64,000 nt of DNA from Acetobacter sp. 46_36. Lineage in GTDB: Bacteria; Pseudomonadota; Alphaproteobacteria; RF32; CAG-239. The stretch is from NCBI GenBank assembly GCA_001917135.1, contig MNTT01000008.1, forward strand, positions 78,564-142,563. The letters are read 5' to 3'. Shown one piece after another: positions 1 through 64,000 of the stretch. The notes beneath the pieces were generated by a model that searched no databases, was not told where the DNA came from, and worked only from the letters and a program-made list of their open reading frames with translations. The position numbers were made by a program, and so were the translations under genes. Numbering within the stretch: position 1 is the first letter of the stretch; each line of letters begins with the position of its first letter.

Positions 1-528
1 TTAAAAAAGCTCCTGCACCATATTGATGTTCCCAATACCCGGAGTTACACCGCCCGCGTCATCGCCGAAAACGGCAACGCCTTTGCCAATTCGCTGATAA
101 TCTATCTCGGCAACGCTTATCCCTACATCAAAAGCGGCTATGCCGTCGTCAACGCTGCCGGCCTCATCGGACGTATTGATATTGTCAGCGGGCGCTATGC
201 GCGCGTTACGCTTATCACCGACATCAACTCCAAAATTCCGGTCGTTTCGCAAAAAAGCCGCGACCGCGGCATTCTCGCCGGCAACAACGGCAGAGAGCTT
301 TCTCTGATATTTACCCCGCTTCTGGCCGAACTGCACAAAGGCGACCTGCTGGTTACATCCGGTATCGGCGGCGGCCTCCCGCCCGATATTCCCGTCGCCC
401 GCATTAAAAGAGCCGGTGTTGACAACATTACCGCCGTTCCGTTATTTACGCCGTCTGACATTGAAGTCGTCAAAATTATTGCTTATGACGTTCTCCCCGA
501 CCCCGAAACTGCAAAGGAACTCGAATAA
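1..528 (+). CDS. mreC: Rod shape-determining protein MreC, C-terminal part (5' end outside window)
   Basis: Frame 1 is open from position 1 to TAA at 526-528. The translation (...GRIDIVSGRYARVTLITDINSKIPVVSQKSRDRGILAGNN...LLVTSGIGGGLPPDIPVARIK...) is MreC-like. It sits directly upstream of mreD-mrdA-rodA, and its stop overlaps the mreD ATG. Confidence 0.75.
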   Translation, partial: LKKLLHHIDVPNTRSYTARVIAENGNAFANSLIIYLGNAYPYIKSGYAVVNAAGLIGRIDIVSGRYARVTLITDINSKIPVVSQKSRDRGILAGNNGRELSLIFTPLLAELHKGDLLVTSGIGGGLPPDIPVARIKRAGVDNITAVPLFTPSDIEVVKIIAYDVLPDPETAKELE

Positions 529-1058
529 TGGCGGCAATAAAAAATTTCTTCGCCGGCATTGGCGTATATGCCGTCCCTGTTTTAAGCATCATGGCAATGG
601 TGTTGGTATTTTACATTCCCCGTTTTACGGAATTTTGGAATTACCTGCGGCTCGCTCCTTTTTACGCCGGAATTTATTTTTGGATTAGCCAGCGCCCGGA
701 CGCCTTCAACGGCATTTCGGCATTCGTCTTGGGTATTTTTGCCGACGTTGTCAGCGCAGCCCCGCTCGGTGTCAACGTTATGGCTTTTTTGGTTTTGTAC
801 TTTCTCGCCTCCCGCTTTTCCGCCAGTTTCAACATAAAAAAGTTCTCTTATTCCTGGATGCTGTTTGCCGTAGCTGCTTTCGCCGCCATGCTGTTCAAAG
901 CACTCATCATCAGCGCTTTCTACCGGGCATTCGTCCCTCTTAATTTTCTCATATTCGAATATCTGCTGACCGTTACGCTTTATCCGATTCTCGCCCGTTT
1001 CTACATCTGGGCGGAAGGACGGTACATCCATCTGGAGGAGCGGTATGAGAAAATCTAA
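528..1058 (+). CDS. mreD: Rod shape-determining protein MreD (polytopic membrane protein)
   Basis: 176-aa hydrophobic protein positioned between mreC and the PBP2 gene. Start overlaps the mreC stop and the 3' end overlaps mrdA, indicating translational coupling. Confidence 0.7.
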   Translation: MAAIKNFFAGIGVYAVPVLSIMAMVLVFYIPRFTEFWNYLRLAPFYAGIYFWISQRPDAFNGISAFVLGIFADVVSAAPLGVNVMAFLVLYFLASRFSASFNIKKFSYSWMLFAVAAFAAMLFKALIISAFYRAFVPLNFLIFEYLLTVTLYPILARFYIWAEGRYIHLEERYEKI

Positions 1059-2856
1059 CGACAAGCTGAGGATTTTGCTCAAACGGTCGCTGGTTATGTT
1101 CAGCGTCAATATTTTTCTGCTCTTTGTCCTCGTCGGCCGTCTGTATTATCTGCAGGTTTATCAAGGGGAAAAATACGCGCTTCTGGCCGACAGCAACCGC
1201 TTTTCTACCCGTCTGCTGGTTCCGCCGCGCGGCAGCATAAATGACCGCAACGGCATAGAACTTGCCACAAATATCCAAAACTTTCAGGCCATGCTGATTG
1301 CCGAACAGGTACGCGGCAGCATTGACACCCTGTTGCAGGAAATTTCGCCGATTCTCTCGCTGTCGCCCGAAGATGTCGCCCGTATCCGCAAAGATATCGC
1401 GCGGCACCGCCGCTTTGCCCCGGTCAAAATCAAAGACAACCTGAGCTGGGAAGAAGTTGCAGCCCTGATGCTGGACAACCACCGCTGGCCGGGGCTTGTC
1501 ATCGACCAGGGTCTGGTGCGCAGTTATCCGTTCCGCGAATATACCGCCCATCCGCTCGGCTATGTCGGTTCCGTTTCCGAAAAAGACCTTAAAAATTCAG
1601 ATGCTCCCCTGTTGCAGGTTCCCGGTTTCAAAATCGGCAAATCCGGATTTGAAAAAACGTATGACGAAAGCCTGCGCGGCACCGAAGGTTCCCTGAAATA
1701 CGAAGTCAACGCCTACGGCCGCATTATGCGCGAAATTGAAAAAATCGACGGAACCAAAGGCAAAGATTTGGATTTGACTATTGACATCCGCCTCCAGCAG
1801 GCCGCTTACGACGCTTTCGGCGACGAAGCGGGCGCCGCTGTCGTCCTTGACGTACATACCGGCGAAATCCTCGCATTCGTTTCCGCCCCCGGCTTTGACC
1901 CCAATCTTTTCGTCGACGGCATCTCCGTCAAAAACTGGAACAATCTGCTCTATGACGAAAAAACGCCGCTGACCGACAAAGCAATTTCAGGGCAGTATTC
2001 CCCCGGTTCGACATTTAAAATCGTCGTAGCCCTTGCCGCGCTCGAGGCCGGCGTGATTGACGACAAAACCAGCTTTTTCTGCTCCGGCAGAATGAAGCTC
2101 GGCAACCATTTGTTCCACTGTTGGAAACACTACGGACACGGACGGCAGACACTCGTCGAAGCTATAAAAAATTCCTGCGATATTTTCTTTTACGAAACGG
2201 CGCTAAAACTCGGCATCGAAAAAATCGCCGCCATGAGCCGGCGCCTCGGCCTTGGCACCGTTTATGACCTGGGGCTGGAAAACCAGAAAGCCGGTGTCAT
2301 TCCCGACCGCGACTGGAAACGCGCCAAATTCAACGCGCCGTGGCAGCAGGGAGAAACCGTCATCGCCGGCATCGGCCAGGGCTATGTCCTCGTAACGCCG
2401 CTCCAGCTGGCAACTATGCTGGCTCGCGTTGTCAATGGCGGCTATGCCGTCACCCCGACATTCGTCAAAACGGAAAATACCCCCGCTCCGCAATCGCTGA
2501 ACCTTAATCCGGCTGACATAGAACTGGTAAAAAAAGGCATGTTTGAAGTTGTCAACGGCGTCGGCGGAACCGCAACACGCGCCAAAATCAACTTCAACGG
2601 CATAAAAATCGGTGGCAAAACCGGAACCACGCAGGTACGCCGCATCAGCCTCAAAGAACGAGCCGAAGGCATAAAAAAAGACGAAGACCTGCCCTGGAAA
2701 TACCGCAACCACGCCTGGTTTATGGCATACGCCCCGCATGACAAACCCAAGTATGCGGTTGCCGTCATCGTCGAACACGGCCGTTCGGGCGCAGGCGTTG
2801 CCGCCCCCATCGCCTCCAAAATCCTTGAAGAAGCCCTCAGGCTGGACATCAGATAA
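1045..2856 (+). CDS. mrdA: Penicillin-binding protein 2 (peptidoglycan D,D-transpeptidase MrdA)
   Basis: 603 aa with an N-terminal TM anchor and an SxxK active-site motif (SGQYSPGSTFK) plus a KTGT motif (GGKTGTTQ). Lies in the canonical mreCD-mrdA-rodA order. Confidence 0.9.
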   Translation: MRKSNDKLRILLKRSLVMFSVNIFLLFVLVGRLYYLQVYQGEKYALLADSNRFSTRLLVPPRGSINDRNGIELATNIQNFQAMLIAEQVRGSIDTLLQEISPILSLSPEDVARIRKDIARHRRFAPVKIKDNLSWEEVAALMLDNHRWPGLVIDQGLVRSYPFREYTAHPLGYVGSVSEKDLKNSDAPLLQVPGFKIGKSGFEKTYDESLRGTEGSLKYEVNAYGRIMREIEKIDGTKGKDLDLTIDIRLQQAAYDAFGDEAGAAVVLDVHTGEILAFVSAPGFDPNLFVDGISVKNWNNLLYDEKTPLTDKAISGQYSPGSTFKIVVALAALEAGVIDDKTSFFCSGRMKLGNHLFHCWKHYGHGRQTLVEAIKNSCDIFFYETALKLGIEKIAAMSRRLGLGTVYDLGLENQKAGVIPDRDWKRAKFNAPWQQGETVIAGIGQGYVLVTPLQLATMLARVVNGGYAVTPTFVKTENTPAPQSLNLNPADIELVKKGMFEVVNGVGGTATRAKINFNGIKIGGKTGTTQVRRISLKERAEGIKKDEDLPWKYRNHAWFMAYAPHDKPKYAVAVIVEHGRSGAGVAAPIASKILEEALRLDIR

Positions 2857-2873
2857 CCGCGTCGGAGAAAAAT

Positions 2874-4007
2874 ATGGCAATTATACTCAACCAAAATCAA
2901 GAACTAACGCTCAAAGAGCGCTTTTTTAACCTGAATTTTATTTTCATCCTCATCATTGCCCTTCTGGCTGCCATAGGCTGCATTACCCTTTATTCCGCCG
3001 CCGGAGGCAAAATGACACCGTGGGCACTCAATCAGGAAATCCGCTTCGGCATGGGATTGGGCGTTATGATTGTCGCCGCACTGATTCGTCCCGAATTCTA
3101 CTATAAAATCGCCACTCCTTTTTATCTGTTCACGCTCTTTCTGCTTCTTGTCGTTGATGTCGCCGGACATACCGGCATGGGCGCCCAGCGCTGGATAAAC
3201 CTCGGTTTCTTCAAGCTTCAGCCTTCCGAATTGATGAAACTGGCCATCGTTTTGCAGCTCGCCCGCTACTTCAGCAATACGCCGTACGAAGAAATCCGCA
3301 CCCTGCGCGGCATAGTCATTCCGGCCGTTACTGTTGCCGTCCCCGTCGCATTTATTATGATTCAACCGGATTTGGGCACATCGCTGATGGTCTTGTTCTG
3401 TGCCGCCGCCCTGTTTTATCTCGCCGGTGTCCAGTGGTGGAAATTCGCCGCCGTCATCGCCGCCGTCGCTGCAGCAGCCCCCGTGCTTTGGCATTTTCTG
3501 CACGACTACCAGAAGAATAGAATTTTGACGTTCCTGGACCCTGAACGCGACCCGCAGGGAGCCGGCTACCATATTATTCAGGCCAAAATTGCCCTCGGCT
3601 CCGGCAGCGTCTGGGGCAAAGGTTTTCTTTCCGGCACCCAGAGCCACCTGAATTTCCTCCCCGAAAAACATACCGACTTTATCTTTACCACATTCTCGGA
3701 AGAATTCGGCATGATGGGCGGCGCCTTTATTCTGTTTCTCAACCTGATTCTGATTAGCTACGGCTATTGGTTCGCTTTCCGCATCCATAACTCAAACTAC
3801 TTTGGCAAAATGGTCATTCTTGGTTTAAATACCAACTATTTCCTGTATGTTTTCATCAATGTCGCCATGGTTATCGGCCTGCTCCCGGTCGTCGGAATTC
3901 CCTTGCCGCTGATTAGCTACGGCGGCACCGTCATCATCTCGGTAATGGCAAGCTTCGGCATCATGCTGTCATTTTACGCCAACCGCGACCGCGAATTAAA
4001 AAAATAA
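2874..4007 (+). CDS. rodA: Peptidoglycan glycosyltransferase RodA (FtsW/RodA/SpoVE, SEDS family)
   Basis: 377-aa polytopic membrane protein with SEDS-family character (..QPDLGTSLMV.., ..GSGSVWGKGFL..) immediately after the PBP2 gene. Confidence 0.9.
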   Translation: MAIILNQNQELTLKERFFNLNFIFILIIALLAAIGCITLYSAAGGKMTPWALNQEIRFGMGLGVMIVAALIRPEFYYKIATPFYLFTLFLLLVVDVAGHTGMGAQRWINLGFFKLQPSELMKLAIVLQLARYFSNTPYEEIRTLRGIVIPAVTVAVPVAFIMIQPDLGTSLMVLFCAAALFYLAGVQWWKFAAVIAAVAAAAPVLWHFLHDYQKNRILTFLDPERDPQGAGYHIIQAKIALGSGSVWGKGFLSGTQSHLNFLPEKHTDFIFTTFSEEFGMMGGAFILFLNLILISYGYWFAFRIHNSNYFGKMVILGLNTNYFLYVFINVAMVIGLLPVVGIPLPLISYGGTVIISVMASFGIMLSFYANRDRELKK

Positions 4008-4097
4008 CCCTCTGCACCAGCCGCTAACCTCTTGAAACCGGACATTTTCGGCATATATGTGCTTGCATCTTAAAACTCAACAAAAGGAGAATATGCC

Positions 4098-4529
4098 ATG
4101 CAAACCATAAAAACGCCCCGGCCATGGAAAAAACTCATCAGCCTGTTTGCTGTTGCGGCAACGCTTGCAGGGTGCGCCAGTTCGCAAAAATACAACGCCC
4201 GCCTCAACGGCGAACTGGGAAAGACCTCACAACAGCTGATAAGCGCTTTCGGACAACCGTCAAAAGTACGCAAATTGGCCAACGGCGATGAAATAATCTC
4301 CTATGTCAGTATCAACTATCAGGTTATCCCCGACCCCAATTATTACTTCAATACCGGATTTATGACCGAAAACGAATTGTTTGACCCGTTTACATACGGT
4401 GATGACGAAATCCCCGTCGGAGATTTTATGGGAGAAACAATTACCGATTTTTGCAAAACCGATTTCTATCTGACAAACAACGTCGTAACGTCATGGCAAT
4501 GGCGGGGAAATGCCTGTGACGCGTTGTAA
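4098..4529 (+). CDS. Putative lipoprotein
   Basis: Signal peptide followed by a lipobox (LAGC-ASS). No recognisable domain. An RBS (AAGGAGAA) precedes the ATG. Confidence 0.55.
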   Translation: MQTIKTPRPWKKLISLFAVAATLAGCASSQKYNARLNGELGKTSQQLISAFGQPSKVRKLANGDEIISYVSINYQVIPDPNYYFNTGFMTENELFDPFTYGDDEIPVGDFMGETITDFCKTDFYLTNNVVTSWQWRGNACDAL

Positions 4530-4561
4530 CGGCGCCTTTCCCCAACTCTCCGCTGCAAATA

Positions 4562-5608
4562 TCAGGAACGCTGGCTTTCCCTTTCCGCCCGCCGCAAAGC
4601 TATAAGCCGTACTAAATCATCATCACTGTGAAATGCCGCAGTCTCTTTTGCCGATGCACGGCTAAACGTCTGATTCTGATGTTGGTATTTCTCACAAAGG
4701 ATACGCTCTGTTTTCCGGCATTGTTCAAAATGGTTCTTCAAGCTCTGCGCCAAACTGTCGCGCCCGACGTTTTCCTGCCGGATGTCTACCGTTTCAAACT
4801 TTTTCTCCTGCACGGGGGAAATGTTAATTCCCTGTTTTTTCAATAATTCCCCGAACTGTTTCATCGTTTCCGGAGACAAATGACGGAGAGCCGCCTGCTG
4901 CGGCTGTTGACGCAGATAATCCGCCATGCGCTTTTGCACATTTTTATCCGCCAGTTTTGCCGTCATCCGCCGCAATTCGTTTTCCATACCCGAAAGTTTC
5001 ATTCCCGCCGCAGCTTTTTCCGTTTCCGTACCGCTGCGCAGCATCCTGCGGCGTTCCCTGTCAATACATTTGGCCAAATGCAGAATATATTTCTCCGTCT
5101 GGCTGTTTTTCCAATCTGCCTCGATAGCTTTCCGGTCGCTTTCGCGCAGCTCGCGCCACTTCGCTGCCTGTTCGGCGTTAAGCGGCCTGCCGCCGGCTTC
5201 TTTAAGCAGGAGCATACGCTGTTCCCGGTTCGCCGCCATAATAGCCGCCGTTTCCGCCGCATATCCGAGAGCCAGCAGGGTAACTGTATAATCCATAAGT
5301 TCCCGCGTTTCCTTCTCTTCCTGATTCAGCTTCTGTTCCTCTTCTTCCACAAAGCCGCGAACGTTTTCGTTGCCGTTTAAGACTTCCGTCGGAATAATGT
5401 CGCGATACCGGCTTTTAATCCATTCCGGAATATCCCGCCATATTTTATAATGGTTCTCGTGGCGCGAAAGAATGGTGGTTACGACATCGTCAGGCGCATT
5501 TTCAGCTGTTGCCCGCCGATAATCGTCAGGATAATTCGCATATAAAAATCTTTTAAAATCATTCGAACAATCTGCCATGACACGCCTCTTTCCAGCCGGT
5601 TTGCGCAT
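4562..5608 (-). CDS. Hypothetical charged, coiled-coil-rich protein (likely starts at internal Met, MADCSNDF)
   Basis: Long ORF on the minus strand with a highly charged, helical composition. No motif recognised. Confidence 0.45.
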   Translation of the reverse strand: MRKPAGKRRVMADCSNDFKRFLYANYPDDYRRATAENAPDDVVTTILSRHENHYKIWRDIPEWIKSRYRDIIPTEVLNGNENVRGFVEEEEQKLNQEEKETRELMDYTVTLLALGYAAETAAIMAANREQRMLLLKEAGGRPLNAEQAAKWRELRESDRKAIEADWKNSQTEKYILHLAKCIDRERRRMLRSGTETEKAAAGMKLSGMENELRRMTAKLADKNVQKRMADYLRQQPQQAALRHLSPETMKQFGELLKKQGINISPVQEKKFETVDIRQENVGRDSLAQSLKNHFEQCRKTERILCEKYQHQNQTFSRASAKETAAFHSDDDLVRLIALRRAERESQRS

Positions 5609-5840
5609 TTCATAATAAATTATTATAACACAGATTTTCTTTTACCGCAATAAAAAAATCCCTGCTCCGTTTTATGCCTCCCCAAGCCTTCTGCAACTTT
5701 CCCCGCAACCGCAAAACGCCGTAAAAAAATCCCCGCCGGCAACGCCGCACGGGGAAACAGTCTTCAAACAACGCTTTGCCCGAAACACGCCTTGCCCGGA
5801 ACACTCTTTGCCGATATACGGCAGCATTCCCCGGACAAAA

Positions 5841-6215
5841 CTATGTCGTTTCATTCAGCCGCTCGTCTGCATCGCGCCGGCAGTACTTGTTCATATAAAG
5901 GACAAACCGGAAAACCAGCGCCACGCCGGATAGCAGAACGCCAAAACACAAATACCCTCCGGCTTTTTCCATACCGAAAGCAAACATCAGCAGCCCAAGT
6001 GCCAGAAAAAACAGCATCAGATACAAAAGCTTGGCATCAAACGAGCTCCGCAAAATGAAACTCAGAACCAGAGCCTCTGCCATTCCGACACTGGCACCAA
6101 ACAGGCAAACCAAGGCAGCAACATGCCCAACCCAGAAAGATACGGCGCACAACACTCCGCAAAGCGCAACAAGAACATACAGGTATTGCGCCTTTCGCAC
6201 ATTTGAATTTTTCAT
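5841..6215 (-). CDS. Small membrane protein (4 predicted TM helices)
   Basis: 124-aa hydrophobic ORF with no recognised family. Confidence 0.4.
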   Translation of the reverse strand: MKNSNVRKAQYLYVLVALCGVLCAVSFWVGHVAALVCLFGASVGMAEALVLSFILRSSFDAKLLYLMLFFLALGLLMFAFGMEKAGGYLCFGVLLSGVALVFRFVLYMNKYCRRDADERLNETT

Positions 6216-6505
6216 AAATTAATAATATTAAAAACAACACTATATCTAAATAACTTAAAAACTGTCCAAACTTATCAAAAAGTATTTTGAAATTCAAGCC
6301 TAAAATAAAAAATTATTTTTTCTCAGGCTGATGCTCTGCTGCCGGTTTCAACCAAAAAATTCCCCGCCTCAAACCGGTTTTCAGCCGCCGCAGCCTGCTC
6401 TGTCTCCGCCTCCGGTTTTCCTGCAATAAAGATTTCCAGCTATTTTGCACTTCGGCATAACCGTAAGTAACGCCTTTCCGGTTTTCCTGCAATGAAGATT
6501 TTCAA

Positions 6506-7471
6506 TTATTTCGTACCGTAAAGAAACCATCTGAGCTTTGCTTTTGCCAAGGACATAGCCGCTCTGGTCGGCGCACTGGCGCTTAACTCGTTAAGCATCA
6601 TAAAATCGTGAATAGTTCCGTTAAACCTGGCCGAAAAAGTTTTTACGCCCGCACTGTCAAGCTTGCGCGCATAAGCCTCTCCTTCATCGCGCAAAACGTC
6701 ATTCTCGCCGGTAATGACCAACGCCGGAGGCAAATCGCGCAATTCGTCAACCGTTGCCATTAACGGAGACGCTTCTTTGCTTTTACGTTTCTCCTTATCC
6801 GGCAGATATTGTTCCCAAAACCACTCCATTGCCTGTTTTGTCAGCCACGGCCCATCGGCAAACTGCCGATAGGTTTCCGTATCAAAATCCGCGTTGGTTA
6901 CCGGATAAAGCAGCAGCTGGAAATCTATCGTCGGCGTAAATCCGTTTTCCTTTGCCATCAGCGTCATAACCGCAGCCATATTCCCGCCGACACTGTCTCC
7001 GGCTACCGCCAGATGCGAAGTGTCCAGGCCGTATTTATCGCCATGTGATGCAATATATTCCAACGCTTTGAATAAATCTTCCACGACTTCGGGAAACTGC
7101 CCTTCCGGTGCCGGCGTATAAATCGGAAAGACAACCGCCGCCGGAATATCTGCCGCCAGCTCTGCCACCAGCCGGCGATGGGTTATATTATCGCCCATAA
7201 CCCAGCCGCCTCCGTGAATATAGTAAATAACGCCGAGTTCTCCGGTAACACCCTTGGGTTTTGTAATTTCCAACCGCATCATACGTCCGCCGCCGACCTC
7301 AATTTCTGCCTCTTTGCGCTCAACATCGGGTTCCTCGGTTTTCGCCTCCTGCACGCCGCGCAAAACCCCGCGCGCCTCTTCCGGCGTCAATTCATATAGT
7401 GGCTTGCCGCCGGCTTCGTTTATCTTTTCAACAAAATCCCGTACCTGATTAAATAAATTTACTTTTGCCAT
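6506..7471 (-). CDS. Alpha/beta-hydrolase fold-3 esterase/lipase (HSL-like)
   Basis: Carries an oxyanion-hole HGGG motif (YYIHGGGWVMGD) and a nucleophile elbow (GDSVGGN, i.e. GDSAGG-type). About 320 aa, typical for this family. Confidence 0.8.
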   Translation of the reverse strand: MAKVNLFNQVRDFVEKINEAGGKPLYELTPEEARGVLRGVQEAKTEEPDVERKEAEIEVGGGRMMRLEITKPKGVTGELGVIYYIHGGGWVMGDNITHRRLVAELAADIPAAVVFPIYTPAPEGQFPEVVEDLFKALEYIASHGDKYGLDTSHLAVAGDSVGGNMAAVMTLMAKENGFTPTIDFQLLLYPVTNADFDTETYRQFADGPWLTKQAMEWFWEQYLPDKEKRKSKEASPLMATVDELRDLPPALVITGENDVLRDEGEAYARKLDSAGVKTFSARFNGTIHDFMMLNELSASAPTRAAMSLAKAKLRWFLYGTK

Positions 7472-7670
7472 ATCCTTTTCCTCCTCTGCCGAAAAAATAG
7501 GACATAAATTTTCGTTTTCAAGTCACGGAAACTTCGTTTTCAACCCTAAATGAAAATATAAAACCGGCAGCCGATACAAAACCGGCTATAAATGCCATAC
7601 CGGCATAATATAAAATGCCACAGCTGCATAGCATAAATATGAAACCCGATGCAGGCGCAAATGCAAGAAA

Positions 7671-7747
7671 TGGTGTCAGCGGCGGGACTCGAACCCACTA
7701 CCCACAGTTTAGGAAACTGTTGCTCTATCCTGATGAGCTACGCCGAC
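7671..7747 (-). tRNA. tRNA-Arg (anticodon CCT)
   Basis: Reverse complement reads GTCGGCGTAGCTCATCAGGATAGAGCAACAGTTTCCTAAACTGTGGGTAGTGGGTTCGAGTCCCGCCGCTGACACCA. It has a 7-bp acceptor stem, a D-arm (GCTC/GAGC), an anticodon loop TTCCTAA, a T-arm GGTTCGAGTCC, and an encoded CCA. Confidence 0.9.
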
Positions 7748-7966
7748 ACACTGATATAATGTATAAAACCCGGCAAAATATTTTGCAAGCAAAATTTTTC
7801 CTGCCAGCCCTGTTTTCAGCTCGGCAACCCCGCCTGCACCCCCGCTCGGCAAGCACGCCGGCAACAAGACGCGGGCTGAAACGCCATGAGATTTTTCCGG
7901 TTTATGCTTGCCAACCCGCAAATTTTAAGCTATTATTAAAGTAATGAAGATTATTTTGTATGCGAA

Positions 7967-8581
7967 ATGACTATGGTTGATCAAAACGATATTGCTGCCG
8001 ATAAATACCTCAAAACTGACGCCATCACTTTTGAAGAACTTCCGTATATACAAAAATATCAAAATCTACTCCGGCTTCCCGACAAAGAAACTTCCCTGAA
8101 GCTCTTCACCAAACAGGAACCGGAACCGCAGCAGATTGTCATCCTGAAAACCCGGCATGCCGAAAACGCCGGCAAAATAGAAAAAGGCCTTCAGCGTTTG
8201 AAATCGCTGGAAGGAGCCATTGCCGCCAAACAATTCCAAGCCGAACAGGATACTGCATGGCTGGATCGTGCCAATATGTTCAAAACCCGCCTGCTTGCCA
8301 TTCTTCCGCCTGTTTTTCGCAAAGAAGGGGAAATCTTTCTCAACCGCTTCATTATGGAAAATCTGAACGAAGATTATAAGGAGATTTCCATTCCGGGAGC
8401 TTCCCGCCGACCTGTTCCCGGCGCTAATTATATGCCGGGAGCGCATCCTCAGAAACAAGGTTTTCCCCTCAAAGTCAAGACTTTGTTTTACCAGCAGCAA
8501 CTGCAAAAATTCCGCGATGAATTTAACCAGACAAACAATTGTTACTTAAAAATATGCAACAAAACTTCCATAAAACCGTAA
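7967..8581 (+). CDS. Hypothetical protein (204 aa)
   Basis: ORF with no recognisable motif. Lies downstream of the tRNA-Arg gene. Confidence 0.4.
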   Translation: MTMVDQNDIAADKYLKTDAITFEELPYIQKYQNLLRLPDKETSLKLFTKQEPEPQQIVILKTRHAENAGKIEKGLQRLKSLEGAIAAKQFQAEQDTAWLDRANMFKTRLLAILPPVFRKEGEIFLNRFIMENLNEDYKEISIPGASRRPVPGANYMPGAHPQKQGFPLKVKTLFYQQQLQKFRDEFNQTNNCYLKICNKTSIKP

Positions 8582-8661
8582 GGCACAAAAGGCCGCTTGC
8601 ATACGACAGTCAAATCATGGATAATATTTAGAGGGCAGAAAAAGGGCATATCAATGCCGAA

Positions 8662-10299
8662 TTGCAGAGGCTGACGGCTGAAAATGAAACCATAAGCCAA
8701 AATATGAACCGGCTGCTTGCCGCCATAGCTCTCAAACGGGAAAAATTTGCCGAAATTTATAGCAAGAGGCTGTTTCGCACGGACTTTTGCGATTCCGGCG
8801 TTGCTGCCGCACTGGAAAGCGGCCTGCTGGGTGGCACTGAAACGGAAAAACAATATCTGGCAACCCTGCTGAACACCGTTTGCGAACATTCTCCCGTTGG
8901 CCGCAGCATTATCCGCGAATGCCTGCAAAACGGCATCTTCTACCGCCTGCAAAACTGCTCGGACAGCCCAAATGCACACGTTCACACCCCCCGAACGGTT
9001 ATTCTCACCGCCGGAGATATGTCCTCAATCGCCAAACAGCTTCCGGAAGTAGTCCGACAATCCAGATACGCCATGCAAAAAATAACCGCAGCACCAAACG
9101 GTTCCCCTTCTTTTACCAACCTCTATTTGAACGGCTGCCTGTCCGAACGGGATGCACTCGCCGTTACCTGCGCTTTCGCCTATGATGTCAAAGACGTTTT
9201 TCCCGAAATTTATGAAACCGGACTGTGCCGCGCTCCGGCCATGTTGCGGGCATATGCTCAGGCTTATGCCGCCGCGGCCGCTGCTCCTGCAAATGCCCGT
9301 TCCCTTTCTCAGGACAGCTCCGCCGCCGTAAATTGCGTCATTGCAGGCGCAAACAGCGCCGCCCTCGCCTGGGACGATGATTTCGGCGAATTTTACAAAA
9401 AAAGATACTGCAGCAAAACAGAATATTATTTTCCGTTGTTCTCTGCTGAAAGTCCGCAAGCGGAAACGCCTGAAAACATTATGCGGCAAAACAATATTAC
9501 GATTTTCGGCCGTCCCTATTTGAATCTCCAAGAGGCCGTCAACCGCTCGCTTACTGTATCCGATGAAGTTTTCGTCCGTTTGCAGGCAATTAACCGCATG
9601 CGCGAAAACAATAACCGCCGGCCCGACGACGGCATAAACTTTTTCACCCGCCGCAAATATACGCCTTCCGGCCAAAAAGGCCGCTGCGGGCTGCCTGTTT
9701 TTAATATAACGCAAATTCCCGGCAGTAAAGCCTTCAAAATAAAAAACTCCCGTTCCGCTTCTCAGGCGAATAACCGGGAGACAGGCGCCCCCCAAACTGA
9801 TATTGCCGCAGGCTGCAGCATTCAGCCTCCCGCATTGCAGCCGGTTTCCCTCAATCAGATTTTCCCTGCCCAACTGTCGGAATTTCCATCCTTTAATGAA
9901 ATTTCCGTATTGGCCGCACAGCAACAAATAACCTTTTTGGAAACGAAAGGCATTACCCGCAACAGCCTGCCCGTTCCCGCTCTGTTTAACGGCGTAACCC
10001 GTTGCATTCTTGTCAATAAAAGCTTTTCGGAAGGAGAACGCCTGTTTGCTGCCGCCGATATCGTTTTGACACTCGCAGACAGTCCCCGTACCGCCGGATT
10101 ACAACACCTCGCCGCCGAAATATCTTCCTTTTATCCTATCATGCGCGCCCGGGCTGCCGCCGATTGTCCGAACCGCGCCAATACACCGGCTACCAAGTCG
10201 TCAGAAGCTTCCGACAACAAAAATTCCCCGCTGTCCCAAACCGATTTTTGCGCTGCGTTATCCGCCTGTTTTGAGGATGCCGTCGCCAAATACAAATAA
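8662..10299 (+). CDS. Hypothetical protein (545 aa)
   Basis: Long ORF with an Ala/Ser-rich central region and no recognisable catalytic motif. Confidence 0.45.
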   Translation: MQRLTAENETISQNMNRLLAAIALKREKFAEIYSKRLFRTDFCDSGVAAALESGLLGGTETEKQYLATLLNTVCEHSPVGRSIIRECLQNGIFYRLQNCSDSPNAHVHTPRTVILTAGDMSSIAKQLPEVVRQSRYAMQKITAAPNGSPSFTNLYLNGCLSERDALAVTCAFAYDVKDVFPEIYETGLCRAPAMLRAYAQAYAAAAAAPANARSLSQDSSAAVNCVIAGANSAALAWDDDFGEFYKKRYCSKTEYYFPLFSAESPQAETPENIMRQNNITIFGRPYLNLQEAVNRSLTVSDEVFVRLQAINRMRENNNRRPDDGINFFTRRKYTPSGQKGRCGLPVFNITQIPGSKAFKIKNSRSASQANNRETGAPQTDIAAGCSIQPPALQPVSLNQIFPAQLSEFPSFNEISVLAAQQQITFLETKGITRNSLPVPALFNGVTRCILVNKSFSEGERLFAAADIVLTLADSPRTAGLQHLAAEISSFYPIMRARAAADCPNRANTPATKSSEASDNKNSPLSQTDFCAALSACFEDAVAKYK

Positions 10300-10354
10300 T
10301 TGCCGCTTTTTCTCTGGAAAAGCCCCGCCGTTCCGTCATAACCTCCGGCAGCCA

Positions 10355-10483
10355 ATTTAATCCCTGATAAAACTCGGACTGACCAAACTGAAAAATCCGC
10401 CGCAATCTCCGGCGGCTAACTCAATCCCTGATAAGCCCCAGACTAACAAAGCTGAAAAATCCGCTACAGTCTTCAGCGGCTGA
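10355..10483. repeat. About 64-bp intergenic direct repeat (2 copies), each with an internal hairpin
   Basis: First copy: caatttaatccctgataaaactcggactgaccaaactgaaaaatccgccgcaatctccggcggct. Second copy: aactcaatccctgataagccccagactaacaaagctgaaaaatccgctacagtcttcagcggctg. Each contains an inverted repeat (ccgccg..cggcgg / ccgctg..cagcgg). Lies downstream of the convergent ABC ATPase gene. Confidence 0.6.
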
Positions 10484-10518
10484 TTCAATCACCTGCGTCT
10501 GGTTCAACCCTCCGACAG

Positions 10519-12108
10519 CTAATTCAAAGCTGCCCCGATAAGCTCCCGTGCATAAGGAGTCTGCGGATTATTAAAAATTTCATCTGCCGTCCCCTGCTCA
10601 ACAATCCGCCCCCGGCGCATAACTGCCACCTCGTGCGAAATTTCCCGCACCGCCCGCATATCGTGCGAAATAAACAGATACGCAATGCCCGTCGCATTCT
10701 GTATCCTCTTAAGCAACGCGATAATCTCCGCCTGCACGGTTACGTCCAATGCCGATGTCGGTTCATCTAATATCATAATTTTCGGCTCCACGGCCAATGC
10801 GCGCGCAATGGCAATTCTCTGCCGCTGTCCGCCGGAAAACTCATGCGGATATTTTGCTAAGATTTCCTCGCCGGACAGCCCGACCTCTGTCAGAACTTTC
10901 TTGACCTTTGCCGTTGTTTCTTCACCGCTCAGCCTCGGAAAATGCACAGCCAGCCCTTCGCCAACAATCTCTTCGATTGTCATCCGTGGATTAAGAGAAT
11001 TATACGGATCCTGAAACACAATCTGGACATTTTTGCGAAAGTCCTTTTCGTTGCGAATATGTACCGACTTCGCCGTCAATATTTCCCCCCGGTACTTGGT
11101 CAAATCCGCCAGACACATGCCAAGAGTCGTTTTTCCCGAACCGGATTCGCCGACAACGCCGAGCGTCTTGCCCTCGTAAAGTGCAAGCGAAACATTCCGC
11201 ACCGCATCAATCTTTGTAACCGGTTTCCCCCACAGATTCTTTTTCAGTACAAAGCTGACCGATATGTCCCGCGCTTCCATCAACTTGCGGGATTTAAAAT
11301 CCTGCCGCGGCGCCGTATGGTGAAACGCTGCCAGCAGTTCCTTTGTATACGGATGGATTGGCGCGTTAAAAATATTGCCGACGCTGCCCTGCTCGACAAT
11401 AACCCCTTGCCGCATAACCAACACGCGGTTAGCAATTTTCCTGACCACATTCAAATCGTGAGAAATAAACACAACCGCCATGCCGAATTTTTCTTTCAGC
11501 CGCAGAATCAGCTCCAAAATCTGTTTCTGCACGGTTACATCCAACGCTGTCGTCGGTTCGTCGGCAATAAGGACTTTGGGATGGTTGGCAACCGCCATCG
11601 CAATCATAACGCGCTGCCGCTGTCCTCCGGACAGTTCAAACGGGTACGCCTCCATCCGTTCGTCCGCATGGTCAATTCCTACCAGCCGCAGCAAATAGCG
11701 CGCTCTCGCCCGGGCTTTCTTCTCCGACACTCTTTTGTGGACGCGGATAACCTCCGCCACCTGTTCGCCGACTTTCATCAGCGGATTAAGCGAGCTCATC
11801 GGTTCCTGAAACACCATGCCGATTTCATTGCCTCTGATGTCCTGCCACTCGTTTTCGCTGAGCGAGGTAAGTTCCCGTCCCTCAAACAATATGGAATTTG
11901 TGCTTTTATACAAAACTTTTTTCGGATTAATCAGCCCCAGCAGCGACAACGCCGTTACCGACTTCCCCGAGCCGGATTCGCCGACAATCGCCAGCACTTC
12001 GCCCTGATTGACCGCAAAACTGCTGTTAAACACCGCCGAAAACAACCCGCCGTTTTCATCAATAAAACGGACGTTCAGACTTTTGACTTCCAACACCGGC
12101 TCCGTCAT
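10519..12108 (-). CDS. ABC transporter ATP-binding protein, duplicated ATPase (YejF/DppDF-fusion-like)
   Basis: 529 aa with two nucleotide-binding domains: two Walker A motifs (GESGSGKS and GESGSGKT), two ABC signatures (LSGGQRQR and FSGGQRQR) and Walker B motifs. Its ATGA overlaps the upstream permease gene. Confidence 0.9.
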   Translation of the reverse strand: MTEPVLEVKSLNVRFIDENGGLFSAVFNSSFAVNQGEVLAIVGESGSGKSVTALSLLGLINPKKVLYKSTNSILFEGRELTSLSENEWQDIRGNEIGMVFQEPMSSLNPLMKVGEQVAEVIRVHKRVSEKKARARARYLLRLVGIDHADERMEAYPFELSGGQRQRVMIAMAVANHPKVLIADEPTTALDVTVQKQILELILRLKEKFGMAVVFISHDLNVVRKIANRVLVMRQGVIVEQGSVGNIFNAPIHPYTKELLAAFHHTAPRQDFKSRKLMEARDISVSFVLKKNLWGKPVTKIDAVRNVSLALYEGKTLGVVGESGSGKTTLGMCLADLTKYRGEILTAKSVHIRNEKDFRKNVQIVFQDPYNSLNPRMTIEEIVGEGLAVHFPRLSGEETTAKVKKVLTEVGLSGEEILAKYPHEFSGGQRQRIAIARALAVEPKIMILDEPTSALDVTVQAEIIALLKRIQNATGIAYLFISHDMRAVREISHEVAVMRRGRIVEQGTADEIFNNPQTPYARELIGAALN

Positions 12109-13124
12109 AATTTCCTCTTATCCATTGCGTCGCGAACGCCTTCGCCGACAAAAATCAATGCCGTCAACAGCATAGACAGTACAAAAAAGATGCTCAGCCC
12201 AATCCACGGTGCCTGCAGATTGTCTTTCCCCTGGCGCACCAAATCGCCGAGCGACGGATATTCATGTCCGAGTCCCAGTCCGAGAAAATCAAGCGCCGTC
12301 AATGCCACAATCGCTCCCGCCATAATAAACGGCACAAACGTTACCGTCGCCACCAGAGCATTAGGCAGAATATGCCGCCGGATAATGCGGAAATTTCCGA
12401 CGCCGATCGCTTTTGCCGCCTTGACGTACTCAAAATTGCGCGCCCGCAGAAATTCCGCCCGTACCATTCCCGTCAGTTCCGTCCATGAAAACAGCAGCAA
12501 AATCGCCAGCAGCGTCCCAAAACTCGGCACAAACACGCTTGCAACAATAATCAGAATAAACATCTGCGGCATCGATTCCCAAATTTCAATCAGCCTTTGC
12601 AAGATAATGTCGGTCTTGCCGCCGAAATATCCCTGCACCGCCCCGACAAAAATGCCTATCGCCGACGACAGCAGAGTCAATAAAAAAGCAAACGCAAACG
12701 ACAGCCGAACCCCGTACAGCAGCCGTGCCGCAATATCGCGCCCCTCTTCGTCGGTTCCGAGCAGATGCCGTGCCGACGGCGGCGCCGGAAACGGCTCATT
12801 AAGCTCATAATCAACCGTATTGTACGAGAATTCTATCGGCGGCATAACCATAAAGCCCTCTGCCTCAATATTCCTGCGAATAAGCTCGTCTTTGTAATTT
12901 GCTTCGGTCGGAAAATCGCCCCCGAACCGTGCATCCGTATAAACTTTGGCAATCGGAAAAAAATACTCGCCCTGATATTTCAGGATAATCGGTTTGTCAT
13001 TGGCGATAAATTCCGCAAACAAAGACAGGACGAGGATAAAAGCGAGCCCGAACACCGCCGCCTTTCCCCTCTTGTTCTTTATATACCTGTCAAACAGCAT
13101 CCTGCGGAAACCTCTATCATTCAA
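12105..13124 (-). CDS. ABC transporter permease, OppC/DppC/YejE family
   Basis: 339-aa polytopic protein with a binding-protein-dependent-transport EAA-like loop (YVKAAKAIGVGNFRIIRRHILPNA) and a long N-terminal periplasmic loop as in YejE. Confidence 0.8.
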   Translation of the reverse strand: MNDRGFRRMLFDRYIKNKRGKAAVFGLAFILVLSLFAEFIANDKPIILKYQGEYFFPIAKVYTDARFGGDFPTEANYKDELIRRNIEAEGFMVMPPIEFSYNTVDYELNEPFPAPPSARHLLGTDEEGRDIAARLLYGVRLSFAFAFLLTLLSSAIGIFVGAVQGYFGGKTDIILQRLIEIWESMPQMFILIIVASVFVPSFGTLLAILLLFSWTELTGMVRAEFLRARNFEYVKAAKAIGVGNFRIIRRHILPNALVATVTFVPFIMAGAIVALTALDFLGLGLGHEYPSLGDLVRQGKDNLQAPWIGLSIFFVLSMLLTALIFVGEGVRDAMDKRKL

Positions 13125-13183
13125 TCCAATACACTGCGTATTTTATATACGCAAAATATCGCCGCATCAACAGCTAAGTGCAT

Positions 13184-15532
13184 TTATTCCGCAACATTTC
13201 CGCTTTCGGGAACTGTCGCAGCCTCCGATGCCTCATTCATTTTCTGAACATCCCCTGCACCCGGCGCAATCATATCCGCCGATACATCCCCTGCGCCCGG
13301 CACAACCGTATCTCCTGATACAACATCTGCCCCCGGCGCAACATTAACTCCTGACACATTTTCAACACCCGGAACAACCACTGCTCCGGTGGCATTCTCT
13401 GCGCCCGGAACAGCCGTATCCCCTGGCACAGCCTCGGCCTCAGATGCCGCATCTTCCTCCGGCGCGTCCGTTCCCGAAATGCCGTTGCTGCCGGGATTAA
13501 ACGAACGGATTTCCCCGTTATCGTCCATCTCCAAAATCAAATCATCAGTCGGTACAAAAATATTACTGTCATGAATTCGGCTGCCGTTTCTCCTCTGCTC
13601 GGCATTCTGTACCGGCTGTTCTCGTACGGCATTCTGCTGACTCAATCGTCGTGCCTGTTCCTGTGCCTTGCGCAGCTTTTCCTGATAAGCGCGGCTCTTT
13701 TGCTTATACTCCGCATACCAGTCCTGATAGTTGGCGGCAATGTTGGAAATCTTGCTGCCGCGAATAACCGAATTATTAATCAGGTTTTGCTTCAGGCTCA
13801 ACGCTTCGTCTGTTTTTAAATTCATATTGTCAATTGAATAACAGTAGTCCTGATACCGGATAAGCGTCTTGGTAAAATCGCTAGCCAGACAAATATTCGC
13901 ATTAATCAGAAACTTGGGGCGTTTCCCTTTGCGAATAGCCAGGTTGACCAACTGGTCTTTGACAAAGTTTCCGTATCTGCCGCCGGTCATTCCCGCCAAT
14001 TCGCGGATTGTGCTGACGCCCTGGATGATAATGTCGGTTTTGGCATTTTTATAACTTTCGGTAACAATATCCATATACTCCTGAAGTTTCCCAATAGCAC
14101 ATTTCGCCTGATCGGCATACGCCTTACGCTTTTCGTCTATTCCCCCGTTGGCAAGAGAATTGTCTTTCAAAGCGACCCATTCTTTTCTCGGCTTCAGGTT
14201 GCAGAATTCGTCATACATATAAATATCTGAGGGCAAATCCACATAAATCATATACACCTGCCCGGCTTTATCCCGGCTGAAATCCTCGCCGGCTTCGTCT
14301 ACCACCGCCGGTGCCCCTTCCAACGAGACCCTCCGGTTTTCAGCCGTTACCTTAATACCCTTCAGCGGCGACATTCCCGCCAGCATTTTGGCAACAGATT
14401 TCAAATCGCGGCTCTTCAGGCTGAGTATCCACTCCGTCAGCAGAGCATAAACGTTCTGTTCCACCGTCCGGTTTTTATCATAAACCGGCACCGTCTTATA
14501 GCTCTTAATGACGCAGCGGTCGGTATTCAGGCTCCCGCCTTTGATGCAGGTATTGAATCCCGGCATTGCATAAGTGCTGATGCCGTATCCGTTTTCCCAC
14601 AGATAATCATACAGCCGGTTCTCCTCCAGACTGAAATAATCCAATCCGCCGTGTATAAAATCCCAGCTGTTGATAAATTCCGAATAAGCGCGGTTGCCGC
14701 TGGTCGTGCTCGTATAATCGACCTGATTAAAAATATCAATCATATTGCTGACCGTTTCGTTCTTTTTGACAAACGCGTTCGGATAAATCTCAAAATTGTT
14801 CAGGGCATAAAAACCGACCATCAAATCCCGCAGTTCACGGAAATTATGGTCGCGGATGCTGTTCAAAAACTGATATGACGGGAACTTCGGCAGCATAAAA
14901 TAAACCAGATTGCCTTCCCTTTCCTCGCCGACTTTTGCCCCCAGCGCCTTAATTTCGCTGTATTCTCCTTTCGGCTGGGGTAGAAATTCGTTTTTCTTAA
15001 TCCCGATAAGGCCGGCAAACATCAGTACCATCGTAATAAAGAGCATGGCAAACGTCGACCTGAACGCAAAAAAGATAATAACGCCCAGCAGCAGCCCTAC
15101 CAGCCAAGCCGCCGGAACTATCCCGATAAACGTGAGCCAGCTGGCCTTTTTCTCCAGCCATTCCTCAATAAAAGTATCGACGTTAAACAGCGCAAACTGG
15201 TTAAAAAATACCACGACAATCAGCATTGTTACCAGCGCGCAAACGCCGTTCTGCAAATCCTTGGAAAAAGACAGCAGCAATATCAGGACAAACGAAAAGG
15301 CAAATATGCCGCCCAAAATAAATAACACAGCCTGATTAAAGGTTCCCCCCTCAATCAGCTTGCCGTTTATGGAATAGATAAACATCGCAAAATCTATTGC
15401 AAACAGCAAAAAGATATAAAACACCCGCAGCATTTTGTCATAAAAACGGTTGGCATCTCCCGACCAGCTGGCAAAACGGCTGGAACGGCTTTTTTTTCTC
15501 AAAACCAAAGGCTGGTTCACCCCTTCGCTCAT
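13184..15532 (-). CDS. Large membrane-anchored protein (782 aa) with C-terminal 12-residue tandem repeats; possible alkaline-phosphatase-superfamily exodomain
   Basis: About 5 N-terminal TM helices, then a large hydrophilic domain, then a tail of (V/A)PGxxxxxGxxV-type 12-aa repeats. It is the first gene of an apparent operon with the ABC permease and ATPase genes. Confidence 0.5.
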   Translation of the reverse strand: MSEGVNQPLVLRKKSRSSRFASWSGDANRFYDKMLRVFYIFLLFAIDFAMFIYSINGKLIEGGTFNQAVLFILGGIFAFSFVLILLLSFSKDLQNGVCALVTMLIVVVFFNQFALFNVDTFIEEWLEKKASWLTFIGIVPAAWLVGLLLGVIIFFAFRSTFAMLFITMVLMFAGLIGIKKNEFLPQPKGEYSEIKALGAKVGEEREGNLVYFMLPKFPSYQFLNSIRDHNFRELRDLMVGFYALNNFEIYPNAFVKKNETVSNMIDIFNQVDYTSTTSGNRAYSEFINSWDFIHGGLDYFSLEENRLYDYLWENGYGISTYAMPGFNTCIKGGSLNTDRCVIKSYKTVPVYDKNRTVEQNVYALLTEWILSLKSRDLKSVAKMLAGMSPLKGIKVTAENRRVSLEGAPAVVDEAGEDFSRDKAGQVYMIYVDLPSDIYMYDEFCNLKPRKEWVALKDNSLANGGIDEKRKAYADQAKCAIGKLQEYMDIVTESYKNAKTDIIIQGVSTIRELAGMTGGRYGNFVKDQLVNLAIRKGKRPKFLINANICLASDFTKTLIRYQDYCYSIDNMNLKTDEALSLKQNLINNSVIRGSKISNIAANYQDWYAEYKQKSRAYQEKLRKAQEQARRLSQQNAVREQPVQNAEQRRNGSRIHDSNIFVPTDDLILEMDDNGEIRSFNPGSNGISGTDAPEEDAASEAEAVPGDTAVPGAENATGAVVVPGVENVSGVNVAPGADVVSGDTVVPGAGDVSADMIAPGAGDVQKMNEASEAATVPESGNVAE
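13250..13429. repeat. 36-bp imperfect tandem repeat, at least 5 units, inside the 3' end of the 782-aa CDS
   Basis: Units: catcccctgcacccggcgcaatcatatccgccgata / catcccctgcgcccggcacaaccgtatctcctgata / caacatctgcccccggcgcaacattaactcctgaca / ... The unit length of 36 bp equals 12 codons, so the repeat stays in frame. Confidence 0.8.
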
Positions 15533-15599
15533 AGTACCCTCTGCAAAAATTAAACTTTACTCTAAAATACACGCCATTGCTAAACAAAAACTTAACCAA

Positions 15600-15870
15600 A
15601 GAAAAAATCGCACTTTTTTTCCAAAAACTTTCTGCTCCACCCCCTCTCCCGCATTTTCTGCCTCCTCGTCTTCCCCCTCCTGCCCTCCTCTGTTTTTACC
15701 GCTTCTCCCTTCTCCGTCTTTACCGCTTCGCCCCTCATCTATCTTCACTCCTCCCCCGCCTGTTTTCAGCTCCGGCCGCTCTGTCCCGTCTTTTTACTTC
15801 ACCCGTTCTGCTCACGTTTCCTGTTTTCCGCACCCCCAAAATCCACCCGTTCCCATTTTTTCGTCTTAAT
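15600..15870. repeat. Pyrimidine (C/T)-rich low-complexity tract on the + strand, with short internal direct repeats
   Basis: About 270 bp that is almost purine-free on the + strand (e.g. tttaccgcttctcccttctccgtctttaccgcttcgcccctcatc). It lies in the divergent promoter region between the 782-aa gene and ssrA. Confidence 0.7.
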
Positions 15871-15895
15871 CGCACCGTAAACCTGACGATAACTC

Positions 15896-15923
15896 TTGAA
15901 TTTTTGAAAACAGCTGTTATAAT
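15896..15923 (+). promoter_or_regulatory. Sigma-70-like promoter for ssrA (TTGAAT - 16 nt - TATAAT)
   Basis: The -35 element TTGAAT (15896-15901) is followed by a 16-nt spacer and the -10 element TATAAT (15918-15923). The predicted transcription start lies near 15930. Confidence 0.6.
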
Positions 15924-15929
15924 CATAGA

Positions 15930-16018
15930 CAGTTTGCGGCAATGCTGCAGGCTCTGATACGAAAAGCCGTATGAAATAGATATATTGGACCCGGGGGCGG
16001 TACCCGGCACCTCCACCA
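15930..16018 (+). ncRNA. ssrA: tmRNA (ssrA), acceptor piece of a circularly permuted two-piece tmRNA
   Basis: The segment ends ...GGAC-CCGGG-GGCGGUA-CCCGG-CACCUCC-ACCA. This matches the tRNA-Ala-like 3' architecture (GGAC, T-stem, 7-nt loop, T-stem, 3' acceptor strand, discriminator A, CCA). The 3' strand CACCUCC pairs with GGGGGUG nine nt downstream, giving a G3·U pair. The 5' boundary is approximate. Confidence 0.65.
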
Positions 16019-16027
16019 GTTTTTTAC

Positions 16028-16241
16028 GGGGGTGAAACAGGTTTGACAGTGTATAGTAAAGATATGTGGGCTGTATTCGGCAAGATACCACCGTTATCGG
16101 TTCAAATCAAATAAACGCAAATGATAATTTTGCACCTGTTGCCGTAGCTGCATAAGGCAAAGCAACAAAATCAATTCTCCAGGCTATGGTTAGCCCGGAG
16201 TGGGGAAGGAGCCGCCCAGCAACAGAACGGCTCATTTTGTT
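16028..16241 (+). ncRNA. ssrA: tmRNA (ssrA), coding piece with tag ORF ANDNFAPVAVAA
   Basis: Starts with GGGGGUGAAACAGGUUUGACAG, resembling the tmRNA 5' consensus (GGGGCUGAUUCUGGAUUCGAC in E. coli). The tag reading frame at 16119-16157 (gca aat gat aat ttt gca cct gtt gcc gta gct gca taa) gives ANDNFAPVAVAA*, close to the alphaproteobacterial tag ANDNFAEEFAVAA. A rho-independent terminator ends it at 16207-16241. Confidence 0.7.
16207..16241 (+). terminator. Rho-independent terminator after the tmRNA coding piece
   Basis: Stem GAGCCG - 13-nt loop - CGGCUC, followed by AUUUUGUUG. Confidence 0.5.
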
Positions 16242-16271
16242 GTAATTGGCATTAGCGTGGAAAAACCGGAA

Positions 16272-16736
16272 ATGACGGAATTCGTAAACGAAATAAACTA
16301 TGACAAACTGATTGAAAAAGCTCTCAAACAAGTCGTCGTGGAAGCGTTAAAAATCGCTGAAACACAAGGGCTTCCGGGCGAAAACCATTTCTATATCACT
16401 TTCAGGACCAATCACCCCGGTACCATTATTCCGCGAGACCTGCTTATTCAGTACCCTGACAGTATGACGATTGTTCTCCAGCACCAGTATTCGAATTTGG
16501 AAGTCGGAACCGATTCGTTTTCGGTAGAACTGAGCTTCGGCGGCCGTCCGCAAACTCTGGTCATTCCTTACGAAGCCATCACCTACTTCGCCGACCCTTA
16601 TGCCAAATTCGGCTTAAGCTTCTCTTTCTACGAAAATGGCGACGTCCACGCGCTTGATGACATTGAGCCGGAAAAGAAAGTATCCGGCGAAACAGCCCAG
16701 ATTATCTCCTTTGACAGTTTCCGAAAGAAACAATAA
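16272..16736 (+). CDS. sspB: ClpXP adaptor SspB (stringent starvation protein B family)
   Basis: MTEFVNEINYDKL...LPGENHFYITFRTNHPG...MTIVLQHQYSNLEVGTDSFSVELSFGGRPQTLVIPYEAITYF aligns position-by-position with the E. coli SspB core (...VDVTLPGVQVP...IVLNIAPRAVGNLELANDEVRFNARFGGIPRQVSVPLAAVLAIYA). The track ORF begins at a GTG at 16200 that overlaps the tmRNA 3' end, so the ATG at 16272 is preferred. Confidence 0.75.
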   Translation: MTEFVNEINYDKLIEKALKQVVVEALKIAETQGLPGENHFYITFRTNHPGTIIPRDLLIQYPDSMTIVLQHQYSNLEVGTDSFSVELSFGGRPQTLVIPYEAITYFADPYAKFGLSFSFYENGDVHALDDIEPEKKVSGETAQIISFDSFRKKQ

Positions 16737-16960
16737 TGCGCAAATTTTCCGTAATCATCGCCGGACGCCACGCAACAAGCATCTCGCTGGAAGATGAGTT
16801 CTATGCAGCGCTCTGCGCTCTTGCCGCCGAACGCAATATGACGCTTAACAAGCTGGTAACCGAAATTGACGGCACCCGTACGACACCAAACCTCTCATCG
16901 GCACTCCGGCTGTATGTCCTGAAAAGCCTGCTCGAAAAGCTCAAATCAGCCCAGGCCTAG
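16736..16960 (+). CDS. Ribbon-helix-helix (RHH_4-type) small protein
   Basis: 74 aa: ...GRHATSISLEDEFYAALCALAAERNMTLNKLVTEIDGTRTTPNLSSALRLYVL.., matching the conserved alphaproteobacterial RHH family (SxSLEDxFW..L..IA..R..SL..LV.EID..R...NLSSA.R..VL). Its ATG overlaps the sspB stop (TAATG). Confidence 0.6.
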   Translation: MRKFSVIIAGRHATSISLEDEFYAALCALAAERNMTLNKLVTEIDGTRTTPNLSSALRLYVLKSLLEKLKSAQA

Positions 16961-17094
16961 CCTCGCCTAAATCATGCGGTTTCCCCGGCAACAGCAATAT
17001 TCAGTCATCGCAACCCGGTTGCCGCCTCCCTCATCATCAAAATAAAACCACGACGATTCCCGGCTGCGGCAATATCTATTTGCTGCATCCCTGC

Positions 17095-18168
17095 TTAAAG
17101 CTGCAATGCCTTAAAATCTTCATCCGTAAAAATATCAAAATCTCCATCTTCGGTATCGTCATTCCCCGCAATGCCATTCTCCGACGCACCATTATTCTCG
17201 GCACCATTATTCGCCGCACCATTCTCCGCTGCATCGCTCTTTTCGGTACCGTTCTTCTCCGCGCCATTACCCGTAGCATCATTCCCTGCCGCACCATTCT
17301 CCGCTGCGTCGCTCTTTTCGGTACCGTTCTTCTCCGCGCGATTACCCGCAGCATCATTCCCCGCTACACCATTATTCACCGCACTATTTTCCACAACATC
17401 ACTGCCCGAAAATAATACTTCGTCGGCCGGACCATCCGCATTATTTTCCTGCTGTTGATTTAAAAAGCTGGCCAGGCCGCCTGCTGAAGCCCCGCTTTTT
17501 TCCAGCATTTCTGTCTGATTTTGCAAAGCGGTGCCGCCGGAGCGCTGTTCAGCTTCAGAAGGCTCCTGCACTGGCACATTCTTCGCCCCGACCCGAGATT
17601 CATTCTCCGTTGCCTCAAGCGTCACCTTCCCGGGTTCAGCGGCTGTACCGACTGTTTTATCGGCAGAGGCGCCTTTCCGTTTAAACCCTTTCTTTCTTTT
17701 TTTCAAATCTTCTTTCGCCTGCTCGATTTTGACGTCCCTGTCGATTTTTTCATTATAATTTTCACTTTTCGGACGCGCAGCCTCTGCTTTTTCTTCTTCC
17801 ATCTTTTTCTTTGCCGCCGTTATTTCATCAATAACCGCCTGCGGAATATAATCCGTCTTCCCGCTCTCGACCGCTTTGGTTACAAATTCAAATTTCGCCG
17901 CCTTATACTTGGCCTCATACCAGGTCAGAATATCTTCCGGCTTAACGCCCTGGCTTATCGGGTAATACGCCGCCCCGCCCGCAACTGCACATAATAGAAA
18001 CAATACCCAAAACGGATGCCGCAAAATAAACAGCAGCATAAAAATCGGAAATGTAATAATGGTGAGGATAATATAAAAAAACTTAAATATCCCGCTTCTT
18101 TCTTTTGTTTCTGCCATAACACCCCTGCCTTTTTCCGGTCGGCATACAACCGCCGAAATGAATACCAT
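17095..18168 (-). CDS. Membrane protein with a Lys/Glu-rich linker and an acidic Asn/Gly/Ala-rich repetitive C-terminal tail (probable start at internal Met, about 18117)
   Basis: After the probable start (MAETKERSG...) come two TM helices. The C-terminus carries 25-aa tandem repeats (AENGAAGNDATGNGAEKNGTEKSDA) encoded by a 75-bp repeat. Confidence 0.5.
   Translation of the reverse strand: MVFISAVVCRPEKGRGVMAETKERSGIFKFFYIILTIITFPIFMLLFILRHPFWVLFLLCAVAGGAAYYPISQGVKPEDILTWYEAKYKAAKFEFVTKAVESGKTDYIPQAVIDEITAAKKKMEEEKAEAARPKSENYNEKIDRDVKIEQAKEDLKKRKKGFKRKGASADKTVGTAAEPGKVTLEATENESRVGAKNVPVQEPSEAEQRSGGTALQNQTEMLEKSGASAGGLASFLNQQQENNADGPADEVLFSGSDVVENSAVNNGVAGNDAAGNRAEKNGTEKSDAAENGAAGNDATGNGAEKNGTEKSDAAENGAANNGAENNGASENGIAGNDDTEDGDFDIFTDEDFKALQL
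17216..17365. repeat. 75-bp tandem direct repeat (2 units) within the 3' part of the 17095-18168 CDS
   Basis: Unit: gcaccattctccgctgc(a/g)tcgctcttttcggtaccgttcttctccgcgc(c/g)attacccg(t/c)agcatcattcc(c/c)(t/c)gc(c/t). The two copies are nearly identical. Confidence 0.8.
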
Positions 18169-18350
18169 TCACTCTTGAAGAGCCGATTACTGTCTCCGGC
18201 TCCTTCTTCCCCAATATAACGTTTTTTGCTTAAAACATCATTAACGCACATAAAAAAACGCCCTTGCCGATAACACTGTCCCCGCCCCTTGTGCCGCAGC
18301 AAAACGCAATAATGCAGTTTCAACAGTTGTACGCCTTGCCGGCCCGGATA

Positions 18351-19895
18351 TCATTCATCGGCAAAATGCCACTTGCCGTCAACACCGTCCTTAATGCATT
18401 TCCGCTTGTCAAACTCCGGTTTCAGCTGATAGACGGAACCGAAACGGGTCGCGTTATAATAGGCATTAATAATATCCCTGTCCACATAATGCACGACTTC
18501 CGGTCGGCCGCTCTCATCGGAAAATTTGTTAAAATAGCTTTTCCCGTAAACAAACTTCGGCCTGAGTTTCAATATCAGAGCGTTAATATCCGGTTTAGGC
18601 TTTATTCCCGTCGCATCGCCAACCACGTCAAGCTGGCCGATAAGCTGCCAATAATAAGCCGGATCTTTGCCAAACAGGTTATACATCATTCCGTCGCCGT
18701 TAAACACATAATCGCAAGGGCTGATATTGCGGGCAATATAGTCGGGAAGATATTTCCGTTCAGGCTGCATGGCAATAACCTCGCGCTGGAAAATAAGCGT
18801 ATTGTAGAAAACCCAATACAGCCCCGCAATCACCAGCCAGATAACCGCCCGGCATTTCCGCCGCAAAAGCCCCAAGGCCGGCACGCCGCACAGCGCCGCA
18901 AAATATACCAGCATCCAGAAATAATACGAATACGGCGAAAAATAAAACTTGCGCTGTACAAATTCCGTTACAAACAGCAACGCCAGAACTATCCAATAAC
19001 GGTTTTTGCAAACCACTGCCGCCGCCGCACCAAAAAATCCGAGCCACATCAACACTGCCATATACGGTGGAAAATCGACAATGCGGGTCATCTCAAACCC
19101 CTGCACCAAATTCAGATTAAACGTATAGTTTGAAGCATAATACAACGTCACCATATCATAGTAGCACAAATACCCCCAAAACGCCGCCGCACCGGCCAGA
19201 GGGAAAACCAGTGCCTTTGCCATATCCGCCGTTTTTATCGCCCTCTTATGCCAGAAATAAAGCCCGGTAACGCCCAAAACGGCCAGCGGGAACAACGCTT
19301 TCTGCGCAAACAAAAACGAAATGAAAAACCATGCAAACGCCGCAATCAGATGAAACGGCTTCTGCCCCTTCAGATACCTAAAGTAATAATAAATTCCCGC
19401 TGTCAGACAGAAAATCATATAATTGTCGGGGCGAAAATCAACTGCGTAAAGCTTATATCCCGGTGCGGCAATCACTGCCGCCGCTGCCAGCCCCCACAGT
19501 TTATCGCTTAAAAATTCAGCGCTGATACGATAAACATAAACCAGCGATTTCAAGAAGACCAACAGCGAAATCAGACAAACCACTTCCGTAACCGTCGCAT
19601 TATATGCAAACAGATTAACCAGCGGAGCAAACAAATACCACATCAGCGGATTATGATGCTGAAAAAAGTCGCGATACGGCACCTGCCCCTGCGCAATGAG
19701 AAAGCTTGAATGAATATGCTCGATATTATCGCCGTTCTGCGTCGGTACATGCGCCGTCATCATCGCATACAATACAGCCACGGCAATCAAGTCTGCCCAC
19801 AGTGCGGCCTCGGCTCCGTACTGCTTCCAATATGTTACGGCCTTGCCTATTCCGGCTTTGACCTTTTCCTTAAGTTCCATTCCCTGCTCCGTCAT
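18351..19895 (-). CDS. Polytopic membrane protein (about 12 TM), possible GT-C-fold glycosyltransferase
   Basis: 514-aa hydrophobic protein. An Asp/His-rich first extracytoplasmic loop (NGDNIEHIH...PYRDFFQHH) is reminiscent of ArnT/PMT-type lipid-linked-sugar transferases. The assignment is tentative. Confidence 0.3.
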   Translation of the reverse strand: MTEQGMELKEKVKAGIGKAVTYWKQYGAEAALWADLIAVAVLYAMMTAHVPTQNGDNIEHIHSSFLIAQGQVPYRDFFQHHNPLMWYLFAPLVNLFAYNATVTEVVCLISLLVFLKSLVYVYRISAEFLSDKLWGLAAAAVIAAPGYKLYAVDFRPDNYMIFCLTAGIYYYFRYLKGQKPFHLIAAFAWFFISFLFAQKALFPLAVLGVTGLYFWHKRAIKTADMAKALVFPLAGAAAFWGYLCYYDMVTLYYASNYTFNLNLVQGFEMTRIVDFPPYMAVLMWLGFFGAAAAVVCKNRYWIVLALLFVTEFVQRKFYFSPYSYYFWMLVYFAALCGVPALGLLRRKCRAVIWLVIAGLYWVFYNTLIFQREVIAMQPERKYLPDYIARNISPCDYVFNGDGMMYNLFGKDPAYYWQLIGQLDVVGDATGIKPKPDINALILKLRPKFVYGKSYFNKFSDESGRPEVVHYVDRDIINAYYNATRFGSVYQLKPEFDKRKCIKDGVDGKWHFADE

Positions 19896-20105
19896 TTTCT
19901 GTTTCCATTCCGGTTTTCCGGCACCGCCAAATACTGCTGTGTACTCTGCCCCGGCTTTCAGCTATTGTCAAGTGCCCCGTATTCCGCCTTCTTCAGATAC
20001 CGCAACGGGCAGAAACGCCTGTTCCTGCCCAATATGCCTTAATGCCGGCCATCAGAAAAAGCCGTCTTTTCGTGGTTGACTGCAGCCTTGCAACCGCCCG
20101 TCAGC

Positions 20106-22241
20106 TTACCGCCACTTCTTTACGGCCCTGATATTGCGCTGATAGGCCTCGCTCGATTCCATATCCTCAATATCGACAGGCAGCCGGCTCCGCCAGTTCG
20201 GATACTTGTCAATATCCGTTCCCGGCAGGTTCTGTACCTTCATCGACTGGAAAATGTCTTCCGGCTGCAACATAAAGACTTCGCTGTTCGTTTTCGACAT
20301 ATACGCATGAACCGCCTCTTCAATCCCTTCCGGATAACCGTCGCCATACAGATAATCGGATTTCCGCCATCTGTCTTCCGGCCAAACGCCCTCGCTGTCC
20401 AAAGCCTGCAGCAGCAAACGGCGTTCATGCTCACGCCAGCGGTAGCCCCCTTGAGCTTCCTCGTCCGTAAACAGCCCTAAATCTTTCATAATGCCGATTT
20501 CCGTACCATACCACCAGGCCTTGAGCGGCGGCATATCATGCGTTCCTACCGATGCAAAATATTTGCGCTCGTATTCGGACGGCGTTTTCAGCGTCCCGTT
20601 ATCGTCTTTTCTTTCTACCCACAAAACGCCCAGCGAATAGATGTTGCGTTCTGCCAGCATTTCTTTGAACCCGTCCGCAACATTGCCGATGCATTCGCCG
20701 ACCACCACGCATTTGTTCAAATAGCTCTCCAGCGCCAGAATATTGAACATATCCTTGACATTATAAGCCAGATAGGTTCCTTCATTGCCGTCGTCCGGAA
20801 TCAGATACAAACGCGACAATCCCATCACATGGTCGATTCTGACCGCACCGGCATAGCGCATATTCGCCCGCAGAATGCGGATAAACGGCTTGTAGCAGCG
20901 TTCCTTGAGCTCAAACGGATTAAACGCTCCCAGCATCCACTTTTGTCCGGTCGGAAAATAATTGTCCGGCGGAGCGCCCGCGCCGCTGCCCTGCATATAA
21001 AGATACTTGTCGCCCCAGACTTCGGCGCTGTCTTTGGAAACGCCGACCGGAAGGTCGCGGTACAGCCCGAGCGCAAGGTTGCGTTCCTTAATTTTTCGCT
21101 CCACCATTTTCAGTTGGCGGTCGGCTTCAAATTGCAAAAACTTAAAGAAATCGATTTCATACAGATGTTCCGCCGCAAACTTTTCCACGCCGCTGCCCAA
21201 AGAAGAACTCAACGCATCTTCCCAGTCTTTGGAAGCCTGATTGCAGACCTTGCTCTTTTCTTCGGAAATGGTCTGAAAAACCGCCAGCCGGTGCAGTTCG
21301 CCGGTATCCGCCGCCTTAAACGCCTCAAACTCTTTGTAATAATCCGTTCCCTCGTTCGCCTTGAGCCGTGCGAAAATATTGCGCAACGCCTTTATTTTGG
21401 CGTTATAAATTGCCGTATAGTCAATATTCTCCTTTTCCTTGGCAAACCAAATCGCCTGGCCGTCCTTGTCGCATTCCTCATAAAACGGAACTTTCTCAAC
21501 ATCAATATAAATCGGGTTCAAAAACAAACGGCTGGTCGAAGCATACGGACTGGCCGATTCCGGACAGTCGTGCAGCAAAACGTTCAGCGGATTAAGCCCG
21601 ATGACGTCGCCGCCGCTGTTGGCCAGAATATCCACCATGCTCTCCAAATCCGTAAAATCGCCGACACCCCAGTTCCGACGGCTCTTCAGCGAATAAAGCT
21701 GGATTGCAAAACCGAACAGTTTTCCCTTGCCTTTCGTATCAAGGCCGTAGCACTCTTTCGGCGCAATTGCCAGCAGCGTTTTGTACTCGCCGCGCGACGT
21801 TTTGATTTTAACGTCGTAATATCCCGGCGCCAGCCTGTCCTGCAACGCCGCCGCCAGCCGGACATACGCCGTATGCCCTTCCTCGCGCCGTTCCTGTTCC
21901 GAAAAATTCACTGCCAGACAGCTGAAATCTCCGTTCCCTTCCGGCGCATACGACACCTCGATTTCACCTTTCGCTTCGTCTTCGCTCAAAACGAGGTCAA
22001 AGCCCTGTTCGTCAACAGTCATGACATAGACGGATTCCGCCGCTTTTTGCCACCGTCTTTTTTCCAGACGCTCCAGCGATTTCCGGATTTCTTCGTCGTT
22101 TTTCGCTCCGTATCCCAAACTCTCAATAAAAAAGCGCAAAACGTCGTCGCCGACCACGCTGGTTTTAATTGTGCCGCAGCCATACGTGAAACTGGTGCTG
22201 ATTCCCAATTTCTCCGCAAGCTCCTTCAAAAGTTCATTCAT
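20106..22241 (-). CDS. malQ: 4-alpha-glucanotransferase (amylomaltase MalQ, GH77)
   Basis: 711 aa containing GH77-type segments (..GIMKDLGLF.., ..YLRPLYDALY.., ..DHVMGL..). Sits immediately downstream of glgX-glgB. Confidence 0.85.
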   Translation of the reverse strand: MNELLKELAEKLGISTSFTYGCGTIKTSVVGDDVLRFFIESLGYGAKNDEEIRKSLERLEKRRWQKAAESVYVMTVDEQGFDLVLSEDEAKGEIEVSYAPEGNGDFSCLAVNFSEQERREEGHTAYVRLAAALQDRLAPGYYDVKIKTSRGEYKTLLAIAPKECYGLDTKGKGKLFGFAIQLYSLKSRRNWGVGDFTDLESMVDILANSGGDVIGLNPLNVLLHDCPESASPYASTSRLFLNPIYIDVEKVPFYEECDKDGQAIWFAKEKENIDYTAIYNAKIKALRNIFARLKANEGTDYYKEFEAFKAADTGELHRLAVFQTISEEKSKVCNQASKDWEDALSSSLGSGVEKFAAEHLYEIDFFKFLQFEADRQLKMVERKIKERNLALGLYRDLPVGVSKDSAEVWGDKYLYMQGSGAGAPPDNYFPTGQKWMLGAFNPFELKERCYKPFIRILRANMRYAGAVRIDHVMGLSRLYLIPDDGNEGTYLAYNVKDMFNILALESYLNKCVVVGECIGNVADGFKEMLAERNIYSLGVLWVERKDDNGTLKTPSEYERKYFASVGTHDMPPLKAWWYGTEIGIMKDLGLFTDEEAQGGYRWREHERRLLLQALDSEGVWPEDRWRKSDYLYGDGYPEGIEEAVHAYMSKTNSEVFMLQPEDIFQSMKVQNLPGTDIDKYPNWRSRLPVDIEDMESSEAYQRNIRAVKKWR

Positions 22242-22251
22242 TATCGTCTCC

Positions 22252-24327
22252 CTACTTTTTTATCTCAAAACAAAGTACCGACCACGCCGGAACCCATATC
22301 TCCGCCCCCGCCGCAACATCGTCTGCCTCAAACCTGCCGGAGCTGTCCAATAATAAATTCCATTTATAGGATTTTTTGATATTTGGCAACTTCCATTTTA
22401 AGTTATTAGCATGCGCATTGAGGATGACCATAAACATTTTGTCGCGCGCTGCAACCATATACGACAAAGACTTCCGGCTGATTTGATACCAATCGCCGCT
22501 CGTAAACTCGCTGCCTTTTTCCGTAAACCACGCCAGGTCTTTAATTCCCTGTTTGTTGTCCGCCGCCGTGCCGGTAAAAAATCCCTTGCGGTTAAAAATC
22601 CCCATTTTCCGCCGCAGCCGGATAAGATTCTTCACAAACCGGACGTTTGCGATTTCCTCATTGCCGATGGCGTCCCAGACCATATATGAAATAATATTGT
22701 CCTGGCAGTAAGCATTGTTATTGCCGAACTGCGTATTCAGAAACTCGTCGCCGGAACGGATAATCGGCGTGCCGAAAGAAAGCAACAGCGTACTCATCAT
22801 CGCCCGCTGGCGCAGCTTGCGGTTTTCCGTAATTTCCTTGTTTTCCGTAAATCCCTCAACCCCGGAATTATAGCTCCAGTTTGCATCAGTCCCGTCCCGG
22901 TTGTCTTCGCCGTTCGCATAGTTATGCTTATGGTTGTAACTGACCAAATCGTTCAGCGTCATGCCGTCATGTACGGTCAGATAGTTAACCGTGCTCCATA
23001 TCGTTCTGCGGCTCGGACCAAAAATGTCGCTTGAACCGGAAAGGCGGCTTGCCAGTTCGCCGACCTGTCTCTCGTCTCCGCGCCAGAAACGCCGGGTAAC
23101 ATCGCGGTAACGGTCGTTCCACTCCATGCTGCCCGGCGGAAAAGCCCCGAGCTGATATCCGCCGATACCGACATCCCACGGTTCTGCCGCAATCTTGACC
23201 AGCTGCAGCACTTCGTCCTGACGCAGCGACATCAAAAAGCCGCTGCTCTGGCTGAACTCCTGTTTCACCCGCGCCAGCGACGTCGCCAAATCCAGGCGGA
23301 AGCCGTCCACATGCATCTCCTCCACCATATAGCGCATAGAGTCCATAACCAGCGTCAGCACATACGGGTTCTGCAAGTTAAACGAAGCCCCGCAGCCGGT
23401 ACTGTCATAATAGTAGCGTTTGTTAGTTCCGTCGAGCGTATAATAGCTCTCGTTGTCTATTCCGCGGTAACAAAGCGTCGGCCCCAGATGATTGCCTTCC
23501 AGCGTATGGTTGTACACCATATCCAGAATAACCTCCAGCCCGCTTTCGTGAAACCGCTTAACCATTTTCTTAAAATTGTTGATATCGGCACTGACCATAT
23601 AGCTCGGTTCCAAAGCAAAGAAGTTCAGTGTTTCGTATCCCCAGAAATTGTCTTTCAAACCGGCATTGCGTTCCGCCATAAAAGCATTGACAGGCATCAG
23701 TTCCACCGACGTTACGCCCAGCCATTTCAGATACCCGCAGACACTCCTGCTTGCCAGCCCCGAAAATGTGCCCCGCTTGGCATCCTGAACTTTGGGGTGC
23801 AGTTTGGTATACCCTTTGACATGCAATTCGTAAAATACCGTCTTTGCCGGGTCAACCTGCGGCGGAACATCGCCTTCCCAGTCAAAATCGCCGTTGTCCA
23901 CAACCACCGACTTCGGAACATACGGTGCACTGTCAAGCGTCGAAAACGACAAGTCTTTGTCCGGGCTTTCGGTATCATAACCGAAAATCGCCTTATGCCA
24001 GATGAGCCTGCCGATAAGTTTTTTCGCATACGGATCAATCAGCAGCTTGTTCGGATTGAACCGCCGCCCTTTTGCCGGCTCATACGGTCCGTAAACGCGG
24101 TAGCCGTAAACCTGTCCCGGCGTTACCCCTTCAAGGTAAATATGCCAGATGTTGTTTTCGCGCACCGGAAGTTCGTAGCGAGCCGTTTCCTTAACGCCGC
24201 TCTTGTCAAACAGGCACAGTTCGACCTTTGTTGCTCCCGCCGAAAACAGGGCAAAATTAACGCCCCATTCATCAACCGTTGCTCCCAACGGATACGCCCG
24301 TCCTTCCCATACTCTGATATCTGGCAT
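22252..24327 (-). CDS. glgX: Glycogen debranching enzyme GlgX (GH13 isoamylase-type)
   Basis: 691 aa. The N-terminus (WEGRAYPLGATVDEWGVNFALFSAGATKVELCLFD) is typical of GlgX. GH13 catalytic motifs are present (DGFRLDLATSL, EPWDVG). Confidence 0.9.
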   Translation of the reverse strand: MPDIRVWEGRAYPLGATVDEWGVNFALFSAGATKVELCLFDKSGVKETARYELPVRENNIWHIYLEGVTPGQVYGYRVYGPYEPAKGRRFNPNKLLIDPYAKKLIGRLIWHKAIFGYDTESPDKDLSFSTLDSAPYVPKSVVVDNGDFDWEGDVPPQVDPAKTVFYELHVKGYTKLHPKVQDAKRGTFSGLASRSVCGYLKWLGVTSVELMPVNAFMAERNAGLKDNFWGYETLNFFALEPSYMVSADINNFKKMVKRFHESGLEVILDMVYNHTLEGNHLGPTLCYRGIDNESYYTLDGTNKRYYYDSTGCGASFNLQNPYVLTLVMDSMRYMVEEMHVDGFRLDLATSLARVKQEFSQSSGFLMSLRQDEVLQLVKIAAEPWDVGIGGYQLGAFPPGSMEWNDRYRDVTRRFWRGDERQVGELASRLSGSSDIFGPSRRTIWSTVNYLTVHDGMTLNDLVSYNHKHNYANGEDNRDGTDANWSYNSGVEGFTENKEITENRKLRQRAMMSTLLLSFGTPIIRSGDEFLNTQFGNNNAYCQDNIISYMVWDAIGNEEIANVRFVKNLIRLRRKMGIFNRKGFFTGTAADNKQGIKDLAWFTEKGSEFTSGDWYQISRKSLSYMVAARDKMFMVILNAHANNLKWKLPNIKKSYKWNLLLDSSGRFEADDVAAGAEIWVPAWSVLCFEIKK

Positions 24328-24409
24328 TTGCCCTCCCGTATCTTTTCAAAAACATTCTTTCCGCCAGCCCCATAAATCGAAACCGGCGGAAAGAAAACCC
24401 GTCACCGGA

Positions 24410-26710
24410 TTAATACCTGATATGCTTCAACACAATAGTCGAAAGCGGCGGCAGCGTCAATTCAATCGAATGCGGGCGTCCGTGCATTCCTTCGTCAGAA
24501 GCAATCAGTTCGCCCTCGTTCTTAACGCCGCTTCCCCAGTAGTTCTTATCGTCGCTGTTAAAGATTTCCTGATAAGCGCCGCTGTCCGGAACGCCGATTT
24601 TAAACCCGTGCCGCACTACCGGCGTAAAGTTGCTGATAACAATCATATAGTTGTTGTAGTCATGGCCGCGGCGGATATAGGAAATCACGCTGTCGTTCGC
24701 ATTGGCATGGTCTATCCATTCAAACCCCTTGCCGTCAAAATCTTCTTCATAAAAGGCGGAATTGCCTTTGTACATCAGATTCAAATCCCGAACGCAGTTC
24801 TGCATTCCCTTATACATCGGATACTGCAAGAGATGCCACCTCAGGCTTTCATTGGCATTCCATTCCCAGTCCTGCCCGAATTCGCATCCCATAAACAAAA
24901 GTTTTTTGCCCGGATGCGTCCACATAAAGCCGTAATAAGCGCGAAGATTTGCAAACTTCTGCCACTCGTCTCCCGGCATTTTGCCCAGCATTGATCCTTT
25001 GCCGTGAACAACCTCGTCATGCGAAATCGGCAGGATAAAGTTTTCATTAAACGCATACAGCAGGCCAAACGTCAGTTTCCCGTGTTCGTACTTGCGGTAA
25101 ATCGGATCTTTGCTGATGTAGTTCAGCGTATCGTTCATCCAGCCCATGTTCCATTTATAGCCGAACCCGAGCCCGCCCATAGACGTCGGACGCGAAACCA
25201 TAGGCCATGCCGTCGATTCTTCTGCACAGGTCATAATCCCCGGGCAAGTGCCGTAACACAGTTCGTTCATCTTGCGAATAAATGCAATCGCTTCCAGGTT
25301 TTCATTACCGCCGTAGATATTCGGAATCCACTCGCCGGCCTTGCGCGAATAGTCCAGATACAGCATTGACGCCACCGCATCGACGCGCAGCCCGTCAATA
25401 TGATATTCTTTCAGCCAGTACAGTGCGCTGGAGCACAAAACGTTGCTGACTTCCGTTCTGCCGTAATTATAGATTTTCGTTCCCCAGTCTTTATGTTCTC
25501 CTTTGCGCGGGTCTGCATGTTCATACAGGTGTGTCCCGTCAAACTCAATCAGCCCGTGCCCGTCTTTCGGAAAATGCGCCGGAACCCAGTCCATAATCAC
25601 GCCGATATTCGCCTGGTGGAATTTGTCAATCATATATCTGAAGTCATCGGGCGTACCGAAACGCGATGTCGGCGCAAACAGCCCCGTAACCTGATATCCC
25701 CACGACCCGTCAAACGGGTGTTCGCATACCGGCAGAAATTCAACGTGCGTAAAGCCCATGTTCATCACATACGGCACCAGCGTATCGGCCAGCTCGCGAT
25801 AGGTCAAAAATTCCGAACCGTTTTCCCCTTTTCTGCGCCACGAACCGAGATGAACTTCATAAATGCTCGTCGGACGATCAAAGCTGTTATAAGCTTCGCG
25901 ATACTTCATCCACTCCCCGTCATTCCACTTGTAGTGGTTGAGGTCATAAACGACAGACGCCGTCTTCGGGCGTACTTCGGCATAAAATGCCATCGGGTCG
26001 CTTTTCGTCAGAATATAGCCTTCCTGCGTTTTAACTTCATACTTATAGAGTTCGCCCTCGCCGATATTCGGAATAAAGATATCCCATACGCCGCAGTTGT
26101 AATGTTTGCGCATAACGTTGACGCGGCCGTCCCAGTTGTTAAATGCACCGACAACCGATACCCGTTTCGCGTTCGGCGCCCAAACCGAAAAGCCGACGCC
26201 TTTCACCCCGTTGATTTCCATCAGGTGTGCACCCAGTTTTTTATAAAGGTCCAGATGGTTGCCTTCCGCAAACAGATACTCGTCTATATCGCCCAAAATA
26301 GACGGGAATGAGTAAATATCCTCTTCAACATACGTTTCGTTTTTATCATTGGTAATTTTAAATTTATGCGTAAAATTGTCCGTATTTGTAACCCCGAGGT
26401 TTATTTGGTAAAAACCTCTCTTGTCCAGCTTGGCCATCAGCCCGAGCGAATTGCCGTTTCCGTCCAGCAGTTCGATTGACCTTGTATTCGGCTTGTAAGC
26501 GCGGATATAAACTTCTTTGCTCCCCTTGTCCCGATGAATGCCCAACACAGCCATGACGTTTTCATAATCGCCGTTTATAATGCAGTCCATCTCTTTTTTT
26601 GAAAGTAAATTTTTCATATTCTCCCCGTTGCAGGAACTCAAAACCGCAAAGCTCTGCGGCTGTCCGTTATTCTCAGATTTGACAGTTTGTTTTTTAACTG
26701 TGTCGGCCAT
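24410..26710 (-). CDS. glgB: 1,4-alpha-glucan branching enzyme GlgB (GH13); probable true start at internal Met (about 26617)
   Basis: Carries a CBM48 region and GH13 motifs ([22 protein letters not shown]...). The 766-aa ORF includes about 31 extra N-terminal residues. Confidence 0.9.
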
Positions 26711-27466
26711 AACTATAACTCCAAAATAAAAACAAAAAATAGGTTACGTTTTATGTATAAAAACAAAACAAATAAATTGCAAGAAAATTGTCATTCTTTT
26801 TTTACTTTTTCCGTCGGTATTTTTCTTTTAAAATCAATATGGTTATGTTTTAAAATGCATTTCCGGCAAACGGTATGGAAAAAAGTTTTTTTCCGTCTGT
26901 TTTCCGCCCCGTTTCGCCATACATTTTGTCTCTGTTTTTTTATTATTTTTCACTCCGTTTTTTTCGTGTTTTTTCTCCTGTTTTTTTATATCGTTTTCCC
27001 GGAACGTTTTTCGCGCTTTTCTTCTTCCCGGCCCTCGCCGCCTTGCAATCGGCAGCAGCCCCGCCGGATACAATTTTGCCGGTCTCGCCCGATATAATAT
27101 TTTTATTTGTTATTGCGAGATTTTTTGCACAAGAGTTTGAAAAAAAATTTTTTGTTTTTTTTATTGCGCCGCACATCGTTTTTTATGTTGTTTTTACTAC
27201 CATCCGCGCACACTCTGATAAAAATATTTTATATTTTATTTACAATAGGTTATCATAACTTAAAATTCCTTATAAAAACCACTTTTTATTGTGTTTTTTC
27301 AAGGCTTAAAAAAAAATTTTCTGCCCCCCTTTTTTTTAATCATTTTTTAATCTATTTATGTATATACAAACACTAACAACAAAAACGATGAAAATTCGTA
27401 TTTACAAAATAAAAATTATATTTATACTTAACCTTGTTTTATAACAAAATTATTTGGAGAATTGAA

Positions 27467-27685
27467 ATGACATTCAATGAAAATTTAATCAGAGAAGCTG
27501 CTTATTACAACTGGCAGAATGCCGGTTGCCCGTTTGGTCAGGACGAAAAGTTCTGGAACATGGCAATCGAACAGATTTACGGTTCCAAGGCTGCAAAGTC
27601 TTGCTGCAGCACTTCTTCTTCTTCCAAGAAGACAGCTTCTTCCAGCAAAAAGACTTCTTCTTCAAAGTCTAAATCCAAGAAGTAG
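27467..27685 (+). CDS. DUF2934-like small protein with a Ser/Lys-rich tail
   Basis: MTFNENLIREAAYYNWQNAGCPFGQDEKFWNMAIEQI matches the DUF2934 pattern (IRerAYxlWexxGrPxGrDxehWxxAE). An RBS (GGAGAA) lies 6 nt upstream. The longer track ORF (27434) lacks an RBS. Confidence 0.55.
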   Translation: MTFNENLIREAAYYNWQNAGCPFGQDEKFWNMAIEQIYGSKAAKSCCSTSSSSKKTASSSKKTSSSKSKSKK

Positions 27686-27706
27686 GATTTGCTGAAAAAA
27701 CAAAAG

Positions 27707-27731
27707 GCCACCTTGATTAAGGTGGTTTTTT
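27707..27731 (+). terminator. Rho-independent terminator
   Basis: Stem ccacctt - gatt - aaggtgg, followed by ttttttt. Confidence 0.8.
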
Positions 27732-27921
27732 TATGTCTTCTGATACCGGTCATTATCCCTACCACCAATCTCTCCTGCCTGCCTTCCGCCCTGTTTTCGC
27801 TCTTCTTTCCCTCTGCTGCCCTCGCTTCTTTTTTCTTTACCGAATTTTAAGCTCTGCCGCATAAAATAAAACATATAATACAAACCGCACAATCTGCAAC
27901 TTGGGGAGCAAAAGCCGTATA

Positions 27922-29178
27922 ATGAAAATGAAAAAAATAAACCCGCTGAAAAGGCTGGATTTGGCCTGTTTCCTCCGCTCGCAGCTTTATCTTGCTCCGG
28001 TGCTGCTGCTCTTTTACCAGCAAAACGGACTGACCATCGCCGACTTTGTCCTGTTTCAGGGAATTTTCCAGCTGACCGGAATCTTGTTTGAGATTCCCTG
28101 CGGTTACATCGCCGACGTCATTTCCAAAAAAAAGGTTCTCGTCCTCGCTTTCGTCTGTTTCTTTCTCCGCGCCGCCCTGTGGCTTAGTTTTTCCGGCATG
28201 TATATCATTCTGCTCGGCGAACTTTTCAACGCCTTGTCGCGGGCATTTCTTTCCGGCGTTTATGACAGTTATATTTATGATTACCTGAAAAGCGAAAACA
28301 AAACCAAACGGATGCTAAAAGAATGCGGACGCACCAATTTCGCCATGTCTTCCGGCGCCATGTTTGCCGCCGTCTTCAGCGCCGTCCTGTACGACCGCTA
28401 CGGCACTGTCGTTTTGCTGTCGCTGGAATTTGTCCTGACGCTGGTCAGCATTGTCCTGCTCACCACTCTGCCCAACCCGCCGTCTGCACGTCCGCATGCC
28501 CGCACGTTGAAAGAAAAATTTGTTGAAATCAAAGATACCACCGTCGCCACGATAAAAAATCCCAACATCAACGTCTACATCTTGTATTCGGCACTCCTGT
28601 TTTCTACAACCTCCTTATTTTGCTGGTGTTTCCAGCCGCTGTTAAAAATGTCCGCCGCGCCAGTTCTGATGTTTAGTTCCATTTATGTCATCAATCATGC
28701 ATTGCGCGCCGGCTTTTCCTTTCACGTCAACCGATTGAAAAAGTTTTTCGGATTTAACCGCCTGCTGGTCGTTACAACATTCCTCTGTATTTATTCTTTC
28801 GCCTGTATGATATTAAGTTTCCATTTCCGACAGCCGAATGTGGCATTCATCTGTCTGATATTCGTCTGCATCGGCATCGGATTCCAACTGGCATTTGCCA
28901 TTGCCAATATTAACCACATCCACAACTACGCTATGGAAGAAACGCGCGCCACCATCTCCTCGGTTAACAATATGCTGCAGCAAACCCTTTCCGGCATTTC
29001 TCTGATTTGCTTCAAGTTTGTCATCGAACCGGGCAGCGGCACCGCCGGGCTTAGTTTTGCTTCGGCATTCTCGGTGTTCGGAGCGTTTTACCTGAGTTTG
29101 TTTGTCCTGTTGCTCTACATCATTTTCAAACGCAGCGCAGAACATGATGCGGAACACACGCCAGGAACCGCCTGCTGA
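27922..29178 (+). CDS. MFS-family transporter
   Basis: About 12 TM helices. An MFS motif-A-like loop (GYIADVISKKKV) follows TM2. The track ORF starts at a TTG at 27901; the first ATG is at 27922. Confidence 0.7.
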   Translation: MKMKKINPLKRLDLACFLRSQLYLAPVLLLFYQQNGLTIADFVLFQGIFQLTGILFEIPCGYIADVISKKKVLVLAFVCFFLRAALWLSFSGMYIILLGELFNALSRAFLSGVYDSYIYDYLKSENKTKRMLKECGRTNFAMSSGAMFAAVFSAVLYDRYGTVVLLSLEFVLTLVSIVLLTTLPNPPSARPHARTLKEKFVEIKDTTVATIKNPNINVYILYSALLFSTTSLFCWCFQPLLKMSAAPVLMFSSIYVINHALRAGFSFHVNRLKKFFGFNRLLVVTTFLCIYSFACMILSFHFRQPNVAFICLIFVCIGIGFQLAFAIANINHIHNYAMEETRATISSVNNMLQQTLSGISLICFKFVIEPGSGTAGLSFASAFSVFGAFYLSLFVLLLYIIFKRSAEHDAEHTPGTAC

Positions 29179-29233
29179 TATGCATCTGCATACGCCCCGT
29201 TTCCACCTGACAACATTGCATTCTCCTCAGTAA

Positions 29234-29325
29234 CCTCGTTTCCGCCCAGCAGCATCACATCCCCTGGCTGCCTCGTTCCCGCCCGGCAGCATTGCCCCTC
29301 AATAGCCTCGTTCCCGCCCCGGTAG
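29234..29325. repeat. About 36-bp intergenic tandem repeat (about 2.5 units), C-rich on the + strand
   Basis: Units: cctcgtttccgcccagcagcatcacatcccctggctg / cctcgttcccgcccggcagcattgcccctcaatag / cctcgttcccgccccggtag. Confidence 0.7.
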
Positions 29326-29502
29326 TTTCTTTTCCTTCCCCCCGTTTCCGTATATGCCGTTTGCATACTTTTTCTGCATATCTTCACAGGCTGTTTGCCT
29401 GCTGCGGAATTTTATTTTCTTCTCACGCTCCTTAACTAAAAATAAAGTAATATGTGCTTATATTGACTTAAAATTATTACTCAAACATTTAAGGAATATC
29501 AT

Positions 29503-29940
29503 ATGTCTGCCTGGATTGTCTTTCTCATCATCGCCCTTGTCTGTTTCATTATCGAAATCTACACGCCGACAATGTTCTTTTTGAACTTTGCCGTTGCCGG
29601 AGCCGTATGCGCGGTATTGTCTCTGATTACGGACAACTACAACGTCCTCATCCCGATTTTTACCATACTCTCCATTCTTTTCATTTTGTTCCTGCGCCCG
29701 CTTTTGAACATCAATCCGAAGCATGACAAGGAACACAGTTTTGAATCCCAGTACATCGGCAAAATCGCCACCGCCATTACTGATATCAGCGCCTTCTCCG
29801 GTCGGCTGAAAATTTATGACGAAAATTGGGAAGCCAGAACTCTCGGCGAAGATGCTCCCGAAATAAAAAAAGGCGCTAAAGTAAAAATCGTCCGCCATGA
29901 CGACCTCACCATGTTTGTTGAAAAGAAAGGAAGAAAATAA
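29503..29940 (+). CDS. NfeD-family membrane protein (stomatin-operon partner)
   Basis: 145 aa with N-terminal TM helices and a C-terminal OB-fold-like domain (..GRLKIYDENWEART..KVKIVRHDDLTMFVEK). Translationally coupled (ATAATGG) to the downstream SPFH gene. Confidence 0.7.
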   Translation: MSAWIVFLIIALVCFIIEIYTPTMFFLNFAVAGAVCAVLSLITDNYNVLIPIFTILSILFILFLRPLLNINPKHDKEHSFESQYIGKIATAITDISAFSGRLKIYDENWEARTLGEDAPEIKKGAKVKIVRHDDLTMFVEKKGRK

Positions 29941-30920
29941 TGGAAACCGTACTCATTTTACTGATTCTTGCCGCCGTTTTCGTCGCAATCAAAGGCTGCA
30001 TCATCGTCGAACAGCAGGAAGTTGTCATTGTACAACGCCTCGGCAAATACAAGGAAACGCTCGGCGCCGGCTTAAATTTTATCGTGCCGTTTATCGATTC
30101 CCCCAAAGGGATTTACCGCAAGGTAAGCACAACCTACCCCGACGGCAGAACTTATTCTTATATGCAGAAGAGCAGCCGGCTTGATTTGCGCGAAACCGTT
30201 TACGACTTTCCGCGCCAGAACGTTATCACCAAAGACAACGTTTCCATTTCCATTAACGCCGTGCTTTATTTCCAGATTATCAATCCCGAAAAAGCCGTTT
30301 ACGGCGTCGAAAATCTTTCCGAAGCCATTGAAAAGCTGACCCAGACCACGCTCCGCCAGTTGATTGGCAAACTGGAGCTTCAGGAAACCCTCGTTTCCCG
30401 CGATAAAATCAATGAAGAACTCCGCGCCATTCTTGACACTGCCTCCGACAAATGGGGCGTAAAAGTCAACCGCATTGAATTGCAGGACATCACGCCGCCG
30501 GCCGACATTCAGGCAGCCATGGACAAGCAGATGAAAGCCGAACGCGAAAAACGCGCCATGATTTACGAAGCCGAAGGCGAAAAAGAATCTTCCATCCGCA
30601 TCGCCGAAGGACAGAAAGAAGCCGCCATCCGTAAAGCCGAGGGCGAAAAGGAATCTTCCATTCTCCGTGCCGAAGGTATCGCGCAGGCGCGCATGGTCGA
30701 GGCCGAAGCGGAAAAAGAAGCCATCAAGCGTATTATTGAGGCTCTGTCATCCAAAGGACAGGCAGACAAATACCTCATTGCCATGAAATACCTTGAAACG
30801 ATGAAAGAAATGACTTCCGGACAGGACAACAAAATTGTCTATATGCCCTACGAAGCCAGCGCGGTTTTAAGCTCCGTCGACGGTATCCGTGAAATGCTAT
30901 CAGCCAAAAAGGGAGCCTGA
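29940..30920 (+). CDS. SPFH/Band-7 (stomatin/prohibitin-like) protein
   Basis: 326 aa with an N-terminal TM helix and a band-7 core (VIVQRLGKY..., ..TKDNVSISINAVLYFQIINPEKAVYGVEN..). A coiled-coil repeat EGEKESSIRIAEGQKEAAIRKAEGEKESSILRAEG follows. Confidence 0.85.
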   Translation: METVLILLILAAVFVAIKGCIIVEQQEVVIVQRLGKYKETLGAGLNFIVPFIDSPKGIYRKVSTTYPDGRTYSYMQKSSRLDLRETVYDFPRQNVITKDNVSISINAVLYFQIINPEKAVYGVENLSEAIEKLTQTTLRQLIGKLELQETLVSRDKINEELRAILDTASDKWGVKVNRIELQDITPPADIQAAMDKQMKAEREKRAMIYEAEGEKESSIRIAEGQKEAAIRKAEGEKESSILRAEGIAQARMVEAEAEKEAIKRIIEALSSKGQADKYLIAMKYLETMKEMTSGQDNKIVYMPYEASAVLSSVDGIREMLSAKKGA

Positions 30921-30969
30921 AATGGAAAACCCTGCCCCTCGCAGAGTTCCTGTTTTTCTGTTGCCCATG

Positions 30970-31108
30970 CTTCTTTCACAAACCGCCCCGTCGTACTTTC
31001 CCGCTGCGGGCTGCCTCTGACATAAACAGTCACCGTTTCGCTTCCCCGCAGCCGGACAGTTTCTTTCACAAACCGTATCCGTCGCGCTTCCCCGCTGCCG
31101 GTTCGGCC
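30970..31108. repeat. Intergenic direct repeats (about 45-bp unit x2, plus a partial third copy of the gcttccccgc(a/t)gccgg core)
   Basis: First copy: cttctttcacaaaccgccccgtcgtactttcccgctgcgggctgcc. Second copy: tttctttcacaaaccgtatccgtcgcgcttccccgctgccggttcggcc. A partial copy (cgcttccccgcagccggac) lies between them. Confidence 0.65.
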
Positions 31109-31161
31109 CTTTTTATAAACTGCCGCCACAACCCGGCACACTGTTTTAAGGATAATGCAAA

Positions 31162-31527
31162 ATGTTTATACTGCTCACGCTCGGTATCTTTATTCTGAAA
31201 TTTCTGGCCCTCGGCGTTGTCGGATTGTTTTTTGCCGAAGACTTGGAACTGACGCGTTCTGTCGGCGGCGGCATTTATTCCGCATACTTTGCTCTGGGGG
31301 TCTGCGCTTTTTTTGCACTGTTTTTCTTTGTTCTCGGCAAACGGCTGTTTTGGCTCATCCTGTTCTGCCTGTTTGGCCTTTCGTATCTCGGAATGTACAA
31401 CAAAGCGCCCGGCATTGGCGAGATTCACGATAAAAACGATTTAAAAAGCCGATATTTTAAGGACACGGATACATTCTTTGCCCGCATGGGTGATGTTATT
31501 GCCATCATCAACAAAGACAAACGCTAA
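31162..31527 (+). CDS. Small membrane protein (121 aa)
   Basis: Three predicted TM helices. An RBS-like AAGGA lies upstream. Confidence 0.4.
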   Translation: MFILLTLGIFILKFLALGVVGLFFAEDLELTRSVGGGIYSAYFALGVCAFFALFFFVLGKRLFWLILFCLFGLSYLGMYNKAPGIGEIHDKNDLKSRYFKDTDTFFARMGDVIAIINKDKR

Positions 31528-31705
31528 ATCAAAATCCCCCGCCTCTCCTGCAACGCACAAATGCATCGCTATTATTTCTATGCCGCCGCATAAAGCTGCG
31601 CCGCCGCTACACACAGATATCTCCGTACCGCCCGGCTCCAGCCCCCCTGCCTTTCCTATCACAGTTCAGCCTTTAAACTGCCCGCAGTCCTGCCGCGGCA
31701 GGCTG

Positions 31706-32237
31706 TCAGTGTTCGCCTCCGAACTTTGCCTCATAAGCGTCGCTGGCTTCTTCAATCAACTTTTTCGCCTCGTCCGGCCCCAAAAACTTTTCAATCGTAA
31801 CCTGCTTCTTTTCCAACACCTTATAGTCTTCAAAAAAACGCTGCAGCATTTTCAAAATGTGCGGCGGCAATTGCGCAATGTCGGTAAAAACATTATACTC
31901 GGGATCATCTTCGTGAATGGCAATAATCTTGTCGTCTGCCTCGCCGCAGTCTATCATTTTCATAACGCCGATAGGCCTGGCCCGCATAATCGACAGCGGT
32001 ACAATCGGCTCCTGCCCAAGAACAAGAATGTCCAGCGGGTCATTGTCTTCACAGTACGTTTGCGGAATAAAGCCGTAGTTGGCCGGATAATGCACTGAAG
32101 AATACAAAATGCGGTCAACCTTAACCAAGCCGCTTTCCTTGTCCAGTTCGTATTTGACCTGCGACCCTTTCGGAACTTCAATGATTGCGGGAATAATGTC
32201 CGGAAATTGTGAATAATGTTTTACCTGATGCCAAGGA
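31706..32237 (-). CDS. ppa: Inorganic pyrophosphatase (family I); proposed GTG start
   Basis: ..[82 protein letters not shown] matches soluble PPase, including the plant-like HPWHD N-terminus. The track ORF extends to an ATG at 32386 (226 aa). A GTG at 32235-32237 with a GGGGAAAG RBS gives a typical 177 aa. Confidence 0.85.
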
Positions 32238-32423
32238 TGCACGTTCTTTCCCCTTATAAACCGCCCCGGCTGAGCCGTCCCTGAAAATTCCGGTACTGCA
32301 CTCCTGCCGGGAAAATGCCAAAAACTTTTTCCGTCGCGCAGAATAAAAAACGCCCCCGTTTTTGTCAAGCAAAAGTTTTTTGCCAAACGACCGTCTCCCT
32401 CTCGCAGAAGCTGTCGGCATTCC

Positions 32424-32574
32424 TCCCCAAAACTGTTAATCCATCTGCAAAACTGGTTGTTTCACCTGCAAAACTATTTGCCCCGGCCTTAAAACTATTT
32501 GCCTCGCCGGCAAAAACTATTTGCTTTATCCGCAAAAAACTATTTGCCTTATCTGTAAAATTATGTTAGATTCG
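32424..32574 (+). promoter_or_regulatory. Array of about seven 22-bp direct repeats (core AAAACTATTTGCC), iteron- or operator-like
   Basis: Copies: ccccaaaactgttaatcc / ctgcaaaactggttgtttcac / ctgcaaaactatttgccccggc / cttaaaactatttgcctcgccgg / caaaaactatttgctttatccg / caaaaaactatttgccttatctg / taaaattatgttagattcg. The array sits between divergent ppa and the 506-aa orphan gene, ending at the latter's putative -35/-10 region. Confidence 0.6.
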
Positions 32575-32610
32575 TTTTGATAGAATAAAAAAAATTCGGA
32601 GAACGCAAAA

Positions 32611-34131
32611 ATGAAAACATACACCCCGGATCAGTTGGTAATTTTAGATTCCGGACAAATTGACCAGGTACAAAAATCAATTGACGGCGACGCGCTGGCC
32701 TTTCTTGACGACAAAAAGGAAGAACTGGATTTTTTAAATCCCGAAGAACAGGCACACCTGAAAGAATATTATACCGACACGATGGAAAAATACCGCCTGC
32801 TGTACGAAGCCGTCGTCTCCGGCTTTGCCACGCCGAACAGTACCGGGTTCCCCGAATACATTTACAACATCAACCTAAAAGACGGCAGCATCGAGACTGA
32901 CCGTAACGGCCGTCACATCAGCTATTCGACAGAAATCCTTGCCCCCTGCACCACGGCAATGCTGCATTACATCAACAGCGAATGTAACAACGTTTACGTC
33001 ATCATCCCGCCGATAAAAGGCGTCGAAAGGACAACCGAAAAACTCATCTCCGAATGTATCCGCGAATACAAAACCGAGCGTGCCCAAAATCTCGAAAAAT
33101 TCGCCGAACCGCCTTTCGAAGAGGAACCCGAACTTCCGTTTCCTCTTAAAACGGAAACGGCTCCGCGCTGCCCTACCGCAGCAGCCCTAGAAGATATGCG
33201 CGGAGCAGCCAAAACGCAGCAGTCACTGCTGAACATTGCCAAAAAGGAAATCCTTCCCAAAGACATTTATCGCCTGTCCATCACTTCCAAATATCAGGGA
33301 GATTTGGAAGAGCTGATAAAAGAGCTTGAAGCCAAATTCCCGCCCTATATCAAATTTGAAAAAGGCGAGCGCAACCTGTATAAAAAGAACCTGAGCGAAA
33401 ATACCCGCAACTATTTTGACATCAAAAAAACTGCCCGCATCACGATACCAAACAGCAACCGGACATTCTACATCGAATTCCAGTTCAAACAGACCAATAT
33501 GTTTTTCGCCCATATCCGTTCCCACAGCGCGTATGAAGAATACCGCATTTTGGAAGCCAAATACCTGGCATTGAAAGAAGCCGAACAAAAACGCAAAACA
33601 CCGCATCCTGCCAACAGGCAAAAGCTCCAGCAGCTGAAAAAGCAATGCGAGGAAAAAAAGGAACTGTGCCTGAAAATCCACCGCAATGCCGTCCACCAGA
33701 GCAACCTGTACCTGATGCACAAGCTGCTCTGGCTTGATGACAATGCCCGCGGTCTTCACCGCCAGCCGGACTTCCCCGACGGCAAATACAAACATTCGGT
33801 AGACACCCTAAAAAATAACTATATTATCGAAAGCTATGAGCCGTTTGACGGCGCCACCGCGTTCACGACTTCACCCGATGAATACCTGAACAAATCCTAC
33901 TATCTGAAAATGGTCGGCATCCTGCCGGAAAGCTTTGACGAGCTGGGCAAAAACGCCAAAGAACACGTCAACAAAGCCTGGAACAACCTGACCCCGGCCG
34001 ATATCAAAGACTTTTCGCGCATTACCAGCATGGCCGTCAAATATCAGGACGTGGTTCGCGGCATTCAAAAGCAGCGCCGGATGTTGGATTCCGCCGCTCT
34101 GCTAAACGTATTTGCCCAAAACGAACGCTGA
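32611..34131 (+). CDS. Hypothetical protein (506 aa), no recognisable domain
   Basis: Long ORF with an RBS (GGAGAA). The composition is hydrophilic with no TM or signal peptide. Confidence 0.5.
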   Translation: MKTYTPDQLVILDSGQIDQVQKSIDGDALAFLDDKKEELDFLNPEEQAHLKEYYTDTMEKYRLLYEAVVSGFATPNSTGFPEYIYNINLKDGSIETDRNGRHISYSTEILAPCTTAMLHYINSECNNVYVIIPPIKGVERTTEKLISECIREYKTERAQNLEKFAEPPFEEEPELPFPLKTETAPRCPTAAALEDMRGAAKTQQSLLNIAKKEILPKDIYRLSITSKYQGDLEELIKELEAKFPPYIKFEKGERNLYKKNLSENTRNYFDIKKTARITIPNSNRTFYIEFQFKQTNMFFAHIRSHSAYEEYRILEAKYLALKEAEQKRKTPHPANRQKLQQLKKQCEEKKELCLKIHRNAVHQSNLYLMHKLLWLDDNARGLHRQPDFPDGKYKHSVDTLKNNYIIESYEPFDGATAFTTSPDEYLNKSYYLKMVGILPESFDELGKNAKEHVNKAWNNLTPADIKDFSRITSMAVKYQDVVRGIQKQRRMLDSAALLNVFAQNER

Positions 34132-34389
34132 TTACAACCGCCGGTTACACTTTGCACCGCCTCCCGCGGTGCATTTTTTTGCAATTTTCCCGGACGAAAG
34201 GTTTAGCAATTTTCCCAAACGAAAAATTCGGTTTCCGGCTTTCCGCTTATTCTCCCGTAACCGGAAACTTTAACATTCCGCTCAACATTTTTGCAGGCAA
34301 CTGCCGATATTTTTATTGACTGCCGTAAAAAGCAGATGTATTATATTTTCTGTATTTAATATTTTTATGAACCACTAAATTTATGTAGT

Positions 34390-34845
34390 ATGGAAAAAAA
34401 CATTTCCGCAGAACTTCCGGGACAGTTCCCGTTCGACATCTTAATCCGAAGCAAAGAAGGAAAGTTCGCCAGAACCAAAGCCCTCAACGACCGCAATTTA
34501 AAACTTGGCATCTGTATTCAGAACCGGGCTTGGCTGCTGGTAAGGCTTCCTACTGACCAATCCGCACCTGAAAAATTCTTACAAACCCTGAAAGATATAA
34601 CAGGGTTGCCGCTGCTTTATCCGGAGCACGAAGATTTTCAGCACCTGCGCGAAGCCTATCCTAAAGCACAAAACGTCTTTGATTTGCTAATTCAGGCTGA
34701 AAATTTAAACGCCGGCCGCCGCAGCAGCCAAAGTATGGCACGTTTTTCCGATGATGAAGAAGAGATACAAAATGCTTATTTTCAAAAACCGCAGAAAATC
34801 AGCTGCTATATCCGTTTTGTCGTAGATCTCGACCTGCTGTTCTGA
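34390..34845 (+). CDS. Hypothetical protein (151 aa)
   Basis: ORF only; no motif recognised. Confidence 0.35.
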   Translation: MEKNISAELPGQFPFDILIRSKEGKFARTKALNDRNLKLGICIQNRAWLLVRLPTDQSAPEKFLQTLKDITGLPLLYPEHEDFQHLREAYPKAQNVFDLLIQAENLNAGRRSSQSMARFSDDEEEIQNAYFQKPQKISCYIRFVVDLDLLF

Positions 34846-34925
34846 TGACAAATGCCGTTTCCCTTTCCGGAAACGGCATTTGCCTGTTTTTCTGGCAATC
34901 TGATTTTTCCCAAGCCCGTTTGCCC

Positions 34926-35609
34926 CTAGCCCGCTGCCCGTATCGCCGCTTCCTTTTCAAAAAACTCTTTCACTTCCGCCATATCGTAAAAAATATGCGT
35001 AATTCCCAATGCCTCGACAGCCTGCCGCTGCGCAGGGTTGTTCCGGTACATTTCCGATCCCATAAAGCAAACCGGTGTCATTCCAGCCCGTTGTGCCGCT
35101 GTCAACCCGGCCACGGAATCTTCAATAACATAACAGTCTTCCGGACGCATATTCATTTTTTGTGCCGCCAGCAAAAAAGAATCCGGCTCAGGTTTTCCTC
35201 TGGCCACCATATCAACCGTTACCAGATTATCCCGCGTAAAGACGTCCTGCAACCCTACGGCCTTCAGTTTAAGCAGGGTTTCCTCCAACGCGCCGCCGGT
35301 AGCCATTGCATGGCAATATCCCGGAAGCTCCAATACCTTATCCATCCCCGGTGTCCGATTAAATCCGTCAAGAATACGCTGCCAGGAACGCCGGCCGATT
35401 TCTTCCCACATTTCTGCCGGCGGATAAATTCCCAGCTCAGCCAAAACTTTTTGCTGCATCGACAGCCCCTGTCCGCTCAGATATTTGTTGATTGTGGCAA
35501 AATCCCAGGCCAAACCGCAATATTTGTTTAATTCTTCCAGCTCTATTGCCAGCCAGTACTTCTCCGTATCAGCCGTCACTCCGTCAAAATCCCAGATAAT
35601 CAGTTTCAT
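34926..35609 (-). CDS. HAD-superfamily hydrolase, subfamily IA (beta-phosphoglucomutase/phosphatase-like)
   Basis: Motif I is DxDG (MKLIIWDFDGVTADTE). A motif III Lys and a motif IV (DSVAGLTAAQRAGM) are present. Start chosen at the Met with a strong RBS (AAGGAAGGAGC); the track ORF is 42 codons longer. Confidence 0.8.
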   Translation of the reverse strand: MKLIIWDFDGVTADTEKYWLAIELEELNKYCGLAWDFATINKYLSGQGLSMQQKVLAELGIYPPAEMWEEIGRRSWQRILDGFNRTPGMDKVLELPGYCHAMATGGALEETLLKLKAVGLQDVFTRDNLVTVDMVARGKPEPDSFLLAAQKMNMRPEDCYVIEDSVAGLTAAQRAGMTPVCFMGSEMYRNNPAQRQAVEALGITHIFYDMAEVKEFFEKEAAIRAAG

Positions 35610-35798
35610 TTTTCGCTGCTCCTTCCTTAATACGCACTGCGTGCTTTTTAATGCCGCAATCCTTAAAATTCCCTGAAAACGCCCGCCCCCAAAGGCAAGA
35701 AGCGTTTTATCCCTTTTTTCTCTTGCCAACAGCACTTTTTTATGATTAAATAAATAACGTGTTAATTAATATTATGTCAAACTTAATTTTTATTTCTC

Positions 35799-36176
35799 AT
35801 GTCTAAGAACAAGACCAGAAAGTCCCTCGCTCAAATCAAAATGGTGCAGCAGGGGTATTTGACAATGTACGGCTGCAAAGACAAATTATGCCTTGATGCC
35901 GAAGTTACGCTTGTTACCTCCCGCCATCCCAAAATGCTGGCGGCTTACACCCACAAGCTGCATCCGCTGGCTGAAAAGAAGATGGTTGAAACGGGACAAC
36001 ACCAGATGCTTAAAGAGTATCGGTTTGAACTGGAAGAAGAAAACCAGATTCTACTGGTATTAAGCGAGCGCCCGAAACTGCTTGCTGCATATCGGCATAA
36101 GCTCTGCCCCAAAGCCGAGAAGTTATTGCGAAAAATGCATAACCCCCGCTTGAATCGGGTTTACGGATACTTTTAA
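35799..36176 (+). CDS. Hypothetical protein with an internal duplication (125 aa)
   Basis: Two similar about 25-aa segments (SRHPKMLAAYTHKLHPLAEKKM / SERPKLLAAYRHKLCPKAEKLL). No known family recognised. Confidence 0.4.
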   Translation: MSKNKTRKSLAQIKMVQQGYLTMYGCKDKLCLDAEVTLVTSRHPKMLAAYTHKLHPLAEKKMVETGQHQMLKEYRFELEEENQILLVLSERPKLLAAYRHKLCPKAEKLLRKMHNPRLNRVYGYF

Positions 36177-36226
36177 TCCGAATACTTTCAATCCGGGAAT
36201 TTCTCTCTGTACTTGACTTTAAAAAA

Positions 36227-36250
36227 GGGCTTCGTATGAAGCCCTTTTTA
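36227..36250. terminator. Bidirectional rho-independent terminator
   Basis: Reads aaaaaa-GGGCTTC-gtat-GAAGCCC-tttttatt, between convergent genes. Confidence 0.8.
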
Positions 36251-36273
36251 TTACCGAAACCGTTCTAAAAAAA

Positions 36274-36876
36274 CTACTTTCCGGTTTTTTGTGCAAACTC
36301 CCCGGCTGCTTTTTCGCCAAATCCCCACTTTTTCGCATAAGCGGGAGCCAAATGGCAAAATGTACCCGACAACAGCATAAGCTCTGCCGCCTCGTGCAAA
36401 TCATCATGCTCCAAATAATCCGCAACCATTGCGGCATCTTCCATCGCCATCATTTTGACTTCCGATGCCTCAAACAGAGGATACAAACGCACATACAGTC
36501 TGGCTGCTTCCGCCAGTTCGGGCACAAACAACAATCCTTCCGCATCAGCCCCAAAATCATGCCGCTGAACATACGCAAGAACAAGTTCCTGCCGTGCATC
36601 CGTCAACATCTGCTTTTGCGCTTCGACAGACAGAGGCCACTCCGTAAAGTACCCGACAGCCTCGCTGGTATCTTTCTGCCGCAGAAGAAAAATTTCCCCT
36701 TCCGGAGATAAAGCATACCGCTGCAGATAAGTGTTTTTCAACTCCCGGTCGGCCAGTTCCAAAAACTTTACCTCGCTGGCCGGTTCCAAACGGAAAAGCC
36801 TGAGGTAATCCCTTAATTCGTCGGATGCAGGCATAGACATTAACGCCACTTCACCCAGAACATCAAGTTTCTTCAT
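36274..36876 (-). CDS. Hypothetical protein (200 aa)
   Basis: ORF; acidic and helical, with no motif recognised. Confidence 0.4.
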   Translation of the reverse strand: MKKLDVLGEVALMSMPASDELRDYLRLFRLEPASEVKFLELADRELKNTYLQRYALSPEGEIFLLRQKDTSEAVGYFTEWPLSVEAQKQMLTDARQELVLAYVQRHDFGADAEGLLFVPELAEAARLYVRLYPLFEASEVKMMAMEDAAMVADYLEHDDLHEAAELMLLSGTFCHLAPAYAKKWGFGEKAAGEFAQKTGK

Positions 36877-37128
36877 AATTGTAGAATTAACATATAAGTA
36901 AATATAATAATTTTGTAATTGGCTCTAAAATAACATACCATTTTATATTGTCAAAAAAGAACTGTTTTTCTCCACTAAAACAACAGCTCCCAATTCCGCC
37001 GTAATGCCTGGCATTCAGGCTGCATTCGCATACGTCCGCCAGGCTAAAGCGCACAAATCGCTTTCCGATATGTTTCAGATAAACCGCTTTCTGTTCAAAA
37101 AACAGTTATAAGCACCTGTAAATTTGTT

Positions 37129-37548
37129 TTAAAAAGAGCTCTCGCGCCCATTCCACGTTTTGCCGTTGACCAGCAGGTTCAAAACCTGCGGCGGCCGGCC
37201 GGGACGATAGGAAAAGACCATCTCCGCAACATTGTTGCTGTTTTGAATATCTTGCTCCAACGGCTTGGCCAAATGCTCCGGCACATAAAAACGCCCCCGG
37301 TTTTTCCCGTAGCTTCCAAATTCGTCTTTCGGGCATATGCCCTGCGCAAACTGAGCACAGTCCGTCGCCTCCCAGTCCAGCACATAGCTGATATACTGCC
37401 CGGCCAGCAAGTCCCGCGGGTCATATCCGCGCAGCTTGATTTTTACCGGCATTCCGGCCGAAATCTGCCATAGAAGGTACCCTGCCCATACCGCAAGCAA
37501 AACCGCCGGCATCATAGTCAAAACCAGATTTTTTACCTTTTCACGCAT
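37129..37548 (-). CDS. GDYXXLXY-domain protein
   Basis: N-terminal TM helix, then ...KIKLRGYDPRDLLAGQYISYVLDW..., which matches the signature region of the GDYXXLXY family (DPRDLLRGDYVxLxY). Overlaps the upstream DUF2157-like gene by 8 nt. Confidence 0.6.
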   Translation of the reverse strand: MREKVKNLVLTMMPAVLLAVWAGYLLWQISAGMPVKIKLRGYDPRDLLAGQYISYVLDWEATDCAQFAQGICPKDEFGSYGKNRGRFYVPEHLAKPLEQDIQNSNNVAEMVFSYRPGRPPQVLNLLVNGKTWNGRESSF

Positions 37549-38494
37549 TTTTCTTCTCCTCGCTCACCAAACGAACCGCCCTCGGAACATATTTAAGCAG
37601 CAATATCAGCAAAACGCCGCTGACAATTAATCCGATGCCCGTTTCAAACAGTCCCAACTCCGTCCCGAGATTAATATAAAGCATAGCAACAATCAATCCG
37701 CCCAGTTTAATATTGCGCCTGATTAGCGCATACCTGCCGAACCGTATAAACAGCAGCGACAACACCACCAGTATGGCTGCTGCCCGCCCTAATGTCATCA
37801 GTCCGTCATAGCCGTCAAAACCGCCAATCAGGATATAACCGGCCAAAACAATATAAAATGCGGCCAATGCTTCCTGTTTCAAAACGTTTCCGGCAGAAAA
37901 TCCGGGAAAAAGCCCGGCTATCCCGCGGCCGCATCCGGCAGCTGCCAGCAAAACTGCCATCAAGACTTCAAAATTCCAAACAAAATCCACAACATTGTCG
38001 CAGACATAAATAATTCCCCAAACCAGAAACAACGGTACCCAAAAATAAGAAACCAGCTTTTGCCCCGTAACAAACAAAAGCGGTGCGGCAACCAGACACC
38101 AGACAGCCAAAGGATCATAGATTTTTCCGCCGCTGAGCTGAAAAACCTGAATAATCAGGCCTATACCAGCCCCGACAAGAAAAAACTCTCCCAGAAGCAT
38201 TTTTTCAGCTGCTGCACGCTTTCCCTGACTCTGCCAATGCCAGACCAGACCTCCGGTACCCGCAAGCAATGCCAACATTGTTGCCAGCTTTGCCGTCCTG
38301 CCGATATCCTGCCAGTTGGACGCAATCAGAGAAATGATGCCCAGCCCGACAGTAAAAATCCCCAGCAGCATCAATGCCCGGCTGACTAAAGCAAGGCTGT
38401 CCGCATTGTCATCATATTCTAAAATCTGCTGCTTTTGTGTCTGGGTAATAATTCCCGCCGCCACAAGCTTGTTCAGCTTTTTTGCCTTAAACAT
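37541..38494 (-). CDS. Polytopic membrane protein (DUF2157-like), partner of the GDYXXLXY protein
   Basis: 317 aa with about 9 TM helices. Its position directly upstream of, and overlapping, the GDYXXLXY gene matches the known DUF2157/GDYXXLXY neighbourhood. Confidence 0.5.
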   Translation of the reverse strand: MFKAKKLNKLVAAGIITQTQKQQILEYDDNADSLALVSRALMLLGIFTVGLGIISLIASNWQDIGRTAKLATMLALLAGTGGLVWHWQSQGKRAAAEKMLLGEFFLVGAGIGLIIQVFQLSGGKIYDPLAVWCLVAAPLLFVTGQKLVSYFWVPLFLVWGIIYVCDNVVDFVWNFEVLMAVLLAAAGCGRGIAGLFPGFSAGNVLKQEALAAFYIVLAGYILIGGFDGYDGLMTLGRAAAILVVLSLLFIRFGRYALIRRNIKLGGLIVAMLYINLGTELGLFETGIGLIVSGVLLILLLKYVPRAVRLVSEEKKNA

Positions 38495-38857
38495 AATTTT
38501 CGCACCTCCGCAAACTTTTTCTTTTCCTGGTTTTCAACAGCTTTAAACATCTTATCTGCAATGCCTGTCCCGACTAAACTTTAATCTGAGCGGATTAAAA
38601 AAACATTAACACCGTTAGTATCGGTTTCTTCTCCGTGTTTTAAACTAACCTGCCATATTTAAGCCGTTTGCCTTTCCTTTGCAACTATCATCATCTCCCC
38701 CAAACTTACCGGCACAAACCTTAATAATATAACATTCTTCATACTTAAAGGGCTGACAATACACCTGCCAGCCCTCTTCGCTTATTGGAAAAAAACTAAT
38801 TTCTGTTATATTATTTTAGCTGATGTCCTCTCGACAAATGTACCTATGTCCTGTTAT

Positions 38858-39688
38858 CTAATGTCCGCTATTCCCTTTCAGTTTACGAAGCAGCATTGAT
38901 TTTAATTTTCCCGCAAAACCCTTTTCGTTTTTCTCTTCCTGTTGCGGTTCCTGCCGTTCCCCCTGCAGTGAAGCGGTTCCTTTTCCCAAAGCTTTATTAC
39001 ATCTCGCTAACGCTTCCTGTACTTTCTGCTCTTTACAGCCGGAGGCGGAGCGGGCTTCTTGCATATCCGTACGCTTTTTACCCGCTGCTTTATCTTGACT
39101 TTCCGGCTTTACAATCTTTTCAGCTAACTGCTTAGCGGCCTCTAAATCCCCTTTAAGCAGCAACTCTGCCAATTTTCTATCCCCCGCATCAACAGCCGGC
39201 TCTGAGTGGTTAGATTTTGACTGATGTGCCTTGGCTTCTTCTGCTTGCACGACCAACTCAGCTAATGAAACATCCCGCTCTGATTTACGCCCCTCAAGCT
39301 TTGCCTCAGCATAAACAAGTTTTTCACTCAATCCATCCAATCTCTCAAAATCGGAATACGGCATCGCATCTATCGTATTTCGACGCCAGGCATCAATTTC
39401 TTCTTTATTTTCCACCTTAAACTCAAGCCACCTCCCCGGAGCAAAATGTTTTCCATATTCAATGGCTTTATTCCTATTAAATACAATACTTACCAAATCG
39501 CCATTAGAAAATGAATAAGCCTCATACTCTCCAGATAGCTCTTTATCCAAAAACCATGCCTTATCACAACTACCTTTATCATCATAATGTTCAACCGTTA
39601 TTGCGGAACATATCTTACCTGTTTGTTCATCATATTTAAAACTAAACAGACATGATTTCGGATCAAAATCTTTCGGCAGATTATCCAC
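38858..39688 (-). CDS. Hypothetical protein, probably the downstream half of a frameshifted gene
   Basis: 276-aa ORF whose 5' end overlaps the upstream same-strand ORF (39598-39984) by about 90 nt in a different frame. The C-terminal half is Lys/Glu/Ala-rich. Confidence 0.4.
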   Translation of the reverse strand: MDNLPKDFDPKSCLFSFKYDEQTGKICSAITVEHYDDKGSCDKAWFLDKELSGEYEAYSFSNGDLVSIVFNRNKAIEYGKHFAPGRWLEFKVENKEEIDAWRRNTIDAMPYSDFERLDGLSEKLVYAEAKLEGRKSERDVSLAELVVQAEEAKAHQSKSNHSEPAVDAGDRKLAELLLKGDLEAAKQLAEKIVKPESQDKAAGKKRTDMQEARSASGCKEQKVQEALARCNKALGKGTASLQGERQEPQQEEKNEKGFAGKLKSMLLRKLKGNSGH

Positions 39689-39984
39689 CGTGTACCCATT
39701 CCATGGTCATCGACAAAAACAGCTGAACGGCCTTTCCCCGGCACATCATAAAATATATCGCAATCCGCTTGTATGCACCCCTTCGAATACGGAGAAGAGG
39801 CCATTTCCACATCTTTCAAACGTTCCCTTCTGCTGCGTCTCTTTAATTCTTCATACATGGCATCTATTTCCTCTTGAGTACTTAAGTGAGAAAAGCTAAC
39901 TGCGTACCCTCCTCCGCAAGCATAAACAAGCTCATTTTTTTGCTTTTGCTCAGCATTAAAAAATTCATTATAACTTTTGGTCAT
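39598..39984 (-). CDS. Hypothetical protein, probably the upstream half of a frameshifted gene
   Basis: 128-aa ORF overlapping the next ORF. The overlap suggests a frameshift pseudogene, a programmed frameshift, or a sequence error. Confidence 0.35.
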   Translation of the reverse strand: MTKSYNEFFNAEQKQKNELVYACGGGYAVSFSHLSTQEEIDAMYEELKRRSRRERLKDVEMASSPYSKGCIQADCDIFYDVPGKGRSAVFVDDHGMGTRWIICRKILIRNHVCLVLNMMNKQVRYVPQ

Positions 39985-40238
39985 GGCACATTTTCCTTCT
40001 ACAATATTAATTCTCGCACAAAAAATATTTAATAATATCGTACCACTTTATTCATTGCAAAATAAACAAGCTAATCAACTGAATTTAATTATTATTTTTT
40101 CTTGATAGCTGCTGAAAAAAATGGTACGTATTTTTTCAGCAGGCAACTGTATTTTCCCTTAGCAAAATATCAAATATACCAATACGGCTGAACTGTATGT
40201 TTAGCGCGCAGTTTTCCGAAACTTTTTCATTCAGTATA

Positions 40239-40270
40239 CAAAAAAGGCTCGCGATTTTCATCGCGAGCCC
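40239..40270 (-). terminator. Rho-independent terminator directly after rpoA
   Basis: Minus strand reads GGCTCGCGAT-gaaa-ATCGCGAGCC followed by TTTTTTG, about 25 nt after the rpoA stop. Confidence 0.7.
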
Positions 40271-40292
40271 TTCCACAATATTTTAGATTCTC

Positions 40293-41303
40293 TTAAAAAT
40301 GCTCATCACACTTTTTAATTAATTCTTCAATATTCTCCGGCGGCCATCCCGGGGTTTCCATACCAAGATGAATACCCATCTTCGCCAGAACTTCCTTGAT
40401 TTCATTCAAAGATTTGCGGCCGAAATTCGGCGTGCGGAGCATTTCCGCTTCCGTTTTCTGAACCAAATCGCCAATGTAAACGATATTGTCATTCTTCAGG
40501 CAGTTTGCCGAACGAACCGACAATTCAAGCTCGTCAACCTTGCGCAGAAGATTTCTGTCAAACGGCAGTTCTTCCTTAATATCTTCAGCTTCGCTTTCAG
40601 GTTCGTCAAAATTAATGAACGGCTTCAACTGATCCTGAAGGATTCTCGCCGATAAGGCAACCGCATCTTCCGGCGTAACCACGCCATTGGTTTCAACAAC
40701 CATTGTCAGTTTATCATAATCTGTATTCTGCCCGACACGGGTTTTATCAACCTTATACGATACTTTCCTTACCGGAGAATAAATCGCATCAACTGCAATC
40801 AGACCGATTGGGGCATCTGCAGTCTTGTTCTGAACTGCCGGAACATAACCCTTGCCGGTTCCGACCGTCAGTTCCATAGCGATTTTCGCCCCCGCATCAA
40901 GCGTGCAGATGACATGATCCGGATTCATAATTTCAACATCATGTCCGGTTTCAATCATTCCTGCCGTAACAACCATCGGCCCTTCAGCCTTCAGGCGCAT
41001 CGTCTTCTGCCCTTCGGAATGAACCGCTACAGCGAGTCCCTTGATATTCAGGATAACATCGGTAACATCTTCGCGCACACCTTCGATAACCGAAAATTCA
41101 TGCAGCACGCCGTCAATTTTTACTGCGGTAACCGCTCCGCCCTGCAAAGAAGACAATAAAACTCTTCTCAGCGCGTTACCCAGAGTTAAACCAAAACCTC
41201 TCTCTAAAGGTTCGACAACTATCTTAGCAACATTCCTGCCTTCGCCTGGAACAACCTCTAGATTAGTTGGTTTTATAAGTTCTTGCCAATTCTTCTGAAT
41301 CAC
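40293..41303 (-). CDS. rpoA: DNA-directed RNA polymerase alpha subunit
   Basis: 336 aa. Shows an rpoA N-terminal domain (...[57 protein letters not shown]...) and a C-terminal domain (..[21 protein letters not shown]..). Confidence 0.95.
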
Positions 41304-41385
41304 CGGAATACCCTCTTTACTAGTTTATACGCTACACTCAAACAGGCAGGAGGAAGGTGAACCTTCCTCTGCCAAAACTTAAAAA

Positions 41386-41772
41386 TTAAACTCTGCGGCG
41401 TTTTCTTAAACGGCAGCCGTTATGCGGAATAGGAGTTACATCGCGGATGGAAGTAATGGTAAAACCGATAACCTGCAAAGCTCTGATTGCCGATTCGCGT
41501 CCTGAACCAGGTCCCTTAACTTCGACTTCCAATGTTTTCATACCGTTTTCCTGAGCTTTCTTACCGGCTTCTTCCGCAGCAACCTGTGCAGCATAAGGCG
41601 TAGACTTTCTGGAGCCTTTAAAGCCCTGAGCACCGGCTGTCGACCAGGAAACTGTGTTTCCCTGAGCGTCCGTAATCGTAACTCTTGTATTGTTAAATGT
41701 AGAATTTACATGAGCAACACCGGATGTGATGTTCTTTTTCTCTTTTCTTTTAACTACTGTTTTTGCCATCAC
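41386..41772 (-). CDS. rpsK: 30S ribosomal protein S11
   Basis: ..[70 protein letters not shown]. Confidence 0.95.
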
Positions 41773-41780
41773 TGCCTCAC

Positions 41781-42149
41781 TTACTTCTTCTTGTTAGCCA
41801 CGGTCTTGCGCTTGCCCTTGCGGGTTCTCGCGTTCTGCTTCGTGCTCTGGCCGCGTACGGGCAGGCCTTTACGATGGCGCAGACCGCGGTAACAGCCCAA
41901 ATCCATCAGGCGCTTGATATTAACCGCAACATCACGGCGCAGTTCGCCTTCAACAAGGTAGTCTTTGTCAATTACTTCACGGACTTTGGCAATATCTTCG
42001 TCCGTCAGTTCATGAACGCGGCGTTCACCAGCAACGCCCGCTTTTGCACAGATAACCTGTGCTGTTTCTCTCCCTATGCCATAGATAGAGGTCAGTGCAA
42101 TCTCTAATTTCTTGGCGGTAGGAATATTTACACCAGCTATACGAGCCAA
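41781..42149 (-). CDS. rpsM: 30S ribosomal protein S13
   Basis: [39 protein letters not shown]...[24 protein letters not shown]. Confidence 0.95.
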
Positions 42150-42407
42150 ATTAACTCTCCATTATTTAAACAATTAAACCATTCAAAAAGTTGATCACCA
42201 CTTTTCAAAATTAATGCGGATTATAGGGCATAATTTAATAGAGTCAACAATTCTTTTAAAAAAAATACAAAATTTTTAACAATTTTTACAAATTATTAAA
42301 CAGCATTTTGCGAATCGTCATTTCCATTATCAACCAACGTTTCCAAATCAAAAAGAAACTTGCGCCCCTGCCGGGCAGCGCCGCACCGGATTGCTTTCCG
42401 TTCAGGA

Positions 42408-43076
42408 TTACTCTGTCAGCCCGAGCACTCTTTCAATCTTTCCGGCCACGGCCTCAATCGTTCCTGTTCCGTCCACACAACGGAGCAGCCCTTTCTTTTC
42501 AAAAAAAGGAATGGTCGGATAAGTAAGAGCACGGAAATTGACCAGCCGGTTATGCACCGTCGTCCGGTTGTCATCATGCCTGCGGGAAAATTCCGTTCCG
42601 CCGCATTCATCACAGACGCCGTAAATTTTCGGTTTCAAAAACTTGTCATGATACCCCCGGCCGCATTTCATGCAGGCATAGCGCCCCAATATGCGCTCCA
42701 TAATAATCTCGTCGGGAACCTGTATTTCAATCACGGCATCAAGTTTCTGCCTCTTTTCAGCCAGCATCCCTTCTAAAATTTCCGCCTGATTAAGCGTCCG
42801 GGGGAAACCGTCCAAAAGAAAACCGTGCCGGCAATCCTCTTTACCGATTCGCTCTTCAACCATTCTGATAATCAGTTCGTCGGAAGCAAAGCCGCCGTCG
42901 TCAAGAGCCATTTTCAGTTCTTTGCCCAGCGGCGTTTCTCTTTTGATTTCCGCCCGCAGCATTTCTCCCGTAGAGAGATGGCATATTCCGGCTTTTTCAC
43001 ACAAAATGCGTGCCTGGGTGCCTTTTCCGCACCCGGGCGCGCCGGTAAATACCACAAATAAATCTTTGTCAGGCAT
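42408..43076 (-). CDS. adk: Adenylate kinase (long form with Zn-binding lid)
   Basis: P-loop GAPGCGKGTQA and a lid with a Cys4 cluster (CMKCGRGYH...CDECGG). Positioned between secY and rpsM, as in alphaproteobacterial clusters. Confidence 0.9.
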   Translation of the reverse strand: MPDKDLFVVFTGAPGCGKGTQARILCEKAGICHLSTGEMLRAEIKRETPLGKELKMALDDGGFASDELIIRMVEERIGKEDCRHGFLLDGFPRTLNQAEILEGMLAEKRQKLDAVIEIQVPDEIIMERILGRYACMKCGRGYHDKFLKPKIYGVCDECGGTEFSRRHDDNRTTVHNRLVNFRALTYPTIPFFEKKGLLRCVDGTGTIEAVAGKIERVLGLTE

Positions 43077-43079
43077 TTC

Positions 43080-44429
43080 CTATTTCTTTCTCTTGCTGAC
43101 CAGCGAAGCTTTCTTCAAAAGCCCTTCATACTGATAGGCAATCAGGTGCGACTGAACCTGCGTAATGAAGTCCATCGTTACCTGAACCACGATGAGCAGG
43201 GTCGTACCGCCCAAAACAAACGGAACCGACAGTTTCGCAATCAAAATCTCCGGCAGAATGCACAGCGCAGCCAGATAAAACGCGCCGAGCACCGTCAGGC
43301 GGGTAACCACATAATCCAGATATTCGGCCGTATTTTTGCCCGGACGGATACCGGCAATAAAGCCGCCATGCTTCTTAAGGTTGTCCGCGGTTTCTTCCGG
43401 ATTGACCACAACGGCGGTATAGAAGAAAGCGAAAAAGACAATTAAGAAGGCATACAGAGCCAGATACAACGGCTGTCCGTGTCCCAGATAACGGCTGAGC
43501 GTCTGCACCCATTCCGGCCCGTTGTTGGACCAGATGTTGGCTACCGTAATCGGCAGCAGCAGCAAAGCACTGGCAAAAATCGGCGGAATAACGCCCGTCG
43601 GATTAACCTTCAACGGCAGATGCGAGCTCTCGGCCGATGTCATGCGCAGGCCGACCTGCCGCTTCGGATACTGCACCAGAATTTTGCGCTGAGCCATTTC
43701 AACCTTCAGGATAATAAAGACCAGAGCTATGCTCATGATAAACAGGCTGAGGATAACCAGCGGCGACATAGAACCAATGCGCCCCAATTCCAAAGTCTGG
43801 GCAATTGCCGACGGAATATTGGCAATAATGCCGACCGTAATGATTAACGACGAACCGTTGCCGACGCCGCGCGACGTAATCTGTTCGCCCAGCCAGACGA
43901 TAAACATCGTACCGCCGGTCAATGAAATAATCGTCGAAAAGATAAACGTATACGGCGCAATGACAACCGCGCTGGAACCGTCGCCGTTAGCCAGGCTCAT
44001 CAGCCCGACGGCAATGCCGTATCCCTGAACAATCGTAATCAGAACCGTCAAAAGTTTTGTATAGTGCATCATTTTGCGATGTCCGGCCTCGCCTTCTTTT
44101 TTCAAAGCGGCAAGCGAAGGGACGATGGACTGCCCGAGCTGCAGGATAATCGACGCCGAAATATACGGCATAATGTTGAGGGCAAAAATTGTCATACGTT
44201 CCAACGCACCGCCGGAAAACATATTAAACATTCCCAAAATGCCGTTTGAATGTCTGGCAAAAATCTCAGCCAGTACGCGGGAATCAATACCCGGAAGAGG
44301 AATAAAGGTTCCCAGGCGGAAAACAATCAACGCCAAGACCGTAAACAACAGGCGCTTTTTCAAATCCGTCGCCTTGCTGAAGACGGACGCGTCCATATTT
44401 GCAGCCATTTTTTCTGCTAATGATACCAT
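43080..44429 (-). CDS. secY: Preprotein translocase subunit SecY
   Basis: 449 aa with 10 TM helices and a SecY signature region (..LNIMPYISASIILQL..). Confidence 0.95.
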   Translation of the reverse strand: MVSLAEKMAANMDASVFSKATDLKKRLLFTVLALIVFRLGTFIPLPGIDSRVLAEIFARHSNGILGMFNMFSGGALERMTIFALNIMPYISASIILQLGQSIVPSLAALKKEGEAGHRKMMHYTKLLTVLITIVQGYGIAVGLMSLANGDGSSAVVIAPYTFIFSTIISLTGGTMFIVWLGEQITSRGVGNGSSLIITVGIIANIPSAIAQTLELGRIGSMSPLVILSLFIMSIALVFIILKVEMAQRKILVQYPKRQVGLRMTSAESSHLPLKVNPTGVIPPIFASALLLLPITVANIWSNNGPEWVQTLSRYLGHGQPLYLALYAFLIVFFAFFYTAVVVNPEETADNLKKHGGFIAGIRPGKNTAEYLDYVVTRLTVLGAFYLAALCILPEILIAKLSVPFVLGGTTLLIVVQVTMDFITQVQSHLIAYQYEGLLKKASLVSKRKK

Positions 44430-44579
44430 TTTTATTTCCTTAAAATTATTACTTGTAAGTCGTATCGGAGAAAAAAATCCTTCCCCAAGTCTGTTTGAAC
44501 TTAATACATAAAATTTAATTTTGCCTTTAAAAAGTGAGTTTTTTCCACTGGATTTAAAAAAATGTCGCCTGTTCGCCAG

Positions 44580-44770
44580 TTTTCCGCCCGCACATTAACC
44601 GCTCGCCGGCACCTGTCCCCCTCCGCCGTTTTTCCGTACTTGTCCTCCCCGTCTGTTTCTCCGTTCTTATTCTCTCAGTCGTTTTCCGTTTTTATCTTCC
44701 CAGCCGTTTTCCCATTCTTCTCCTCCCTGCCGTTTTTCCGCCTTTGTCCTTTCAATCGGCTTTGCCTGCC
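44580..44770. repeat. Pyrimidine-rich (C/T) low-complexity tract on the + strand
   Basis: cccctccgccgtttttccgtacttgtcctccccgtctgtttctccgttcttattctctcagtcgttttccgtttttatcttcccagccgttttcccattcttctcctccctgccgtttttccgcctttgtcctttc. Similar in composition to 15600-15870. Confidence 0.7.
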
Positions 44771-44915
44771 GACAGTCAGCAGCCTGTACTTGATTTAAAA
44801 CGATTTTTTTCACATTGTTTTCCCAAAACACTGGACAAAGGACAACTTTCATGCTATATTAAAAATTAAGATAAACAGGATTAAATATTTATATCAAAAG
44901 AGGAAAATATAAAAG

Positions 44916-46403
44916 ATGTCAAAGGCCAAAATCATCGCGGGCGCAGGAATCATAGCTGCCGGTGCTGCTCTTTCAGGACTGCCGGAACCCAATGCCGCCA
45001 AAGCTGAATCCCCGGAACAAACCGCAAAAGAAATTACAGTCGGCGCTCAGCCGTCCGCTTTGCAAATTGCAGAGTTAAACGCGGCCGCCGGACATCTTCC
45101 CGACAATGAAACAGTTTCCGTGCAAAACCATGCCGCCGTTAAACGCGCGGCAGAAAAAGTCTACCACCGTTTTGAAGACATCCCCGCCATCAGCGATGCT
45201 GAAGCTTTCGCCTACAAGCGCAGCGAATACACCTACATAATCAATGCCGACCTGTACGAGAAAAGCGGAAAAATAGAACTGAAACGCGTCCTGGCGGATG
45301 AACTGACCAAAGCCAACGCTTTAAGCCTCGTGTACCGCAGCGAATGCCAGACTTATAATCCTAAAAAGAATGAAGACCAGCTGGCAAAATATGTTGTCGA
45401 CCTCCGCATTATGAGCAAAACCGGAATCACCAAGGGTCCGTCGCAAATGGACGACAATGCCGTCAGATCCTTCATCAAATATCTGGCAGCCAATCCCGAA
45501 ACCAGACAATACGTCCTGCCGCTGCTGACTGTTTCGAAAGGAAACGTCAATGATGCCGCCAGAGAGCTTGAGCACAAGTTTTTTGATGAAAACGGCGACC
45601 TCCGCCCGATGGATGAAAGGGACGCAGCGCTGCACGGACAGGTTTATGCCAATTTAAAATTAAAAACCGACGCTTGGAGCAAAATCGCTTCTCCTGCCCT
45701 GAAAAGGTTCATTGCAAGCGAAGAAGCCCGCATGAGCAAAAACGCAGGAAAAACCATAACCTTAAGCAGTACGACCAAAAACTATCTCTGTCTGACCGAA
45801 CTGTTCCCGTCGGAAGAAATGCTCAAAAAACAGATTGAAGATTACAATTTAAGCTTTTATCAGCTTGGGCGTCCCGGCAAAACCAAACACGTTACCGCTG
45901 CTCTGGCTCGCAGCCTGAACTTGAAAGACGAGCACGGCAATTTGGATGCGACCCGTATTCCGCCGTTTGCCATTGCCGCGGCAATCAGCAACATCAACTG
46001 GAAAGGAAACGGCAAAGCAGCACTAAAAGATGCCCAAAATCTCCGTAAAGACATAAACGCCCGTCCCGGAGAGAAAAATCAGATACTGCGCAGCACGGTC
46101 AAAAACTGGGTAACCGGAAAAAGCAAACGCTACGGGGTCGATGAAATGTACGAGCTGAATATCATCACCCCGGACATCATCCGCCAGTATAAAGAGCTTG
46201 AATTGTCGGGAGCACGCCGGCTGGCCTCTGATTATCAAAAAGCCGTCGAAATAGCCGAAAGCAAAATGCGTATCGCTGCGCATAACAACGACCGAAAAGA
46301 TTCGATGCAGGCTGCCGCCGTACCTGAAACCCGCAAACAAACCCCGCTGGAAAAAGGAAAAACACTGTTTCTGTCTGCCGTTGATTTTATCCGCGGACGT
46401 TAG
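44916..46403 (+). CDS. Hypothetical secreted protein (495 aa)
   Basis: N-terminal signal-like segment (MSKAKIIAGAGIIAAGAALSG...). An RBS (AGAGGAAAA) lies upstream. No domain recognised. Confidence 0.5.
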   Translation: MSKAKIIAGAGIIAAGAALSGLPEPNAAKAESPEQTAKEITVGAQPSALQIAELNAAAGHLPDNETVSVQNHAAVKRAAEKVYHRFEDIPAISDAEAFAYKRSEYTYIINADLYEKSGKIELKRVLADELTKANALSLVYRSECQTYNPKKNEDQLAKYVVDLRIMSKTGITKGPSQMDDNAVRSFIKYLAANPETRQYVLPLLTVSKGNVNDAARELEHKFFDENGDLRPMDERDAALHGQVYANLKLKTDAWSKIASPALKRFIASEEARMSKNAGKTITLSSTTKNYLCLTELFPSEEMLKKQIEDYNLSFYQLGRPGKTKHVTAALARSLNLKDEHGNLDATRIPPFAIAAAISNINWKGNGKAALKDAQNLRKDINARPGEKNQILRSTVKNWVTGKSKRYGVDEMYELNIITPDIIRQYKELELSGARRLASDYQKAVEIAESKMRIAAHNNDRKDSMQAAAVPETRKQTPLEKGKTLFLSAVDFIRGR

Positions 46404-46615
46404 TTAACTGCCCCTTCTTCCAGATGCCTGCCGGAGCAGATAAACGCCGACAGCCGTTCCCCTTTCCGGAAATGCCGTAAAATTTCGGCATTTCTGGTGT
46501 TTGCTTCAAAAACATCAATGCCGGCAGGCACTTTTTTTCGGTAATCAGTTCAACAATACGCGTTTCATTGTTTTGAACCTCGTTGCTCTTGCCCGTTTTC
46601 GACTGTTCGGGCTGT

Positions 46616-47497
46616 TTACTTCTCCGCTACTTTCCTTCTCCGGATTTCCGCCGCCAGCTCTGCCCCGATTTCAGATGTTATCACTCTTTTTTCCTTGCCG
46701 GAAATTTTATCTTCGGCAATATTATCGGCCGCAACAGCGCCGGAAAGCTTTCCCCGTACAGCATCTAAATGTTTCTTTATTCTCTCCTTTTTCCATTCTG
46801 AAACTTTAGCCTTTTTCCCTTCTTCAAAATCCTTTTGCGCGCGCTCTTGCTTCAGCTCCTGAGCCGTTCGTTTTTTCGGCAAAAACGGTATTTCGTTATT
46901 AAACTGCGCATTGATATGATGTCCATATCCGTCTTGTGAATTTCCAGGCATTTTATATTCAAAACTGTCCTGAATAACCTGCTCATTTTTCAAAGAGCGA
47001 AATGTACCATAAGATTGCATATCCATATACATAGTCAAATCCCTGCCTGTTTCCCTGTCCACAAACTTGCCCTCAAGCGTATACGGTATATAAGTCATCT
47101 CCGGCAGCAAATTCTGGTTAAGCAGCGCATTAACCGGACCGGAAAATTCAACGCTGCTTCCTCCTTTTTCACGCGGGGTTATTTCATAGTTATAACCTCC
47201 CCAGGCTGTCGTGATTGATAACTTTCCTTCCTCTTCTTTCACAGACGCATAACTATTATCATACTCCGGATCTTGCAATATATAATCTCCATAAATATCC
47301 TTATATTCCGAATTTCTGAAATCAATAAACTTCCAACGCCTATACTTCTTCGGACGTTCTTTCATATCCCGAACCAAATCATCAACGCTCTCTTCAATTT
47401 CAAAACGAAATTTTGAGTGAGCATCTCTCGGAAGCGGATTATCACCCATCTCCATATTAATATTGTCCTGAATTTCCTTATTATTTAACTTAGCCAT
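46616..47497 (-). CDS. Hypothetical protein (293 aa)
   Basis: ORF with an RBS (AGGAGG). The C-terminal tail is Lys/Glu-rich. No motif recognised. Confidence 0.45.
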   Translation of the reverse strand: MAKLNNKEIQDNINMEMGDNPLPRDAHSKFRFEIEESVDDLVRDMKERPKKYRRWKFIDFRNSEYKDIYGDYILQDPEYDNSYASVKEEEGKLSITTAWGGYNYEITPREKGGSSVEFSGPVNALLNQNLLPEMTYIPYTLEGKFVDRETGRDLTMYMDMQSYGTFRSLKNEQVIQDSFEYKMPGNSQDGYGHHINAQFNNEIPFLPKKRTAQELKQERAQKDFEEGKKAKVSEWKKERIKKHLDAVRGKLSGAVAADNIAEDKISGKEKRVITSEIGAELAAEIRRRKVAEK

Positions 47498-47706
47498 TTT
47501 AGCCTCCTGCTGTTGAAATAAAATGATCCTTTTTTCTCAACAAAAAAAGAAAAGCAATATCTCAGACATCGCACTGATATTGCTTTTTTATTTGACAGAA
47601 AGACCGCTTTATGCTATATTGAATTTAAACCATCGTTTTATTTCAACAACTTATGACTATATTTTTAAGAATTATATTTTGAACGGCATTTATACTTTCG
47701 CACGGC

Positions 47707-48444
47707 TTAAATTTTCCGATAGTCAAAAAACACCGGCCGCCGGCCTTCCCGAACAGCCTTTTGTTGATACTTCGTCCTGACCCAATCCGCCGGTTCGCGT
47801 TTCCAGTCTTCCCCGCACTTTGCCGTCCAGATAAAACCAGCATCCTGATGCATCGTCCGCAGAACATGGCGCTTATATACCGGATGGTCGGTTGCAATCC
47901 GAAACAATCCGCCCGTTTTGAGCACCCGGTACACCTCCTTTAAGTTATCCGGATTGACAAACCGCCGCCCCGCATGCTTTTTCTTCGGCCACGGATCCGG
48001 AAACAACAGAAAAACCTTATCAAAAAAATTATCGGGAATCTGCTTAAACAACAGCCGGACATCATCATCATACACCCTGATATTCCGCACCGGATAATCT
48101 TCAGCCCTGATTTCTTCAGGAAGTTTATCCCCATCTTTAATGCCGCTGATGAGTGTCAGCAGATTGGCCACCCCGTTTTGAAAAACTTCCACTCCGACAT
48201 AACCGTTCTGCGGATTGTTCTTCGCCTGGCCGTACAAATGCTGCCCGTCGCCGAAACCGATTTCCAGGCAGATTTCTTTTTTTGCGCCGCCGAACAGCTT
48301 TTCCGCATCAAAATCCGCCGCGGACGTTACCCGCATCTGCGGCAGCATTTTCTCCAACAAAAACTGTTTTGCTTTCCGGACAACGCGCCCTTTTCTTCTT
48401 CCGAAAAATTTCGGTACGTCCGGCACAATCCCCTGATTATACAT
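47707..48444 (-). CDS. trmB: tRNA (guanine46-N7)-methyltransferase
   Basis: ..CLEIGFGDGQHL...VFLLFPDPWPKKKHAGRRF... is the TrmB SAM-methyltransferase signature. Confidence 0.85.
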   Translation of the reverse strand: MYNQGIVPDVPKFFGRRKGRVVRKAKQFLLEKMLPQMRVTSAADFDAEKLFGGAKKEICLEIGFGDGQHLYGQAKNNPQNGYVGVEVFQNGVANLLTLISGIKDGDKLPEEIRAEDYPVRNIRVYDDDVRLLFKQIPDNFFDKVFLLFPDPWPKKKHAGRRFVNPDNLKEVYRVLKTGGLFRIATDHPVYKRHVLRTMHQDAGFIWTAKCGEDWKREPADWVRTKYQQKAVREGRRPVFFDYRKI

Positions 48445-48934
48445 CGTTGTCCAAATCTTCCCTGTTCTTAAGACTCGTCAACATCATCAGCAGTGCAGTC
48501 CGTGCCTTCGCCGGCAGCGAATAAAATGCCTTCAGCAGCATAACCGCCTCAGCGCCCTGCATCGGATCAGACTTATAATCTCCGTCATCTTCCCGCAGAA
48601 AACCGGTGCCATAACACGATGCATAATCGGCGGCGCTGCCAATGCTCAAAATCTCGGGGCTGATGCCGTCAAAAAAATAATCTATGTCAACGCCGAGAAT
48701 AGACGCAATCGTATAAAGCCTTCCCGCGCCGATACGGTTAACACCTTTTTCATATTTTTGAATCTGCTGAAAAGTAATCCCCAGCTTTTCCGCCATTTGC
48801 TTTTGGCTGAGCTGCAAGAGTTTCCTCCGGGCGCAGATTCTTGCGCCTACATGCTCGTCAATAGGTCCGATGCTGCTGTCATTTGCGGTTTCATCGCCTA
48901 ATATTTCTGATTTCCTTTTACGTCCGCGCGGCAT
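48437..48934 (-). CDS. XRE-family helix-turn-helix transcriptional regulator
   Basis: HTH_XRE core (RICARRKLLQLSQKQMAEKLGITFQQIQKYEKGVNRIGAGRLYTIASIL) with an N-terminal basic extension. Its 3' end overlaps the trmB start. Confidence 0.75.
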   Translation of the reverse strand: MPRGRKRKSEILGDETANDSSIGPIDEHVGARICARRKLLQLSQKQMAEKLGITFQQIQKYEKGVNRIGAGRLYTIASILGVDIDYFFDGISPEILSIGSAADYASCYGTGFLREDDGDYKSDPMQGAEAVMLLKAFYSLPAKARTALLMMLTSLKNREDLDNDV

Positions 48935-49052
48935 AGTTCGTCTCCTGATATTACAATCGTTTCTACTTCCGTTTATTTACATCATTACTTTATAAGTTGC
49001 AATAACATTTTATACAATTATACAACCATGGCTATACGTTACAAAAAAAGCG

Positions 49053-50777
49053 TCAGCTTCTTTCATAACCGCTACATCTTCTGGTTGTATTTATAACGAA
49101 TGAATTTAACAGCAAAGCCAGCAGCAGGCAGAAAAACAGCAGCCCGCCCGGCACAATATTGCCGTATCGCCCGTACAATGTGGATTTCTCCAAGACTTTC
49201 GGCAAAGCCGTATCCGAAACGCCCTCTTCATTCAAGCCGATTAAACCCGAAACGTCGCCATTCGGCGCAATAACTGCGCTGATTCCGGTATTGGCGCTGC
49301 GGATAACCGTAATGCCTTCTTCGACCGCGCGCATCTGTGCCGCCGCTAAATGCTGATAAGGCCCCGCGCTCACGCCATACCACCCGTCATTGGCCAAAAC
49401 AACCAAAAGCTCCGGCTTTTGTTCGGGATTTAAAACTTCTTTGGGAAAAATACTCTCATAGCAAATAGCTCCGCCCATCAGCGGCAGCCCGGCAACCTGC
49501 AGTTTTTTGTATTTCTCGCCGCTGCCCAGATCGCCGACGACACTGGCCACCGGCGCCATAAAGGCCGGAAGATATTCGCGGAAAGGCAGATACTCGCCAA
49601 ACGGAACCAAATGCGCCTTATCATAATAGTCTTTGATTTCTCCCCGCCCGTTAATCACAAACATGGAATTATAAGGAACGTATGTGCCGTTTTCAAACCC
49701 CGCTCGCAGCAGCCCCGTAATCAAAAATCCCCCGTCGGGAACCGCCTCTGTAATCTCCGCCAGATGCTCCTCATCCCTGTCCAAAAAGTACGGGCTGGCC
49801 GTTTCGCCCCACACGACCAGTTTCACGCCGTCTGACGGCCTGCTTTTACTTAAGTCAATGTACTTGCGAAAATTGCGGTAAGCCAATCCGGGCTCCCATT
49901 TAAACGTCTGAGGAATGCTCGGCTGCACCAGACGTACAACCGTTGTGCCGGGTTCTGTCTTTTCATACTGCCCTGCCGCCCAAAGCAAAAAGCCCGCCGG
50001 CAGCAAAATAAACCAAAGCGCTCCGCCGTAAAAACGCTTCTGAAAGGCGCCGGAAACCAGTATTGCCGCTCCGCACGACATTAATAACAGCAGCAAAGAT
50101 AAGCCATAAGTTCCGATATATGCCGCTCCCTGGATTACCCGCGCGTCAAAAGCCAGCGCCGTTCCCAGCAGATTCCACGGAAAACCCGTAAAAATAAAGC
50201 TCCGTACCCACTCAAAAAAAACAAACCACGCACAAAAGAGCAGTGCCCGGGCATATACGTTCCGCCCCCCTGCCGCCAACGCCGCCGGAACAGCCCAGAA
50301 CAGCCCGAAAAAAAGTCCCGTCGCAGCAAACACCGCAGGAATAAAAGCCGCAAATTTATTGCCGTCAATTAACAATGCATTGCTGATCCAGGAGAAGCCG
50401 ACCGCATAAAAGGAAAATCCGAAGACATACGCTGTACCGAACCACTTGCTCCACACCGGGCGGCCGTTGTTTTCCTGGCCAATGCGTCCATTATTCTCCC
50501 CGCCGTTCTCTCTGTCATCGGAACTTCCGTCCCCATTGCTGCCCGGACAACAGTTCTCCCGACTGCCGCACTTCCCGCCGTCGTCCCTATATTCTCCCAG
50601 CAGCATTGCCAGAAAGGCAATCAGCGCGACGTAGCCTTCCCACCTGCCTGCATACGGTGGAAAAATCAGCGTTGCAGCCACGCCCGTCAAAAAAGCAAAT
50701 ACGCCACGGACAACCCTGCCCCGTTTTCGCATCTGCGCAAACATCAACGGTTTCAGCTGTTTTGGAAACAACATCAT
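49053..50777 (-). CDS. lnt: Apolipoprotein N-acyltransferase Lnt, with a Gly/Asn/Asp-rich insertion
   Basis: N-terminal polytopic domain plus a C-terminal CN-hydrolase domain (..KLVVWGETASPYFL.., ..GAICYESIFP..). A roughly 45-aa low-complexity insert (GGKCGSRENCCPGSNGDGSSDDRENGGENNGRIGQENNGRP) lies after TM2. Confidence 0.85.
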   Translation of the reverse strand: MMLFPKQLKPLMFAQMRKRGRVVRGVFAFLTGVAATLIFPPYAGRWEGYVALIAFLAMLLGEYRDDGGKCGSRENCCPGSNGDGSSDDRENGGENNGRIGQENNGRPVWSKWFGTAYVFGFSFYAVGFSWISNALLIDGNKFAAFIPAVFAATGLFFGLFWAVPAALAAGGRNVYARALLFCAWFVFFEWVRSFIFTGFPWNLLGTALAFDARVIQGAAYIGTYGLSLLLLLMSCGAAILVSGAFQKRFYGGALWFILLPAGFLLWAAGQYEKTEPGTTVVRLVQPSIPQTFKWEPGLAYRNFRKYIDLSKSRPSDGVKLVVWGETASPYFLDRDEEHLAEITEAVPDGGFLITGLLRAGFENGTYVPYNSMFVINGRGEIKDYYDKAHLVPFGEYLPFREYLPAFMAPVASVVGDLGSGEKYKKLQVAGLPLMGGAICYESIFPKEVLNPEQKPELLVVLANDGWYGVSAGPYQHLAAAQMRAVEEGITVIRSANTGISAVIAPNGDVSGLIGLNEEGVSDTALPKVLEKSTLYGRYGNIVPGGLLFFCLLLALLLNSFVINTTRRCSGYERS

Positions 50778-50824
50778 CGGCAGTTTTCCAGCATTCGTTA
50801 ATCTCCTCCGGCTTTCTGCATTTA

Positions 50825-51361
50825 TCAGTCTTCCGCCGCGTCTTGATAAGGATTGTCAATCGAAAACTGTTCCAGAATTTCTGCTTCCAAACTTTCCATT
50901 TCGTCTGCTTCCTCATCCGTCTGATGGTCAAATCCGAGAATATGCAGAAAACCGTGCACCAGCAAATGGCAATAATGGGCATAAACGGTTATGTGTTTCT
51001 CGTCCGCCTCACGCTGCAAGGTTTCAAACGCCAGAATGATATCGCCCAGTTCCATATCGGCCGACTTATCCAGCATATCCCAGAATTCGTCATCGTCAAT
51101 ACAGGCAAAAGACAAGACGTTCGTCGGCTTGTCCTTTCCCCGGAATTCCTTGTTCAAACGCTGGACTTCCGCATCGTTGCTGAGGCAGACATTAACCTCA
51201 TAAGTCTTATCCAGAGCCAGCAATTCATGCTCGCAGGCATCGGCAACATACGCAAATGCCAAATCCCTGAGTTCTTCGGCTACCTTAACCGCGTCAAAGT
51301 CGGTATTTTCCGTCCACTGCTCGTCGTCAACCGTTACATTCAGCTCTATTTTACTTTTCAT
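50825..51361 (-). CDS. ybeY: Endoribonuclease YbeY (rRNA maturation factor)
   Basis: Zn-binding HGFLHILGFDH motif. Start chosen at MKSKIEL to avoid overlap with phoH; the track ORF extends to 51388. Confidence 0.85.
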   Translation of the reverse strand: MKSKIELNVTVDDEQWTENTDFDAVKVAEELRDLAFAYVADACEHELLALDKTYEVNVCLSNDAEVQRLNKEFRGKDKPTNVLSFACIDDDEFWDMLDKSADMELGDIILAFETLQREADEKHITVYAHYCHLLVHGFLHILGFDHQTDEEADEMESLEAEILEQFSIDNPYQDAAED

Positions 51362-52316
51362 CTTGTTCCTTTTTGCTCTTTTCTTCATACGCTTTGACTA
51401 TTTTTGCAACCAGCCCGTGGCGCACAACATCGTTGGCCGAAAAAGTAACCGACCCGATATTGCTGATGCCTTTCAGCGTATCCAGCGCATCGCGCAGTCC
51501 CGAAATGACTCCTCGCGGCAAATCCACCTGGCTCAGGTCGCCGTTAACAACCATCCGCGAATTTTCGCCCAAACGGGTTAAAAACATTTTCATCTGCATC
51601 GGCGTCGTGTTCTGCGCCTCATCCAAGATGACAAATGCGTTGGAAAGCGTCCGCCCGCGCATAAATGCCAGCGGCGCAATTTCAATTTCGCCCAGTGCCA
51701 GTTTCTTGTCCACCTGTTCTGCCGGCAGCATTTCATACAAAGCGTCATACAACGGCCGCAGATACGGGTCAACCTTCTCTTTCAAATCACCGGGAAGAAA
51801 TCCGAGATTTTCCCCTGCCTCAACTGCCGGACGCGACAGGATAATCTTGTCCACCGCCCCTTCCAGCATCATCGAAACCGCCAGTGCCACTGCCAGATAG
51901 GTCTTACCCGTACCGGCAGGCCCCAAGCCGAACACCAGTTCGTTCTGCATCATCTCGGTAATATACTTTGCCTGCGTTGCCGACCGCGGATAAATATAGC
52001 GTTTCTTGGTTTTTAATACAATTTCGCTCAACGACTGTTTTTCGTCCGCCGATTCGACACCGCCGCAGATTCGCACCGCAGCCTTGACTTCCTGCTCGCC
52101 GACAACATGCCCTTTGCTGGCCTTTTCATACAAAATATTAATCGCCGTTTTGGCATTTTCCACATCGTTAGCCGCCCCTTTAATTGTTATTTGATTGCCG
52201 AAACTCAAAATTTCAACATTCAGCATTTTTTCAACCAGCCGCATATTTTCGTCATTAACCCCGACAACAACCTTCAACAGCTGATTGTTAAAAAGCTCAA
52301 AACTAAGTTCTGCCAT
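51351..52316 (-). CDS. phoH: PhoH-like ATPase (YbeZ)
   Basis: Walker A GPAGTGKTYLAVALAV, typical 321-aa length, and position in the miaB-phoH-ybeY cluster. Confidence 0.9.
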   Translation of the reverse strand: MAELSFELFNNQLLKVVVGVNDENMRLVEKMLNVEILSFGNQITIKGAANDVENAKTAINILYEKASKGHVVGEQEVKAAVRICGGVESADEKQSLSEIVLKTKKRYIYPRSATQAKYITEMMQNELVFGLGPAGTGKTYLAVALAVSMMLEGAVDKIILSRPAVEAGENLGFLPGDLKEKVDPYLRPLYDALYEMLPAEQVDKKLALGEIEIAPLAFMRGRTLSNAFVILDEAQNTTPMQMKMFLTRLGENSRMVVNGDLSQVDLPRGVISGLRDALDTLKGISNIGSVTFSANDVVRHGLVAKIVKAYEEKSKKEQDEK

Positions 52317-52317
52317 A

Positions 52318-53832
52318 TTACAGTACCTCCCCGCTTAAAGAGTTGGTTGAAGCGTCCGTAACACGTACTTCAACGATTTTGTTAAGTAAAGAACCGTCCG
52401 CCTCCGCATGCAGATTCTGCATATAAGGCGTCCGCCCGACGAGCTGCCCCTTGTGCCGCCCCTTGGATTCGAACAGTACCGGCATAACCTTGCCGATGCT
52501 GTTCTTATTAAACTTCGTTTGATAAGAAAACAGCAAATCCTGCAAAACCTGCAGCCGCTCTTTCTTCACTTTTTCGTCAACCTGTCCGTCCATCACTGCT
52601 GCGGGCGTTCCCGGACGCCGGCTGTATTTGAACGAAAAAGCCTGAATATACTGGACCCGGTTAACCACATCCAGCGTTTGTTGAAAATCTTCCTCGGTCT
52701 CGCCCGGAAATCCGACAATAAAATCCGAAGACATACCGATTGCCGGATTCGCCTCTTTCAGTTTTTCAACCACCCGCAGATATTCGTCGCGCGTATGCCG
52801 CCGGTTCATTTTCTTCAGCACTGCATCGGAGCCGGATTGAATCGGCAGGTGCAGATACGGCATAAGCTTGTCCAGTTCCTTATGGCAGCGGATTAAATCG
52901 TCATCCACGTCTGCCGGATAAGACGTCGTATAGCGAATGCGTTTAATCCCGTCGATTTCCGCCACCCGGTTGAGCAGATACGCCAGATTGCGTTCCCGCC
53001 CGGAAGCATCTTCGCCGTGATAGGAATTGACGTTCTGTCCCAAAAGATTCAACTCGACGCTCCCCGTTGCCGCCAGCCTTCTGGCCTCGCGCAAAACGTC
53101 TTCCACCGGACGCGACACTTCTACCCCGCGGGTATACGGCACCACGCAATAGGTACAAAAATTATTGCAGCCCTCCTGAATTGCCAGATACGAACAGCCG
53201 CCTTCAGACTTGTTTTCCGGCAGCAAATCAAATTTGGAAACCGCCGAAAATTCCGTATCCAGCAGCCCTGTTCTCTTGCGCTCTTTTTCTATCTTCCCGG
53301 TCTCAATCTGTTCCTGTGCGTCGTTCAAGCGCACATACGCGGCGTTCTGCTGCCCTTCCCGGCTTTTTCCTGAACACGCCGGCCCGGCATTCAAATGCCG
53401 CTGCCCGGCGTCCGAACATTCCTGCCCGGTTCCTTTTCCTCTCTCTCTTTCACGAAAAACGCTTTCCACCACTTCCCGCAGTCGGAAATACCTGAGCGGT
53501 CCCAGAGCAAAATCGACATACGGCGCGCGCTTTAATATCTCTTTGTCTTCCGCCTGAACCACACAACCGGTAACTCCGATAATCGTATCTCTCCCCTCTG
53601 CGGCTCGTTCAAGTTTGACCAAGTAGGCTCTTCCCAAATCGGAAAAGACTTTTTCCGCCGCCTTTTCGCGGATATGGCACGTATTAAATACAACCACGTC
53701 GGCATCTTTCAATACCGCTGCTTTTTTAAGCCCCATCTCTTCCAGCATATTTGCCATCCTGCTTGAATCATAAACGTTCATCTGACAGCCGAAAGTTTTA
53801 ATAAAATATTTTTTAACCATATCCTCGCGCAT
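52318..53832 (-). CDS. miaB: tRNA-i6A37 methylthiotransferase MiaB (with a low-complexity insertion)
   Basis: N-terminal MTTase domain (KYFIKTFGCQMNVYDS), radical-SAM CxxxCxxC (CNNFCTYC) and a TRAM domain. An extra about 40-aa Gly/Gln-rich segment sits between the N-terminal and radical-SAM domains. Confidence 0.9.
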   Translation of the reverse strand: MREDMVKKYFIKTFGCQMNVYDSSRMANMLEEMGLKKAAVLKDADVVVFNTCHIREKAAEKVFSDLGRAYLVKLERAAEGRDTIIGVTGCVVQAEDKEILKRAPYVDFALGPLRYFRLREVVESVFRERERGKGTGQECSDAGQRHLNAGPACSGKSREGQQNAAYVRLNDAQEQIETGKIEKERKRTGLLDTEFSAVSKFDLLPENKSEGGCSYLAIQEGCNNFCTYCVVPYTRGVEVSRPVEDVLREARRLAATGSVELNLLGQNVNSYHGEDASGRERNLAYLLNRVAEIDGIKRIRYTTSYPADVDDDLIRCHKELDKLMPYLHLPIQSGSDAVLKKMNRRHTRDEYLRVVEKLKEANPAIGMSSDFIVGFPGETEEDFQQTLDVVNRVQYIQAFSFKYSRRPGTPAAVMDGQVDEKVKKERLQVLQDLLFSYQTKFNKNSIGKVMPVLFESKGRHKGQLVGRTPYMQNLHAEADGSLLNKIVEVRVTDASTNSLSGEVL

Positions 53833-54118
53833 AAATCCGAAATGTTATAAACCTAAAACTATACGTTATTCGCAGCGGCATTCTTTTCTTATTCTGAAAC
53901 GGCTGCCGCCATTTTCATTATTGGCTGCAATTATAGCATTAAAGTTTATTTTTTTCAAACAAAATTTACACTCTGCCGCCAATTTGCCTATATCTCCTGC
54001 CCCTCCCACCCTCAACGCCCGACCTCTGCTGATTTTCTGCGAAAAGTACTTTTTCCTGTTGCAAGATAATTGTTTTTTTGGCACAATATAGAAAAGAGCA
54101 TGACCAAGGACTAAAACA

Positions 54119-54583
54119 ATGGGACAGGACAGCACACACAACCGCAGCTATTTCCTTAATGCCGGTGAGGAGGAAAAAAGCATTTTCCTCTCAACATTAT
54201 GCACGCTTGCCAATGCCGACGGTAAAATCAAAGACAGCGAAGTTCGCTTTATTGAAAGCCTTGCCGCCGAAATGCAAACTGAAGTTCTGCCGCAGTTTTT
54301 CAAATACTCCGCAGAACTGTGCATCCGCAATGCCGCCAAAATCCGCAGCCGCAGGCTGGCTCTTGAACTGATTAAAGATATGCTGTCGCTCGCTTACACC
54401 GACGATGAGTTTTCCGATTCTGAAGGGCAGTTCATCTGCAGCATCGGCGACGCCCTGAATATTGAACCGCAGAAAATCGGCCAAATCAGCTCCTGGGTCA
54501 TCGACCGGATAATCTGGCTCGAGCAGGAAGCTCTGATATTTGAAGAAACCGCAAACCGGGGAGGAGAACATGGAAAAAACTAA
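54119..54583 (+). CDS. TerB-like (tellurite-resistance TerB / DjlA-N family) domain protein
   Basis: Two-lobed all-helical pattern with conserved LANADGKIKDSEVRFIESL and ..LAYTDDEFSDSEGQFI.. motifs, paralleling the TerB ADG...SxEE repeats. Confidence 0.5.
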   Translation: MGQDSTHNRSYFLNAGEEEKSIFLSTLCTLANADGKIKDSEVRFIESLAAEMQTEVLPQFFKYSAELCIRNAAKIRSRRLALELIKDMLSLAYTDDEFSDSEGQFICSIGDALNIEPQKIGQISSWVIDRIIWLEQEALIFEETANRGGEHGKN

Positions 54584-55478
54584 CCATTCCGTTCAAAATC
54601 AAAAAGACATAAACTATTACGCCGCAATCCGGAAATATCTGCAAAAGCAATACCCTAAAATGGATAAAACCGGCGTCAGCGCCCTGTGCCGCGAAGCCGT
54701 TTTCGCACCGGGAGGCTATGCCGTTGAAATCGACGGGACAGACGCCCCGATAACCGCCGTACGCGAAAATCTCGCCGATTTCATTGAACGCGACAATGCC
54801 AACAAAAATTTCATTCCCTATTCGCTTGACGCTGAAATCGCCGACCTGATAGAAAAAAACAACTGCGAAACCTCGTCCATGAATGAATATTACCGCTGGA
54901 TTTCGGCGACTGCAGACATTGTCCGCCACACCGGCGACGGCGAAGTTACCGAAAGCGATGCCTCCGAACGCAGCGAATTCATCACCATGAGCTATGACCG
55001 CGAGTCCGAAATCCTTCTTTGCCTCGCCTTGTACGAAAGCGCCGGGCGGGAAAAGAACCGCGGCAAAATTGATATGCTCCGTTTTAAGCTGGCCCGCCTC
55101 CGCGAAATGCGCAGCATCGTCCGCAACACATCGGGCATGGTCAACGCCAAAAGCTATGAAGAAAAAGAAAAGCTGCGCCTGTATTACGACTATTGCGCAA
55201 ATTTATTGTCGCAAAAAGCAGATTACGAACCAAATCTTAACCTGAAATTAAAATTAAATATTAATCATAGTAACGACGAAGATTTGGAAGAGGATTTTTC
55301 TTATCTGAACTACCTGCGGCAGGTCGTGCTGTATATGATGCGCAAACTGGAAAAATCTTCTGCTGAAAATCAGCGTGCGGACAATGTCAGCGAAATTGCT
55401 GACACGAGGGAAAACGACACCCGGGAACAGGAACTCGGATATATGCTCTCCGCCGTACGCGAAAATGAAGGAAGATAA
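54570..55478 (+). CDS. Hypothetical protein (about 303 aa), translationally coupled partner of the TerB-like gene
   Basis: The ATG at 54570 is preceded by GGAGGAG, and the coding sequence overlaps the TerB-like stop by 14 nt. No domain recognised. Confidence 0.5.
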   Translation: MEKTNHSVQNQKDINYYAAIRKYLQKQYPKMDKTGVSALCREAVFAPGGYAVEIDGTDAPITAVRENLADFIERDNANKNFIPYSLDAEIADLIEKNNCETSSMNEYYRWISATADIVRHTGDGEVTESDASERSEFITMSYDRESEILLCLALYESAGREKNRGKIDMLRFKLARLREMRSIVRNTSGMVNAKSYEEKEKLRLYYDYCANLLSQKADYEPNLNLKLKLNINHSNDEDLEEDFSYLNYLRQVVLYMMRKLEKSSAENQRADNVSEIADTRENDTREQELGYMLSAVRENEGR

Positions 55479-55504
55479 CAACTTAATATTAAGGAGAAAA
55501 ACTT

Positions 55505-55819
55505 ATGGAAATTATGCTGGAATCCATACTCTGGTGCATTGAAGGGGTACTGGAGCTCTATTTTATACTGGCTGTCGTCAACGTTGCCCTCTACTGGTGC
55601 ATGCATTTCAACGTTATCGGCCAGGGCGGTCCCGCATTCAAAAAATTCCTTGCGTTTCTGCATCAGATTACCGAACCCGTATATGCCAAACTGCGCGAAC
55701 GCATCAAACCCGTATCGGGATTTGACATCTCGCCATACGTTCTGATTCTGGCACTGATGCTCGTTCTGCACATTCTGGAAAAGACCCGCCATGTCCTGAC
55801 CCCGGTCAGCGGTTCCTGA
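55505..55819 (+). CDS. yggT: YggT-family membrane protein
   Basis: 104 aa with two TM helices and YggT-like sequence. Lies in the conserved yggT-yggU neighbourhood. Confidence 0.6.
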   Translation: MEIMLESILWCIEGVLELYFILAVVNVALYWCMHFNVIGQGGPAFKKFLAFLHQITEPVYAKLRERIKPVSGFDISPYVLILALMLVLHILEKTRHVLTPVSGS

Positions 55820-55837
55820 TAAAAAAGGCACGGCCTG

Positions 55838-56152
55838 ATGTTTTATGATACCGTCGCCGAAGGTTATGTTTTAAGGATTCGGGTAACGCCGAACGCGTCA
55901 AAATGCGGCGTTTCCGGAACATTTTCCGACAGCATCGGTGCGGTTTTTCTGAAAATCAGCCTAATCTCCGTACCGGAAAAAGGTAAGGCCAATCAGGAAC
56001 TGATTAAATATCTGGCCAAAACGCTGCACGAAAACAAAGGGAGTTTTTCTTTGCTTAGCGGAGAAACTGACCGCTGTAAAAAAATTTTCCTGCAAACAGC
56101 GCACTCACCTGAAACCGAAGAAAAGCTGCGGCAAATGGAGAAAATGTCATGA
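55838..56152 (+). CDS. DUF167 (YggU-like) protein
   Basis: 104 aa (..GYVLRIRVTPNASKCGVSG...AVFLKISLISVPEKGKANQELIKYLAK..), a typical YggU. Overlaps the folD start. Confidence 0.65.
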   Translation: MFYDTVAEGYVLRIRVTPNASKCGVSGTFSDSIGAVFLKISLISVPEKGKANQELIKYLAKTLHENKGSFSLLSGETDRCKKIFLQTAHSPETEEKLRQMEKMS

Positions 56153-56994
56153 CGGCGCAGGTTCTTGACGGCAAAAAACTGGCACAGTCCGTCCGGCTCG
56201 GATTAAAACAAAAGATTGCCGCATTCCCGCAGGCACCGGGACTGGCAGTAATCATCGCCGGAAATAATCCCGCCAGCGAGATTTATGTTCGCTCTAAAGA
56301 AAAAGCCTGCCGCGAAACCGGCATTATCCCCTACACATACCGCCTTCCTGCCGATACATCCGCCGATGAGCTTCTGTCCCTCATCCAAAAGCTGAATGCT
56401 TCGCCTGAAATAAACGGCATACTGGTTCAGCTTCCGCTTCCCGCACACTTGGACACAACGCAAATTCTCGGCGCCGTCACCCCTGAAAAAGACGTTGACG
56501 GATTTCATCCGTTAAATGCCGGGCTCGTCGTCCAAAAGCAAGCCGGCGCATTCCTTCCCTGTACGCCCAAAGGGATTATCCGCCTTCTCCGACAAACCGG
56601 AAAGGATTTAAACGGATTAAACGCCGTAGTCGTCGGACGTTCACAAATCGTCGGTCTGCCTGCGGCGCATCTGCTCCTCAACGAAAACTGCACGGTAACC
56701 GTAGCCCATTCCCGTACCCGTGGGCTTGCATCTCTTTGCCGCTCTGCGGATATTTTGGTCGCAGCAGTCGGAAAACCGGAATTTATAACCCGGGATTTCA
56801 TTAAGCCCGGCGCCATAATCATCGACGTCGGCATCAATCGCACGCCCGACGGTCTGAAAGGCGACGTCTGCTTTTCCGAAGCCATTGAAACCGCGTCATA
56901 TATTACACCTGTTCCGGGCGGTGTCGGACCGATGACCATCGCCATGCTGCTGGAAAATACCTGCGAAGCATTTTTAAAACAACACCGCCCTTAA
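56149..56994 (+). CDS. folD: Bifunctional methylenetetrahydrofolate dehydrogenase / methenyl-THF cyclohydrolase
   Basis: MTAQVLDGKKLAQSVR...GLAVIIAGNNPASEIYVRSKEKAC..., a canonical 281-aa FolD. Confidence 0.95.
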   Translation: MTAQVLDGKKLAQSVRLGLKQKIAAFPQAPGLAVIIAGNNPASEIYVRSKEKACRETGIIPYTYRLPADTSADELLSLIQKLNASPEINGILVQLPLPAHLDTTQILGAVTPEKDVDGFHPLNAGLVVQKQAGAFLPCTPKGIIRLLRQTGKDLNGLNAVVVGRSQIVGLPAAHLLLNENCTVTVAHSRTRGLASLCRSADILVAAVGKPEFITRDFIKPGAIIIDVGINRTPDGLKGDVCFSEAIETASYITPVPGGVGPMTIAMLLENTCEAFLKQHRP

Positions 56995-57113
56995 AATCCC
57001 CCCGCGCCCGCATTATATTAAAAACCGGCAGATATTCCGGCATTTCAACACTAAAACGCCAGCAGATATTCCGGCATTTTAACACAAAAGCAGCAGCAAA
57101 AGGAGGATACGAT

Positions 57114-57734
57114 ATGCAGCACTTGGGCAACATTTTCCTGTACAATAACAACACCGTCAACAAAGAACTTTACCACCAGAATCTCGAAAAAATGGGATAT
57201 TTTTTGTTCGACACGGATAATTTGCACAAGTTCAGCCTGTATAATAAGGAAATGACGCCCAATGTCCTGCTGTTTGATTTTGACGGGCATACCCCGATTG
57301 AATTCATCTCCTCCCTTGAGCGCAAGTTCGAACGTTCCTCGATTCCGCTGATTGTCGTATCCGAAGCCCCGCGCGCCCTTATTTACCACCCGTCCATCAG
57401 CCATTACCTGACGCACGACGAAGCCCGGAAAAGGCTTCTGGATATCCTCGAAAGCTACTGCATAGGCAACAAAAAACACCATATACTTTATATAAATCTT
57501 AAGCCGTACGAACGTTCGGATTTTGCCAAATCCGTCAGAAACAGCGGCTACTCGATGTTTGAAGTGCATAATATCAACGCCGCAAAAGCCTATATGGAAA
57601 AAAACGCCCCGACAATAATATGTATCAATTTTCAGCCTGCTTTAAGCAAATCACGGAAACTGTTTTCCTTTCCCAAAACATTTTATGTGGAAAACACGCA
57701 AAATATTAAAGAAGTCGAACAATTTTTAAACTAA
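57114..57734 (+). CDS. Hypothetical protein with an atypical CheY-like receiver (REC) segment
   Basis: Residues about 20-110 (..PNVLLFDFDGHTPIEFISSLERKF..SIPLIVVSEAP..) fit the REC pattern around the phospho-acceptor Asp and the Thr/Ser87 position. It lacks the N-terminal acidic pair, so the assignment is tentative. Confidence 0.35.
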   Translation: MQHLGNIFLYNNNTVNKELYHQNLEKMGYFLFDTDNLHKFSLYNKEMTPNVLLFDFDGHTPIEFISSLERKFERSSIPLIVVSEAPRALIYHPSISHYLTHDEARKRLLDILESYCIGNKKHHILYINLKPYERSDFAKSVRNSGYSMFEVHNINAAKAYMEKNAPTIICINFQPALSKSRKLFSFPKTFYVENTQNIKEVEQFLN

Positions 57735-57772
57735 ACATAAAAGCCGTAGGATAAACTTTCAGGAAAAAGACT

Positions 57773-58366
57773 ATGGCTTTCAAAGACCTTACCCGCCGGA
57801 TATACGACCATACGTTAAATCTGGCTTCCCGCAAAAATGCCCTGACATGGCTTTTTGTCATCTCTTTTATTGAAAGTTCTTTCTTCCCGATTCCCCCGGA
57901 CATTATGATTATCCCGATGGTTTTGGCTACGCCCAAAGAAGCATACAAAATTGCCGGCGTTGCAACCGTCGCCAGTGTCCTCGGCGGCTATTTCGGCTAT
58001 TTCATCGGCGTTTACGGATTCGAACTGATAGCACGCCCCCTGTTGGAATTTTACGGCTATATGAAACAATTCGGCGAATTTGAAAACTATTATCATGAAT
58101 ACGGCGCCTGGATTGTCTTTGGAGCGGGAATAACCCCGTTCCCTTACAAAATCATTACCATTGCCAGCGGCGTTGTCCGTTTGGATTTGGTTGTGTTCAC
58201 CATCGCGTCAGTCATCGCCCGCGGTATGAGATTCTATTTCATCGCCTGGCTGTTGAAACGGTTTGGCGACCCGATGAAAGTATTTATTGAGAAAAACCTC
58301 AATCTGCTTTCAATCCTGTTTCTGCTGTTGCTCATCGGCGGTTTCGCCGCCGTCAAACTGCTGTAA
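57773..58366 (+). CDS. DedA/YqaA (VTT-domain) family membrane protein
   Basis: 197 aa with TM helices and a DedA-type motif region (..FFPIPPDIMIIPM..GAGITPFPYKIITIASGV..). Confidence 0.7.
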   Translation: MAFKDLTRRIYDHTLNLASRKNALTWLFVISFIESSFFPIPPDIMIIPMVLATPKEAYKIAGVATVASVLGGYFGYFIGVYGFELIARPLLEFYGYMKQFGEFENYYHEYGAWIVFGAGITPFPYKIITIASGVVRLDLVVFTIASVIARGMRFYFIAWLLKRFGDPMKVFIEKNLNLLSILFLLLLIGGFAAVKLL

Positions 58367-58387
58367 TATCTGCCTGCTGAAATAAAA

Positions 58388-58412
58388 AAGGACTTTATCC
58401 AAGTCCTTTTTT
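58388..58412. terminator. Bidirectional rho-independent terminator
   Basis: Reads aaaaaa-AAGGACTT-tatcc-AAGTCCTT-tttt, between convergent dedA-like and pilin-like genes. Confidence 0.8.
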
Positions 58413-58462
58413 CAAAGGCCGCCGTTAAAGCAATGCCCAAATTAATACAAACAATATCAGAA

Positions 58463-59116
58463 TTAAAACAATGTCAGAATATTGCAAGCCTGTTTTTCTT
58501 CGCTGCAGACATTGCATAAACTTTCAATATCGGCAGCATTTATTCTCTCTATACAATTCCGGGAATCTCTGCAATATTGGCACCCCATATACCAGTCAGA
58601 ACCGTTATTCCAGCTGTCGTTCCGCTTTTCGGCTACTCTGATTGCAAAAATTCTGTCGCAGTTAGGAATAATAACATTATGAAAAACCAGCCTGCAAAAT
58701 TCTGCCGTTTCTTTTCCCTTTCTTTGTGAAAGCACAAAATCAATATCAACACGCCGATTGAAGCTGAAAGACATCAAATCGTTACGGACAAACGGGACTA
58801 TATGATTGCCCAGTCTGTCAGAAAAACGATTTCCAGATACAGTCCATGAGGACGGCAGCATCCCCCATTCTTCCATATATGGTCCGATATATAAATGGCC
58901 GCTGCTTTGCTTTGACATCATCTTTATCCAGTCTTTTTCATAAACTAACATTTCTGAAATAAACAGATTATACTCTTCGGTACATTTAATCGCTTTCCAC
59001 CTGAACACAGCCTTCCCGAATTCGGCAATGGCGCCAGCCGACAAAACGCCGACAATAGCCAAAACACCAAGCATCTCAATCATTGAACGCCCGGCCTGAT
59101 TAGATTTTATACTCAT
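58463..59116 (-). CDS. Prepilin-type N-terminal domain protein (orphan type IV pilin/pseudopilin-like), Cys-rich C-terminus
   Basis: N-terminus MSIKSNQAGRSMIEMLGVLAIVGVLSAGAIA carries the class III signal (G-1, E+5, hydrophobic helix). The globular part (about 185 aa) has 10 Cys. No pilus-assembly genes are nearby. Confidence 0.55.
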   Translation of the reverse strand: MSIKSNQAGRSMIEMLGVLAIVGVLSAGAIAEFGKAVFRWKAIKCTEEYNLFISEMLVYEKDWIKMMSKQSSGHLYIGPYMEEWGMLPSSWTVSGNRFSDRLGNHIVPFVRNDLMSFSFNRRVDIDFVLSQRKGKETAEFCRLVFHNVIIPNCDRIFAIRVAEKRNDSWNNGSDWYMGCQYCRDSRNCIERINAADIESLCNVCSEEKQACNILTLF

Positions 59117-59533
59117 TTAACAACTCCCAGTCTGCAAAAATAAAAAAGCCGCCAAATAAGGCGACTGGAAGTTGGAAACTACTTGATTCAAAATAGTGCG
59201 GCATATTAGCCCAATAAGCCATATACTACTAGTATATATACGGTTATTTTATCTGTAGCATATTTTGCCGCCTTCCAGTCTTTACCGGAAAGCGTGCAAA
59301 ATTATCGTCTTTACACAGACGTGAATCAAAGAGGTTTCCACACCCCAGACAGGTCAAGCCCTATCCGCATTTAACTTATAAGATTACATTCCAAAAAGCA
59401 AACATTTTTTCTTATATTCTCCACTCAGCCGCCGATTTATATCTCCCCACAAAATCCCGTTTGTTTTTCTGCCGGCATACAAAAAGCGGCGCCAGATTCC
59501 CATCCGGTGCCGCCTTGCCTTAAAGTTTCAGAA

Positions 59534-60925
59534 CTATCTTCCGGCCTTAATCGCCTCAATCAGCTCATGCGTTGTCGGAATATGCCCGTTCACATACAAC
59601 GAATCCTGACCGAAACGGTAAACCTGATGTCCGGCAAACAACAAATTGTCGTCTGTCTTGCCGTTATGGCTGATGTCAAACAGAGTCTTATGAATGCAGT
59701 AAGTTCTCGGGTCGCAGATTTTCCCCGTCGTCCCGTTCGCCCCCGACCAGGACGAGAACTGGCACTGAGACAGACAGCCCAAACATTTCGCCCGGTCGTC
59801 TTTCATCGTTGCCCATTCTTCCGGCGTCAGGAAAACCACCGTACTGTCCGGCGTTTCCTGAATAACCGTAAATCCGGCTTTAATCTGATTATCGGCTTTC
59901 GCCAAATCCGCAGCCCTGACAAATACCGTTTTGACATTGCTCAATGCCAGCGGCGTATCAAACTCTTCCGTTTTTTCTGCGCTGTACGCAACCTCCCCTT
60001 CTTTGCGTTCCATCAAACGGCTCAAAAACTTGTTTTTAATCGCCGAAGAATAAAATCCCGTCGGGCTGAAACGCTGCAAAACAACATCGCCCGGTTTCGT
60101 ATTGAGCATAACCTTTTTCCACGCGTCGCTGATTGGGCTTTCCTGCGTAATCATCGGGCGCGTTCCGAACTGGAATGCGACTTTGCCGATTTCCGGATTG
60201 TCCAGATAATCTGTCCAGTCGCTTAACGACCAAACCCCGCCGGCAATGATAATCGGCGTCTCTGCCAGACCAAGCTTATTCAACGTTGCCCGCAGCTCTT
60301 TAATCCGGTTATACGGATTCTGCGGCTCGTTCGGATTCTCTGCGTTGGACAAACCGTTGTGCCCGCCCGCCAGCCACGGATCTTCATAAACCACGCCGCC
60401 CAAAAACTCGCTGTAATTGGCATACGCGCGTTTCCACAAAATCTGAAACGCCCGCGCCGAAGAAACGATGGGATAATAGTAAACGCCTTGTGCCGACGCA
60501 ATCTCGCCCAATTTATACGGCAGCCCTGCACCGCAGGTAACGCCGTGGATAAGCCCTTTGGCACCTTTCAAAACTTCCGTGATAACCGTTTCGGAATCCG
60601 CCAGTTCCCACAACTCGTTAACGTGAATCCGCCCGTTATTTCCTGCAATCTCATGCGCTATCCGCGCTTGGGCAATACCGCCTTTAATCGCCCCGGCAAT
60701 CAAATCCTCGTGCCGTTCCTGCCGTTTCAGACGATGCGACCGCTCCATGACAACGTTGCCGTTTTCATCATAATAGTCGGCGCTGACCAGCGAAATCGTC
60801 CCCACGCAGCCTTCTTTGGCAAAATGCCCGCTGCTGCGGCCGTCGGTTCCGTTAATTCCTTTTCCGCCCTCAATAATCGGACAGACTTCCTTGCCTGAAA
60901 TAACGATGTTTTTTAAATTTATCAC
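59534..60925 (-). CDS. Nitronate monooxygenase (NMO / 2-nitropropane dioxygenase) family flavoprotein
   Basis: FMN-binding TIM-barrel signatures (..PIIEGGKGIN.., ..LAGGHNGL.., ..IIAGGVWS..). At 463 aa it is longer than typical NMO/FabK. Confidence 0.55.
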   Translation of the reverse strand: MINLKNIVISGKEVCPIIEGGKGINGTDGRSSGHFAKEGCVGTISLVSADYYDENGNVVMERSHRLKRQERHEDLIAGAIKGGIAQARIAHEIAGNNGRIHVNELWELADSETVITEVLKGAKGLIHGVTCGAGLPYKLGEIASAQGVYYYPIVSSARAFQILWKRAYANYSEFLGGVVYEDPWLAGGHNGLSNAENPNEPQNPYNRIKELRATLNKLGLAETPIIIAGGVWSLSDWTDYLDNPEIGKVAFQFGTRPMITQESPISDAWKKVMLNTKPGDVVLQRFSPTGFYSSAIKNKFLSRLMERKEGEVAYSAEKTEEFDTPLALSNVKTVFVRAADLAKADNQIKAGFTVIQETPDSTVVFLTPEEWATMKDDRAKCLGCLSQCQFSSWSGANGTTGKICDPRTYCIHKTLFDISHNGKTDDNLLFAGHQVYRFGQDSLYVNGHIPTTHELIEAIKAGR

Positions 60926-61035
60926 AAGTTTTTCCTTATAATTCCAAATAAACCAATATAAATTTTATAACAGCAATTTTTTAAATGAAAAGTAGGCACT
61001 TGGCGGTCTGTTAGTATCCTCAGAGAAACTGTCAT

Positions 61036-62559
61036 CTAAAAAGCCTTGAACAATCTCCCCCACTCAATATCATTGCCGACAATCAGCGCTATTGCCACAC
61101 AACAATAAGTATATGTTATAAGGGCATTAATTGTCGTCCCCCCGGCTCTTTTCACTAAAAAGCGGCGGAATTTTCTGATCATCCAATGCAAAAAATTAAA
61201 GAACAGGATGCAGGCAATCAGCTGCAAAGATATCCCCAGCCCCTTCAACTCCGTTTTGTACTCCAAGGCCGCCCGCGGCAAAAACGTCATCAACAGGCTG
61301 TAAAACATAACCAGAAAATACGTTACCCGCATCGCACGCTTTTCGCTCTGCATATGTTCGATTTTATCTTTTTCCAAACTTTCCCGCGACAGTTTTTTCA
61401 GTTCGAATCCGCGGATTTTCCGGGGCTCTGCCTGTTTTTCCTTAATCGTTTTCAAATTTGCCTTAAGCCGTTCTTCGGCCACGCATAACCCGCATCCCTT
61501 ATTGGTAAAATATGCGTGGTTGGGATTCTTTTTGCAATGTTTCAGATTCTTCAGCAAAAAATCCAATTCAGCCTGCCATTCTGCCGCTGTCGGACGTTTT
61601 TGCCCCTTAACAAATGCCCGGTCAAACAGCTTCATCGTGCTCTGCGGCAAAAACTCGTGAATACTGTACGGATGCGGTGCCTGATAGCTGTCACCCCACA
61701 TACCGTAGGCATAATGGTACTGTTCTATTCGCTCCTGTATGGAAAGCGCGCTGTCCGCATTTTTTTTCGCCACGCCGGAAAACGGATGGATGCCGTTGTT
61801 CAACAGCTTGAAAATAATCACCGCCAGGGCAAATTTATCCTGCTCTTCGCCCATATCCTCGCAGGATTGGGCCATTCCTTCGGGATAAATATATTCCTCG
61901 CTGACAAATTCCGCCGGAAACCGCGCCTGCTCGCCCTGAATCGAAAAACCGTCGCAGTCAAACATGGCCACCGTCATCGTTTTTTTGTAAATAGAAACGT
62001 TCGCCGGTTTCAAATCAATGATATAATGCCCGTATTTATGCAGTGATGCCACCATCAACGCCACGTTGTATGCCGCCATAACCCGGTATTCGTACTTGTC
62101 GCTGAGGCCGAGCTTGGCACGAACCGCCCCTTGCATCAGATGGTCAAGGGACACCGCTTCCGCCGTATTGATAAAAGGCATCAGATACCCGACACAATAC
62201 CCTTCGTCATCTTCCAAAACCGCTTCCGGCCAGGCAATCTGCACATACTCTACCCCGCCTGCACGTACGCTCGGAATATTCGGATTGTTTACCACCATCG
62301 CTTCCAGTTTCAGGCGGTTGGTATTGCTCTTCTGCCGTTCATGAAAAATCTTCGCTACTTTCGCCGGCTGTCCGACAATTTCATAAATTTTTCCCGCTGC
62401 ACCACCCTTGTTCAAGAGCTTACCAAGCGTCAGCCGTTCAAAATGTCTGTCCGCAAAAATCGCATTAACCTGAAGCTGTGCCGTATCTTCTGCCATCACC
62501 GTAACCCTGCTCATAAAATCGCTGTAACCTTGCCTGTAAATCTCTATAGCCCTGCTCAT
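61036..62559 (-). CDS. Hanks-type Ser/Thr protein kinase with a C-terminal TM segment
   Basis: Catalytic loop HYIIDLKPANV (HxDLKPxN), Lys-containing beta3 (AKIF), DFG-like DCDGF, and a C-terminal hydrophobic region. Alternative Met starts lie 15 and 21 codons downstream. Confidence 0.7.
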   Translation of the reverse strand: MSRAIEIYRQGYSDFMSRVTVMAEDTAQLQVNAIFADRHFERLTLGKLLNKGGAAGKIYEIVGQPAKVAKIFHERQKSNTNRLKLEAMVVNNPNIPSVRAGGVEYVQIAWPEAVLEDDEGYCVGYLMPFINTAEAVSLDHLMQGAVRAKLGLSDKYEYRVMAAYNVALMVASLHKYGHYIIDLKPANVSIYKKTMTVAMFDCDGFSIQGEQARFPAEFVSEEYIYPEGMAQSCEDMGEEQDKFALAVIIFKLLNNGIHPFSGVAKKNADSALSIQERIEQYHYAYGMWGDSYQAPHPYSIHEFLPQSTMKLFDRAFVKGQKRPTAAEWQAELDFLLKNLKHCKKNPNHAYFTNKGCGLCVAEERLKANLKTIKEKQAEPRKIRGFELKKLSRESLEKDKIEHMQSEKRAMRVTYFLVMFYSLLMTFLPRAALEYKTELKGLGISLQLIACILFFNFLHWMIRKFRRFLVKRAGGTTINALITYTYCCVAIALIVGNDIEWGRLFKAF

Positions 62560-62600
62560 AAAATCGCTGTAACCTTACCCGTAAATCTCTATAGCCCTGC
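62505..62600. repeat. 45-bp tandem direct repeat (2 full units plus a partial third) spanning the kinase start codon
   Basis: Unit 1 ccctgctcataaaatcgctgtaaccttgcctgtaaatctctatag occupies 62505-62549. Unit 2 (62550-62594) has two mismatches. ccctgcccac follows. On the minus strand each unit reads ATGAGCAGGGCTATAGAGATTTAC..., reproducing the MSRAIEIY start. Confidence 0.85.
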
Positions 62601-63398
62601 CCACAAAAAAGTCTTGTCATCAGAATTCAGTCGCCGCGCTTGTTTGGTATCCAGCGTATTGTTCAATGCCCGCAGCGCCTGCATCTTATTCTGTTCGCTT
62701 TTAAGATAACGGTTAATCGGCTCAATAAACCCGTTTTTCAACCGACATGCATCGTCCGACAGGGCAAAATTCGTAACCCCGTCCGTCATCAGAAACAATG
62801 CTTCCGCTTTGCTTATCTCCGTAAAACGGAGACAATCGCGCCAGTTGCTCATTGTATAAAAATATGTCTCACACGAAAAATTCCCGTTCGCCGGCCTGGA
62901 AAGCGTATAACGCAGCCCGGTCCCCACCGTCGTTTCGCCGTATACCGCAATGCCGGCACCATCACCGATATGAAAAAACAAACCGCGGTTCTTATGGTAA
63001 ACCGCTCCGACCAACGTCGCCGAAAAATTCAAAATTTCCGATTCCGATTTGCTTTTGTTTAACCGGTGAATGACAAGCCGCCGCCGCGCTATGTCAATTG
63101 CTTTTTTTACCGCCTCTTCCGCATCTTTCAGCGGCGTATTTATCAACACGTTGACCAGCGTTTCGCAAACAACTTTAGCCCCGATTTTGCCATATTTAGC
63201 CGACCCTGCGCCATCTGACACCACTGCCACGAGTTTATTGCCCGAACACGCATACTGGTAAAAATCCTGACACGGCTTTTTCTTGGCCAGATGCAGCCCT
63301 CCTGTAATTTTAGTCGCGATGACGCGGATGCTCCTAGGCGTTTTCTTCATGCCAGCCCTCAATATCGTCCAAAATATCGGGCATATTCGGCGCCGCAC
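62589..63398 (-). CDS. PP2C-family Ser/Thr protein phosphatase (probable start at internal Met MKKTPRS, about 63350)
   Basis: PP2C metal-binding motifs (..VAVVSDGAGSAKYG.., ..LFLMTDGVTNF..). Confidence 0.7.
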   Translation of the reverse strand: MRRRICPIFWTILRAGMKKTPRSIRVIATKITGGLHLAKKKPCQDFYQYACSGNKLVAVVSDGAGSAKYGKIGAKVVCETLVNVLINTPLKDAEEAVKKAIDIARRRLVIHRLNKSKSESEILNFSATLVGAVYHKNRGLFFHIGDGAGIAVYGETTVGTGLRYTLSRPANGNFSCETYFYTMSNWRDCLRFTEISKAEALFLMTDGVTNFALSDDACRLKNGFIEPINRYLKSEQNKMQALRALNNTLDTKQARRLNSDDKTFLWAGL

Positions 63399-63996
63399 GG
63401 GAAATACAGGACACGCTGCGCGACAGCCAAAGGAAAAACTCCGTAAACTTCAACCCGCTTAAACGCTTGGGTGCCATCAGCGAAAACTTAGCCAGCTTGT
63501 CCAGATTAGCCCCCTGCGTGCCAACCGCGTGGATAACGACTTTTTTATTCTGCTGCGCTTCCCGGCATTTTGCCGCCGCCAGTTCCCAGCCGTAATCCGT
63601 CGGTTCCCCGTCGCTGATAAGGAAAATCCACGGCCGTTTGGAGGTAATGCCGCAGCTGTCATACAGACATTTTTGTTCCTCTATTTTCTGCAGCGCCAGT
63701 TCCATTGCCTTGCCGATAGGCGACAGACCGGAGGCCTCCATAATCGGCGCGGTAAAATTCATCGCGTCAACCCAGTCCGCGGAAATTTCCGCATCGTCTT
63801 TGCCGTACGCCTTAATCACCAGCAGCTGTACGCGCGAACTGGCATCAATATCCTCTTTCAGTTCTTTTTCCAGCGCCTGCAACCCGGTATTCAGCTGTTT
63901 AATCGGTTCTCCGCGCATTGAACCCGAACAATCCAACACTAAAATGCACGGCGTCCGCTCGTTGGCATTTTCTGCAAATTCCACATAAGGAATCAT
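63334..63996 (-). CDS. von Willebrand factor A (vWA) domain protein, TerY-like
   Basis: MIDAS DxSxS (ILVLDCSGSMRG) plus downstream Thr/Asp MIDAS residues (..ISDGEPTD..). About 220 aa, with a 5' end very near the window edge. Confidence 0.75.
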   Translation of the reverse strand: MIPYVEFAENANERTPCILVLDCSGSMRGEPIKQLNTGLQALEKELKEDIDASSRVQLLVIKAYGKDDAEISADWVDAMNFTAPIMEASGLSPIGKAMELALQKIEEQKCLYDSCGITSKRPWIFLISDGEPTDYGWELAAAKCREAQQNKKVVIHAVGTQGANLDKLAKFSLMAPKRLSGLKFTEFFLWLSRSVSCISRAAPNMPDILDDIEGWHEENA

Positions 63997-64000
63997 AACG

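Follow-up and report, generated by a model that had tools for sequence, protein, structure and literature searches.

How is a Yej-type transporter operon to be read when it carries a single permease gene, lacks a gene for a binding protein, and is headed by a 782-aa membrane protein? Transporters of the Opp/Dpp/Yej kind are regarded as requiring a soluble binding protein plus two permeases that differ from each other, and YejABEF, a member of the Opp-Dpp family, is the ABC importer of microcin C, antimicrobial peptides and muropeptides. The locus lies in a window of 64 kb, the whole stretch of DNA analysed here. Its open reading frames confirmed, at exactly the coordinates given by an earlier sequence-only reading, a Yej-type operon of three genes, here called X, yejE and yejF, in this order and all on the minus strand:

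13184–15532, minus strand: gene X, first gene of the operon, 782 aa, membrane protein of predicted EptA/PbgA fold
13101–13183, minus strand: X/yejE spacer of 83 nt, in which promoter-like hexamers and one weak stem of 5 bp were seen
12105–13100, minus strand: yejE orthologue, OppC-type permease of 331 aa (PF00528, 3e-26; NF011596, 2e-117)
10519–12108, minus strand: yejF orthologue, fused double ABC ATPase of 529 aa (NF011713, 6e-178; two PF00005 domains)
10397–10479, minus strand: downstream of yejF, two terminator-like hairpins (10479–10461 and 10415–10397) that are G+C-rich and carry T runs

The open frame of yejE (12105–13124, minus strand) reaches a TTG at 13124, and its likely start is the ATG at 13100, which gives 331 aa. 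By their coordinates, yejE and yejF overlap by 4 nt (ATGA), as the sequence-only reading had stated, and the same overlap recurs in relatives. The operon likely ends at the hairpin pair.

We compared the two transporter genes with their E. coli counterparts. YejE aligned with E. coli YejE over 328 residues without a gap, at 49% identity, and YejF was 45% identical to E. coli YejF. Both are clear full-length orthologues that keep the E. coli gene order and the ATGA-type coupling, and the Walker A, signature and H-loop motifs were intact in both ATPase halves of YejF. The scores against NF011596 (391.8 for YejE) and NF011713 (593 bits for YejF) fell below the curated NCBIfam cut-offs (439 and 834, respectively), which are set at equivalog or subfamily level. 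These low scores, together with the missing yejA and yejB, would fit a decaying yejABEF remnant with an unrelated gene inserted, a possibility raised by the sequence-only reading. However, dN/dS values lay at 0.02–0.06 (X core, 0.056; YejE, 0.027; YejF, 0.024), the reading frames of the trio were intact in related genomes wherever a contig covered them, and YejE was 57–89% identical across the clade. Because dN/dS was low and the ATPase motifs were intact, the remnant reading was rejected as extremely improbable, in contradiction to the earlier suggestion. The matches listed in a YejE homologue search all came from within the clade, at 80% identity or more, with no canonical outgroup among them.

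The missing components were searched for in the window and in related loci. With E. coli YejA and YejB as queries, no match was found among the 278 ORFs of the window (tblastn, E ≤ 1e-3; phmmer, E ≤ 10), and Pfam searches of the other large ORFs of the window revealed no binding protein and no further permease. The three methods thus agree with the earlier claim that a second permease and a solute-binding protein are missing from the window. In related loci, yejA had no match within ±8 kb of X, and the yejB matches in 75 loci with yejE all fell on yejE itself, with none in adjoining genes. The sequence-only reading had pointed to an adjacent yejB and binding-protein gene in relatives as evidence that would count against it; there was none at any related locus. 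X is not a cryptic YejA or YejB, because hhalign of the X profile against both E. coli proteins returned nothing.

In E. coli, yejB lies inside the operon and adjoins yejE, as it does in Agrobacterium tumefaciens (bioRxiv 10.1101/2022.07.15.499691). The position of X is exactly that of yejB/yejA in canonical yejABEF operons, so that a 5-TM protein of predicted alkaline-phosphatase fold stands in place of YejA and YejB. This position counts against a second explanation, which we consider rather unlikely: the transporter may be canonical, with YejB and one or more binding proteins encoded elsewhere, and X may be a separate envelope protein (e.g., a PbgA-like LPS or lipid sensor) that shares locus and regulation with yejEF. 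In favour of this explanation, the A. tumefaciens YejBEF works with an unlinked binding protein, YepA (bioRxiv 10.1101/2022.07.15.499691), and therefore provides a precedent for unlinked partners. The orthodox YejE, with its gapless match to the E. coli protein, is also what would be expected if it still paired with YejB.

The gene order around X argues against this explanation. X, yejE and yejF kept the same order and orientation in 75 of the 75 related loci with contigs long enough, while the flanking genes differed (in the window and in locus L001, glycogen genes and sspB; in locus L002, gatCAB). In a distant clade, where X was 25–29% identical, YejE 57–74% and YejF 51–58%, the order of the trio was still kept, and the spacer was gone: X and yejE lay a median of 2 nt apart, and in many loci they overlapped by 4 nt. 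Strict synteny thus outlasts both the divergence of X to 25% and a full change of flanking genes, and the overlaps in the distant clade point to translational coupling. In the best explanation, the three genes form a single conserved functional module that is confined to uncultured Alphaproteobacteria of gut and rumen. The earlier proposal, in which X was the non-canonical partner in an incomplete Yej-type operon, gains support from this synteny across deep divergence. Homologues of X numbered 111 at 90% clustering, with 995 representatives at 50% clustering. The X family carries no annotation, and its hosts are abundant, uncultured gut and rumen Alphaproteobacteria.

The X/yejE spacer was then assessed for signals that could separate X from the transporter genes. 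By eye, the 83-nt spacer holds a promoter-like TTGATG-N17-TATAAA, and an alignment of 30 relatives showed a conserved promoter-like block in this spacer, which is 74–141 nt long in the window's clade. Therefore, yejEF may also be transcribed separately in this clade, as would suit a canonical transporter beside an independent X. The terminator scan found no convincing terminator between X and yejE, only the weak 5-bp stem, so that the promoter and terminator pair named by the sequence-only reading as a sign of separate units was present in its promoter-like half only. An Rfam match to PrrB/RsmZ in the spacer (E = 0.067, below gathering) was taken as chance.

We next describe X itself, whose predicted architecture comprises three parts:

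14987–15445, minus strand: X TM domain, residues 30–182, five helices
13598–14986, minus strand: X periplasmic domain, residues 183–645, assigned to the alkaline-phosphatase superfamily by Foldseek, motif comparison and weak PF00884 matches in distant relatives
13187–13597, minus strand: X tail, residues 646–782, disordered, acidic and of low complexity

X had no match in Pfam, NCBIfam or PDB sequences, including Pfam searches with 34 homologues and a profile search against PDB sequences. Two independent AlphaFold (AF2) models (pTM 0.70 and 0.73) both predicted five TM helices and a periplasmic alkaline-phosphatase-superfamily domain. AF2 and hydropathy placed the helices at residues 30–54, 67–86, 91–113, 141–156 and 160–182, in agreement with the roughly five TM helices and large extracytoplasmic domain proposed earlier. 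The N-terminus is cytoplasmic (6 K+R vs 2 D+E in the first 29 residues), the cytoplasmic loops have 3–4 residues each, and Q112 and F113, at the periplasmic end of TM3, are invariant. Six cysteines of the periplasmic domain are likewise invariant (C329, C340, C444, C478, C548 and C564) and probably form three disulfides.

The tail differs markedly from this core, with a dN/dS of 0.45 vs 0.056. It is strongly acidic (5 K+R vs 25 D+E), has a pLDDT below 50 in the AF2 model with pTM 0.70, varies in length and sequence among relatives and is unalignable across the family. Five 12-residue repeats of the form xxPGxxxVSGxx were counted at residues 707–766 (starts 707, 719, 731, 743 and 755) with a half unit at 701, matching the five or more repeats noted before, and a corresponding 36-nt period was present in the DNA at 13248–13358.

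Foldseek ranked EptA, PbgA/YejM and MCR-1 first for both AF2 models. The sequence-only reading had suggested a comparison with the sulfatase/alkaline-phosphatase and LtaS/EptA families, and the predicted fold is indeed of the EptA/PbgA/LtaS kind. Global TM-scores were low (0.25–0.38, and 0.25–0.46 for the EptA/MCR-1/LtaS matches) and sequence identity was 10–13%, and therefore the likeness is confined to domain and architecture. At that level, the models assign X the fold and architecture of EptA/MCR-1, PbgA/YejM and LtaS.

This fold raises a third explanation, in which X would be an active enzyme whose active site is non-standard (a phosphoethanolamine or phosphoglycerol transferase, or a sulfatase or phosphatase), and YejEF would move its substrate or product. 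X resembles EptA/MCR-1/LtaS in overall fold (5fgn, 9nww_B, 2w5r and 4uor were among the top Foldseek matches), and in the AF2 model with pTM 0.70 it shares with these enzymes the periplasmic helices between TM3 and TM4. Polar residues also remain conserved in its cleft region (D432, S435, Y440, E442 and K447, within YVDLPSDxYxYDEFCxxKP). However, X differs from these enzymes in having neither their catalytic and metal-binding motifs nor a PF00884 match, and its profile gave no hhalign match to E. coli EptA.

The loss of the motifs was traced by alignment with a stand-alone sister family from other uncultured Alphaproteobacteria (e.g., P0344, P0381 and P0389), which shares with X the core length, the six cysteines, the 5-TM layout and the low-complexity tails. 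Unlike X, this family shows weak PF00884 matches and retains the motifs L-x-[D/N]-H, L-P-H and H-G-D; the corresponding residues of X-type proteins are M-L-P-K/N, L-P-S and Q-G-V/I/L, and the X of the window has MLPKF and QGVS in place of the [D/N]H and HGD of the sister family. Intermediate motif states occur in the family members P0333, P0338, P0322 and P0328. All three motifs were missing in 194 of the 227 full-length members, in which the superfamily metal-ligand positions hold hydrophobic or small residues instead, while the six cysteines were invariant in 224/227. At the position that we take to be the Thr nucleophile site of EptA/LtaS-type enzymes, T/S was not conserved between the two X clades. 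The sister genes lay away from yejEF in 3/3 loci examined. Since all three metal/catalytic motifs were lost while the sister family keeps them, X is, judged from its sequence, probably a pseudoenzyme. The earlier suggestion of an enzyme is contradicted by this loss, and we regard an active X as improbable.

PbgA (YejM/LapC), a lipopolysaccharide sensor and anti-adaptor of LapB, offers a precedent for a non-catalytic X. X resembles it in having five TM helices followed by a periplasmic alkaline-phosphatase-fold domain (Foldseek to 6xlp_A, 6e-8 and 2e-6), and the sole detectable sequence-profile link of X, a weak one, was to LapC residues 395–487 (hhalign, 26% probability over 89 columns). The metal ligands of LtaS/EptA are not conserved in YejM (PMC12444477), nor are they in X. 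In contrast to PbgA, to which its identity is 10–12%, X has no Pfam match and shares an operon with ABC transporter genes. The hosts of X are Alphaproteobacteria, in which LpxC control is reported to differ (PMC12444477). Partner TM helices and a lipid ligand compete for binding to the TM domain of YejM (PMC9356133).

Taken together, we give about even chances to a model in which X has no catalytic role but binds a ligand and acts as partner to a (YejE)2-YejF core, and a receptor is the best reading of X among the options of the sequence-only reading. With almost no cytoplasmic loops, X would offer no coupling helix to the ATPase domain, and therefore the transport core would most likely be a YejE homodimer driven by both ATPase halves of YejF. 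The TM domain of X may dock beside this core in the way that PbgA engages the LapB TM helices, and X may bind its ligand through the dead active-site cleft and the membrane-interface region. It could then hand the ligand to the permease, as a tethered substitute for a binding protein, or alternatively gate the transporter by ligand occupancy. The most plausible ligand would be an envelope-derived, anionic or lipid-linked molecule, or a cationic peptide. A homodimeric permease would, to our knowledge, be the first described in the Opp/Dpp/Yej family, which counts against the model. Our literature search found no description of an ABC transporter whose partner is sulfatase-like or a pseudoenzyme, or of a single-permease Opp system.

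In its fullest form, this partner reading would amount to a new type I ABC architecture, which we put forward only tentatively. In it, an Opp/Yej permease homodimer would work with one 5-TM alkaline-phosphatase-fold pseudoenzyme in the place of both the soluble binding protein and a second permease. This protein would capture a ligand that is membrane-associated or derived from the envelope, or else cationic host peptides via its acidic, periplasm-spanning tail, and would deliver what it captures to the translocator or gate it.

In loci that lack the genes of a second permease and a binding protein, the fixed linkage of X, yejE and yejF suggests that such a transporter is built or controlled in a manner not yet described. 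Yej systems of other Alphaproteobacteria act in resistance to host antimicrobial peptides and in cell-wall recycling, and the X operon may exemplify a new mode of feeding or regulating an ABC importer. PbgA is, as far as we know, the main example so far of a non-catalytic sensor that reuses an EptA-like fold; an operon joining a Yej transporter to an EptA-like fold would show a second, independent pseudoenzyme reuse of this fold.

The three minus-strand genes that the sequence-only reading had described as an incomplete Opp/Dpp/Yej-type operon at 10519-15532 were recovered as open reading frames with exactly those coordinates:

13184-15532, minus strand: X, 782-aa membrane protein, first gene
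12105-13100, minus strand: yejE orthologue, 331 aa from the likely ATG start at 13100
10519-12108, minus strand: yejF-type gene, fused double ATPase, ATGA overlap with yejE

The frame of the second gene was open from TTG at 13124. In Pfam its product matched PF00528 (3e-26), in NCBIfam the "microcin C ABC transporter permease" entry NF011596 (2e-117), and it aligned with E. coli YejE at 49% identity over 328 residues with zero gaps; on sequence grounds it is a YejE orthologue. The yejF product matched NF011713 (NCBIfam, 6e-178), shared 45% identity with E. coli YejF and carried the Walker A, signature and H-loop motifs in both ATPase halves. Both NCBIfam scores lay below the curated cut-offs, as would be expected for distant orthologues.

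In the canonical yej operon of E. coli, yejA and yejB stand where X stands here. With the E. coli proteins (from NC_000913.3) as queries, neither YejA nor YejB was matched in the window by tblastn (E ≤ 1e-3) or among its 278 stop-to-stop ORFs of at least 80 aa by phmmer (E ≤ 10), and Pfam revealed neither a binding protein nor an additional permease in the window's other large ORFs. These searches bear out the earlier view that a second permease and a binding protein are missing from the window. The main alternative to a non-canonical system is that genes for YejB and a binding protein lie in another part of the genome. The A. tumefaciens YejBEF system imports muropeptides via an unlinked binding protein, YepA (bioRxiv 10.1101/2022.07.15.499691), but the position of X at the exact place of yejA/yejB speaks against this alternative.

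We found 111 X homologues in a 90%-clustered protein collection, all unnamed or "hypothetical" and all from Alphaproteobacteria MAGs. A genome scan (one genome per species) found 120 related stretches and returned 79 loci, nearly all of them belonging to Alphaproteobacteria of gut, rumen or faeces that have not been cultured. UMGS1453 ("uncultured Rickettsiales", 96%) was the closest of these, and a distant clade included Candidatus Scatocola. Several X-yejEF contigs (L046, L068, L072, L074, L077, L081) had been binned as Lachnospiraceae, Bacteroidaceae, Lactobacillaceae, [Ruminococcus] gnavus or Eubacteriales; contaminated or wrongly labelled bins are the most likely cause, ahead of horizontal transfer. 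All loci were compared by local tblastn with the window's three proteins and E. coli YejA and YejB. The results showed the order X-yejE-yejF, in one orientation, at every locus with a long enough contig: yejE followed X in 75 loci, and yejF was also in place in 72 of these, the remaining contigs ending. No YejA match lay within 8 kb at any related locus, and YejB matches were confined to a conserved loop of yejE itself, so that an adjacent yejB or binding-protein gene was seen in none of the relatives searched with these queries.

Identity to the window was 50-96% (X), 76-99% (YejE) and 72-99% (YejF) in the close clade, compared to 25-29%, 57-74% and 51-58% in the distant clade. The X-to-yejE distance had a median of 93 nt (74-141) in the close clade and 2 nt, with frequent 4-nt overlaps, in the distant clade. 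Flanking genes were unlike between clades; the upstream neighbours were glgB-glgX-malQ and sspB in the window and locus L001, while in L002 gatCAB ran directly into X. Between the window and L004, dN/dS was 0.056 for the X core, 0.45 for the X tail, 0.027 for YejE and 0.024 for YejF. Synteny and dN/dS thus indicate that X-yejE-yejF is a conserved unit under selection. The suggestion that the operon is a remnant is contradicted by the order conserved in 75 loci and the low dN/dS (0.024-0.056) of the X core, YejE and YejF. Elsewhere-encoded partners are further disfavoured by synteny that stays strict despite deep divergence, and by the overlapping stop and start codons of X and yejE in the distant clade.

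The surroundings of the operon comprised the following features:

10479-10461 and 10415-10397, minus strand: two G+C-rich hairpins with T runs, 3' of yejF, at the likely end of the operon
15892-16236, plus strand: two-piece (permuted) alphaproteobacterial tmRNA gene (RF01849, 199 bits)
16200-16736, plus strand: sspB, adaptor for ssrA-tagged proteins (PF04386, 5e-37), directly after the tmRNA
17095-18168, minus strand: repeat-tailed membrane protein ORF, 357 aa, N-terminal hydrophobic segment
18351-19895, minus strand: multi-TM protein, 514 aa, between the glycogen genes and the 357-aa ORF
8662-10299, plus strand: 545-aa ORF, convergent with yejF

Because the tmRNA gene and then sspB occupy the opposite strand upstream, X heads its transcription unit. 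The listed sspB ORF (GTG at 16200) overlaps the tmRNA 3' end, and translation therefore probably begins at a later codon; a 118-aa ORF on top of the tmRNA (15735-16091, minus strand) is probably spurious. The 83-nt X/yejE spacer of the window (13101-13183) held only a weak 5-bp stem. Close-clade spacers (L005-L037) shared a conserved block, GGTTAATTGTTGATTAAA..CTTGTCA..GTGTTA, in which an inverted repeat (TTAAT-N5-ATTAA) precedes promoter-like hexamers, TTGTCA and then a -10-like element; the window equivalent was TTGATG-N17-TATAAA. The window and L004 carried a different version of the block, with a GCGTAT-ATAAA-ATACGC hairpin. This block may serve yejEF as promoter and operator from within the operon, an additional promoter that would favour partners encoded elsewhere. 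Of the signals that could separate X from the transporter genes, a convincing terminator was not seen; a promoter-like block was.

The 357-aa ORF is a second membrane protein with a repeat tail near X. Its tail was low-complexity and Asn/Gly/Ala/Glu-rich, with 75-nt (25-aa) tandem repeats at 17212-17373 (91% matches). Neither this ORF nor the 545-aa ORF matched Pfam or NCBIfam, and a 300-aa ORF at 9025-9927 (minus strand) is probably a shadow of the latter. The 514-aa protein gave a weak, below-cut-off PMT_2 match (dolichyl-phosphate-mannose/ArnT-like glycosyltransferase, E 1e-3); L001 has a 487-aa gene at this position, with no Pfam match on record. GC skew was negative in all 2-kb bins of the 64-kb window (about -0.06 to -0.31).

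X belonged to no family in Pfam or NCBIfam (nor did 34 homologues in Pfam), and its profile matched no PDB sequence. Alignment of the 34 homologues defined a conserved core (residues 1 to ~625) with six invariant cysteines (C329, C340, C444, C478, C548, C564), whereas the tail was not alignable across the family. The tail was acidic and repeat-bearing (net charge ~-20), variable between relatives and weakly constrained. An AlphaFold2 model on this alignment (pTM 0.70; core mostly pLDDT >80, tail disordered) predicted TM helices at residues 30-54, 67-86, 91-113, 141-156 and 160-182, a pair of short helices in the stretch from TM3 to TM4, and an alpha/beta domain extending to residue ~645. The basic N-terminal 29 residues (6 K+R vs 2 D+E) and cytoplasmic loops of only 3-4 residues place the N-terminus inside and the large domain in the periplasm in this model, and the conserved cysteines fit; about five TM helices and a large extracytoplasmic domain had been read from the sequence. 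Foldseek against the PDB ranked MCR-1 first (9nww_B, E 2e-8), followed by PbgA/YejM (6xlp_A, E 6e-8; 6v8q_A, E 1.1e-6), EptA (5fgn, E 2.5e-6), many sulfatases and LtaS. A second, independent model of the distant-clade protein P0108 (pTM 0.73) again gave EptA, PbgA and MCR-1 as its top three. The sulfatase and LtaS/EptA families suggested for comparison thus matched X at fold level; global TM-scores were low (0.25-0.46) and identity was 10-13%, so what X shares with them is an architecture and a domain fold rather than close kinship. The only sequence-profile link was a weak hhalign match between X 451-545 and E. coli LapC 395-487 (E 7e-4, probability 26%).

A tail-trimmed profile searched against 1.84 billion representatives gave 995 family members (E ≤ 1e-3), the most distant full-length ones with weak PF00884 Sulfatase matches. 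Aligned to X, these distant members showed superfamily-typical motifs missing from X-type proteins:

After the first strand: L-x-[D/N/E]-H-x-[S/G]-Y in the sister family, M-L-P-[K/N]-[F/L] in X-type proteins
Mid-domain: L-P-H-[Y/H]-P-Y in the sister family, L-P-S-D in X-type proteins
After a late strand: H-G-D-[K/R]-G in the sister family, Q-G-[V/I/L]-S in X-type proteins

All three motifs were absent from 194 of 227 full-length members, which weighs against the suggestion that X is an enzyme, and were kept by ~31; the six cysteines were present in 224. The position that holds the Thr nucleophile in EptA/LtaS-type enzymes showed no conservation from one X clade to the other. Motif-bearing sister genes stood alone, yejEF being adjacent in none of the three loci examined. 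The sister family (P0336, P0344, P0348, P0381, P0389; L086-L088) has a 5-TM alkaline-phosphatase fold, occurs in other uncultured Alphaproteobacteria and keeps putative metal-binding motifs. Many members have very long Ala/Pro/Glu/Lys-rich repetitive tails (up to ~800 aa), one is named "oligosaccharide repeat unit polymerase" at NCBI, and in 2 of 3 loci the gene has a TPR-methyltransferase gene as its divergent neighbour. Given the lost motifs, the unconserved Thr position and sisters standing apart from yejEF, X most plausibly represents a branch that has degenerated catalytically, and motif loss goes together with yejEF linkage. YejM/PbgA, in which the LtaS/EptA-type metal ligands are likewise not conserved, is a published parallel (PMC12444477).

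From the observed synteny and coupling, selection, topology, fold and motif loss, we infer the remaining steps of a model. X probably does not supply the second transmembrane subunit, since it has no coupling-helix-capable cytoplasmic loop and no similarity to YejB in profile comparison. The simplest transport core would be a YejE homodimer with YejF, because the two intact ATPase halves of YejF each require a coupling helix. X would lie beside this core, held by TM-TM contacts; a precedent is PbgA/YejM, which docks on LapB TM helices in competition with lipopolysaccharide held at its membrane interface (PMC9356133). There, X could serve as a tethered receptor in place of YejA or as a ligand-dependent gate. 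The invariant Q112 and F113, at the periplasmic end of TM3, and the strongly conserved motif YVDLPSDxYxYDEFCxxKP are candidate ligand-contact sites, and the tail could, speculatively, be a spacer or bind cationic peptides.

No Yej-type ABC system paired with an X-like protein was described in the literature searched, and neither X nor the sister family has a Pfam model. X is an unprecedented partner for such a system and comes from a branch of the EptA/PbgA/LtaS architecture that is very divergent and had not been described. If true, a YejE homodimer working with a pseudoenzyme would be a new transporter architecture.

Follow-up and report, generated by a model that had tools for sequence, protein, structure and literature searches.

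The locus examined here raises the question of whether a CCA-ended, tRNA-like segment and the short tag-encoding frame that follows it belong to one gene and, if so, whether that gene is an ssrA of the circularly permuted type, whose product, the tmRNA, is assembled from two pieces of RNA. The locus lies in a 64-kb stretch of DNA (positions 1-64000), the whole of which was analysed and is referred to as the window. Knowledge of the permuted gene form goes back to 2000 (Keiler, Shapiro and Williams 2000, cited in PMC3985003); the form itself, its two-piece processing and its function in Caulobacter have been described (PMC3985003; PMC11915505), and 11,946 distinct permuted tmRNA sequences have been catalogued (PMC11915505). 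The alphaproteobacterial, betaproteobacterial and cyanobacterial lineages of permuted tmRNAs are independent of one another (PMC3985003; PMC11915505).

The identity of the host bears on what should be found. Proteins identical to the MalQ and SspB of the window are deposited under the MAG ‘Acetobacter sp. 46_36’, and their protein-cluster relatives under Candidatus Scatocola faecigallinarum (Alphaproteobacteria, Rhodospirillales), both names being the depositors’ labels. A protein identical to the window MalQ occurs in more than 1000 assembly blocks; the loci that we read are metagenome contigs of 99-100% identity, with labels in the style of human-gut cohorts. In an alphaproteobacterial host, a two-piece tmRNA is the expected form. 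We conclude that the locus is almost certainly the chromosomal ssrA gene of its host, circularly permuted and of the two-piece tmRNA type. The support lies at the level of sequence, namely gene order, family membership, covarying base pairs, the tag frame and the linkage to sspB. This is an ordinary, already known kind of gene and its annotation is routine; the main value of the result is a correct annotation for the ssrA of a prevalent, uncultured human-gut alphaproteobacterium. The gene as a whole is delimited as follows.

15926-16246, + strand: ARAGORN call of a permuted ssrA gene (pre-tmRNA); 15892-16236 is covered by the Rfam alpha_tmRNA match

The first-pass annotation had proposed a permuted, two-piece tmRNA, and two kinds of search agreed with it. 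ARAGORN reported a tmRNA* (its permuted class) at 15926-16246 on the + strand, with the tag ANDNFAPVAVAA*, and called no tRNA at the site. When the whole 64-kb window was compared with the Rfam covariance models, the best families were alpha_tmRNA (RF01849; 199.1 bits, E 4.7e-56, model positions 1-355 of 355, at 15892-16236) and tmRNA_permuted (RF04321; 145.5 bits, E 1.1e-28, model positions 1-213 of 213, at 15956-16155), both matched over their full length and well above the curated gathering thresholds of 50 and 47 bits, respectively. Both matches recurred when the sub-region was rescanned, and the RF01849 alignment of the window flagged zero non-standard pairs. A match to STnc320 on the minus strand scored 22.7 bits (E 0.16), below the cut-off of 50, and was taken as chance.

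To place the locus among its relatives, we used a scan for the tRNA-like core with a linker of 0-30 nt, taking one genome per species. The scan returned at least 120 loci, nearly all of them labelled as alphaproteobacteria. ARAGORN called a tmRNA in 104 of the 120 matches listed, and all 104 were of the permuted form. The RF01849 score of the window (199 bits) lies below the 218-275 bits of the 16 short-linker relatives tested; the window gene is therefore a somewhat divergent member of the alpha_tmRNA family.

The permuted order can be read directly from the sequence: the CCA end at 16016-16018 comes first, the strand GGGGGUG at 16028-16034 second, and the tag at 16117-16155 last. The two pieces and the parts that join them are listed here.

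15930-16018, + strand: acceptor piece, about 89 nt, its 5′ end approximate (structure line of the covariance-model alignment, RNAalifold consensus, window pairs and minimum free energy (MFE) hairpin)
15931-15953, + strand: 5′ hairpin of the acceptor piece (MFE fold)
15991-16007, + strand: T arm, with stem strand CCGGG at 15991-15995, loop GGCGGUA at 15996-16002 and stem strand CCCGG at 16003-16007, preceded by GGAC
16008-16014, + strand: 3′ acceptor strand CACCUCC, followed by discriminator A at 16015 and an encoded CCA at 16016-16018
16019-16027, + strand: intervening segment GUUUUUUAC, 9 nt, read from the sequence; the mature RNA is predicted to lack it
16028-16240, + strand: coding piece, about 213 nt, its 3′ end approximate (covariance-model alignment, RNAalifold and window pairs)
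16028-16034, + strand: 5′ acceptor strand GGGGGUG, running on into AAACAGGUUUGAC; the coding piece opens with GGGGGUGAAACAGGUUUGAC at 16028

The acceptor stem forms across the intervening segment. All seven of its pairs are present in the window, including G16030·U16012, as had been claimed at the outset for the pairing of CACCUCC with GGGGGUG through the G·U pair that marks alanine identity. That U·G pair is kept in every one of the 49 alphaproteobacterial tmRNAs aligned (the window and 48 from the matches listed). Pair 6:67 of the same stem is G-C in 109, A-T in 10 (the type found in the window) and G-T in one of the 120 matches listed, and it thus covaries across the linker. The exact sequence CACCTCCACCA, which comprises the 3′ acceptor strand and ACCA, occurs as a single copy in the 64-kb window, at 16008-16018, and no CCA-ended strand complementary to GGGGGUG was found between the tag and the next gene. 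Looser matches to the acceptor end (up to two mismatches) occur in the window at the rate expected by chance, the nearest downstream being 3 kb off. The earlier statement that no CCA-terminated acceptor strand lies 3′ of the tag thus stands.

The T loop had been flagged as a caveat on account of its departure from the canonical sequence. The description of the loop as GGCGGUA was accurate; its oddity was not borne out, as the entire arm, CCGGG-GGCGGUA-CCCGG, equals the RF01849 consensus, and the adjoining upstream sequence GGACCCGGGGGC, which lay outside the search pattern, is invariant in 49 of 49 aligned sequences. A GGCGGUA T loop is no warning sign in an alpha-type permuted tmRNA gene.

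The same holds for the 9-nt linker, whose length had been correctly given and wrongly called unusually short. The 120 matches listed have linkers of 3-30 nt, the upper value being the most that the pattern allowed; a length of exactly 9 nt is seen in eight of these species, and one of at most 12 nt in 22. Each of the 16 short-linker loci checked gave a full- or near-full-length RF01849 match at 218-275 bits. Linkers of 3-12 nt are therefore common in alpha-type permuted tmRNA genes, and a 9-nt spacer gives no cause for suspicion.

Copies of the locus in the gut population offered a further view of the linker. Comparing the window with six metagenome copies, we found its T-run to be T6 in the window and in L001, L002 and L003, and T7 in L004, L005 and L006, so that the linker measures 9 or 10 nt across the seven. 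Both mature pieces are free of substitutions in all seven copies. The only other intragenic variant is at position 15929, at the 5′ edge, and the spacer upstream of ssrA holds five variable positions. A variable linker between invariant mature pieces would fit a discarded spacer between two constrained RNAs.

That upstream spacer (15533-15895) is very rich in C and T and accounts for most of the polymorphism between strains. An imperfect 24-nt tandem repeat, CCCTCCTCTGTTTTTACCGCTTCT, occupies 15683-15730, and a frame of 48-60 aa, lacking a family match, is called on the opposite strand of the spacer.

In a two-piece tmRNA, the pieces should also be held together by helices equivalent to P2, a pairing that had been singled out for checking. 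Their strands are distributed over both pieces.

15956-15960, 15967-15972, 15981-15982 and 15985-15987, + strand: P2 5′ strands in the acceptor piece (covariance-model alignment, RNAalifold consensus)
16047-16049, 16052-16053, 16064-16069 and 16073-16077, + strand: P2 3′ strands in the coding piece (covariance-model alignment, RNAalifold, window pairs)

An RNAalifold consensus of the 49 alphaproteobacterial tmRNAs (the window plus 48 of the matches listed) comprised 28 pairs, distributed over the T arm, the linker-spanning acceptor stem and four inter-piece helices of the P2 type. Compensatory changes were observed at 15 of the 28, that is, at 14 of the 16 inter-piece P2 pairs and at one pair of the acceptor stem. 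The window forms all 28, the 16 inter-piece pairs included, and the P2-equivalent pairing is in this way supported by covariation. With energy-based folding, the MFE structure of the whole precursor (z = -1.9) contained the T arm and the acceptor stem, and a co-fold of the two pieces (z = -3.0 relative to a shuffled acceptor piece) contained the inter-piece acceptor stem. In place of P2, the MFE structures of both precursor and co-fold chose a long-range helix foreign to the family, which in the co-fold pairs 15959-15970 with 16227-16240. This helix was set aside in favour of the covariation; since energy folding alone prefers it, the case for P2 is made by covariation and the covariance model.

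Upstream of the resume codon, the coding piece contains a candidate for the pseudoknot PK1.

16078-16104, + strand: PK1, from covarying columns and an explicit H-type structure that was scored
16078-16080 with 16091-16093, + strand: PK1 helix of CGG with CCG, from covariation
16084-16085 and 16088-16089 with 16099-16100 and 16102-16103, + strand: PK1 helix of GA and CC with GG and UC, from covariation

Helices guessed by eye did not fit some of the relatives and were replaced by an exhaustive scan for covarying columns, after which one explicit H-type structure was scored in the relatives. This structure paired 89.9% of cells, compared with at most 51% in slid controls, and showed compensatory changes at two pairs (alignment columns 13:27 and 19:50). 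Seven of its eight pairs form in the window, the exception being an A·A apposition at 16083:16104. Pair 18:51 is weak (unpaired in 21 of 51), and the register of its helix is uncertain. The data suggest, with moderate confidence because the helices are short, that PK1 precedes the resume codon in the window ssrA.

The tag itself is encoded by a frame with an alanine resume codon in place of a start codon and with a hydrophobic end in AA before the stop.

16117-16155, + strand: tag frame, with resume codon GCA at 16117, encoding ANDNFAPVAVAA, and stop UAA at 16153-16155 (sequence and ARAGORN)

Its codons are GCA AAU GAU AAU UUU GCA CCU GUU GCC GUA GCU GCA UAA. The ARAGORN coding part, 192-230 counted from a gene start at 15926, agrees with 16117-16155; the frame had been recognized correctly in the first-pass annotation, and its placement at 16119-16157 was 2 nt off. 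The tag falls in the ANDN...AA family of the 104 relatives that ARAGORN called among the matches listed. Near-identical tags recur among these listed relatives, ANDNYAPVAVAA in 12 and ANDNFAPVAQAA in three. The Caulobacter tag is AANDNFAEEFAVAA (PMC9393093), and the resemblance that had been noted is real, with the start ANDNFA and the end AVAA shared.

The surroundings of the gene were then annotated, from a promoter-like site at its 5′ edge to the gene pair downstream.

15896-15923, + strand: sigma-70-like promoter, with -35 TTGAAT at 15896-15901, a 16-nt spacer and a TG-extended -10 TATAAT at 15918-15923
16177-16242, + strand: 3′ hairpins of the coding piece (MFE and centroid folds)
16177-16200, + strand: 3′ hairpin 1, CUCCAGGCU..AGCCCGGAG (MFE and centroid folds)
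16209-16233, + strand: 3′ hairpin 2, GAGCCG..CGGCUC, with the conserved loop motif GCAACAGAA and followed by AUUUUGUUG
16272-16736, + strand: sspB, 154 aa, ClpXP adaptor for ssrA-tagged proteins (Pfam SspB PF04386, E 3.3e-37)
16736-16960: ribbon-helix-helix (RHH_4) gene following sspB (gene context)

The promoter-like site matches the consensus at 10 of 12 positions, carries TG before the -10 and lies just 5′ of the ARAGORN start at 15926; positions 1-33 of the RF01849 model cover it. It presumably drives transcription of ssrA. At the other end, the hairpins and AUUUUGUUG (16177-16242) probably constitute the 3′ end or a weak terminator, and the RF01849 consensus conserves GGCAACAGAA.

SspB acts as an adaptor, passing proteins that bear the ssrA tag to ClpXP (PMC3985003). 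Its gene starts about 30 nt past the tmRNA gene and is called at the same place in the six metagenome copies. Among the matches listed, a homologue of sspB lies downstream on the same strand at 91 of the 110 informative alphaproteobacterial tmRNA loci, mostly directly adjacent. In the listed loci sspB starts a median of 303 nt after the coding piece begins, and in the window 235 nt after it. In the matches listed, ssrA and sspB are thus tightly linked across the alphaproteobacteria. As this gene order is common to most of the listed loci, the window ssrA is a native chromosomal locus and not part of an island. A crude regex scan for an smpB motif found none in the 64-kb window; smpB need not be linked to ssrA.

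The proximity of the two genes invites a proposal that we regard as rather unlikely: that ssrA and sspB form a conserved expression unit in alphaproteobacteria, in which sspB would be transcribed either by read-through from the ssrA promoter or from a -10-like GATAAT within ssrA (16101-16128). Read-through is suggested by the gap of about 30 nt, by the interrupted U tract at the 3′ hairpin and by the fact that a separate promoter for sspB is not evident; co-transcription of the pair is speculation. If true, read-through or an internal promoter would tie the supply of the adaptor to the synthesis of tmRNA. The promoter-like site inside ssrA (+ strand) consists of TTCAAA, 16 nt and GATAAT, with nine of 12 consensus matches. 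Its GATAAT is made by the conserved Asn-Asp-Asn codons of the tag and is positioned where sspB could be driven; the site is probably coincidental, as such sites occur at chance level in the region.

The data hold nothing that genuinely contradicts the permuted reading, and other readings of the locus can be weighed against it. The one that survives best, although we hold it to be very improbable, is that of a decayed or accessory copy of ssrA, borne for example by a mobile element and distinct from the working tmRNA. An RF01849 score below that of the relatives would suit such a copy, and the window is part of the genome only, so that a second gene could lie elsewhere. A decaying gene would hardly form 28 of 28 consensus pairs and keep its resume codon, tag and stop intact, however, nor would its mature parts be expected to stay invariant in seven population copies whose flanks and linker vary. 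The ssrA-sspB order, native to alphaproteobacteria, likewise argues against such a copy, and the adjacent genes examined included no integrase.

A far more remote alternative is a standard one-piece tmRNA, with its true 3′ end downstream of the tag and the CCA-ended element upstream unrelated to it. Clan competition in cmscan hides lower-scoring matches to RF00023, the one-piece model, and a weak hit of this kind would have gone unlisted; positive support for the reading was not found. Against it, ARAGORN calls the permuted form, the permuted models RF01849 and RF04321 are matched at full length, and the sole 3′ acceptor strand complementary to GGGGGUG is the upstream one at 16008-16018. The start of sspB at 16272, moreover, leaves no downstream space for a T arm. 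Just as negligible is a tRNA-Ala gene or fragment that ends at 16018 and lies by chance beside a tag-like short frame: the T arm, acceptor strand, discriminator A and CCA are indeed tRNA-like, but ARAGORN calls no tRNA at the site, a D arm and an anticodon arm are absent, the stretch 5′ of the T arm forms its pairs with the coding piece and covaries with it in 49 species, the 5′ acceptor strand comes after the CCA, and the tag is of the alphaproteobacterial ANDN..AA family.

Returning to the permuted, two-piece ssrA, we infer the start and end of its transcription, its processing, its charging and its function from the model established for permuted tmRNAs, in which one precursor is cut by tRNA enzymes into two paired pieces (PMC3985003; PMC11915505). 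In the window, the promoter at 15896-15923 would be followed by the start of a single precursor transcript, near 15926-15930. A cut by RNase P 5′ of G16028, as established tmRNA and tRNA processing would predict, would release the coding piece; the 9-nt linker would be removed, and the encoded CCA at 16018 exposed, by 3′ trimming or tRNase Z. For so short a linker, by our own inference, one RNase P cut and exonucleolytic trimming of nine bases could be enough. The pieces, of about 89 and about 213 nt, would be held together by an acceptor stem of 7 bp and P2-type helices of about 16 bp in all, in a tRNA-Ala-like domain, the CCA end of which alanyl-tRNA synthetase would charge via the G3·U70 pair. 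With SmpB, the tmRNA would enter stalled ribosomes; translation would resume at GCA 16117 and append (A)ANDNFAPVAVAA, a degron that would send the tagged protein to ClpXP, aided by the SspB encoded directly downstream. The trans-translation and SspB-ClpXP tagging pathway of this gut alphaproteobacterium looks intact.

The closest relative with experimental support is the two-piece tmRNA of Caulobacter crescentus (Keiler, Shapiro and Williams 2000, as reported in PMC3985003). The window shares with Caulobacter and RF01849 the order of acceptor piece, linker and coding piece, the GGCGGUA T loop, the linker-spanning acceptor stem with its G·U pair, the inter-piece P2 helices and a PK1 before the tag. 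It shares with Caulobacter the ANDNFA start and AVAA end of the tag, as well as the presence of an SspB-family adaptor. The differences are modest: the middle of the tag is EEF in Caulobacter and PV in the window, with 13 and 12 residues encoded, respectively; the RF01849 consensus linker is about 28 nt long in comparison to 9 nt in the window, within a family range of 3-30+ nt; and the 3′ region of the window is somewhat divergent from Caulobacter and RF01849, with a lower model score (199 bits).

The betaproteobacterial and cyanobacterial permuted tmRNAs (RF01850 and RF01851) exhibit the same permutation and a two-piece mature RNA. Their families have been merged with RF01849 into RF04321, and the shared tRNA-like domain scores 145.5 bits in the window. 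The clade-specific 5′ and 3′ regions of the window, together with its T-loop and P2 sequence, follow the alpha model and not RF01850 or RF01851. The standard one-piece tmRNA (RF00023) has in common with the window a tRNA-Ala-like domain with G3·U70, PK1, a tag frame with an alanine resume codon and a hydrophobic C-terminus in AA. RF00023 begins with the 5′ acceptor strand and ends with the T arm and CCA; the window has the opposite order, and its tmRNA has to be divided into two pieces. Beyond tmRNA, the permuted tRNA genes of Cyanidioschyzon and related algae likewise place the 3′ half upstream of a short linker and rely on tRNA-processing enzymes (PMC3978253). The algal transcripts are circularised and re-cut to a one-piece tRNA (PMC3978253), whereas the tmRNA stays as two base-paired pieces.

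One locus in the linker scan stood apart by its label. L071 (CAZITL010000011.1) carries an alpha-type permuted tmRNA core with an 11-nt linker in a MAG labelled ‘uncultured Verrucomicrobiales bacterium’, and is likely a mis-binned or mislabelled alphaproteobacterial contig.

Several features of the window outside ssrA were also recorded. Two proteins encoded on the - strand near the locus are repeat-bearing and have no Pfam or NCBIfam match. The first (17095-18168, 357 aa) contains 75-nt and 45-nt tandem DNA repeats at 17173-17373, which encode repeats of the NGAAGNDA/AEKNGTEKSDAAE type; in population copies its called length is 310, 315 or 340 aa, and in L006 it is uncalled. An N-terminal hydrophobic stretch suggests that this repeat-length-variable protein may be surface-exposed or secreted. 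The second (13184-15532, 782 aa) is conserved in all six metagenome copies; several hydrophobic segments lie towards its N-terminus, and its C-terminal part contains a 36-nt tandem repeat rich in VPG/APG (13248-13358). The GC skew is negative throughout the window (1-64000), about -0.06 to -0.31 per 2-kb bin and typically about -0.2, a strand asymmetry that is unusually strong for a genome of about 48% GC and that accompanies genes on both strands. Local GC falls to 0.384 at 26001-28000, compared with about 0.47-0.52 elsewhere in the window, and a T-rich 23-nt tandem repeat occurs at 26923-26989.

Follow-up and report, generated by a model that had tools for sequence, protein, structure and literature searches.

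The reading frame immediately 3′ of ssrA in the window analyzed here (64,000 nucleotides of contig MNTT01000008.1 from Acetobacter sp. 46_36) encodes a protein that, by family membership, is a ClpXP adaptor of the SspB family, alpha subfamily. The adjacency of ssrA and sspB is the majority gene order of the alpha-type SspB family and is not peculiar to the window. This is a known, experimentally characterized family in its typical genomic context and, as such, not a surprise; specific to the gut clade of close relatives are the short spacer between the tmRNA gene and sspB and the direct abutment of an RHH_4 gene on sspB.

The ssrA gene is of the two-piece (circularly permuted) alpha-proteobacterial type. 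A permuted tmRNA with the tag ANDNFAPVAVAA was called by ARAGORN at positions 15926–16246 of the forward strand, and comparison with Rfam yielded matches to RF01849 alpha_tmRNA at positions 15892–16236 (199.1 bits vs. a gathering score of 50) and to RF04321 tmRNA_permuted (145.5 bits); the covariance score, the permuted order and the xAA end of the tag reading frame are all those of a two-piece alpha tmRNA. The tag reading frame, ANDNFAPVAVAA followed by TAA, occupies positions 16117–16155 on the same strand (gene positions 192–230 in the ARAGORN call, together with direct reading of the sequence) and, with the first alanine supplied by the charged tmRNA, the full tag is AANDNFAPVAVAA. Among all tags that ARAGORN called in related and metagenomic loci, ANDN is invariant and the residues from the fifth onward vary; the earlier sequence-only reading of this DNA was right in assigning to the tag the (A)ANDN N-terminus to which the adaptor binds.

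Upstream of the tmRNA gene, a consensus scan identified a putative sigma-70-type promoter at positions 15896–15923 (+), consisting of TTGAAT, a 16-nt spacer and TG-TATAAT, with 10 of the 12 consensus positions and the extended −10 TG. In all 17 relatives inspected, CTTGAA(T/A)...TATA(A/C)T occurs at the equivalent position before the tmRNA, and farther upstream there was no conservation among these 17 genomes. The 15896–15923 site probably drives ssrA as a sigma-70-type promoter.

The sspB gene, of the alpha type (SspB-alpha-like) according to its Pfam and PDB matches, spans positions 16272–16736 (+) and encodes 154 amino acids from an ATG located ~26 nt past the end of the tmRNA gene in the window. 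It is followed at positions 16736–16960 (+) by a gene for a small ribbon-helix-helix-like protein of 74 amino acids that belongs to the Pfam family RHH_4 (PF13467). The two genes meet in the pentamer TAATG, in which the last base of the sspB stop codon TAA is the first base of the RHH_4 start codon ATG, i.e. they overlap by one base. A GTG at position 16200 was considered as an alternative start of sspB and rejected because it falls inside ssrA and does not agree with homologue lengths, most clusters among the matches listed spanning 153–155 amino acids. The ATG at 16272, which the sequence-only reading had preferred, is the real start: 75 of the 80 genome relatives likewise have an ATG at this place in the alignment, the other five comprising four in which the alignment begins at residue 3 and one contig that starts inside the gene. 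Numbered from this ATG, the match to the SspB family profile begins at residue 13. For the flanking reading frames (13184–15532, 17095–18168 and 18351–19895, all on the minus strand) no Pfam family was found, and the flanks therefore give no functional context.

The assignment of the sspB product to the SspB family, proposed before any database search, was borne out by comparison with the Pfam profile PF04386 (E = 3.3 × 10−37, 128.3 bits vs. a cutoff of 27, residues 13–130) and, in agreement with this, by matches to proteins of solved structure, namely 2QAS (E = 6.3 × 10−31) and 2QAZ (E = 1.9 × 10−29) from Caulobacter and 2NYS (E = 5.3 × 10−25) from Agrobacterium. On this profile and structure evidence, the possibility that the protein is not really SspB was rejected. 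The closest solved structure is the Caulobacter SspB-alpha (2QAS/2QAZ), with 48% identity over the substrate-binding core; the identities to the crystallized alpha-proteobacterial SspB cores are 48% and 44%, and 37 columns are invariant among the window, Caulobacter and Agrobacterium sequences. The Caulobacter crescentus SspB-alpha (2QAS, 2QAZ) is reportedly the subject of Lessner, Venters & Keiler 2007 (J Bacteriol 189:272) and Chien et al. 2007 (Structure 15:1296). Homologues of the window protein numbered 1175 at E ≤ 10−5; the nearest match in a genome, at 99% identity, comes from the human-gut alphaproteobacterium UMGS1453 (deposited as 'Rickettsiales'), and a 100% identical protein is encoded on one human-gut metagenome contig. 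The gamma-type NCBIfam equivalogs NF008762 and NF008770 yielded only 14.9 and 13.4 bits, respectively, vs. cutoffs of 202 and 198, and therefore only the alpha subfamily applies to the SspB of the window.

In SspB adaptors, a flexible linker joins the core domain to a terminal peptide that docks on the ClpX N-domain. In the window protein, the predicted tag-binding core covers residues 8–119 (positions 16293–16628, +), aligned to residues 14–126 of 2QAZ, and the C-terminal tail IISFDSFRKKQ (positions 16701–16733, +) is, judging from motif conservation, a putative ClpX N-domain-binding (XB-like) peptide. At their extreme C-terminus, the proteins of the window, of Caulobacter, Agrobacterium and Sinorhizobium and of the gut clade all carry the motif [IV][IV]S[LFI]D.FR.K; the tail of the window aligns with IVSLDQFRKK in Caulobacter and, among Rhizobiaceae, with VVSLDAFRKKQ (Agrobacterium) and VVSLDSFRKKN, and nine sequences drawn from three orders share S146, D148, F150, R151 and K153 without exception. 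Between core and tail lies a short acidic linker whose length and sequence differ among lineages. The window protein thereby carries, as sequence motifs, the variable acidic linker and the conserved C-terminal peptide of the SspB-alpha subfamily. By analogy, the tail would dock on the ClpX N-domain, and the protein would be expected to bind the tag and deliver tagged substrates to ClpXP.

The SspB of Escherichia coli, of the gamma/beta type, belongs to the same Pfam family and shares the architecture of core, flexible linker and short C-terminal ClpX-binding peptide. E. coli SspB binds the N-terminal AAND of the tag, and ClpX binds the C-terminal xAA. The similarity does not extend to the gamma-type equivalogs, which the window protein falls outside, nor to the tail motif, which is LRVVK in E. 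coli, unlike the tail in the window. The genomic setting of the E. coli gene is an sspA-sspB operon far from ssrA, and ssrA lies beside smpB.

Among the alpha-proteobacterial systems, the locus resembles that of Caulobacter in the Pfam family, the 48% core identity, a tail of the form ..S[LF]D.FRKK, a cognate tag starting with AANDNF in both, and the placement of sspB shortly after a two-piece ssrA of the same orientation, which was seen in the Caulobacter-type loci examined as well. In Caulobacter, whose tag is AANDNFAEEFAVAA, ssrA-tagged proteins are broken down more slowly when sspB is deleted (PMC9393093); reviews give Lessner 2007 as the reference for alpha-proteobacterial SspB. Unlike Caulobacter, the window has a tag that is one residue shorter, with APV in the middle compared to AEEF, a shorter SspB linker, a spacer to ssrA of ~26 nt compared to ~200–440 nt, and RHH_4 instead of a 4HBT thioesterase as the gene after sspB. 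The Agrobacterium and Sinorhizobium locus (SspB 2NYS, AGR_C_3712p) is likewise similar in protein family (E = 5 × 10−25), tail and the position of ssrA immediately 5′ of sspB, and also has RHH_4 downstream of sspB on the same strand; the SspB proteins are 38–40% identical to that of the window. It differs from the window in the presence of DUF4169 between sspB and RHH_4 and in spacers of 200–300 nt.

The sequence-only reading had taken the adjacency of sspB and ssrA to be an unusual arrangement. This view applies to genomes of the E. coli type but could not be upheld for the lineage analyzed here, although the linkage itself, which on comparison of synteny is neither absent nor random across related genomes, is real. 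The close relatives analyzed were 80 genome loci with SspB identities of 60–99%, all of them from MAGs, nearly all of gut, rumen or fecal origin and most labelled as uncultured Alphaproteobacteria. Of the 79 testable gut and rumen relatives, all 79 have a tmRNA immediately before sspB in the same orientation, the 80th locus being excluded because it has no upstream DNA. This count combines 65 loci in which ARAGORN called a permuted tmRNA whose end is only some tens of bases away from the start of sspB with 14 of the 15 loci missed by ARAGORN, which were found with Rfam (two cut by the contig end).

Beyond the close relatives, cultured, distant alphaproteobacteria were reached through a profile search and exact-protein look-ups; this set comprised a Caulobacter sp., two Caulobacter-like metagenome contigs, Agrobacterium vitis, Sinorhizobium meliloti and another Rhizobiaceae genome. 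In all distant loci examined, an RF01849 match (240–312 bits) is located just upstream of sspB on the same strand, and the other neighbors have nothing in common with the flanks in the window: Rhizobiaceae have thyA, folA and DUF2853, and in Caulobacter an Atu4866-like gene and a regulator of the AraC family are found. As an unbiased sample, 80 metagenomic loci were collected with an alignment of alpha-type SspB sequences; ~70 of these, obtained from soil, peat, compost, marine and freshwater environments, are only 37–58% identical to the window protein. Among the 63 metagenomic loci with at least 450 nt of upstream sequence, 43 have an upstream alpha-type tmRNA on the same strand, within 220 nt in 40 of the 43, and an Rfam re-scan found no tmRNA in the remaining 20. 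Linkage is, therefore, not obligatory for function. Nevertheless, being conserved across the whole lineage, the adjacency is far beyond chance, and the retention of the ssrA-sspB pair across orders while the flanks change argues for selection on the linkage. Lessner et al. 2007 are said to have recognized SspB-alpha partly through the ssrA context, and both this work and that of Chien 2007 reportedly already noted the adjacency to ssrA. A full-text search, covering publications other than these two, returned no relevant published note of sspB beside ssrA.

The earlier claim that the reading frame after sspB encodes a PF13467-type RHH protein translationally coupled to sspB agrees both with the one-base overlap and with the Pfam match, which is close to full length (69.5 bits vs. 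a cutoff of 25, E = 2.5 × 10−19, profile positions 2–66 of 67). The AlphaFold2 model, built with 37 homologues, has a pLDDT of 94.5 and predicts a beta-hairpin followed by three helices, not a plain strand-helix-helix. No significant match was found in a sequence search against the PDB; the best Foldseek matches to the model were the uncharacterized Bordetella protein BP1543 (3KK4, TM 0.78) and single-chain Arc (1U9P), with probabilities of 0.99–1.0 and E-values of only ~0.05. The invariant residues (H12, T14, S15, L18, E19, F22, I44, D45, R48 and the NLSSA.R block) would fit an Arc/NikR-like DNA-binding strand plus helix. As a low-confidence guess, RHH_4 may be a small DNA-binding regulator. 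A literature search on RHH_4 and DUF4169 produced nothing useful, and no paper on the RHH_4 family was found.

In all 80 genome relatives, RHH_4 is directly 3′ of sspB, starting 0–36 nt past the end of the sspB alignment (stop codon excluded), and the same one-base TAATG overlap recurs in many loci. Elsewhere the arrangement is looser. Rhizobiaceae and some other genomes have the order ssrA, sspB, DUF4169, RHH_4, with a convergent asmA; one metagenomic locus (L101) has the order ssrA, sspB, fumC, RHH_4; of the 66 testable metagenomic loci, 15 have an RHH_4 gene no more than 2.5 kb downstream of sspB; and in Caulobacter-type loci no RHH_4 was found in the 3 kb downstream of sspB. The simplest reading of these gene orders is an ancestral block ssrA-sspB-(fumC)-(DUF4169)-RHH_4, from which the middle genes were lost in the compact gut-clade genomes.

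It is quite conceivable, if somewhat short of probable, that the order ssrA-sspB-RHH_4 is simply inherited and has no functional consequence, RHH_4 being unrelated to trans-translation and instead a regulator of a neighboring metabolic or envelope gene such as fumC or asmA, one that came to abut sspB only through streamlining deletion of the intervening genes. The position of fumC between sspB and RHH_4 in L101, the Rhizobiaceae order with DUF4169 between the two genes and asmA convergent, the lack of RHH_4 after sspB in Caulobacter, the low count of 15 among 66 diverse loci and the 20 of 63 diverse loci without an upstream tmRNA are all in agreement with such inheritance. However, the ssrA-sspB pair is kept even though all flanks differ between orders, and a one-base overlap or a gap of less than 15 nt separates sspB from RHH_4 in nearly all of the 80 relatives, despite SspB identities that range from 60 to 99%. 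The maintenance of this tight spacing implies co-expression of sspB and RHH_4, in the gut clade at least.

The short stretch between the tmRNA and sspB bears on how sspB and the RHH_4 gene may be expressed. The 3′ end of the tmRNA gene forms a terminator-like hairpin with a short stem and a large loop, read directly from the sequence at positions 16209–16242 (+), with the stem arms GAGCCG and CGGCTC enclosing the 13-nt loop CCCAGCAACAGAA (16209–16233), followed by ATTTTGTTG. Across 71 of 72 relatives, the distance from the loop motif GCAACAGAA to the sspB ATG is 27–49 nt (median 35), and the gap past the 3′ stem arm is about 21–43 nt in gut-clade loci; the matching gap is 120–440 nt in the Rhizobiaceae and Caulobacter loci examined. 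The exception among the relatives is the locus L045, with 99 nt and its own TTGAAA-17-TATAAT in the gap. A spacer of ~21–43 nt leaves no room for a separate promoter plus leader, so that sspB and RHH_4 would be expressed through read-through from ssrA or from a promoter inside it. Thus, sspB and RHH_4 are most likely expressed either via read-through of the ssrA 3′ hairpin or from a promoter embedded in ssrA, and co-transcription of ssrA with sspB would follow the first of these routes.

The properties of the hairpin bear on the read-through route. In 76 relatives, the stem is mostly 5–6 bp and the loop 13–15 nt long, and at least 5 of the 9 nt past the hairpin are T in 59 of these loci (4 or fewer in the other 17). 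Termination could, therefore, be substantial and read-through limited. A consensus scan for terminators, which considers loops of 3–8 nt only, did not call the hairpin on the plus strand. The local RNA fold at 16170–16275 is no more stable than that of shuffled sequence (z = −0.5) and is uninformative about termination. The hairpin is read as a weak terminator or as mainly a structural element of the tmRNA, its loop motif GCAACAGAA being part of the Rfam alpha_tmRNA consensus. The arrangement is reminiscent of the tRNA-tufB operon of E. coli, a co-transcription unit of stable RNA and mRNA. As in that operon, a protein gene without room for a promoter begins only some tens of nucleotides after the gene of a structured RNA, an arrangement that would require release of the RNA by processing; unlike in tRNA-tufB, the co-transcription in the window is only deduced, and a terminator-like hairpin lies between ssrA and sspB.

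The alternative route, an embedded promoter, has a candidate in TTCAAA-16-GATAAT at positions 16101–16128, inside the tag region, which was picked up by the consensus scan and could give sspB an independent start. Taken further, sspB and RHH_4 could form an independent unit transcribed from this site in the 3′ half of ssrA, with the hairpin acting as an efficient terminator of the tmRNA, in which case adjacency would not amount to co-regulation. A similar element is present in 56 of the 76 relatives, the T-rich tail past the hairpin occurs in most of them, and L045, where the spacer is longer, carries its own TTGAAA-17-TATAAT. Against this, the number of promoter-like sites in the region (2) barely differs from that expected in shuffled sequence (1.7), the −10 hexamer merely reflects how this AT-rich genome encodes the invariant N-D-N of the tag (AAT-GAT-AAT), and the −35 hexamer lies within the conserved GGUUCAAA of the tmRNA consensus. 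The coincidence of the two hexamers with the N-D-N codons and with GGUUCAAA explains their conservation without any promoter function, and we consider an independent unit possible but doubtful.

The converse arrangement, in which ssrA, sspB and RHH_4 form a single transcription unit in the gut clade, appears rather unlikely in its full form: processing would release the mature coding piece of the tmRNA from the 5′ end of the adaptor mRNA, the amounts of tag and adaptor would be coupled, and RHH_4 would feed back on the ssrA promoter. With regard to the last element, the relatives showed no conserved operator-like repeat in the DNA before ssrA, where only the promoter hexamers are conserved, and autoregulation by the RHH protein thus gains no support.

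That RHH_4 is an antitoxin-like or partner component of a two-gene module with DUF4169, of which the gut clade would keep an orphan copy, is improbable. In its favor, the small genes for DUF4169 and RHH_4 are neighbors in Rhizobiaceae and elsewhere, many antitoxins have an RHH fold, and the RHH_4 model has weak Foldseek matches to AtaR and KacA. These matches are, however, insignificant (E > 3), and no toxin-family match was seen for DUF4169, a highly charged protein of ~70 amino acids. A DUF4169 homologue is absent from the window and from every gut-clade locus, and typical toxin-antitoxin modules are unlike this locus, which is chromosomal, present in a single copy and conserved by vertical descent.

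A separate observation concerns DUF4169 itself. In Rhizobiaceae, the N-terminus of this protein, which is encoded between sspB and RHH_4, carries a motif similar to the ClpX-docking motif of SspB. Judging from the motif, DUF4169 might be a competitor or a second adaptor at the ClpX N-domain in Rhizobiaceae.

Taken as a whole, the locus is very probably a standard alpha-proteobacterial trans-translation and proteolysis locus of an uncultured alphaproteobacterium from the human gut, with a tmRNA, an SspB that tethers tagged proteins to ClpXP, a retained gene order, expression of sspB by read-through or from an internal promoter, and an RHH_4 regulator. In such a locus, the sigma-70-type promoter would give rise to the precursor of the two-piece tmRNA, which would place (A)ANDNFAPVAVAA on stalled nascent chains. 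The N-terminal core of SspB would bind the AANDN portion of the tag and the tail IISFDSFRKKQ would dock on the ClpX N-domain; both contacts together would tether the tagged proteins to ClpXP, which would itself recognize the C-terminal VAA. For the SspB-alpha of Caulobacter, this role has been demonstrated by experiment. The adjacency of ssrA and sspB would represent an old gene order of the alpha lineage that has been kept by selection, the spacer having shrunk in the gut clade. If sspB is reached by read-through, the 3′ end of the tmRNA would have to be made by processing, and either expression route would tie the supply of the adaptor to that of the tag. RHH_4 would be a small DNA-binding regulator traveling with the locus.

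For annotation, the start of sspB should be placed at the ATG and not at the GTG within ssrA, and the 'hypothetical protein' labels in gut alphaproteobacterial MAGs can be replaced by 'SspB family ClpXP adaptor'. For the family, the link between ssrA and sspB is documented in about two-thirds of the diverse alpha-type loci sampled and in practically the entire gut clade. Modestly new are the extreme compaction of the locus, the recurrent RHH_4 neighbor and the SspB-tail-like motif of DUF4169. Possible co-transcription of a stable RNA with the mRNA for its adaptor is a small lead, and the compaction, RHH_4 and the DUF4169 motif each give a cheap, testable lead on the control of adaptor levels or of access to ClpX in Alphaproteobacteria.

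The permuted, two-piece tmRNA gene that lies upstream of sspB, the gene for the ClpXP adaptor, is not of constant length among the relatives compared. In several of their sspB loci (L037, L050, L057, L067, L068, L072 and L078), ARAGORN lengths and Rfam spans give a gene of 470–900 nt, compared to the usual ~320 nt, which implies insertions of 150–600 nt, presumably located between the two pieces, in the stretch lost at maturation. For the metagenomic tmRNA adjoining sspB at L141:2027-2325, ARAGORN reported an unusually long tag in which the start motif is duplicated, ANDNVAFVAANDNTVVAARVAA; either part of the tag is genuinely duplicated or the resume codon has been mis-called.

The intergenic DNA 5' of the ssrA promoter in the window (15620-15860) is C/T-rich and carries imperfect repeats of a 24-nt unit, GCCCTCCTCCGTCTTTACCGCTTC, present in approximately 2.2–2.5 copies. 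The same region is likewise C/T-rich in the 99%-identical relative L001 and AT-rich in the other relatives inspected. Both flanking ORFs, located on the minus strand, contain in-frame tandem repeats, i.e. 75-nt units at 17212-17373 (91% matches) in the ORF at 17095-18168 and 36-nt units at 13248-13358 in the ORF at 13184-15532. These repeats encode low-complexity tails rich in Asn/Gly/Ala/Glu or Pro/Gly/Ala/Val, and a Pfam search of the two ORFs matched no family.

The placement of the RHH_4 (PF13467) gene relative to sspB also varies. At L101, a gene for a class II fumarate hydratase-like protein of 463 aa (3067-4458; assigned by eye, not by HMM) lies between the two, with RHH_4 (4473-4730) starting 15 nt 3' of it; RHH_4 is found at a comparable distance, 1.5–2.4 kb downstream of sspB, in L105, L115, L119, L120 and L121. 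In a 99%-identical gut metagenome contig, the match to sspB (L093:2501-2818) ends at residue 106 and is not followed by an RHH_4 match, despite the ~800 nt of contig left. The sequence may have been deleted or rearranged here, or the contig misassembled.

In three Rhizobiaceae loci outside the window, the gene between sspB and RHH_4 encodes DUF4169, a small charged protein (L082:3537-3749, L084:3538-3753 and L086:3527-3724); neither the window nor any of the gut-clade loci has a homologue. The N-terminus of DUF4169 in these loci reads GEVVNLRQVRKAK, GDVINLRQFRKRQ or GDVVNLRQFRKQK, and closely resembles the putative ClpX-docking C-terminal tail of the neighbouring SspB (SVVSLDAFRKKQ, SVVSLDSFRKKN), which is encoded just 5' of it. 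DUF4169 may thereby compete for the ClpX N-domain or be another client of it.

What the first reader, a model, noticed from the sequence alone, without database searches (positions are those of the whole stretch)
61036..63996. vWA / PP2C phosphatase / Ser-Thr kinase triad (TerY-P-like three-gene signalling module)
Three consecutive minus-strand genes encode a vWA protein with an intact MIDAS site, a PP2C phosphatase, and a Hanks-type kinase with a C-terminal membrane anchor. The genes are tightly linked, and the PP2C gene overlaps the vWA stop. This vWA+PP2C+STK arrangement matches a triad predicted computationally as a phosphorylation-switch system associated with Ter stress and defence loci; its biological role is essentially untested. 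A TerB-like gene also lies about 7 kb away (54119-54583). The locus sits at the window edge, so further components may lie beyond 64000.
Basis: partly seen in the sequence, partly recalled or inferred. Interest (0 to 1): 0.7.

Follow-up and report, generated by a model that had tools for sequence, protein, structure and literature searches.

The report
Core YegL–PphC–YegI-type phosphorylation triad
The three genes are real and form a vWA protein, PP2C phosphatase and membrane kinase module homologous to E. coli yegL-pphC-yegI, a known kind, but here it is a stably inherited chromosomal operon of gut Alphaproteobacteria, not part of a tellurite or phage-defence island.

Summary
Three co-directional minus-strand genes encode a TerY-type vWA protein with an intact MIDAS site, a PP2C_2 phosphatase and a Hanks-type kinase. 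After the kinase domain come an invariant CHCC zinc knuckle and 2-3 C-terminal membrane helices.

All three proteins are homologous, in the same order, to E. coli YegL, PphC and YegI. Those E. coli proteins are biochemically characterised. The three proteins match the Ter-plasmid TerY/PP2C/kinase genes more distantly.

In 79 of 79 related species genomes with enough sequence, the three genes are adjacent in the same order. They sit between the same flanking genes. This is vertical inheritance, not chance adjacency and not a mobile island.

The vWA protein is the most conserved gene of the neighbourhood (83-96% identity where the kinase is 55-82%).

Beyond the window edge there is one more conserved component. 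It is a 40-45-aa lipoprotein gene directly upstream, present in every locus.

No Ter or defence genes lie nearby. The TerB-domain gene 7 kb away is separated by housekeeping genes.

TerY-P modules have been shown to protect against T7-like phages, and YegI/PphC activities have been measured.

Verdict: a new member of a known kind, of modest interest.

The parts
63334..64000 (-). TerY/YegL-type vWA protein gene. 220 codons lie inside the window from the ATG at 63996. The probable true start is 36 nt beyond the window end (231-232 aa). MIDAS residues are D22, S24, S26, S92 and D129. The invariant C-terminal helix is FTEFFLWLSRSVSCIS (aa 184-199).
   Evidence: Pfam VWA. 42% identity to E. coli YegL, E 2e-50. 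About 32% identity to pLVPK TerY. TerY signature alignment. AlphaFold model pLDDT 80, with vWA-domain fold matches in PDB. Start codon evidence.
62589..63350 (-). PP2C-family (PP2C_2) Ser/Thr phosphatase gene, 253 aa. It overlaps the vWA stop by 17 nt. The motif residues D29 (CQD), D46 (SDGAGS), D130 (IGDGAG), D190 (TDG) and D244-D245 (SDDKT) are conserved in all orthologues.
   Evidence: Pfam PP2C_2 E 1.3e-35. 26% identity to E. coli PphC, E 8e-15, same length 253 aa. D46 aligns with the PphC D46 that is essential for activity (10.1101/303594). Conservation; motif positions.
62506..62595 (-). Two copies of a 45-bp tandem repeat at the PP2C stop / kinase start junction. Copy number is polymorphic in the species (0, 1 or 2). 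Each unit carries the PP2C stop (TAG) and an ATG in frame with the kinase. The 0-copy allele has the ancestral TGATG stop/start overlap.
   Evidence: Tandem Repeats Finder: period 45, 2.3 copies, 93% matches. Copy-number survey of same-species contigs. No other copy in the window.
61036..62496 (-). Membrane-anchored Hanks-type Ser/Thr kinase gene, 486 aa, YegI-like.
   Evidence: Pfam Pkinase. 28% identity over 339 aa to E. coli YegI, E 6e-29. Fold matches to PknA/PknB/AMPK/PKA. Invariant K49, D161 (IIDLKPANV), D180-C-D182 (YegI has DSD), P205-E206, D220 and R301.
61543..62439 (-). Kinase catalytic domain (aa ~20-318).
   Evidence: Alignment with YegI. Conserved motifs. Secondary structure of the model.
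61483..61536 (-). Zinc-knuckle-like motif C321-x5-H327-x7-C335-x2-C338 directly after the kinase domain.
   Evidence: Invariant in 40 orthologues and in E. coli YegI. Present in 139 of 144 family representatives. The pLVPK Ter kinase has Cys pairs at the aligned position. Zinc binding is inferred, not tested.
61075..61332 (-). C-terminal membrane region (aa ~389-474) with 2-3 hydrophobic helices and no extracytoplasmic domain. The positive loop 441-453 suggests N-in, C-out topology.
   Evidence: Kyte-Doolittle scan. Helices 371-474 in the AlphaFold model. Low sequence conservation in this region.
59534..60925 (-). NMO / 2-nitropropane-dioxygenase-like flavoenzyme gene, 110 nt downstream on the same strand. 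It is a conserved neighbour in about 74 of 80 loci but is lost or displaced in six, so it is probably not part of the module.
   Evidence: Pfam NMO. PDB sequence matches to 2-nitropropane dioxygenase, E 5e-20. Synteny tables.

Best explanation
This is a chromosomal, vertically inherited phosphorylation switch of the YegL-PphC-YegI type, which is the TerY-P triad class.

Proposed mechanism:
- The kinase is held at the inner membrane by its C-terminal helices, with the catalytic domain and zinc knuckle in the cytoplasm.
- As shown for E. coli YegI, it is expected to activate by trans-autophosphorylation when it oligomerises.
- As shown for E. coli PphC acting on YegI, the PP2C is expected to reset the kinase.
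- The TerY-type vWA protein is inferred to be the output. It would be the phospho-regulated adaptor or substrate, using its metal-ion (MIDAS) site to bind a partner.
- The invariant serine-rich last helix (W190-L-S-R-S-V-S-x-x-S199) is a candidate phospho-acceptor. It is the helix that controls MIDAS affinity in integrin I-domains.

In this clade the operon probably begins with a clade-specific 40-45-aa lipoprotein gene just outside the window. The conservation pattern points to an endogenous signalling role, possibly related to the cell envelope, rather than a mobile defence cassette.

Shown here: domain identities, catalytic residues, homology to YegL/PphC/YegI, conserved gene order and overlaps.
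Shown elsewhere for homologues: kinase and phosphatase activities, and membrane insertion.
Inferred: the substrate, the signal and the biological role.
For: Domains and catalytic motifs are intact and invariant across orthologues.

All three proteins match E. coli YegL, PphC and YegI in the same gene order.

Folds are confirmed by AlphaFold models and PDB fold search.

Gene order and coupling:
- vWA-PP2C-kinase are adjacent in 79 of 79 species-level genomes.
- vWA/PP2C overlaps are 8-20 nt in 78 of 79.
- PP2C/kinase gaps are -4 or -1 nt in 55 of 79, suggesting translational coupling.

Vertical inheritance: the flanking thioredoxin-fold and NMO-like genes are conserved, and their identity tiers run parallel to the kinase's.

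Constraint on the vWA: median identity 96% and 83% in the near and far clades. The corresponding figures are 82/55 for the kinase, 79/53 for the PP2C and 87/69 for NMO. FolD is 62-72% and MiaB 65-87% in near-clade loci.

The E. coli counterpart is also core: yegL-pphC is present in 5415 of 5426 complete genomes, with a median of one copy per genome and almost all copies chromosomal.

The lipoprotein gene sits upstream in all 79 loci. It also precedes the vWA gene in all 98 metagenomic matches that code for this peptide and have at least 400 nt of downstream sequence. No terminator-like site lies between it and the vWA gene.

Biochemistry of homologues comes from bioRxiv 10.1101/819920 (YegI autophosphorylation with second-order kinetics, two-pass membrane topology) and 10.1101/303594 (PphC activity, D46N inactive, dephosphorylates YegI).

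The fold search also lists the archaeal ArnAB complex (8s05) among vWA matches. From my own knowledge, ArnB is a vWA protein phosphorylated by Hanks-type kinases, which is a precedent for vWA proteins as kinase substrates.
Against: No experiment identifies a substrate of YegI or any function of YegL. Conditions for expression of the E. coli genes are unknown (10.1101/819920; PMC13232886).

The vWA-as-substrate step is inference. The serine-rich helix could be conserved for purely structural reasons, and the model's confidence falls there (pLDDT about 53-68).

The kinase differs from YegI. It has no C-terminal helix-hairpin-helix region, probably three rather than two membrane helices, and DCD instead of the DSD loop whose serine is autophosphorylated in YegI.

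Conserved synteny within one clade does not prove that the lipoprotein or the flanking genes are functionally linked.

Related TerY-P modules do act as phage defence, so an endogenous role is not established.
Confidence: 0.8

Rival explanations
1. It is primarily an anti-phage defence system of the TerY-P type. The kinase would sense infection by T7-like phages and, with the phosphatase and vWA protein, block infection.
For: The same three-domain architecture as TerY-P has been shown to protect against phages. It protects against T7-like phages in E. coli (PMC7699616, reporting Gao et al. 2020). It protects against Autographiviridae in P. aeruginosa, with cells surviving infection (bioRxiv 10.1101/2022.08.12.503731). 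The kinase has weak PADLOC matches to the PD-T4-6 and MkoA kinase models. PHROG families match all three proteins.
Against: No PADLOC model matches the vWA protein, and the PP2C has only a marginal match (E 0.003) to a candidate model, PDC-M21C. I could not confirm which TerY-P models PADLOC holds, and E. coli YegL and PphC also give no match.

The tested defence kinases carry a C-terminal OB fold (PMC11090510). This kinase has membrane helices instead.

The neighbours are housekeeping genes, not a defence island.

The locus is fixed at one chromosomal site in 79 of 79 species. The vWA protein is the most conserved gene of the neighbourhood, the opposite of the patchy, fast-evolving pattern usual for defence genes.

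The only 'phage' record with a close relative is an unverified 11.7-kb faecal contig. It carries the same thioredoxin-fold/vWA/PP2C/kinase/NMO block, so it is most likely a bacterial fragment.
Confidence: 0.25
2. It is part of a Ter (tellurite or metal stress) system together with the TerB-like gene 7 kb away.
For: The vWA protein is of the TerY type, and the kinase and PP2C match those of the pLVPK Ter cluster. A TerB-domain ORF exists at 54119-54583.
Against: No TerZ, TerA, TerC, TerD or TerE genes, and no TerY-C domain protein, were found in the roughly 15 kb of window sequence next to the triad that was annotated, or in the 4.4 kb upstream of the triad in L010.

The TerB-domain gene is separated from the triad by folD, a DedA-like gene, a pilin-like gene and the NMO-like gene.

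In the more distant relatives the triad keeps its flanks, but no TerB gene is found within 6 kb.

The E. coli counterpart yegL-pphC-yegI also lies away from any ter operon.
Confidence: 0.05
3. The three genes are independent neighbours: chance adjacency or mere inherited gene order without functional coupling.
For: All 80 loci come from one clade of gut and rumen Alphaproteobacteria. Shared ancestry alone conserves some gene order there, and the flanking genes are conserved too.
Against: The same three families occur in the same order in E. coli (Gammaproteobacteria) and on Ter plasmids.

Start and stop codons overlap throughout the clade.

More distant flanking genes (folD, DedA) are rearranged in the far clade while the triad stays intact.

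PphC dephosphorylates YegI in vitro (10.1101/303594).
Confidence: 0.03

Closest known systems
E. coli yegL-pphC(yegK)-yegI locus
   Same: All three proteins are homologous: vWA 42% identity (E 2e-50), PP2C 26% (E 8e-15, both 253 aa), kinase 28% over 339 aa (E 6e-29). The gene order is the same and the vWA and PP2C genes overlap in both. Both kinases share the G-loop, the catalytic Lys and Asp, a D-x-D loop in place of DFG, the CHCC motif and a membrane anchor without an outside sensor domain (10.1101/819920). Both loci are core chromosomal genes.
   Different: YegI is 648 aa with two membrane helices followed by a cytoplasmic helix-hairpin-helix region. This kinase is 486 aa, ends after about three helices, and has a more canonical catalytic loop (IIDLKPANV against VGDVNQNS) and DCD instead of DSD. 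E. coli has no upstream small lipoprotein gene; its neighbours are ibsA/sibA and yegD.
TerY-P (TerY-phosphorylation) triad of Ter clusters, for example plasmid pLVPK TerY1-3 / PP2C / kinase
   Same: Both have a TerY-type vWA with the same N-terminal R-x-P...D-x-S-x-S and C-terminal W-x-S/T-x-S...S signatures. Both have a PP2C and a kinase with a Cys-rich knuckle after the catalytic domain, in a co-directional operon.
   Different: Similarity is lower (vWA about 32%, kinase 26% at E 3e-10). The plasmid version has three TerY paralogues, a TerY-C domain, a 577-aa PP2C and a soluble kinase. It sits next to TerD/TerA and phosphoribosyltransferase genes. None of that is present here.
TerY-P anti-phage defence systems (Gao et al. 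2020; P. aeruginosa variant of Costa et al.)
   Same: The three-gene composition is the same: vWA, PP2C phosphatase and Ser/Thr kinase (PMC7699616; 10.1101/2022.08.12.503731).
   Different: The tested kinases end in an OB fold (PMC11090510), not membrane helices. The PADLOC models gave no match to the vWA and only a marginal one to the PP2C. This locus is not in a defence island and is fixed across a whole clade. I could not compare sequences directly because the tested proteins were not available to me.
Archaeal ArnA/ArnB-ArnC/ArnD system (analogy only)
   Same: From my own knowledge, ArnB is a cytoplasmic vWA protein that is phosphorylated by Hanks-type kinases and acts as a phospho-dependent regulator. 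The ArnAB structure 8s05 is among the fold matches of the vWA model.
   Different: There is no detectable sequence relationship beyond the vWA fold, no FHA partner here, and a different gene organisation.

Membership tests
TerY-P triad (Anantharaman, Iyer & Aravind 2012, as described in PMC11090510 and PMC4978471) | TerY-like vWA protein with MIDAS site | tested here: met
   Pfam VWA. The alignment with YegL and pLVPK TerY1-3 shows invariant D22, S24, S26, G90, D129, W190, S194 and S199. The vWA fold is confirmed.
TerY-P triad (Anantharaman, Iyer & Aravind 2012, as described in PMC11090510 and PMC4978471) | PP2C-like phosphatase encoded next to it | tested here: met
   PP2C_2 E 1.3e-35. The metal-binding Asp motifs are invariant in orthologues. 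E 8e-13 to the pLVPK PP2C.
TerY-P triad (Anantharaman, Iyer & Aravind 2012, as described in PMC11090510 and PMC4978471) | Ser/Thr kinase fused at the C-terminus to a zinc ribbon | tested here: met
   Kinase fold. C321-x5-H327-x7-C335-x2-C338 is invariant and present in 139 of 144 family representatives. Metal binding itself is not testable here.
TerY-P triad (Anantharaman, Iyer & Aravind 2012, as described in PMC11090510 and PMC4978471) | Association with Ter genes or DNA-processing / restriction modules | tested here: not met
   The neighbours are housekeeping genes. This is a frequent but, per PMC11090510, not obligatory feature, since stand-alone triads exist.
YegL-PphC-YegI module of E. 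coli | Significant pairwise homology of all three proteins, in the same order | tested here: met
   E 2e-50, 8e-15 and 6e-29, with the order vWA, PP2C, kinase on one strand.
YegL-PphC-YegI module of E. coli | Kinase is an integral membrane protein without an extracytoplasmic sensor domain | tested here: met
   Prediction only: 2-3 hydrophobic helices at aa 389-474 with loops of no more than 13 residues. The topology of YegI was determined experimentally (10.1101/819920).
YegL-PphC-YegI module of E. coli | C-terminal cytoplasmic helix-hairpin-helix region of YegI | tested here: not met
   The protein ends at residue 486. The YegI region 470-648 has no counterpart.
YegL-PphC-YegI module of E. 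coli | Kinase autophosphorylation, and its reversal by the PP2C | not testable with these tools
   This needs purified proteins. The catalytic residues K49, D161 and PP2C D46 are conserved.
Experimentally validated TerY-P phage-defence systems (Gao 2020 type) | Match to the defence-system profile models | tested here: not met
   PADLOC gives no match for the vWA, a marginal PDC-M21C match for the PP2C, and only weak PD-T4-6/MkoA matches for the kinase. E. coli YegL and PphC also give none. I could not verify which TerY-P models the library holds.
Experimentally validated TerY-P phage-defence systems (Gao 2020 type) | Kinase with a C-terminal OB fold | tested here: not met
   The C-terminus consists of membrane helices. 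The OB-fold statement is taken from PMC11090510.
Experimentally validated TerY-P phage-defence systems (Gao 2020 type) | Protection against phage | not testable with these tools
   This needs a plaque assay. The organism is uncultured, known only from metagenome-assembled genomes (MAGs).
Ter tellurite-resistance cluster | terZABCDE-type genes adjacent to the locus | tested here: not met
   There is only a lone TerB-domain ORF 7 kb away behind housekeeping genes. Compare the pLVPK cluster.
LptM (for the upstream small lipoprotein) | Score above the family threshold | tested here: not met
   NCBIfam SS_mature_LptM scores 20.2 bits against a cut-off of 27.7, matching only the signal peptide and lipobox. 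Pfam LptM_cons gives E 0.02, below its threshold.

The most novel reading that the evidence does not exclude
In this clade of gut Alphaproteobacteria the triad may be the core of a four-gene, vertically inherited envelope-signalling operon. A clade-specific lipopeptide of about 22 residues (mature sequence C-G-K-x-S-x-P-x-P-x-E-G-S-G-Y-P-H-x-Y-P-R) would be the periplasmic partner or signal of a kinase that has no sensor domain. The vWA protein is more conserved than FolD or MiaB. It would be a phospho-switched adaptor acting on an essential cellular process rather than on phage. This would give the first physiological handle on the function of YegL, PphC and YegI, which is still unknown.
Probability: 0.2. 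Interest if true: 0.55.

Novelty: new member of a known kind. Interest (0 to 1): 0.3.

Why it matters
The physiological role of the YegL-PphC-YegI / TerY-P triad is unknown even in E. coli. No substrate, signal or expression condition has been identified. Related triads act as phage defence by an unknown mechanism.

This locus shows that one branch of the family is a fixed, strongly constrained chromosomal operon across a whole clade of uncultured gut Alphaproteobacteria. Its vWA protein is the slowest-evolving part, and a conserved small lipoprotein gene precedes it.

That pattern argues that at least some TerY-P-type triads serve an endogenous function. It also points to the vWA protein and its serine-rich last helix as the place to look for the switch.

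The finding is useful context for people studying bacterial Ser/Thr signalling or TerY-P defence. It is not a new kind of system.

Tried and rejected
- PADLOC scan of the three proteins and of E. coli YegL/PphC/YegI. No TerY-P model matched, so it could not be used to place the locus. I could not confirm the library's TerY-P content.
- Phage carriage. PHROG families match all three proteins. However, tblastn against 50,697 phage records found one hit only, an 'UNVERIFIED' faecal contig carrying the same bacterial gene block. Rejected as evidence of a phage origin.
- Reading Gao et al. 2020 (PMC7985843) and Anantharaman et al. 2012 (PMC4104200, DOI). Neither is held. Their content is cited only through papers that describe them.
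- Sequence search of the PDB for the three proteins found no relatives.
- The search for related loci with the lipoprotein alignment failed because no stretch was conserved enough. It was replaced by a degenerate DNA pattern scan.
- Lipoprotein as LptM: only sub-threshold matches restricted to the signal peptide and lipobox. Left open.
- NMO-like gene as a fifth component: no clear terminator between it and the kinase. It is missing or displaced in six loci where the triad and lipoprotein persist, so it is treated as a neighbour.
- Promoter and terminator scans around the operon start gave nothing beyond chance. A conserved TTGTAC...ATATAA stretch upstream of the lipoprotein gene is only suggestive.
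- A literature search for newer TerY-P mechanism papers found nothing relevant.

Full report
**1. What is in the window**

The last 3 kb of the window carry three co-directional minus-strand ORFs.

*Domains.* Pfam assigns them to VWA (63334-63996, E 3e-6), PP2C_2 (E 1.3e-35) and Pkinase (E 2.7e-8). All three scores are above the curated cut-offs.

*Gene starts.* These need correction.
- The PP2C most likely starts at the ATG at 63350 (253 aa, as called on other contigs). This overlaps the vWA stop by 17 nt.
- The kinase most likely starts at the ATG at 62496 (486 aa).
- The vWA gene is probably truncated by the window edge. In the same-species contig L010 the ORF begins 12 codons further upstream, behind an AGGGG motif. 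Orthologues are 226-232 aa.

*Catalytic and binding residues.*
- vWA: MIDAS residues D22-x-S24-x-S26, S92 (T in relatives) and D129.
- PP2C: D29, D46, D130, D190 and D244-245.
- Kinase: G-loop, K49, D161 within IIDLKPANV, D180-C-D182, P205-E206, D220 and R301.
- These residues are present and invariant or nearly so across orthologues.

*Structure models.*
- An AlphaFold model of the kinase (pLDDT 82.5) finds PknA, PknB, AMPK and PKA among its best PDB matches.
- A model of the vWA protein (pLDDT 80) matches vWA and integrin I-domains.

*Kinase C-terminal part.*
- After the kinase domain comes an invariant C321-x5-H327-x7-C335-x2-C338 motif.
- Then come 2-3 hydrophobic helices (aa ~389-474) with loops of no more than 13 residues. 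This is a membrane anchor without a sensor domain.

**2. Organism and surroundings**

The closest genomes are uncultured gut and rumen Alphaproteobacteria MAGs. L010, labelled 'uncultured Rickettsiales bacterium UMGS1453', is 99% identical.

The window neighbours are housekeeping genes:
- lnt, ybeY, phoH and miaB;
- a TerB-domain ORF;
- folD, a DedA-like gene and a pilin-like gene;
- an NMO / 2-nitropropane-dioxygenase-like gene.

Beyond position 64000, L010 shows the following:
- a 45-aa lipoprotein gene;
- a divergently transcribed AhpC/TlpA-like thioredoxin-fold gene whose product begins with a hydrophobic N-terminal stretch that looks like a signal peptide;
- a 176-aa ORF with no family match;
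- an autotransporter.

I found no Ter operon, no restriction or other defence genes, and no mobile-element genes.

**3. Co-occurrence**

A scan of one genome per species found 287 relatives of the kinase, of which the best 80 loci were retrieved.
- In all 79 loci with sequence upstream of the kinase, vWA, PP2C and kinase are adjacent in the same order.
- The thioredoxin-fold gene is found upstream, divergently oriented, in 78 of the 79.
- The NMO-like gene follows in about 74.
- vWA/PP2C overlaps are 8-20 nt in 78 of 79 loci.
- PP2C/kinase spacing is -4 or -1 nt in 55 of 79 loci.
- More distant genes (DedA, folD, TerB) are syntenic only in the nearer subclade.

Identity to the window falls in parallel tiers for the triad and its flanks, as expected for vertical descent. 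The vWA protein stands out.

| Gene | Median identity, near subclade | Median identity, far subclade |
|---|---|---|
| vWA | 96% | 83% |
| kinase | 82% | 55% |
| PP2C | 79% | 53% |
| NMO-like | 87% | 69% |

FolD is 62-72% and MiaB 65-87% in near-clade loci. In the vWA protein, 70% of columns are at least 97% identical.

Chance adjacency is excluded. The pattern is that of a core operon, not of a patchy island.

**4. Closest known relatives**

*E. coli yegL-pphC-yegI.* One source names relatives 'YegL' and 'helix-hairpin-helix protein with protein kinase domain'. Direct comparison with E. coli K-12 gives the following, in the same gene order:
- vWA 42% identical to YegL (E 2e-50);
- PP2C 26% identical to PphC (E 8e-15, both 253 aa);
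- kinase 28% identical to YegI over 339 aa (E 6e-29).

What is known about the E. coli proteins:
- YegI is an active, staurosporine-sensitive kinase. It autophosphorylates with second-order kinetics.
- YegI has DSD in place of DFG and is a two-pass inner-membrane protein (bioRxiv 10.1101/819920).
- PphC is an active PP2C that is inactivated by D46N, and it dephosphorylates YegI (bioRxiv 10.1101/303594).
- Substrates, signals and expression conditions are unknown (same papers; PMC13232886).
- yegL-pphC is present in 5415 of 5426 complete E. coli genomes, with a median of one copy per genome and almost all copies chromosomal. It is core there too.

*Classical Ter-linked triad.* It can be seen on plasmid pLVPK as TerY1, TerD-family gene, TerY2, TerY3 (with a TerY-C domain), a 577-aa PP2C and a 499-aa kinase, all near terA.
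- The window proteins match these more weakly: vWA about 32%, kinase E 3e-10, PP2C E 8e-13.
- The vWA shares the TerY signature, including W190, S194 and S199.

*Kinase family.* It is large: 726 clusters at 50% identity with E no higher than 1e-30. Of the best 144 full-length representatives, 139 keep the C...H...CxxC motif and 109 have one hydrophobic segment followed by C-terminal regions of very different lengths. The window kinase is a minimal member.

**5. Defence or not**

TerY-P modules were shown to protect against T7-like phages (PMC7699616, on Gao et al. 2020). They also protect against Autographiviridae in P. aeruginosa, with cells surviving infection (bioRxiv 10.1101/2022.08.12.503731).

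Several things separate this locus from the tested systems:
- The tested kinases end in an OB fold (PMC11090510).
- No PADLOC model matches the vWA or, meaningfully, the PP2C. The same is true for E. coli YegL and PphC, and I could not check the library's content.
- The genomic context is housekeeping.
- The module is fixed and strongly constrained.

The PHROG matches are not backed by real phage genomes. The only phage-collection hit is an unverified faecal contig with the same bacterial gene block.

I therefore rate a dedicated defence role as possible but less likely than an endogenous signalling role.

**6. The extra component**

A 40-45-aa ORF with a signal peptide and lipobox lies between the thioredoxin-fold gene and the vWA gene, on the triad's strand. 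The conserved mature sequence is C-G-K/R-x-S-x-P-x-P-x-E-G-S-G-Y-P-H-x-Y-P-R.
- It is present in all 79 loci.
- A degenerate DNA pattern for E-G-S-G-Y-P-H-x-Y-P gave 120 metagenome matches, of which 7 are unrelated chance matches.
- All 98 matches that code for this peptide and have at least 400 nt of downstream sequence have the vWA gene 42-330 nt downstream.
- All of these matches belong to the same clade (vWA 71-100% identical).
- A profile search finds 357 clusters, all 40-70 aa, unnamed and without Pfam domains.
- Matches to LptM are sub-threshold and confined to the signal peptide and lipobox.
- No terminator-like site separates it from the vWA gene.
- A conserved promoter-like stretch lies upstream of it.

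Whether it works with the triad or is only syntenic cannot be decided from one clade.

**7. Proposed mechanism**

- Shown for homologues: the membrane-tethered kinase autophosphorylates in trans, and the PP2C reverses this.
- Shown here: the residues needed for both activities and for MIDAS metal binding are intact and under purifying selection, and the genes are translationally coupled.
- Inferred: the vWA protein is the regulated output.
  - Its last helix (aa 181-196 in the model) carries the invariant W-L-S-R-S-V-S motif.
  - In integrin I-domains, from established knowledge, the equivalent alpha7 helix shifts to switch MIDAS affinity. Phosphorylation there could gate partner binding.
  - Archaeal ArnB, a vWA protein phosphorylated by Hanks-type kinases (my knowledge), is a precedent. 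The ArnAB structure 8s05 is among the fold matches.
- Unknown: the signal. With no sensor domain, candidates are membrane or envelope state, or the small lipoprotein.

**8. Junction repeat**

The PP2C/kinase junction holds a 45-bp tandem repeat.
- The window has 2 copies at 62506-62595.
- Same-species contigs have 0 copies (L142), 1 copy (10 contigs) or 2 copies (the window, L002, L003 and L005).
- The 0-copy allele has the TGATG stop/start overlap seen in other species.
- Each unit brings a TAG in the PP2C frame and an in-frame ATG for the kinase.
- The repeat uncouples the two genes and may alter kinase translation.

**9. Verdict**

It is a TerY-P-type triad. It is not Ter- or defence-island-associated, and it is no longer 'untested'.
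- It is a new member of a known kind, and its closest named relative is E. coli YegL-PphC-YegI.
- Interest is modest (0.3). The points worth keeping are the exceptional conservation of the vWA protein, the clade-wide fixation of the operon and the conserved upstream lipoprotein.

Noticed in passing
outside the window, about 64103-64240 by extrapolation; L010:4216-4353 (+): A conserved 40-45-aa lipoprotein gene lies directly upstream of the vWA gene on the same strand. It has a lipobox, and the mature peptide contains E-G-S-G-Y-P-H-x-Y-P. It is present in all 79 related loci and always next to the triad in metagenomes. The family is unnamed and has no Pfam domain. Matches to LptM are sub-threshold only.
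   Followed up: yes
window 62506-62595 (-): A 45-bp tandem repeat sits at the PP2C stop / kinase start junction. Copy number is polymorphic (0, 1 or 2) among contigs of the same species. The 0-copy allele restores the overlapping stop/start seen in other species.
   Followed up: yes
window 63334-64000 (-): The vWA protein is the most conserved gene of the neighbourhood across 79 related species. It is 83-96% identical where FolD, MiaB, the kinase and the PP2C are 50-87%. That is unusual for a gene family linked to defence.
   Followed up: partly
L010:3479-4120 (-), outside the window: An AhpC/TlpA-like thioredoxin-fold gene is transcribed divergently from the lipoprotein-triad operon, about 100 nt away. 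Its product begins with a hydrophobic N-terminal stretch that looks like a signal peptide. It is found in 78 of 79 loci, although its identity drops to 31-39% in the far clade.
   Followed up: partly
window 59534-60925 (-): A 463-aa NMO / 2-nitropropane-dioxygenase-like gene with a Cys-rich C-terminal extension follows the kinase in about 74 of 80 loci. It is absent or displaced in six (L066, L071, L072, L080, L082, L083).
   Followed up: partly
window 58463-59116 (-): An ORF with a type IV pilin-like N-terminal methylation motif lies between the NMO-like gene and the DedA-like gene. At this position it recurs only in the same-species contig L010 (84%) and weakly in L017 (46%); weak matches elsewhere in many far-clade loci lie at other positions. 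This spot appears to be variable.
   Followed up: no
window 15926-16246 (+): ARAGORN reports a tmRNA marked with an asterisk, with tag peptide ANDNFAPVAVAA. If the asterisk denotes a permuted two-piece tmRNA, that fits the alphaproteobacterial origin inferred from the protein matches.
   Followed up: no
window 26001-28000: G+C content drops to 0.38 against about 0.48 for the rest of the window. This could be a foreign or intergenic segment.
   Followed up: no
E. coli genomes (L009): yegL-pphC is in 99.8% of complete E. coli genomes, but about a third of them are only 90-95% identical to K-12. That looks like high allelic divergence for a core locus, although I did not compare it with other core genes. 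One strain has an IS1 insertion in the locus.
   Followed up: no
L211 (MT836238.1, 'UNVERIFIED: Bacteriophage sp.'): This 11.7-kb record in the phage collection carries the same thioredoxin-fold / vWA / PP2C / kinase / NMO block as the bacterial loci. It is probably a bacterial chromosomal fragment filed as phage. Such records may explain the PHROG families that match the triad.
   Followed up: partly
L080:10320-12923: Phage-like ORFs (lysozyme-like and tail-fibre-like N-termini) lie about 3 kb downstream of the triad in one distant relative.
   Followed up: no
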